This document shows positions 1-24,966 of a stretch of 24,966 bases of DNA, piece by piece; the first letter of the stretch is position 1, and each line of letters starts with the position of its first letter. The stretch is taken from IMG/VR virus record IMGVR_UViG_3300044272_004843, positions 1 to 24,966 of that record. One strand, 5' to 3'. The notes beneath the pieces are model-generated. The model saw nothing but the letters and a program-made list of their open reading frames with translations. It did not search any database and was not told the DNA's origin. Source of the stretch: a virus (lineage: Duplodnaviria > Caudoviricetes). Made by a program: the position numbers and the translations under genes.

Positions 1-266
1 CTTTGTTGTGCAACTTGCTTCATAACGAAATTTTCAATGTCTTCACCAGTAAGAGATTTTGGATTTTTAAATAGCAAGAACAAACCCACTGCCTGTAATA
101 TTTCACTGACATCTCCTCTACTACCAATAGGAGCTTCTGACAGTTTGCCAAGTCCTTTGGTTGGATCATACACTAACTTTACTTTGCCATTTTTTGTTTT
201 GACACGATAAGGATATCTTAGGACTGATGGATGAAATCCAAGTTTGGCCAGTTCGTTAATCCGCAT
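1..266 (-). CDS. Hypothetical phage protein, N-terminal part (runs off the window edge); not in the ORF track
   Basis: Manual translation from ATG at 266 is open to position 1: MRINELAKLGFHPSVLRYPYRVKTKNGKVKLVYDPTKGLGKLSEAPIGSRGDVSEILQAVGLFLLFKNPKSLTGEDIENFVMKQVAQQ. TAAATA lies 5 nt upstream. Confidence 0.8.
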   Translation of the reverse strand, partial: MRINELAKLGFHPSVLRYPYRVKTKNGKVKLVYDPTKGLGKLSEAPIGSRGDVSEILQAVGLFLLFKNPKSLTGEDIENFVMKQVAQQ

Positions 267-274
267 GTGTGTAT

Positions 275-1555
275 TTAATCGTTTTCCTGGAGCCAAGTTT
301 CAAAGGCACTGCCTAATACAGATACATCTTTGCCTGTTTTTTGGGCAAATTGTTTGGTGAATGTTTTAAGATCTTTCTGCAACACATCAATGTTTTCAAT
401 AGGAGAGTTGTTGTTCAGTGTGTCCACAACATTTTGTATCTGATCATATGCATCAAGTTTAACAAAAATTTCCTTGTTTTTTTCCAATTGATGGTTAATT
501 TTATGTGCTAGATTGTCACGTATGTGTTTAGGCAACACACGTAACGATTGAAATGCTGGATTAACAACTTGATAAGCTCCTGAACTATACACGTATGGCT
601 GTGTTGCTATCCATTCAAGAAATTTGTCATAGTTTAACACAGTCAGAGCACTAATAGTACATGCTAAACTAATCACCACACCTTTGGCATTCAAGTTGGT
701 GATGTTTTGTAGTATGGTGTTCCAATCAGTGCCATATCTTGTAAATTCAGCAGACTGTTCAATATTTTCAACACTACCATATATTTGTATTTTCTTGAAG
801 TCATTGATGTAATTGGCCAACACATTTATGTTGAATTTGTTGCTGGGGCAACAGTTTGAGAAAATTTGCATCCCCATATGTTTACAATTCAACGTTGATA
901 AAAATTTAATGAACTTCCAAAATGTTGGACTGGTGCATGGTTCTCCTCCTAGGAAACGCACTGTGTTAATTTTAGTATGGTTGTTTTCAAAATATTTGCA
1001 CAGCTCATTGTACAAACGTTCATGTTGTGTATCATCAATTTTGTATGTGTTTAAACTTTTTTTATATCGTTCTGTTTCATCAGAATGAATATTTTCAAAA
1101 TATCCTTGTTTGTGTAGCAGGTTGCCCCATGTGGTGCTTTGACTGTTATCACAGTATGAACAGGCAAAATTACAAAGATTATCAAATGTTATGGCCACTG
1201 TGCTAGGCACGACATCTTTGTCTTGTGTAAACACACTTGGATCATATCCTTCTTGCATGTATGTTTGACTTTGGATTAATCTATCACTTACACTGCCTTG
1301 CCGTTCCAGTTTCCAACAGTAGTCACAACCTTTTGGTTGTTGTCCAGACAACATGGCCTGTCTTTCTTTTGTTTTTTGTGGTGTGTTGAAAATGTCTCTA
1401 CCAACAGCCACTTTGGAAATTTTGTGGGGCAGGTTAAGATGGCAACTTGCTGTGGTGTGTTGATTAAAATTAATATCAGAATGCAACCATTTTGCATAAC
1501 AAACACTTGGGGATATTTTATCTAAGTGTGCTTTAACTGACTTAAGATCTTTCAC
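275..1555 (-). CDS. Radical SAM protein with an N-terminal Cys-containing (SPASM/twitch-like) extension
   Basis: CNFACSYC (CxxxCxxC) and FLGGEP motifs; extra N-terminal Cys in CYAKW, SCH and CDYC. GTG at 1555 (8 nt after TAATTA) is preferred over TTG at 1576, but the start is uncertain. Confidence 0.85.
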   Translation of the reverse strand: MKDLKSVKAHLDKISPSVCYAKWLHSDINFNQHTTASCHLNLPHKISKVAVGRDIFNTPQKTKERQAMLSGQQPKGCDYCWKLERQGSVSDRLIQSQTYMQEGYDPSVFTQDKDVVPSTVAITFDNLCNFACSYCDNSQSTTWGNLLHKQGYFENIHSDETERYKKSLNTYKIDDTQHERLYNELCKYFENNHTKINTVRFLGGEPCTSPTFWKFIKFLSTLNCKHMGMQIFSNCCPSNKFNINVLANYINDFKKIQIYGSVENIEQSAEFTRYGTDWNTILQNITNLNAKGVVISLACTISALTVLNYDKFLEWIATQPYVYSSGAYQVVNPAFQSLRVLPKHIRDNLAHKINHQLEKNKEIFVKLDAYDQIQNVVDTLNNNSPIENIDVLQKDLKTFTKQFAQKTGKDVSVLGSAFETWLQEND

Positions 1556-1595
1556 TATAACAATAATTATAGGCAAAAAACCTTATCTTCTCAAT

Positions 1596-2033
1596 CTATG
1601 AACTAATACTTGGTCGTAGTCCTTGTTCAATCTTACCTGCTGGCGCTTTCCTTTCAAGCATACCAACATACACAATGACCAGCCTTCCAGTGGGTAACAT
1701 GACAGTGGCCTGCCATAATTCTCCATTTTGATCATCACCATATAGATCCGGATATACTTGAAGTTTTTCAACCAATTGAACAACATAGTTGTAGTTGCCA
1801 TCAAACACACATTCACCTGACTGCAAAGCAGACAACCAAACGGTATCAGCAAGTTCCTTATCTTCTTGGGTCTCTGTTTTCATGAGGTCTGCCATTATTT
1901 CTAACACATTAGATGTTTCACACATGGACACTACTCTTGCGTAGTCGCCAGCATACCATCTATGATCTTGTGCAAATAATGATTGTGTAGTAAGGAAATA
2001 GATTGTAGCTATGAATAACAATATTTTTTTCAT
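1596..2033 (-). CDS. Hypothetical exported protein with a Sec-type signal peptide
   Basis: MKK + hydrophobic core + SLFA|Q cleavage-like site; two Cys; TAAATA 9 nt upstream. Confidence 0.75.
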   Translation of the reverse strand: MKKILLFIATIYFLTTQSLFAQDHRWYAGDYARVVSMCETSNVLEIMADLMKTETQEDKELADTVWLSALQSGECVFDGNYNYVVQLVEKLQVYPDLYGDDQNGELWQATVMLPTGRLVIVYVGMLERKAPAGKIEQGLRPSISS

Positions 2034-2115
2034 TTACACTTATATTTAATTTTTGTTACAGTCAAAATGAAGCAAAATTGATAGGATTTTGTGCATAACA
2101 GGTATGCAAAAAGAT

Positions 2116-2595
2116 TTAGTTAGCACCGACGTGTGTGGCGCCCATTGCTTTGCCATCTCTGGCGATTCTGTTCATACGCATGATTACATCATTGAAATAG
2201 CCTTCGCGTTTGCCTCCGGATATAGATGTCATGCCTCCTGGCGTCTTATCAACCTCCGGCTCTTGCTCTGGGGATGGTTTTCCAATATTTTTTTGTAACC
2301 ATTGTGTGGCCCTTGCAATGAATTCATCTATAGGAATACTGCCAGCATACACATCATAACCTAATGCATCAAACACTTCTCCTGCGTTAAGATTCGAAAG
2401 ATTTAAATCATGTTGTGGATTATATTTTGGATTTAAAAATTTGTTTGGATCACCATCAAAATCAGTTTTGTATACTATGTCTTGATATCTGTCTTCATCA
2501 CCAGTAACCATGCTAAAATAATTGTCACCAGGATTTTTCTTATACGCATGGAAGCTCATGCTTTCGTTGATATTGTCTAATTCAAATAATCTCAT
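2116..2595 (-). CDS. Hypothetical phage protein (starts MRLFELD)
   Basis: 159-aa ORF, ATGA-coupled to the upstream gene; no functional motif recognised. Confidence 0.75.
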   Translation of the reverse strand: MRLFELDNINESMSFHAYKKNPGDNYFSMVTGDEDRYQDIVYKTDFDGDPNKFLNPKYNPQHDLNLSNLNAGEVFDALGYDVYAGSIPIDEFIARATQWLQKNIGKPSPEQEPEVDKTPGGMTSISGGKREGYFNDVIMRMNRIARDGKAMGATHVGAN

Positions 2596-3131
2596 TTGTT
2601 TAGTACTTGTTGTAATTGTTTAATTGTATTATTTACCGTGTCGTTTGTGTGCTGTATGCCTATTCCGCCTGCTGATCGCCACTTTTTAATGTTATATCCA
2701 AAGTCATCTATCAATATGTTTGCACTTCCGTCTGATTGTGTGGCATAGATGCCTTTGTCTGCTGTTGCAGGCATAATAATTATTTCGTTTGGTTGCAGTT
2801 GCATGTTGGCTTGCACCCATTGTTTTTTCTGTGCAACCACACGTTTGTCACCAGCAAGTGCTTTGGAAAGAACTTTGTATTGCCCATTGAATAATGATTG
2901 TATGGCTGACAACAATTTTGGTACTCCAGACAGCACATCTAGGTTAATCCAAAAATCTTGCTGTTTGGTTATGTCTCTCAGAACCTGGCTGACAGTGTCT
3001 TTGGATGCATCTTTCCATGATGACACGCCTGCCATCTTGTTGAATGGACCATAAAAGTCAGCCAACACTCCATCCATGTCTACATATAATATAGGCGAAT
3101 TAACCTTGGTTTCTAGTTCATACAGTAACAT
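2592..3131 (-). CDS. HAD-superfamily 5'(3')-deoxyribonucleotidase-like protein (NT5C type)
   Basis: HAD motif I LYVDMDGVLADF; motif IV LIDD followed by NIKKWRSAGGIGIQH. Confidence 0.85.
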   Translation of the reverse strand: MLLYELETKVNSPILYVDMDGVLADFYGPFNKMAGVSSWKDASKDTVSQVLRDITKQQDFWINLDVLSGVPKLLSAIQSLFNGQYKVLSKALAGDKRVVAQKKQWVQANMQLQPNEIIIMPATADKGIYATQSDGSANILIDDFGYNIKKWRSAGGIGIQHTNDTVNNTIKQLQQVLNK

Positions 3132-3135
3132 GTTA

Positions 3136-3957
3136 TCATTTAATTAAGCGTAGTGCTTTCATCATTTTGCTTAGTGTTTTTTTGTTCACATCTTTAGTTG
3201 TGTTTTGCTTGCTAATGATGCCAACTCCGGCAGCTTCATCTGGATTACGTTGTGTTACTGGGGGAACTTTCGATCGCATTTTGTCTTTGGGATCAGTTTC
3301 TCTGGCGCCTCTGGCCTTGGCGGCTTTTGTTAATCTGCCTTTGACTAGGTTGCCAGTTTTAGTAAAATATGTGCCACGTGGTGCTTCTTTGGTTTCATCT
3401 ATGTTCATGCCATCACGGACAGCATCATAAATTTTTTGTTTGGTGTCTTCTGTGCCGCCAAACATAGTTGAAAAGCCATCGAAGTCACCTTGCACTGCCG
3501 CTTCACGGGCCTTGGATGCACTAACACCTTCTAAAGAATCGGAATCAGGATCTCTGTCTCCTGCGGAGATAACATTTATAACATCAAAGTTGTATTCCTT
3601 GTTATTGTATTTGTCCAACAAATTTTTAAATGCTGTAACTCTATCTGATCCTGCAACCATTGTGACGTTTTTATGTCCTGCAACTTCTAAAAATTTCATG
3701 ACATCTATTATAGTTCTGATGCTTGTGTCGTTAATTATTCTGTCAGCCATTTCTGGAAACTGTGCATCTATAAAACTAATCTTTTGTTCTCTTGATAAAG
3801 GATTTTTTTTGTTATCTTGTGTAGGAGATACAAACACAAAATGAACTGGACTTACAGCGGCAAGTTTATCATATAATTTTTTATGTCCTATAGTAGGTGG
3901 ATTAAATCTGCCGAAAACAAATGCCGCAGTTTTACTTTCTATTTCTGCTAATTTCAT
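3136..3957 (-). CDS. HxGH-class nucleotidyltransferase (cytidylyltransferase/NMNAT/PPAT-like) with a basic C-terminal extension
   Basis: FVFGRFNPPTIGH, KNPLS, VAGSDR and VSASKAR motifs; about 85-aa Lys/Arg-rich tail. Confidence 0.8.
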   Translation of the reverse strand: MKLAEIESKTAAFVFGRFNPPTIGHKKLYDKLAAVSPVHFVFVSPTQDNKKNPLSREQKISFIDAQFPEMADRIINDTSIRTIIDVMKFLEVAGHKNVTMVAGSDRVTAFKNLLDKYNNKEYNFDVINVISAGDRDPDSDSLEGVSASKAREAAVQGDFDGFSTMFGGTEDTKQKIYDAVRDGMNIDETKEAPRGTYFTKTGNLVKGRLTKAAKARGARETDPKDKMRSKVPPVTQRNPDEAAGVGIISKQNTTKDVNKKTLSKMMKALRLIK

Positions 3958-4207
3958 TTTCTATTATTTCATTGTATAGATCAACAGCAATTTCGTCTTT
4001 TGCTTCTTTAGGTATATCTTTGTAATTTAAATTGTTATTTTTACAAAATTTCATAGTAACATTATCAACCAGTTCTTTCAACCTTTCAGTAGCTCGATTG
4101 GGATTCAAAGTCATTAACTTTACTGTGGGAACATAATGCTTCCGATAATTTTCTTCATCATCGAATATAGATACAAAAATTGCGTCTTTGATGTCTTCTT
4201 GGTGCAT
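3932..4207 (-). CDS. Hypothetical protein, 91 aa
   Basis: ATG at 4207 lies 6 nt after TAAATA (4214-4219); overlaps the next gene by 26 nt. Confidence 0.7.
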   Translation of the reverse strand: MHQEDIKDAIFVSIFDDEENYRKHYVPTVKLMTLNPNRATERLKELVDNVTMKFCKNNNLNYKDIPKEAKDEIAVDLYNEIIENEISRNRK

Positions 4208-4248
4208 AAGCAATATTTATTTCAAGGCAAATTTGTTAGATCAGATGA

Positions 4249-4440
4249 TTATGCAGGTATTTTGTATACAAATTCATATCCATGCAATTGGCCCACATAC
4301 AAATTTGGTTTGGTCCTTTTTAGTGTTAGTTTTAAGTCCCCTGGGTTCATCACAGCAGTGATCCATCCATCTGATTGACTAATTATCTCTGCTTCAACCA
4401 GTTTGTCATTATCTGTACAATGCAGTTTAATGGTATTCAT
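4249..4440 (-). CDS. Small hypothetical protein, 63 aa
   Basis: Fills the gap between genes; ATG lies 6 nt after a TTGACA-16-TAAAAT promoter. Confidence 0.75.
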   Translation of the reverse strand: MNTIKLHCTDNDKLVEAEIISQSDGWITAVMNPGDLKLTLKRTKPNLYVGQLHGYEFVYKIPA

Positions 4441-4446
4441 GTGTTG

Positions 4447-4474
4447 ATTTTATATGAAAATTTGTATCTGTCAA
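4447..4474 (-). promoter_or_regulatory. Sigma70-like promoter TTGACA-N16-TAAAAT
   Basis: -35 at 4474-4469, -10 at 4452-4447, ATG at 4440. Confidence 0.6.
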
Positions 4475-4476
4475 TA

Positions 4477-4821
4477 CTATTTCGAATAGCCAACAGTATC
4501 ACGTTTGATGTCTTTTTCAGGAAATTCTGCCCAATACAGTTCATATGCAATTGTGTCTTCGAGTGACTCAAATTGATGTAGAAGTCCTGGTTTTACTTTG
4601 GTATATTGACCAGCCTCTACAATGGTTTCATCACATAAATCATAATCTTTTTGCCAAACACGTATCAACAATTTGCCTTTTTCAACAAAAAAGCCATTCC
4701 ATTTATATTCGTGTATATGTTTGGAACATACTCCGCCTTTGTTTGTAACAATCCTATGAAACTCAAGAACTCCATTGCGTTCTACTAATTCTGTGGTGCC
4801 CCACACTTTTCCTGCTATCAT
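4477..4821 (-). CDS. Cupin-fold protein (mannose-6-phosphate isomerase-like)
   Basis: KVWG start, SKHIHEYK (HxH) and VKPGLLHQF cupin motifs. Confidence 0.8.
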   Translation of the reverse strand: MIAGKVWGTTELVERNGVLEFHRIVTNKGGVCSKHIHEYKWNGFFVEKGKLLIRVWQKDYDLCDETIVEAGQYTKVKPGLLHQFESLEDTIAYELYWAEFPEKDIKRDTVGYSK

Positions 4822-4841
4822 GCAGTTAATTATAATTGGTC

Positions 4842-5201
4842 CTAGAAGTTAAGTTGAATTTTGGTTACAGATCCTGTTTCCACAGTCACCACAGATCTTA
4901 CCCATACAAAGTTACCAGTAAAATTGACGTATTGGGTAGACACAACACTGGAGCCATCTCCAACCGATGTGCCATCTATATCAAAAAAATCAGTCGATCC
5001 TGTAGTCTCTTCTGGATTGGTTGCTAAGGAACCTTGCATTTTTATTGTGCCAACAAAGTCAGAAGAACAAATGTATGCCACTGTGTGTAATCCATCAGCG
5101 TTGCCAAAGTAGCCATCTGCTTTTACTTTATCAGAAATAGTTGATGCTGTAGAATCATCAGCGTTCACTTGCGATTGTACTATAGTTGATACCCCTGGCA
5201 T
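4842..5201 (-). CDS. Hypothetical beta-rich protein, possibly virion-associated
   Basis: S/T/G/V-rich 119 aa; TAAATA 6 nt upstream. Confidence 0.7.
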   Translation of the reverse strand: MPGVSTIVQSQVNADDSTASTISDKVKADGYFGNADGLHTVAYICSSDFVGTIKMQGSLATNPEETTGSTDFFDIDGTSVGDGSSVVSTQYVNFTGNFVWVRSVVTVETGSVTKIQLNF

Positions 5202-5210
5202 GAACTATAT

Positions 5211-5495
5211 TTATTGTTGCATTTCCGGGAATAGTCTGTGGATTGTGGATTCATCCATGCCGTTGATCTGATGCACACTAGGAGATCCAACTATATATTC
5301 TCTTAGATTTTCAGGATCACATCCTTTTATGTATATGGTGCCGTGTGGCCCTTTTGCACAATCTTCATACAGTATATCTTTATCGAGTGTAACTGGCATG
5401 CCTCCTACTCCGGTGGATTTTATAGTTGCCTTTATTAATGAATTTGTTTTACAAAAATTTTTACTGATCATATATTCTACTACGTTATTGTCCAT
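5211..5495 (-). CDS. Hypothetical protein, 94 aa
   Basis: AGGAGA Shine-Dalgarno (SD); abuts the clpA stop codon. Confidence 0.75.
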   Translation of the reverse strand: MDNNVVEYMISKNFCKTNSLIKATIKSTGVGGMPVTLDKDILYEDCAKGPHGTIYIKGCDPENLREYIVGSPSVHQINGMDESTIHRLFPEMQQ

Positions 5496-7706
5496 TTATT
5501 CTCCTATGATATATTCATCATTGTTTTTGTCAAATGCTATTGTGACCTTTACATCAGATAAGGATTCAAATAATATTTTTTTAGACAATGGCAGTTTTAT
5601 CCTTGTGTTGATAACACGTTGAAGTGGCCTTGCTCCCATCTTAGGATCAAATCCTTCTTCAAGTAGTTGTGTTTTTGCAGTGTCATCTAATCTAATTGAT
5701 ATTCCTTTGTCACTTATTTGTGCAGATAGTTGTGATATAAATTTATCAATGATGCTTGTCATTACGTCTTTAGAAAGCATCTGGAATCGCAACACAGCAT
5801 CAAGTCTGTTTCTAAACTCTGGAGAAAAATAATTGTTAATATCAACTTCACCGTCATGTGTACCGTTCTCCATAAATCCAAGTGTGTTGGCCTGCATATC
5901 TTCGGCTCCGAGATTAGAAGTCATTAGTATCACTGAATTGTTAAGTTTAACTTTTTTTCCGTTGGATGCTGTAATCACAGCGTCATCCATTGCTTGTAAT
6001 AAAATGGTCATAACATCTTTATGTGCCTTTTCCACTTCGTCAAATAAAATTACTGCATTCGGATGTTTTTCAAGTTCATTTATTAGTTGTCCTGATCCGG
6101 TATTGCCATCATCATATCCAACATATCCTGGCGGTGATCCTATTAATTTTGCAACGGAATGTTTTTCTTGATACTCTGACATGTCAAATTTTATCAAAGG
6201 AATATTCATACCATCAGCAAGTTGTCTTGCTGTTTCTGTTTTACCACAACCAGTTGGGCCAACACACAAAAATGATCCAATTGGTTTATTCTCTTGTTTA
6301 AGTCCAGCTTGTGCCACCAACACTGTGTCTACTAGTTTCTCAATAACATTATCTTGCCCATATACATTTTGTTTTATTGTGTCTGATAAGTTTTCAAGTG
6401 ATTGTGTTTTTGTTTGTATAATAGACTCAAACTTTACTCCTGATATTTTTGATACTTGCTCTTGGACATCTTTTATATCAACATCTCTAAATGCATCAAA
6501 TATTTTTGCTTTAGCACATGCTCTATCAAGCACATCAATCGATTTGTCTGGCAGTTGTCTATCAGTGATGTATTTTACTGCACTGTCTACTGATGTTTCA
6601 ACTGCATTGTCTGTAATTTTAACTTTATGATATTCTTCAAATTGAGTTTTTAATCCATGCATTATTTGTTTGGCATGTTCAACAGTTGGCTCTTCAATGT
6701 TTACTTTTGCAAATCTACGCATCAAAGCACGATCTTTTTCAAAGTGTTTGCGATATTCCTCCCATGTGGTGGATGCTATTACTTTTAAGTCACCTCTCGC
6801 TAATGATGGCTTCAATAAATTAGCCAAATCCACGCCACCTTGTCCTCCAGCTCCGGCACCATGCATCATGTGTGCTTCATCGATGAACATAATTGCATTG
6901 TTTGACTTTTCCAAAATGCTTAATAATACTTTGAGTCTTTCTTCAAAATCGCCCCTATACTTTGAGCCTGCAATAAGCGAACCAACATCTACAGAATATA
7001 TTGTATGATCCTTGAGAACATCTGGAACTTGATTGTTGACAATCATGTGTGCAAGGCCTTCTGCAACAGCAGTCTTACCTACCCCAGGATCTCCTATCAT
7101 AATGACGTTGTTTTTAATTTTTCGTCCTAATACTAATGTAATTTCATCGACTACGTCTTGACGTCCAATGCATTGAAACGTTTTGTTTTGTTGTGCTTGT
7201 TCATTCAAATTTACTGTGTATTGTTTTAAAATTTTAGATGCTTGTTTTGAACTTATTTTTGTTTCATTGTCTGTATCATTTTCTACGGAATAGTCAACAA
7301 TTAATTTTTTAGTGACTCCGCTTTTTTTAAGGAAGAAACATGCATGTGAATTAGATTCTGAAAACATTGCATTAATCAAATGGAAACAACTTACTGCGTC
7401 ATGACCTGAAAAAATAGCTTGGGTGAATGCTCTGTTTACAGTTCTTTCAGTTGATTGTGTCCTTTTTGGATAAACTTCTTCTGTTACTTTTATTTCATTC
7501 AACTTGTTTTTAATGTAATCATCTACGTCAGTTAACAATTGTTCATAATTTACTTCTTTGTTGTTTTGAAGCATGTCATACACTTCTGGCTGTGATAGTA
7601 AAACATTTAAAAGATGTTCTAGCGTAATGTATTCGTGTTTGTATGACCTTGCAAGTTTAAGTGCTTCGTCAAAAATTGCTTTAAGTCTATCGTCTGCTTG
7701 TATCAT
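5496..7706 (-). CDS. clpA: ATP-dependent Clp protease ATP-binding subunit ClpA
   Basis: Clp N-domain ([10 protein letters not shown]); two AAA+ modules ([14 protein letters not shown] and [15 protein letters not shown]); KYRG and GYVG pore loops; LGF ClpP-docking loop; no ClpB M-domain. Confidence 0.93.
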
Positions 7707-8202
7707 TTGCTTTTTTTTGTTTCTTCCTTGCCATATTTAATTTTAGTTTGCTGACATGATCAATAAACAACTTGCCATCTAGATGTTCTAATTCATGCTG
7801 TATACATTGTGCCCATAGATCTTCAAATCTGTCAACTGATTTTTGTAATTTTTCATCATAATATTCAACCACAACTGATTTTGCCCGTGAAATGCGTAAA
7901 AATAAATTAGGAAACGACAAACATCCTTCTTCTCTTAGTTGCTTTTCATTAGATGATTCGACAATTTTAGGATTAATAAAAGTTTTATTGCCCCACATGG
8001 TAAACATTCTTATACCAACAGATACTTGATTAGCCGCAAGTCCCAAACCATCTGCTTTTTTCATAGTGTTATGCATAAGATTAGCAATTTTATCCCACTC
8101 CAAGTCCTGCGTTAGATCCGATTCTGCAATGGCAGAGGTCAAAGCATCATGTCCTTCTAAATTTATTTTAAGAATATGATTCTGCGATTGATTTGATGTC
8201 AT
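7687..8202 (-). CDS. def: Peptide deformylase
   Basis: GLGLAANQV, EGCLS and QHELEHLDG motifs. Confidence 0.92.
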   Translation of the reverse strand: MTSNQSQNHILKINLEGHDALTSAIAESDLTQDLEWDKIANLMHNTMKKADGLGLAANQVSVGIRMFTMWGNKTFINPKIVESSNEKQLREEGCLSFPNLFLRISRAKSVVVEYYDEKLQKSVDRFEDLWAQCIQHELEHLDGKLFIDHVSKLKLNMARKKQKKANDTSRR

Positions 8203-8989
8203 CTTTGTCCTTTTCCTTTAAGTTTGTTGGTATAGCAACATTAACATGTACATATAAATGTCCTATGCGTTTATTCATACCAGTCAGTCCATGTTCAGGG
8301 ATACGCATTGTAGTTCCAGGTTGTGTTCCTGGTGGAATCTTTAGTGTTATTTTTTTTGTGTCAATATTATTGAAAATAATTTTGGTGCCAAGGATAGCTT
8401 GGAAACAACTAATAGTTTGTTCAGTGTGTAAATCTAGTCTTTGTCTATGAAACATTGGATGATTTTTGACTTTAATTTTACACATAAGATCACCAGGTGG
8501 TGCATTTTTAATAACGTTCATGCCTAAGCCTTTATATCGAATAGTTTGTCCTGTATCAATGCCTTTGGGGATGTCAATGACCATTGTTTTACCTGTTTGA
8601 TCGATTTGTATTTCTTTTTTACAACCATAATACACTTCTTCAAGGGTGCATTCTATTCCAATTTGTATTGGTTTATTTTGTGGCCTCCTTGGTCTCCTTG
8701 AATTAGCAAATCCTTCTCCAAAAAATTGTGTGAACATATCCTGCATATCGAAAGGATCACCTTGTGAAAAGTTAAAATTAAATCCATCACCACCGAATCT
8801 TTTTGACGCTTCATATTGTTGGCGTTTTTCCTGTGTTTTAATTTTATCATATGCTTCATTGATCTCTTTAAATTTATTTTCGTCGCCTCCCCGATCGGGG
8901 TGATATTGCACAGCAAGTTTCCTAAACGCGGCTTTTATTTGTTGATCGGATGCAGATTGGTCAACACCTAACGTTTGATAAGGATCCAT
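8168..8989 (-). CDS. dnaJ: DnaJ/CbpA-type co-chaperone (class B, no zinc finger)
   Basis: J-domain with HPD, G/F-rich linker and C-terminal substrate-binding domain. Start is 8989 (MDPYQ) or 8995. Confidence 0.9.
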   Translation of the reverse strand: MDPYQTLGVDQSASDQQIKAAFRKLAVQYHPDRGGDENKFKEINEAYDKIKTQEKRQQYEASKRFGGDGFNFNFSQGDPFDMQDMFTQFFGEGFANSRRPRRPQNKPIQIGIECTLEEVYYGCKKEIQIDQTGKTMVIDIPKGIDTGQTIRYKGLGMNVIKNAPPGDLMCKIKVKNHPMFHRQRLDLHTEQTISCFQAILGTKIIFNNIDTKKITLKIPPGTQPGTTMRIPEHGLTGMNKRIGHLYVHVNVAIPTNLKEKDKDDIKSIAESYS

Positions 8990-8995
8990 AGCCAT

Positions 8996-9023
8996 AGTAT
9001 ATTATATAATGCTGAATTGTCAA
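8996..9023 (-). promoter_or_regulatory. Sigma70-like promoter TTGACA-N16-TATACT
   Basis: -35 at 9023-9018, -10 at 9001-8996, 6 nt to ATG 8989. Confidence 0.6.
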
Positions 9024-9033
9024 ATGACAAGTG

Positions 9034-9369
9034 CTATTTGTCTGATTTTTTTGAAGAGCCAGTGTATAGACCAAACCATGCCGCACCAGCGCCTACTACA
9101 ATAGAGATCAAGCCTGATTGCTCTAAGGTTGGTGCAGGTAAAGCCATGTACCATATTACACATTTGTATAGAAGTATAATGTATGTCGTAATAAACACCC
9201 TAGGAAATATTCTCCAAGAGTCAACGGCTTTTGCAAGATGTATTAGGTTTGCATATGGATTTGGCCCAAGATCTTTTACTGATGTGTCTACTTCTAAATC
9301 CAGTTTTACTTTTTTGGACAGTTTCTGTCCATCTGCTGTGGTAATAATTTTATCAGTTTTTATTGGCAT
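9034..9369 (-). CDS. Membrane protein with two predicted TM helices, holin candidate
   Basis: Hydrophobic segments IFPRVFITTYIILLYKCVIWYM and GLISIVVGAGAAWFGLY; charged C-terminus; last gene of the lysis block. Confidence 0.6.
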   Translation of the reverse strand: MPIKTDKIITTADGQKLSKKVKLDLEVDTSVKDLGPNPYANLIHLAKAVDSWRIFPRVFITTYIILLYKCVIWYMALPAPTLEQSGLISIVVGAGAAWFGLYTGSSKKSDK

Positions 9370-9376
9370 GTTGTAT

Positions 9377-9652
9377 TTATTTTTCTAGTTTTTCTATGCG
9401 TTTTTCAAGTTCATCAATTTTTTTTGTAACATATGGATATTTTTTACGCCAAGCATCTTTAGGTTGTTGCAACCATGTCCAACCCCAACGTTCAACTAGA
9501 TAATCTACCGCAAGATCAAACTTGGCATATAACCAAAGTCCTATCCTTGTGCTTTTAAAGTAGGTTGAAAATGCTAAACCAAAAAGTGATCCAACAAGTG
9601 CTGTGTAGATCCATAATCTGTCAGCTGCCATGCGTTCTATCATTTCCCACAT
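9377..9652 (-). CDS. Small membrane protein (holin/antiholin candidate)
   Basis: N-terminal TM segment LWIYTALVGSLFGLAFSTYF; C-terminal coiled coil KKIDELEKRIEKLEK; lies in the lysis block. Confidence 0.55.
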   Translation of the reverse strand: MWEMIERMAADRLWIYTALVGSLFGLAFSTYFKSTRIGLWLYAKFDLAVDYLVERWGWTWLQQPKDAWRKKYPYVTKKIDELEKRIEKLEK

Positions 9653-9657
9653 AATGT

Positions 9658-10044
9658 TTACTTAGTGTCCTCTGGTGTATCGGATTCATAGTAATCGCGA
9701 TATTGATCAAGTGTTAATTTTTGTTTGATCATGTATGCACGGATCTGTGCAAAATTTACTGCCAGTGTTTCATAATCATCATCAGTCAATCCAAATAGTA
9801 CAGGATCAATGTTTTTTTCCTTTAACTTTGCAAACACCTCTTCAGCGTTGTCGGATGTAATGATAATCCAATTAAGTTCATTCACTATAGGAGTTTCTGG
9901 ATCAGGCAGATCAAGTTTTGTTCTGGGCACTTCAGTTTTGAAAACTTCCAATTGCTTGACTGAACTACAACTACTGATTAGAAACGTAGTTAGGATTAGC
10001 AAGGGAAGGACATTCAGAATTGATTTCACTTGGCTTAACAGCAT
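9658..10044 (-). CDS. Outer-membrane lipoprotein, o-spanin (Rz1-like)
   Basis: AAGGAGA SD; signal peptide ending in lipobox-like LISSC; Pro-rich segment; start embedded in the 3' end of the i-spanin gene. Confidence 0.75.
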   Translation of the reverse strand: MLLSQVKSILNVLPLLILTTFLISSCSSVKQLEVFKTEVPRTKLDLPDPETPIVNELNWIIITSDNAEEVFAKLKEKNIDPVLFGLTDDDYETLAVNFAQIRAYMIKQKLTLDQYRDYYESDTPEDTK

Positions 10045-10459
10045 TTATCTCCTTTTCAGTAAGTGGTGACCCCATGGCTATTTCTACACATCGTAGTGCA
10101 TTGTCCGAGGCACGGTTAATTACACGTTCAACTGACTCAGGCCTATTAACAGCAAGATCACCTATGTCACGTTTTTTGCCTGATGCGTTTGTTTTGTTGA
10201 ACTTGTCGTCTAAATTTTGTAGTTCTTTTTGTAGAATATCACGAGTAACTTGTAGTTTCTTGTTGGCAGCCATGATGGTTTCAAAGTCTGCTTTTTGTTG
10301 TTCAATTAGTTCCTGTTGTGATGCAACAGCTTCCTCCAGTTTAATTTGATTGGCTTTTAGTATGGCATTGTCTGATCTAAGTTTCATTACATAAAGTCCT
10401 GCTCCTGCCAGTGAACTGACCAAGATGCCAACCATCACAAGTTTAAAAGTTCCGAACAT
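9971..10459 (-). CDS. Inner-membrane i-spanin (Rz-like)
   Basis: Single N-terminal TM helix, long coiled coil and two C-terminal Cys; directly follows the endolysin. Confidence 0.75.
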   Translation of the reverse strand: MFGTFKLVMVGILVSSLAGAGLYVMKLRSDNAILKANQIKLEEAVASQQELIEQQKADFETIMAANKKLQVTRDILQKELQNLDDKFNKTNASGKKRDIGDLAVNRPESVERVINRASDNALRCVEIAMGSPLTEKEINAVKPSEINSECPSLANPNYVSNQ

Positions 10460-10460
10460 A

Positions 10461-10973
10461 TTATATCATTGATAGAGCCATTTCGGTAGTTTCAGTGACT
10501 CGTCTTGTCCATCCTCGGCCGAATGTATCAAATGTTGATAGGCTCTCGTAATACTTTTGTCTTTCTGCTTGATAATTTTCAATTGTTTCTTTGACGCCAT
10601 GTTTAGACACATATGCATCCAGTGTTTTTAAGGTGTTTGGGCCTATTCCACCATCGGCCACTGTACCAATCAATGTTTGCAGATACTTGGCAGCTCTGCC
10701 TGTGCCTGCGTTTACTCCAAAGTCAAACACACAAAGATCAAGTCCTGCAGGCAACTGATCGCCTTTGACTCTGTCCCAATAATTTTTTTTATAAATTGGT
10801 TCAACATCTTCTCTAGTAAGTTCTTTCATGTTTTTGGTTCCGCCAAAGTCTTCGTACACTCGTTTGGTTACACCAAGATTAGTTTCCCCACCAGGATCCT
10901 TTGGATGATTTACATATCCGCCTTCGTGATGCAAGATTGCTTCTAATGATTTGATCCAATTTTGTGATGCCAT
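10461..10973 (-). CDS. Endolysin, glycoside hydrolase family 108 with C-terminal peptidoglycan-binding region
   Basis: HEGGYVNHPKDPGGETNLGVT, YKKNYWD, FDFGVNAG and FGRGWTRRV motifs. Confidence 0.92.
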   Translation of the reverse strand: MASQNWIKSLEAILHHEGGYVNHPKDPGGETNLGVTKRVYEDFGGTKNMKELTREDVEPIYKKNYWDRVKGDQLPAGLDLCVFDFGVNAGTGRAAKYLQTLIGTVADGGIGPNTLKTLDAYVSKHGVKETIENYQAERQKYYESLSTFDTFGRGWTRRVTETTEMALSMI

Positions 10974-11683
10974 TATAACTCCTTTATTTTTGCGACTATT
11001 GATTTTGACCCTTTTGTAATTTTAAATAGGTCATCAACTTTAACTACAGAATATCCGCCACCTAACCAATGATTGAGATACGAAGATTGTTCGCTGGATT
11101 CTCTATCAATTTTGTAAGTGCCTTGGACATCATGGTCAAATGCTTCGACGACCATTTCGTGTTTAGTATAAGCTTTTTTTAGAATGATGTTTTTTCCATT
11201 TATCCTTTTATGGATTATTGGGGCAGATTCAAAAAATTTTGCTATATCTTCTTCAACTTTGTCGTCAGTAAGAAAAGTATATTGAGATGCAGAAGTAGGA
11301 ATAATAGTTGTAAGATTTTGTTCGCTAAGTTTAAATTGTTTCTGATTTTTATAGAACGAAAATTTCCAAGGTAACATTCCAGTTACCTGCTCAATATCTC
11401 TTACAAGTTCCATTATATTTTTTGGCAGATCTATATTTCTTTCTATTTCAACGAACACATCATATCTATTATCTTCATTTTTAGCAGGAGAATTATCCGC
11501 ATCCAACACAAATTTAGAGCCAGTTTCGATAAAATGAACTAGATCTTCAGCCACTGACTTGTTATCAGTTTGTAACTTTATTACCGATACATCTTCATCT
11601 TTGCCAAGTTTAGCTTGGAAATTATCAATAGTAATAACTTCACTGACATGACTTTGCATCTCTAAATTTTTTACTGATTTCAT
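10973..11683 (-). CDS. Hypothetical phage protein, 236 aa
   Basis: Long ORF with overlapping stop/start codons on both sides. Confidence 0.8.
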   Translation of the reverse strand: MKSVKNLEMQSHVSEVITIDNFQAKLGKDEDVSVIKLQTDNKSVAEDLVHFIETGSKFVLDADNSPAKNEDNRYDVFVEIERNIDLPKNIMELVRDIEQVTGMLPWKFSFYKNQKQFKLSEQNLTTIIPTSASQYTFLTDDKVEEDIAKFFESAPIIHKRINGKNIILKKAYTKHEMVVEAFDHDVQGTYKIDRESSEQSSYLNHWLGGGYSVVKVDDLFKITKGSKSIVAKIKEL

Positions 11684-12156
11684 AGTTCTGCCGCGTCTTG
11701 TGGAGACTGATCAACTGCAATCCCTGTTACTGATTTTGTAATTTGTGCCTCTGCATTAAAGTCTTCAATAACTTGGTTGGGCAAAGTAATCTTTACTAAC
11801 CATACAGGCACTTCATCTAATTTTGCTTTTTTAGTTCCTGGTCTATAATCCGAATATGATTCAATTCTTCTTGGCGTCATTTTAACATCACGTTTGTATT
11901 CTACCTTGCCACCAATATTAAGCAATCTTTTGCCAGCGTCTGGATCAGGCATTTTGTTTTGTTCCCACATAAATGTCATTGTAGTATCGTACTTGTTTAC
12001 GTGTGGACCGTCTACAAGTTCACCTAGTGCCCAATTTTTATATGCATACATATTGACATCATCCATAACTTTTTCCATGTTTACCACTGTTTCAACAATG
12101 GCATCTGATGCATATATTTTTTTTATGTTGCGGATAATTTCTAATGTATCAATCAT
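11680..12156 (-). CDS. Hypothetical phage protein, 158 aa
   Basis: TAAATA 7 nt upstream of ATG; first gene of the operon leading into the lysis genes. Confidence 0.8.
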   Translation of the reverse strand: MIDTLEIIRNIKKIYASDAIVETVVNMEKVMDDVNMYAYKNWALGELVDGPHVNKYDTTMTFMWEQNKMPDPDAGKRLLNIGGKVEYKRDVKMTPRRIESYSDYRPGTKKAKLDEVPVWLVKITLPNQVIEDFNAEAQITKSVTGIAVDQSPQDAAEL

Positions 12157-12282
12157 AATAAACTATTTATTGTCAACAAAGGTCCACATACTTTTTTTAT
12201 TATAAGCATAGATATCATAAATTTGCACACTTTAAATATTTGCATATGCAATCGCATATTAAATTAACAATCGGAGTATATT

Positions 12283-12969
12283 ATGAAACACAAAACTGTC
12301 TTATCTTTTGACGATCTTCGTGACGATTTTTCGCGTTTCGAAGTAAAACCAAGATCGCCTAATCAGCACAAATATTGGCAGATGCTTAAGGATGATAAAA
12401 GATCTATTGTTATTGCACATGGGCCAGCTGGATGTGGCAAAACACTACTTGCAACGCAAAACGGCATAGATCTTATGAAACTACAAAAGATTGAAAAGAT
12501 AGTGATTACTAGACCTGTGGTTGGCGCAGATGAAGATATTGGATTCCTACCTGGAACACTACAACGAAAAATGGAGCCTTGGACAAGGCCTTTGATTGAT
12601 ATATTTCATAAAAACTACACAGTCAATCGTGTTGCAAAAATGATCAGAGAAGAACAAATTGAAATAGCACCATTGGCATTCATGCGTGGGAGAACTTTTG
12701 AAAATTCTTACATTATAGCAGATGAAATGCAAAACACCACAGTCAACCAATTCAAAATGTTGTTGACTAGAATTGGTGAAGGATCAAAACTTGTTGTTAC
12801 TGGTGACTTAGACCAAACTGATCGAGGAAAAGATAATGGTATGGCACATTTTTTACATAAATTATGGCGTACCCATACTAGGTACATATGTAATGTTCAA
12901 TTGTTTGGTGAGGATATTGTAAGACATTATGCTGTCACTGAAGCTTTGAAAATTTATGAAGAAGCTTGA
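12283..12969 (+). CDS. phoH: PhoH-family ATPase
   Basis: GPAGCGKT, ITRP, GFLPG, FMRGRTF, DEMQN, LTRIG and GDLDQTD motifs; GGAG SD. Confidence 0.93.
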   Translation: MKHKTVLSFDDLRDDFSRFEVKPRSPNQHKYWQMLKDDKRSIVIAHGPAGCGKTLLATQNGIDLMKLQKIEKIVITRPVVGADEDIGFLPGTLQRKMEPWTRPLIDIFHKNYTVNRVAKMIREEQIEIAPLAFMRGRTFENSYIIADEMQNTTVNQFKMLLTRIGEGSKLVVTGDLDQTDRGKDNGMAHFLHKLWRTHTRYICNVQLFGEDIVRHYAVTEALKIYEEA

Positions 12970-13889
12970 TTACGTATTCGTGACAACTTAATAAGTGTAG
13001 CAGATAAGTTTATTTCTGCTTCTGCAACAAACGAATGATCAACTATACCTTGTTTAATAACAAGTGTGGCTTCATCTTGTTGATCTTCTGTTTCACCAAA
13101 TATCTCAATGTTGTCATACATCCAACGATAAATGTCTTCCATTTCTTCTGGACGTGCTTGTGAACACAACAGTTTTCTTGCCTCTGTTATTTTGCCTGCC
13201 TTGAACAAGTCCACCATTTCTATCCTATAATCTTGCTCACCTACATCAGCAACATTTGGCGCTTGTAGTTTTGCATCAGCACAGTTCATTTGTAATGTGT
13301 TAATGCATTTTCTTAGATCAGGATATGTTGCTTTGACATATGTGTCTAGTGTATCCAAATCAAACTGGATGCCTTCACCAACCAATATTTCTGCCGCCCT
13401 AGCAGTGAATTCAGTTTTGTCTATCTTTTCAATATGAAAGCCTTGACATCTTGAATGCAGTGCTGGAATAACTCTGTTTGGATAGTTGCAAGTTAATATG
13501 AATCTTGCAGATTGATGATACATTTCCATAACACCACGCAGTGCCGCTTGTCCGTTGGGAGAAATATAGTCTGCCTCATCTAACAGCACAACTTTGAATT
13601 CACCAAAAGGCATTGTCTGAACAAAGTTTGTTATCTTATCTCTGATCACATCTACAGAGTTTTCTCTTGAAGCATTTATTTCAAGTATATCTGTGCCTTC
13701 AACTTCTAACAAGTTCAACAGTATTTTTGCCAGTGTTGTTTTGCCTACACCCGGAGCGCCTGAAAATAACAAATGTGGAATAGACTTGGATGATACCCAT
13801 TGTTCAACTTGTTTTTTTTGTGCATCATCACGGAACACATATCCTTGTAGTGTATTCGGCCTATGTTTTTCAACCCAAAGTGTATTCAT
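12954..13889 (-). CDS. Clamp loader subunit (RFC small subunit / T4 gp44-like AAA+)
   Basis: LWVEKHRP, GAPGVGKT, EINAS, LLDEAD and SRC arginine finger. Confidence 0.92.
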   Translation of the reverse strand: MNTLWVEKHRPNTLQGYVFRDDAQKKQVEQWVSSKSIPHLLFSGAPGVGKTTLAKILLNLLEVEGTDILEINASRENSVDVIRDKITNFVQTMPFGEFKVVLLDEADYISPNGQAALRGVMEMYHQSARFILTCNYPNRVIPALHSRCQGFHIEKIDKTEFTARAAEILVGEGIQFDLDTLDTYVKATYPDLRKCINTLQMNCADAKLQAPNVADVGEQDYRIEMVDLFKAGKITEARKLLCSQARPEEMEDIYRWMYDNIEIFGETEDQQDEATLVIKQGIVDHSFVAEAEINLSATLIKLSRIRNQASS

Positions 13890-13895
13890 ACTATT

Positions 13896-13924
13896 AGTAT
13901 AACAGTTTTAATAAAATTTGTCTA
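13896..13924 (-). promoter_or_regulatory. Sigma70-like promoter TAGACA-N17-TATACT
   Basis: -35 at 13924-13919, -10 at 13901-13896, 6 nt to ATG 13889. Confidence 0.6.
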
Positions 13925-13928
13925 TTGA

Positions 13929-14276
13929 TTATTTGTAGGGAGCGGTGATTGTGTTAACATCAGGTTCTTCTTCGCTGATCAACAAAATATCATTTTCATC
14001 AACCATCCTGACATCAACATCAATATCGCCCTGGTCAAGCATTACTTGTCTTGTCCATCGGCCGTGTGCAATTAACACCCATTGACCAATCTCTACATCT
14101 TGCTGTTGTGGGCCAACAGCATATACTTTTGCCCATCTGGGTCTAGTGCCTGCGGCAGTGCCATCATCATCCGGAAGGATCACTCCGCTTTTAGTTTTTA
14201 ACATACCAAAGTGCATGTTAGATACTAGCACTCTTTTTTTGAGTGGTTTTATTTTTCCCTGTACTCTAGTTGGCAT
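13929..14276 (-). CDS. groES: Co-chaperonin GroES-like protein
   Basis: IKPLKKRVLV, KTKSGVIL mobile loop, VYAVGP, VEIGQWVL and ENDIL. Confidence 0.85.
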   Translation of the reverse strand: MPTRVQGKIKPLKKRVLVSNMHFGMLKTKSGVILPDDDGTAAGTRPRWAKVYAVGPQQQDVEIGQWVLIAHGRWTRQVMLDQGDIDVDVRMVDENDILLISEEEPDVNTITAPYK

Positions 14277-14455
14277 TATTTTTCATCACGTTTTTTAACT
14301 ATTTTTCCGCCTTTGCCTAGTTCGTCACCTCTTGCATTTGTTTTTGTATTTCCTACTGCAATTGATTTTTCATGTTTAGTTCGCATGGCTTCGAAGTCAA
14401 CAGGCCTTCCTTGCATGGAAAAGTGTACTTTTTTTGATTGCATTTTTCTTGGCAT
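14276..14455 (-). CDS. Small basic hypothetical protein, 59 aa; not in the ORF track
   Basis: AGGAGA SD, then MPRKMQSKKVHFSMQGRPVDFEAMRTKHEKSIAVGNTKTNARGDELGKGGKIVKKRDEK*; TAATG overlap with groES. Confidence 0.8.
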   Translation of the reverse strand: MPRKMQSKKVHFSMQGRPVDFEAMRTKHEKSIAVGNTKTNARGDELGKGGKIVKKRDEK

Positions 14456-14463
14456 AAATTCTC

Positions 14464-14985
14464 CTATCTCAAAAATTCCTTGTAGTCCAAACTGTATTTA
14501 ACAGGGTCAATTTGATGCACATCTAATAAATGAAGTACAAGACTACTCACGGAAGATCCTCGTCCAACCCCTGTCACTATGTTGTGTGTTTTACATGTTT
14601 GCATTAGATAACACAAAAATTTTAACACATTAACCATTTTCCTTTTTTTAAATTGTTCTAGTTCTTCTATTAATCTATTTGTATAAGCACTTGATGTTAA
14701 ATTTTTACTGACAAGCAATTCTGACAAAAACTTTTCTATATCCATTTTTTTATACTGTTCTGGCATATGCCATGTGTTTGCTTTACTTTCATGGAATGTG
14801 TCTGCACTTTCCTGTATAGGCTCCACAACATTTTTAGCCGGAACGTCAAAATAATTTGCAAACTGATTATATTTTTGTGTTTCCAAATTTGCAAAGTCAC
14901 AATGATCTATGTTTTGTCCAGAGTACATCATGTCAAGTATTTCATTTACTGTGAACATTACTTGTCCATATTCGTTAGTGTTCAT
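14464..14985 (-). CDS. Stand-alone fragment of DNA polymerase III alpha (DnaE-like)
   Basis: YTNRLIEEL...GVGRGSSVSSLVLHLLDVHQIDPVKYSLDYKEFLR matches the DnaE pattern GPGRGSAAGSLVAYxLGITxIDPxxYxLLFERFLN. Confidence 0.85.
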   Translation of the reverse strand: MNTNEYGQVMFTVNEILDMMYSGQNIDHCDFANLETQKYNQFANYFDVPAKNVVEPIQESADTFHESKANTWHMPEQYKKMDIEKFLSELLVSKNLTSSAYTNRLIEELEQFKKRKMVNVLKFLCYLMQTCKTHNIVTGVGRGSSVSSLVLHLLDVHQIDPVKYSLDYKEFLR

Positions 14986-15539
14986 CTACCACCCTGTATA
15001 ATTTTAAATTTATCATTATCATCAGTTATTGTAAAGCCAAGTCGTTCCCATGTCAAGTCCTCTTTGGTAAAGTTACTAAATCTTGGACTCTTATCTTTCC
15101 ACCATGGATTATTAACAGTTGACGAATGCAATAAATCATTCTCGGGACTGCTGTCTGAAATAATGAATCTTAAGTTTTCGCCTTGCCAAGACTCAATTTC
15201 CAAAGTATCAACACGTAAGCAATCTCCTATCATTGCATTTAACTTTGTGAACAAACATATACCAACCACTTGATCAACTGGTTTTTCGAAAAAATCAATG
15301 GCTAACGTGTTGAATTTTTCGAATAATTGATATTGGTTATTGTTATCAATGAATAAAGAATTTTGTAATATTTTGTTGAAAACATACTTAATTTTTTCGA
15401 AAGCAATATGTTGTTGTTTGGAATCCTCGGCAATCGGAGTCATGTGGATCTCCACGTCAGTGTCATTAGGCCATAATTTGTTTTGAACGTAAAGTGTATT
15501 GGTGAATCTAGTTCGCCATATCAGACCATCATCTAACAT
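14982..15539 (-). CDS. Hypothetical phage protein, 185 aa
   Basis: Overlaps both neighbouring genes; no motif recognised with confidence. Confidence 0.75.
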   Translation of the reverse strand: MLDDGLIWRTRFTNTLYVQNKLWPNDTDVEIHMTPIAEDSKQQHIAFEKIKYVFNKILQNSLFIDNNNQYQLFEKFNTLAIDFFEKPVDQVVGICLFTKLNAMIGDCLRVDTLEIESWQGENLRFIISDSSPENDLLHSSTVNNPWWKDKSPRFSNFTKEDLTWERLGFTITDDNDKFKIIQGGR

Positions 15540-15762
15540 TTATTAAATTATCAAACTCGGAACTTTCAGGGTCATTGTTTTTCTTATCTAATTTTCTTTG
15601 TTCTTGTTCCATTAAAAGCGTATTGTTTATTGCCAATAATTGATCGTATAGATTACGATTCATCATTCTAGCGGCTTGTTGTATTTTCATTGTAACATCT
15701 TTTAATTGGGATTCCAACTCCGAATCAGACAATCCTTTAGGATCTAAAGTAGGATGAAACAT
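15529..15762 (-). CDS. Small helical hypothetical protein, 77 aa
   Basis: Tightly packed in the operon; coiled-coil-like sequence. Confidence 0.75.
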   Translation of the reverse strand: MFHPTLDPKGLSDSELESQLKDVTMKIQQAARMMNRNLYDQLLAINNTLLMEQEQRKLDKKNNDPESSEFDNLINVR

Positions 15763-15765
15763 CTA

Positions 15766-16362
15766 TTATGAGCTTGAAGGATATTCAAGTATGGTGCTTA
15801 TAAACTTTGTTGTACCACCATCAACTGAGAAAACATCAAAAACAAACGTGCTTTTCCTATCAGGGAATGTTGTACTCATTGTTGAGGAATCCAAGTTGGA
15901 TTCATTAAAACTTGCAACAGTCGGAAAGCTTACTCCTGTTAGAGTTACAGTGTGTGTTGATGTTCCTTTAGTAAGAAATACTCTCATAGATGCATGAGTG
16001 TTTGTTGAAGCATCATCTTCTTGTGGAAAGTTTGTAAATGTTAAAGTAACGTTATTTGAAGTGGTCAATGTTGTAACATTGCCATCTTCGAAATCCAATG
16101 ATACTGATCCACTTACTGAGCCTTTTGCTACGACTTTTTGTCCCCAATCTTTAAGAACTAGTTTGGACTGATCATGCCCATTAAAATCAGTATCAGCATT
16201 TGTAGTTGCTCTATTATCCTGCAAAGAAGTTATTTCTGTAGATGCAGTGCTAAGTTGTGTTTTAATTTGAGAAAAGTTATCTCTAAAACCTTGTGAATCG
16301 TTATCTTGTCCTGCTACTGGAAAAGTAGCATCAATATTTGTAGTGGTAATTGAACTTGCCAT
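15766..16362 (-). CDS. Putative virion structural protein
   Basis: S/T-rich; N-terminal FPVAGQDNDSQGFRDNF plus a short coiled coil, then a beta-rich domain; TAAATA 7 nt upstream. Confidence 0.65.
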   Translation of the reverse strand: MASSITTTNIDATFPVAGQDNDSQGFRDNFSQIKTQLSTASTEITSLQDNRATTNADTDFNGHDQSKLVLKDWGQKVVAKGSVSGSVSLDFEDGNVTTLTTSNNVTLTFTNFPQEDDASTNTHASMRVFLTKGTSTHTVTLTGVSFPTVASFNESNLDSSTMSTTFPDRKSTFVFDVFSVDGGTTKFISTILEYPSSS

Positions 16363-16375
16363 GTCGTACTATTTA

Positions 16376-17899
16376 TTAAACACTTCTCACTAATTTAGGC
16401 TCTTTTGAAATATGTGTTATTCCGTCTGTGTTTGCACTCTTGCTGAACATTAATTGGAAACTTGGATTTATTTTTCGGTCAAAAGTAACTTCTTCCTGTG
16501 TGAATCTAGTGCCGTTGTTATCAAATGTAGTGTTACCATCAGTAGTGTCCACGCCGTCGAAAGTTGTGACAACCCTTTTTCCGAATGTAGTTGGTTGTAA
16601 TTTAACATCGATTGTGGAGCCGTCAATTGGCGCTGTATCAAATACTATTTGCGAACTGTCAGGATCATTAACATCGGTGCTGTACAAAACAGTGTCAGTC
16701 GATATATGTGGTGTATCGGCGGTAATATCTCCTAGCATACTAAAGTCAGTCACTCCCAAGCCATCCACTGTAATAATAAGATGATTAGGTTTTGTTACCC
16801 TATATGGTGATGTAAAAATTGCAGTTGATCCGTCACCAGTGTATGTCAGTCTTGATAGGTCATTGAAAGTTGTTCCAAGATTATCATCAATTATTAATCG
16901 ATCGATGTCTATGTCTAATTGTTTAGGATCATAATTGATTTCATTTTTCAATCTATATAACGCTTGGGCACCTGCTCCAGGTTGTAAATATTTTATTGGC
17001 AGAGCTAATCTGAATCCACGTACCACACTTTGTGGTGTTTGCATCCACAAAGGTAGATAATCAAAATTATTAACTGTTAATCCTGCTTTCAATTCTTCTT
17101 GGATATTAACTACATCGTTAGAATAGATTGTATCTTCCTCTGTGCCAGGTATATTAAGACCTGCATCTGCTCCTATTTCCAAAGTGTCTGTACGCAATTG
17201 GATTGTGATATTTTTTAATCCATGGGACTCTAATGTAAAGGAATCATTAGCTCCACTGTTTGGATCGATCAATTCACTGTATATTACTTCGTATATTGTG
17301 TTGCCAGCACGGTCTTTAGCCAGTGCAAGTTTATAATCTCCAACACGTAATTTAAAGTTATAGGAATTTTCCTTTAGTAAATTTTGTATATATGATAACA
17401 ATTTTAAACTTATGCCAGACAGAAGAATAAAACTGGGAATTTTTGTATCGAAGTTTCCATCATATGGTCTGTACTGTGTTGCGTTAGTAAAAATTTTTGT
17501 GTTGTTAATTAAAGATTGGAATGATGCTAATGATGTGCTATCAGGCCTTGGCTTTGCAATTATGTTTCCTATCTTGTCACTGGTTTGTCTCACCACGTCA
17601 ATAGAAAATGCCTGATCTGAGGTCACGTTTCCAAATTGTCCTGTTGCTGTTACTGTGAATACATAAGTTTTTTCGAAGGATGTTTTATCCGAATCAAATG
17701 TTGTATCTCCTTGATCCAGTTCAAAAATTCTTTCGCCACATGTGCCTGCTATGCCACCATCTGGAAATATTGCAAGTCCTGGCGGAAGTCTTCCTTCTTT
17801 GTATGCATAACTTAAAGTTACATTAGATACCGTGGTTGTTGCGCCAACTTTGAAAAGACTTACTTTCTTTGGAGAAATTGTTCCTAGATCTATTATCAT
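16376..17899 (-). CDS. Putative virion (baseplate/tail) protein with an Ig-like repeat and TTFD repeats
   Basis: ATG at 17899 (MIIDLGTI) overlaps the upstream TAA and has GGAG upstream; GRLPPGL Ig-like motif; repeated TTF[D/N/G]. Confidence 0.7.
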   Translation of the reverse strand: MIIDLGTISPKKVSLFKVGATTTVSNVTLSYAYKEGRLPPGLAIFPDGGIAGTCGERIFELDQGDTTFDSDKTSFEKTYVFTVTATGQFGNVTSDQAFSIDVVRQTSDKIGNIIAKPRPDSTSLASFQSLINNTKIFTNATQYRPYDGNFDTKIPSFILLSGISLKLLSYIQNLLKENSYNFKLRVGDYKLALAKDRAGNTIYEVIYSELIDPNSGANDSFTLESHGLKNITIQLRTDTLEIGADAGLNIPGTEEDTIYSNDVVNIQEELKAGLTVNNFDYLPLWMQTPQSVVRGFRLALPIKYLQPGAGAQALYRLKNEINYDPKQLDIDIDRLIIDDNLGTTFNDLSRLTYTGDGSTAIFTSPYRVTKPNHLIITVDGLGVTDFSMLGDITADTPHISTDTVLYSTDVNDPDSSQIVFDTAPIDGSTIDVKLQPTTFGKRVVTTFDGVDTTDGNTTFDNNGTRFTQEEVTFDRKINPSFQLMFSKSANTDGITHISKEPKLVRSV

Positions 17900-18996
17900 T
17901 AAAGAACCAACTCCGCTGTGGTCTGTGTCCAAGTGACTGTGTTAAACGCTTGTCCTGTGATTCTAATGGTCATTTCCTGCGTAGTAAAGTCTACACCAAA
18001 AATTGTAGATGTTTTTGTTGCCTTCACTGTAAATGTGTAGTCAGTAAAAGTGTTCCTTGCAGTTGGAACCACACCAGAAAGTGTTCCAGTGTTGGAATCA
18101 ATCGACATGCCTGGTGGTAATGTGCCGGAGTCAATGGCATATGTTATGGTAGTGTCTCCATCTTGGCCTAATGCTTCATCGGGGTCAATAACATTTAACT
18201 TAACAATTGCATAATCACCACTGGTTAATGTTGCAATGATGCCAGTCTGTGTAAAATACAATCCTCTTACGTCAGATACATCAGCTGTCAACTCGGTGTT
18301 GTCGGTTGTAAATGACGTTGAACTAGATTTAAATTTGCCAAGACCACGAACATCCAGTTGGAAAGTTCTATCAGCAAATGTTATCCCATCGGACACTCTG
18401 ACTGTAAATTGATATAGTCTATCAATAGATCCACTACGGACAACCAAATCCCAAGCTCCAGTATCGAATGCAACACCATCCAGTCCTAGTTGTGTTGAGT
18501 CAAATGCTTCCTGAGGAATAGGACTCACCACTCCAGTAATCCTTCCTGTGTTACTCATCGTAACGCCATCAGGCAAACCTCCAGTGATGATGTCATAGTC
18601 TAAGGCAGTTGAGTCATCAGTGTCAATGTCAGATGCCTCTAACTGGATATCAACGTAGGTGCCATCAAAAATTATATCAAGTGTACCGGCAGTAGTAACC
18701 CATGTTGGAGCATCAGATCCTTCAACGAATAAAGTAAAAGTTCGATCATTTACATTTGTACCATCGGAAGCACGTACAACAAATGTTTTTTCGGTTCTGA
18801 AACTTACTTCGTTGGGAAAGCCTATAATTTTTCCGGCACTAGTCAAATTAAGTCCACTTGGTAAAGAGCCAACTAGTAATGAAAAGGTTACAGTATCTCC
18901 ATCTGAATCACTAGCTACAAGTTGTTTTTCATACTCCACACGTTCTTGGATAGTACCAAGCAAGCCAGAAGGAGTTTGCCACTGTGGAATCGACAT
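17899..18996 (-). CDS. Putative virion protein with three Ig-like (He_PIG/cadherin-like) repeats
   Basis: GSLPSGL, GGLPDGV and GTLPPGM, each followed by G.I/L.G and F.V.A/V; TAAATA 6 nt upstream. Confidence 0.75.
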   Translation of the reverse strand: MSIPQWQTPSGLLGTIQERVEYEKQLVASDSDGDTVTFSLLVGSLPSGLNLTSAGKIIGFPNEVSFRTEKTFVVRASDGTNVNDRTFTLFVEGSDAPTWVTTAGTLDIIFDGTYVDIQLEASDIDTDDSTALDYDIITGGLPDGVTMSNTGRITGVVSPIPQEAFDSTQLGLDGVAFDTGAWDLVVRSGSIDRLYQFTVRVSDGITFADRTFQLDVRGLGKFKSSSTSFTTDNTELTADVSDVRGLYFTQTGIIATLTSGDYAIVKLNVIDPDEALGQDGDTTITYAIDSGTLPPGMSIDSNTGTLSGVVPTARNTFTDYTFTVKATKTSTIFGVDFTTQEMTIRITGQAFNTVTWTQTTAELVL

Positions 18997-19014
18997 TTTG
19001 TATATTTATTGGAT

Positions 19015-19040
19015 ACAGTGGATGTGGAAACACCCACTGT
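19015..19040 (-). other. 11-bp RNA hairpin downstream of the 157-aa gene
   Basis: Minus strand ACAGUGGGUGU-UUCC-ACAUCCACUGU with one G-U pair; no U tract. Confidence 0.6.
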
Positions 19041-19051
19041 TGAATTAAAGA

Positions 19052-19525
19052 TTACTGTGAATCGATGTTTGCGACTCCTAATGCCGCAACTGATGTGGCA
19101 TCAAAAGCTTCATCGCCTACAGCAGCTCCACCCTGTGTGTTGTTGCCATCAGCAATAGACACCTTGAACTTGTCAGATCCTGATGAAGCGTCAGCACCAA
19201 TACCGCCCACAACAACTGTTCTGTTGCATAATTTGGTCACTTGGTCAGTAGATGAATCCAGAGGATTGATACATGCAATTCTGAATTCGCCTTCACCTAA
19301 TGCGCCGGCAGCTTTGTTTACTAGAGTAAGCACTTCTGTTACTGTTGATGAATCAGAAGGTTTTGTAGCAGAAACTTTAAACTTTCTTGTTGATCTTTGC
19401 GATACAATAAATGCACCTAAGCCTTCTTCAGCTCCTGCTTCTAGTTCTCCTGTTAGTCTGTAGTTGGTAACTTGGATCTTGCCTGAGCCGGATCCTATTT
19501 TACTTGGATTAATTGGTCTTCCCAT
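19052..19525 (-). CDS. Putative virion protein, 157 aa (MGRPINPSK...)
   Basis: AGGAGA SD 5 nt before ATG 19525, so the GTG start at 19567 is rejected; G/S/A/T-rich; lies in the structural block. Confidence 0.75.
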   Translation of the reverse strand: MGRPINPSKIGSGSGKIQVTNYRLTGELEAGAEEGLGAFIVSQRSTRKFKVSATKPSDSSTVTEVLTLVNKAAGALGEGEFRIACINPLDSSTDQVTKLCNRTVVVGGIGADASSGSDKFKVSIADGNNTQGGAAVGDEAFDATSVAALGVANIDSQ

Positions 19526-19545
19526 TTTATTCTCCTTTTGTTTCT

Positions 19546-19621
19546 GTCCAACGTGGGTTCTAGCCACTACGCGGAGGATGTTACCGCATAAGTCTCACTC
19601 GTTGTGTGAGCTCTATTAGAC
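19546..19621 (-). ncRNA. Structured 5' leader RNA, four-way junction (family not recognised)
   Basis: P1 GUCUAAU/GUUGGAC, P2 CUCAC/GUGAG, P3 UAUGCGG/CCGCGUA, P4 GUGG/CCAC. All three non-Watson-Crick pairs are G-U on the minus strand. Confidence 0.65.
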
Positions 19622-19644
19622 TGTGTATTTAAGCACACAGTCTA
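19617..19644. repeat. Perfect 10-bp inverted repeat enclosing a TAAATA promoter motif
   Basis: TAGACTGTGT-atttaagc-ACACAGTCTA; minus-strand TAAATA at 19631-19626. Confidence 0.8.
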
Positions 19645-19667
19645 TTAAATTTATACTAGTTTAGATT

Positions 19668-21056
19668 TTAGGTGCCGTCACCAAATCGATCTAAGTTCCA
19701 AGCTCCACCAGCAAACACACAAATTGCAAGTGTGCGTTTAGGTGTTGATGAATCGCCTGCTGTGTTTCCTATGAAAGGCTTCCATGCATATGTGGCCAGG
19801 ACGTCTCCATCATCAGGATCTCTTACTTGACTTAAAGTAACAATTGTGTTTGCAATTGATCCAACCGCAGAGTCACCTCCAGCAATGGCCAAGTACATAA
19901 CTTGTCCTTCAGATCCAGCGGCAAGGGTGTAGTCTTGTTCACCAGATGCTAGTAGATGCACTCCAGCAGTCAATGACAATGCTGTAGTTGATGTGGTGAG
20001 ATCATTTTGTACCTGATTTTCAAAAAATTGTCCAGCAACTTTTCCACCCAACACAGTAAACGCCCCATTATTAACTTGCACAGGGTCTTGGAAATTAATA
20101 ACTGAGGAGTCTTCAGTACCAATTTGATTTACAATCAGTGTTTCATTTACTTTTAGTATTTCATTGACTTCTAGTTCTGTTGAATCAGAAGATGAAATAG
20201 GTCCATTTATAACAACGCCACCTGTGCCTTGTGGTTGTAGCACAATGCTACCGTTGGTTGTTAGATTGTTAAGCACTACATCGTTGCTTGAATCTTTGAT
20301 TTCGGCGTTTGTATTAAATTTAATTGCACCGCTACCAATTTTTGATAAGTTGGTTTGTACACCGTATGCCGCAGACAAAAATCCATTAAGGGCACTGCCT
20401 ACTGTGATATTTGTGCATGTTATATCTTCTGTAATATCAACATCACCTTCAACAAATAATGCTTTACTAGAAGAGTCATTGTTCCTAATGTCCAAATTTC
20501 CTTGAATCAAAACAGAATCTGAAACAGTTAGTCTATCGCCATCAATTGCAGTAATTGTTTGTGTGTCGATGTTGGCAACAATGGTTGCTGTTGCAGTATC
20601 AGTAACAGCAGTTGTTACAGAATCATCGGAAGTGGATGTAACTGCTTTGAATTTGTCTTCACCTTCATTCCAATAAAAGAATGCAGAATCAAGTGCGGCT
20701 CCTCTGTTGATAAAAATACCAGCGTCAATGTCTCCGCCAGAGGAGTTTCTATTGAGTTCTAGTAAATTATCTTCAATTTGCATCACTGTTGCATTGATTT
20801 CAGTTGTTGTGCCTTTTACTTCTAAGTCATCATTGATAATAACTTTGCCTGTGCCATTTGTTTCAATTGTTAGATCGCCATTTGTTACTGTATTGGTAAT
20901 TGTTGATCCTGAAAGTGTTATGTTAGATAGTGAAGCACCGCCTAGTTTGTCATATATTTCGTTGAAGTTGTCATTAATTTTATCAAAAGCCGTTCTTAAT
21001 GGATCACCTGTGCCATCATTGGCCGCTGATCCTATGTTGATTGATTGTTGTGTCAT
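19668..21056 (-). CDS. Putative tail fibre/baseplate-attached protein (paralogue B)
   Basis: N-terminus INIGSAANDGTGDPLRTAFDKINDNFNEIY resembles T4-type baseplate gp9/gp10 N-termini; beta-repeat body; AGGAG SD and TAAATA upstream. Confidence 0.75.
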   Translation of the reverse strand: MTQQSINIGSAANDGTGDPLRTAFDKINDNFNEIYDKLGGASLSNITLSGSTITNTVTNGDLTIETNGTGKVIINDDLEVKGTTTEINATVMQIEDNLLELNRNSSGGDIDAGIFINRGAALDSAFFYWNEGEDKFKAVTSTSDDSVTTAVTDTATATIVANIDTQTITAIDGDRLTVSDSVLIQGNLDIRNNDSSSKALFVEGDVDITEDITCTNITVGSALNGFLSAAYGVQTNLSKIGSGAIKFNTNAEIKDSSNDVVLNNLTTNGSIVLQPQGTGGVVINGPISSSDSTELEVNEILKVNETLIVNQIGTEDSSVINFQDPVQVNNGAFTVLGGKVAGQFFENQVQNDLTTSTTALSLTAGVHLLASGEQDYTLAAGSEGQVMYLAIAGGDSAVGSIANTIVTLSQVRDPDDGDVLATYAWKPFIGNTAGDSSTPKRTLAICVFAGGAWNLDRFGDGT

Positions 21057-21122
21057 TTATGTTGTCTCCTCTGGCTGTGTATTTAACAAATTTTTTTATA
21101 AACCGGAAGTAAATATAATAAC

Positions 21123-21404
21123 ATGTACATCAAGACTACCACGTCCATTAGATTACATCAAAGAAAATCCAAACTTGATAATATTCACAACTACAAAAGA
21201 AGGCACACTGTGTATCATTTTGCATGTGATGAATGTGGGCAACAGTTTATACGTGAGGCATCTAAAGTGCCACAACAGCGGGCTTCAAATGCATTTAATC
21301 ATGTGTGTTCAGAATGTGATGTGCATCGTTTTGCACAAAAAACTGGAGTTAGAATGCGTAGGATATACAAAATTGATGCAAGTTCAACAAAGGTAAAACT
21401 TTAA
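21123..21404 (+). CDS. Small basic zinc-binding protein
   Basis: CDEC...CSEC; TAAATA 7 nt upstream (21110-21115). Confidence 0.75.
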   Translation: MYIKTTTSIRLHQRKSKLDNIHNYKRRHTVYHFACDECGQQFIREASKVPQQRASNAFNHVCSECDVHRFAQKTGVRMRRIYKIDASSTKVKL

Positions 21405-22963
21405 TTGCTGTAGATGTCTAAGTTCCAGGCACCGTTGCCAAATATACAAGTTGCAAGACTTCTTCTTGGTTCAACTGAATCACCAGCACCAAAAGGTGTT
21501 GTAAACAGTTTCCATGCATAGGTAGGCAACACATCGCCATCATCTGGATTTCTCACTTGTGATATAGTAACAGTGGTGTTTGCAACAGATCCAGCCACAG
21601 AATCTCCACCTGCAATAATAAAGTGCATGATTTGTCCTTCTGTGCCAGCGGCTAATGTGTAATTTTGTTCACCAGCTGCCAAAGAATGAACTGTTTTGGA
21701 CAGTGATAAGGCAGTGGTGGATGTTGCCAAATCATCTTGTGGCGTAAACACTGTGGCTCCCGAAACGTCTATATTTCCTGTCACGCTTACTCCAGTGTGT
21801 ATTACTCTAAATCTTTCTGATAAAGACGCTCCATCATGTGTTTTAAAAAACAATGTATTTGATGTGCCTGATGTGCCATCCATCATAAATTCTGCTCTTA
21901 CATTGCCGCCTGATTGTTGGAAACTAATACCAGGTGTGTTTGCGTCTGCAGTTCTTTGTAGTGTTACTTTTGCCGCGGCAGTTTTTACGTGCAGGGAAGT
22001 ATCGGGCGAACTTACTGATCCTATACCTACCTGTCCACCTGCTTTCAATAAAATGTCGCCTGTGCCATCGTTCTCTATTGTGATGTCTCCGTTTGTGCCA
22101 TCTGCAATTTTAATGGTTCCTGAGTTTGTTCCACTGTTGGTGCTTAGTGTTAGATCACCTGTGCCCTGTGTTGTAATCTCTGCGTTAGTGTCTGCCGCTC
22201 CAACGATTACACCAGTCGCTGTGGTTTCAAAGGTTTTGGTGTTGTCGTGATAAAGTTCAACTGCTCCATCGGCAATGCCCTTAACCATAGTTTCTGTGCC
22301 AGTGTCCTTGGAAAGTATGACATTGTTGTCACTCTGTAGGAAAAGGTTTCCTGTGCCTGTTTCTCTTACAATTGAATGACTGCCATTATGAAATATTTTT
22401 AGATCGCCGCTGTCACCAAGTTGTATTTGGTCACTGTCACCCATAATTATATTTCCATCAACATTTAGATTTTCGTTGATATTAATTTGTGTCGAATCTG
22501 ATGTAGAGATACTTGATTCTGAAAAAGTAATGTTGCCTGTAGATGCTATTCCGGTCAATGCTGACCCATCTCCACTGAAAGATGTTGCTGTAAGTGTGCC
22601 AGTAACTTCAACATTTTCTGCAATACGCACAAGTGTAGAACTATCCGCTTTTATAGTTCCAGTGAGTATCAAATTGTCATCAATAATAACGCCTGTTGAA
22701 TCATCTGACTTTATAATATTTGTAACAAGATCACCATCAATAACAACATTGCCTGTTCCATTTGGTGATATTGTGATGTCTGTGTTTGTAAATGTAGAGC
22801 TAATTGTATTTCCGCTGATGTCAATTGCTTTGCCTGTTGAATCTTGACCAGCCAAATCATAAAGTTCATCAAAATTGTTGTTGACCTTTTCCATGGCGGC
22901 ACGGAGTGTGTCACCAGTGCCTGTGTTTATTCCTGTGCCTACGTTGATTCTTTGTTTGGACAT
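21401..22963 (-). CDS. Putative tail fibre/baseplate-attached protein (paralogue A)
   Basis: N-terminus INVGTGINTGTGDTLRAAMEKVNNNFDELY; GQVGIG and ERFRV fibre-type motifs; TAAATA 6 nt upstream. Confidence 0.75.
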   Translation of the reverse strand: MSKQRINVGTGINTGTGDTLRAAMEKVNNNFDELYDLAGQDSTGKAIDISGNTISSTFTNTDITISPNGTGNVVIDGDLVTNIIKSDDSTGVIIDDNLILTGTIKADSSTLVRIAENVEVTGTLTATSFSGDGSALTGIASTGNITFSESSISTSDSTQININENLNVDGNIIMGDSDQIQLGDSGDLKIFHNGSHSIVRETGTGNLFLQSDNNVILSKDTGTETMVKGIADGAVELYHDNTKTFETTATGVIVGAADTNAEITTQGTGDLTLSTNSGTNSGTIKIADGTNGDITIENDGTGDILLKAGGQVGIGSVSSPDTSLHVKTAAAKVTLQRTADANTPGISFQQSGGNVRAEFMMDGTSGTSNTLFFKTHDGASLSERFRVIHTGVSVTGNIDVSGATVFTPQDDLATSTTALSLSKTVHSLAAGEQNYTLAAGTEGQIMHFIIAGGDSVAGSVANTTVTISQVRNPDDGDVLPTYAWKLFTTPFGAGDSVEPRRSLATCIFGNGAWNLDIYSN

Positions 22964-22969
22964 TGTGAT

Positions 22970-22987
22970 TATTTATTTGCTTAAATA
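22970..22987. promoter_or_regulatory. Back-to-back TAAATA motifs serving divergent genes
   Basis: Minus-strand TAAATA at 22975-22970 and plus-strand TAAATA at 22982-22987, within a 26-nt intergenic gap. Confidence 0.65.
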
Positions 22988-22989
22988 TT

Positions 22990-24909
22990 ATGATGAATGT
23001 TTATCTTTCACAGTTTTGTATAGATACTCCTGAAGGATCTGCTAGAGAATTTTTGTATTTTCCATATAGTGTTGGAGTTATTTGGTCATATGCATTAACC
23101 AAAGCAAAGATCAGACAGAATATGCAACTAAAAGAATTTTTAATAAAGAAGGAAAACATACAGGATGTTGTTGCGGGACTAGATAATCCTGCTATTTTTG
23201 GATTTAATTCTGTTGTTTGGAATCATGAATACAATTTAAAGTTAGCACAATGCGTTAAAGAAAGGTATCCAAACTGTGTGATAATTTTTGGAGGAGCAAG
23301 TGTCAAATATCAGGATGAAGAGTTTTTGAGACAATATAAATTTATTGACTATGCAATTTATCGTGAAGGTGAAATAGCATTTAGCAATTTGTTATTACAC
23401 ACGCTAGGAGAAGATTTAGATAACAGTGGCATTGGCTATATAAAAGATGGAAAATTTATTACAGCACCAGCAACAAGAATGGCTGACATAGATGATATTC
23501 CAAGTCCATATACAACCGGATTGTTTGACTATCTAGTAGAAAAGTATGAAGGCACTAACGTTGTTTTGAACGCTGTAGTTGAAACCAATAGAGGTTGTCC
23601 TTTTGGTTGTACATTTTGTGATTGGGGCAACGGAGCTTTTGGTAAAATTAAAAAAGGTGGTATGCACAGAGTGAAAGGCGACTTCGAATGGTTGGCCAAA
23701 AAGAAAATTGAATACATTACTAATGCAGATGCAAATTTTGGTATATTCAAAGATAGAGATGTAGAAATAACAAAATATATGATCGAACTTAAAAACAAAT
23801 ACAATTATCCTCAAATTTTTAATACATCATGGAACAAAGTTTTTTCAGTACAGATGGTTGAGATAGCCAAAATGCTTAGTGAGGCCGGAATGATGAGAAG
23901 GTTCATGGGATCTTTTCAATCTCTAAATGAACTTACAAATAAGTCAATAAAAAGGAAAAATATTTCGATGGACAATTTTTTCCAAGTATATGAAGCCTGC
24001 AAAAAAAATAATATTACAATCAGTACAGAGTTTATGTTGCCTTTACCTGAAGAAACTTATGATTCATTCATGGACACACTTGAAAGATTTTACGAAGCAG
24101 ACATTAACACAGTTGTTAATATATTAAGTATTTTGCCTAACTCTGAGATGAATGATCCCGAATATAGGAAAAAATATGGCTTAATCACGCAAATGTCTCC
24201 TGTGAAAGATTCGCCATATGCTACAGAATATCACGAAATGGTGATTGGTACTAACACTATGTCAGTAGAAGAATTTGAGAAAGCAAATATAATTAGATTT
24301 TTGTTAGAAGTTTTGCATGCCGCTGGATTTTGTGACATAATTTCAAGATTTATTGCAAAACAAAAAATGTGTAAAACTACAAAAATTTATGAAGACCTTT
24401 ATGACTATTTTCTTTTTAGACCAAAGTCAGTTCTATATAAGCATTTCATTATACTTGTTGATAATGTTAAAAAGCAATTTGTACAAAAAATGCAAGGCAC
24501 ACAGATCAAATGGCCGATGTTTTCTGACATTGGAGATAAAAATAGAAAAAAATTATATCAAGAACTGAAAGAATTTGTAGCATCATATGGATTTGAAGAA
24601 AGTATATGTAATGATGTTATTATATTGCAAAATGCCAAACAAAAACATTTTGGTCAAAAAGAAAATTATGATATAACCACCAGTTGTAACATATATGAAT
24701 ACATTGCAAATGACGAGCCTCTAAAGGAAGGTAGAAATGTGTACCATATTTCAAACGGTGGCGTGGATAAAAAACATAAGGTTTACAGCGACTTCATGAT
24801 ATCATGCAGGTTCAATCAGAATTGGCAAACTAAAGTTGAAAATAAAAGTTATTTGACTGAAAAACTTGTGCCACAGCCACAACTAGAGTGTGCGTTGGGA
24901 TTGTCATAG
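22990..24909 (+). CDS. Cobalamin-binding-domain radical SAM protein (class B-like)
   Basis: N-terminal B12-binding-like domain (PYSVG, GFNSVVWN, IIFGG, EGE); ETNRGCPFGCTFCDW; DANFG; LPEET. Start is 22990 or 22993. Confidence 0.88.
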   Translation: MMNVYLSQFCIDTPEGSAREFLYFPYSVGVIWSYALTKAKIRQNMQLKEFLIKKENIQDVVAGLDNPAIFGFNSVVWNHEYNLKLAQCVKERYPNCVIIFGGASVKYQDEEFLRQYKFIDYAIYREGEIAFSNLLLHTLGEDLDNSGIGYIKDGKFITAPATRMADIDDIPSPYTTGLFDYLVEKYEGTNVVLNAVVETNRGCPFGCTFCDWGNGAFGKIKKGGMHRVKGDFEWLAKKKIEYITNADANFGIFKDRDVEITKYMIELKNKYNYPQIFNTSWNKVFSVQMVEIAKMLSEAGMMRRFMGSFQSLNELTNKSIKRKNISMDNFFQVYEACKKNNITISTEFMLPLPEETYDSFMDTLERFYEADINTVVNILSILPNSEMNDPEYRKKYGLITQMSPVKDSPYATEYHEMVIGTNTMSVEEFEKANIIRFLLEVLHAAGFCDIISRFIAKQKMCKTTKIYEDLYDYFLFRPKSVLYKHFIILVDNVKKQFVQKMQGTQIKWPMFSDIGDKNRKKLYQELKEFVASYGFEESICNDVIILQNAKQKHFGQKENYDITTSCNIYEYIANDEPLKEGRNVYHISNGGVDKKHKVYSDFMISCRFNQNWQTKVENKSYLTEKLVPQPQLECALGLS

Positions 24910-24966
24910 GTGAAATAGGAACCAAATATTTCTTGTTTGTAATCAATTTTAGTGCCTAAAACAAAC
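24849..24966 (-). CDS. C-terminal end of an A-type Fe-S carrier protein (IscA/SufA/ErpA, HesB family); not in the ORF track
   Basis: Manual translation ...FVLGTKIDYKQEIFGSYFTYDNPNAHSSCGCGTSFSVK* contains the IDY, NPNA and CGCGxSF signatures. Confidence 0.9.
   Translation of the reverse strand, partial: FVLGTKIDYKQEIFGSYFTYDNPNAHSSCGCGTSFSVK

Follow-up and report, generated by a model that had tools for sequence, protein, structure and literature searches.

The window, by which we mean the whole 24,966-nucleotide stretch of DNA analyzed here, is a 25-kb viral fragment (CheckV completeness estimate of 7%) with genes for a clamp loader, a GroES-like protein, a Clp ATPase, DnaJ and PhoH, and with lysis, virion and tail-fibre genes. 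One of its virion proteins matched those of the jumbo phages GAP32, XaC1, CBB and 121Q/PBECO4 at 25-27% identity. The source is likely an uncultured aquatic giant phage, and the RNA element described below likely opens a late message of this phage that encodes a probable virion protein. On the minus strand, a TAAATA box (19631-19626) was followed by 4 nt, a 76-nt element (19621-19546), 9 nt, an AGGAGA sequence (19536-19531) and the ATG start codon (19525) of a 157-aa protein. The features of the locus are as follows.

19668..21056, minus strand: upstream tail-fibre/baseplate-like gene (T4 gp9/10 N-terminal domain, tail PHROGs), with a TAAATA box at 21085
19617..19644, minus strand: P0, an 11-bp hairpin around the promoter box that excludes P1 and is possible only in read-through RNA
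19626..19631, minus strand: TAAATA late-type promoter box, with the probable start site at about 19622-19620
19615..19621, minus strand: 5' strand of P1, an optional closing stem (predicted pairing 0.96-0.97 for promoter-start RNA; one-sided changes only within the lineage)
19594..19610, minus strand: P2, a variable hairpin (two-sided changes at 3 of 5 pairs among 22 leaders; missing in leaders L171, L182 and L224)
19568..19590, minus strand: P3, a hairpin of the conserved core by its pair counts in 190 leaders, with a loop (19575-19583) ending in UCCU
19553..19567, minus strand: P4, a hairpin of the conserved core, whose stem covaries freely under the loop CUAGAAC (19557-19563)
19546..19552, minus strand: 3' strand of P1, with no CCA after it in the window
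19531..19536, minus strand: Shine-Dalgarno (SD) sequence AGGAGA (AAGGAGA in 157 of 190 leaders)
19523..19609, minus strand: match to Rfam RF02980, freshwater-2, covering P2, P3, P4, the SD and the start codon (model positions 1-84 of 84, E 5.8e-8)
19052..19525, minus strand: MGRP-family gene for a probable virion (head accessory) protein of 157 aa

The sequence, coordinates and spacings of the element, as first given by a sequence-only reading of the window, were all confirmed on the minus strand. The four-way junction proposed in that reading was borne out by folding of the 76-nt element (-23.5 kcal/mol, z -2.32), with 2 of 200 shuffles equally good, and the three imperfect pairs were, as described, all G-U on this strand. 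The opposite strand was unremarkable (z +0.38) and did not form the junction. The element was indeed GC-rich (0.51 versus 0.36 for the window, placing it in the top 1% of 76-nt segments), but the accompanying statement that all other gaps between genes are tiny was incorrect: 23 of 34 gaps were shorter than 20 nt, and ten others of at least 20 nt reached 126 nt, with a GC content of 0.15-0.33. The hairpin P0, absent from the earlier reading, uses the 5' strand of P1 as its own 3' arm.

The element had been regarded as possibly undescribed. By Infernal search against Rfam, it was found to match RF02980 (type Cis-reg) at 64.6 bits compared to a gathering score of 49.9, and because this score is exceeded the novelty of the element is refuted. 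This match was the sole cmscan match in the whole window, and freshwater-2 occurred as a single copy in the IMG/VR record. The three adjacent hairpins, the P3 stem and the P4 loop all aligned to the RF02980 consensus, and the element immediately precedes, on its own strand, an SD and AUG, both of which are included in the Rfam model. By contrast to the consensus, which is without a closing stem, the lineage of the window adds the 7-bp P1, carries the P0 hairpin over the promoter, and ends its P3 loop in UCCU where the commoner freshwater-2 ending is CC-purine. The window element is a member of this catalogued orphan motif. RF02980 reportedly originates from a survey of 224 motifs. The word 'freshwater' is absent from the main text of that survey (PMC5737381), and the motif is not named in the portion of PMC10690425 that was covered. 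Literature searches by the motif name 'freshwater-2' and by the accession RF02980 returned no paper on the motif.

Homologous leaders were collected by DNA-pattern scans, the second of which covered 120 of about 370 stretches, and by protein-anchored scans (the best 80 of 277 and the best 80 of 254). The 345 locus hits, duplicate contigs included, gave 195 distinct leaders, and the 190 with a promoter were parsed further. The parser accepted leaders only with an MG start and at least six of seven P3 pairs, and part of P3 and of the P4 loop was preset in the DNA patterns, so the invariance counts lean high; variation among the leaders comes chiefly from the protein-anchored set. Pair 5 of P3 was found to be C-G in 175 leaders, G-C in 10 and G-U in 5, and pair 6 to be G-C in 161, A-U in 15 and U-A in 14. 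The outer three pairs of P4 were intact in 187, 185 and 189 of the 190 leaders, with several pair types at each. The P4 loop was CUAGAAC in 163 leaders, UUAGAAC in 12, AUAGAAC in 9 and other in 6 (consensus NUAGAAC), and the P3 loop included CC in 183 leaders and lacked it in 7. P3 and P4, which both covary across the 190 leaders, form the conserved core. Thus, a conserved CUAGAAC loop on a variable stem, and more broadly a conserved phage leader RNA positioned in cis and marked by covariation, had been correctly anticipated, and the window element is a real RNA under selection that belongs to a known orphan family and carries add-ons of its lineage. Conserved loop letters on exchangeable stems suggest, as a pattern of sequence conservation, a recognition surface.

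The remaining stems were less constant, P2 being variable and missing in three leaders. P1 was predicted (at least 3 expected pairs) in 26 of 92, 0 of 31 and 1 of 67 leaders of the three gene subgroups, a total of 27 of 190. Among the 22 leaders of the window type, 97% of P1 cells were paired (three of the four unpaired cells belong, by eye, to one column-shifted row), and 4 of 7 pairs had compatible one-sided changes, none of them two-sided. The 12 distinct P1 patterns of subgroup A paired at 33 of 44 inner cells compared to 28.3 by permutation (28 of 2000 permutations) with a single double change among them; for the full set of 25 patterns, the excess of pairing was not significant (195 of 2000). 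P1 is probably real in the lineage of the window but optional, and the closing stem of the cloverleaf is an add-on of some lineages and not family-wide. A four-way junction common to the family was rejected on the P1 total and on subgroup C, where the 5' GUC is missing from 30 of the 60 leaders that have the 3' partner.

These counts bear on whether the element is a tRNA mimic, or a small RNA processed by cutting where the 7-bp closing stem ends, as the size of 76 nt, the three hairpins and the closing stem itself would allow. The P4 loop may also resemble a T-arm, and ACCA stands right behind P1 in 3 of the 22 window-type leaders (L286, L287 and L288), probably by chance in an A/C-rich spacer. 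A T-loop has a fixed first U and a G-C closing pair, but the first P4 loop base was C in 163, U in 17, A in 9 and G in 1 of the 190 leaders, and the closing pair was G-C or C-G according to lineage. ARAGORN detected no tRNA in the window, Rfam gave no tRNA (RF00005) match, and 19 of the 22 window-type leaders, the window included, were without CCA. The likeness to tRNAs and tRNA-like elements is restricted to the lineage of the window and to size, closing stem and three arms; freshwater-2 differs in having no D- or T-loop consensus and in that its closing stem and first arm are optional. We consider this explanation very improbable.

The product of the downstream gene gave no identification in Pfam, PHROG, PDB or Atlas, and no known RNA-binding domain was found in it by Pfam, PHROG and PDB searches. 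A profile of its MGRP family matched EST35_0383 of Pseudomonas phage PA5oct over 88 columns (probability 96.5, E 8.3e-10). The latter protein appears in the virion ESI-MS/MS table of PA5oct with 11 peptides and 50.9% coverage, according to the section of the source covered (PMC7318152). In 12 of 16 loci picked by hand, the MGRP gene came after the major head protein gene, and from this gene order and the profile match a head accessory or decoration role is probable for the 157-aa protein. The downstream proteins, of 112-463 aa, have a common N-terminus and a core with insertions, and the profile match, strong in the window subgroup, was weak or marginal for the longer forms. A 171-aa reading from a GTG codon was rejected, as homologs begin at the ATG. 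Residues 124-281 of EST35_0383 (L358, 2501-3481), which lie outside the MGRP domain, matched PDB 9hz8 chain M, 'Structural protein' (E 1e-4).

Freshwater-2 was strictly linked to this gene family. In an unconstrained listing of 115 rows, an MGR gene stood behind the motif in every row with downstream sequence, among the matches listed. The motif was carried by 85 of 90 distinct protein-anchored leaders, and the other five (L179, L217, L248, L265 and L311) belong to second tandem paralogs behind a motif-bearing first copy; in these MGRP tandems the RNA is on the first gene only, and the second has no leader or one with TAAATA alone. All five large contigs had one freshwater-2 copy each over the cut-off. 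No direct match to the window protein or leader was detected in cultured phages. The homologs of PA5oct, Sinorhizobium phage Phosso and Agrobacterium phage Atu_ph07 (a weak match, E 0.06) have TAAATA and a leader of 28-32 nt without a freshwater-2 match; thus, the MGRP gene family functions without the RNA. The Atu_ph07 gene (L440, 2001-3413), a probable MGRP homolog, lies within a tRNA cluster; it has a TAAATA of its own, and a leader RNA is absent.

Other features were observed at related loci. The leader of L003 / L164 is identical to that of the window, with the downstream frame shut after 7 codons by a deletion or an assembly error. The gap between the major head protein and MGRP genes contained up to three Rfam motifs: matches to the glutamine riboswitch (RF01739) and manA (RF01745) were found ahead of freshwater-2 in L180 (3476-3523 and 3667-3871), L181 (3465-3511), L258 (2649-2856) and L171 (3648-3862), that of L171 being just below its cut-off. 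In cellular genomes, 4 of 80 pattern matches were genuine freshwater-2, all in metagenome-assembled bins, and the others failed. These four (L386, L397, L410 and L425) combine freshwater-2 with MGRP genes in bacterial bins of four unrelated groups; they are probably mis-binned phage contigs and possibly give hints to hosts.

The constancy of the target is of importance for a further explanation, in which the leader is an operator for a different phage or host protein, such as a late translational regulator, and not for its own product. Such an operator would show the same conserved surface and position, and the leader types were found to be mosaic compared to the protein tree (a quick tree with many open forks), so the RNA follows the protein only loosely. 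However, each of the five large contigs provides one target per genome, and no other gene family was found behind the motif among the matches listed, a pattern that fits self-control better than a regulon. We regard control by another protein as distinctly unlikely.

Of 189 leaders, 187 had a TAAATA box no more than 60 nt from P3. In the window, 10 of 20 such boxes were 4-9 nt ahead of an ORF start (8 by script, 2 by eye), at 277, 2048, 4219, 5213, 9379, 12169, 16375, 19008 and 22975 on the minus strand and at 21110 on the plus strand, which suggests leaderless late messages. A late-sigma family was encoded in 3 of the 5 large RNA-carrying contigs; T4 gp55 also matches this family. These box positions and the late-sigma family make TAAATA a likely late promoter, with the RNA probably beginning at or beside the first base of P1, a start site placed from the position of the box.

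P0 encloses this promoter, with the TAAA of the box in its loop. A hairpin of the P0 type of at least 8 bp was found in 16 of the 22 window-type leaders compared to 2 of 168 others. Two-sided changes were found at 6 of 9 P0 pairs, and the number of doubly changed cells was reached by 0 of 500 shuffles; this result rests largely on one three-pair swap common to four rows. For 15 P0 leaders the upstream gene is known, and all 15 lay behind a gene ending like the tail-fibre gene of the window or behind a similar ORF of fibre length, and the six window-type leaders without P0 lie behind other genes. The tail-fibre/baseplate-like gene is the likely source of read-through transcripts in the window. 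In predicted folds, P1 formed at 0.96-0.97 in RNA that starts at the promoter, and in read-through RNA P0 formed at 0.98-0.99 and P1 at 0.00; P2 and P3 remained in the latter and P4 was weaker. The SD, about 80 nt downstream of the end of P0, was mostly open in nested folding of both forms (unpaired 0.55-0.86), with no consistent change in its opening. P0 may be the end hairpin of the upstream message. An intrinsic terminator was rejected, as the sense strand is without a U tract and a terminator was listed on the opposite strand only, at chance frequency. Another hairpin without a U tract (19015-19040, minus strand) lies after the MGRP gene stop and before the next TAAATA, an end-of-gene hairpin near a promoter, like P0.

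Words of the region were contained in twenty metatranscriptome runs, mostly from seawater. Eight of 23 listed runs were mapped on the window, as contigs only, picked by the window stretch and possibly including DNA; no start, strand or level is readable from such contigs, and parts of a run left uncovered carry no meaning. Among the matches listed, contigs lay on the MGRP coding sequence in 7 of the 8 runs and bridged the element and the coding sequence in 4, which could be DNA. One read of run X4 spans the promoter, from read-through or from DNA. If they are RNA, the bridging contigs speak against the processed small RNA considered above. They would argue likewise against a self-cleaving ribozyme, for which the small size and conserved unpaired bases could be cited but of which two of the four stems are dispensable; with no known ribozyme family matched by cmscan, self-cleavage is hardly credible.

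Another explanation is a late message whose 5' end is constitutively stabilized. By this explanation, the compact fold guards the 5' end against decay and presents a strong SD for a late protein made in many copies, enhancing translation with no feedback. The element begins at the probable start site, where P1 would by its predicted pairing engage the first bases of the message, and a strong SD followed by an A-rich spacer lies in a window in which many other late-type promoters look leaderless. The presence of contigs on the MGRP gene in 7 of the 8 mapped runs, among the matches listed, is also consistent with this role, but these runs were selected by the window stretch and their contigs are without strand or level. 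Moreover, a stabilizer would need pairing alone and not the conserved loop letters observed. We consider it unlikely overall, yet a contender to be taken seriously.

With respect to the ribosome site, the end of P4 was 3-19 nt from the SD and 12-29 nt from the AUG in the 190 leaders, distances that fall inside the reach of the ribosome. At least 3 pairs between the P3 loop and the start region were possible in 183 of 190 leaders and at least 4 in 146, and at least 3 with the SD in 72. The UCCU of the P3 loop could, in all 22 window-type leaders, make 4 Watson-Crick pairs with the SD or 3 such pairs plus a G-U with the start region. The pairing of the P3 loop to the start did not covary, shuffled partners being as good or better in 300 of 300 trials. 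The start bases were unchanged in paralogs and cultured homologs without the RNA, so their invariance is explained by the protein, and compatible changes in the P3 loop were mostly transitions, the commonest class of change anyway. Pairing of the P3 loop with the ribosome site is a plausible candidate contact. Two other tertiary contacts were rejected: P3 loop pairing to the 3' strand of P1 was weaker than with other partners and no better than shuffled, and a pseudoknot of the P4 loop with a downstream UUCU has its tail in only 69 of 190 leaders, the window not among them, with 5 leaders altering the loop without compensation. In subgroup C leaders (for example, L065, L098 and L106), the tail of CUUCU type can form a hairpin onto the SD.

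A riboswitch for a small molecule or ion, in which a pseudoknot between loop and ribosome site closes upon binding, would draw on the possible short pairing at this site and on the conserved unpaired letters. A hairpin covering the SD is moreover possible in 69 of 190 leaders, in lineages other than that of the window. However, the downstream gene is structural and not metabolic, the core consists of two simple hairpins with no junction between them, and cmscan of the whole window matched the element to no known aptamer family. Ligand sensing is therefore judged decidedly improbable.

We tentatively favor, at somewhat below an even chance, a reading in which the freshwater-2 leader is the 5' end of a late message and a translational operator bound by protein, probably autogenously. 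A structured leader stands beside the ribosome site of one gene family, as expected of an operator of the T4 gene 32/43 type. A protein, probably the unassembled gene product, would bind the P3-P4 core and block ribosome loading, possibly by stabilizing the short pairing of the P3 loop with the ribosome site. Since the SD is predicted to be mostly open in both forms, repression would need an extra partner; we infer both this partner and the direction of control. In the lineage of the window, messages begun at the promoter would carry a 5' end paired in P1, and P0 would strip P1 from those that arise by read-through. Of the functions considered in the sequence-only reading, a protein-binding autoregulatory element has become the best guess, and the tRNA mimic is not supported, with P1 in only 27 of 190 leaders and P2 absent in three. 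A more specific form of the operator would sense assembly: free head-accessory protein would clamp P3-P4 and lock the P3 loop on its own ribosome site, and the choice of start would set which messages can be repressed, the late promoter of the gene giving a closed four-way junction and read-through giving P0 with an open form of three hairpins. This version is rather improbable as a whole.

Known systems provide partial likenesses. Wyckoff and Casjens reportedly described in 1985 the autoregulation of P22 scaffolding protein, in which an unassembled head-assembly protein is said to limit its own synthesis; the likeness is by description, and the precedent extends to self-limitation of such a protein only. 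Phage T4 gp32 and gp43 bind structured operators located in the leaders of their own genes, as given in the part of the source covered (PMC3014915). Similarly to freshwater-2, these are structured leaders upstream of the SD of one phage gene and are patchy among relatives. By contrast, the T4 products are known nucleic-acid binders with shown repression and the window product is a probable virion protein for which operator binding is proposed here; the folds are unrelated. In T4, hairpins of the genes e, soc, 49 and I-TevI appear in long read-through RNA only (PMC3014915). As in P0, a late promoter lies inside the hairpin and promoter-initiated RNA loses the 5' arm, provided that the window start is as placed above. 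The T4 hairpins bury the SD or AUG, whereas P0 buries the 5' strand of P1, with no consistent predicted change in SD opening.

As the RNA class was already catalogued, the finding is not a discovery but places an orphan motif of Rfam in context, by supplying a promoter, one target gene family (of which a homolog in a cultured phage is confirmed in virions), the minimal core P3 plus P4 and the lineage add-ons P1 and P0. With promoter, target, core and add-ons now defined, the function of freshwater-2 can be tested by short synthetic leaders. If autogenous control by free head-accessory protein is true, freshwater-2 would represent a rare RNA-level feedback on virion assembly in giant phages.
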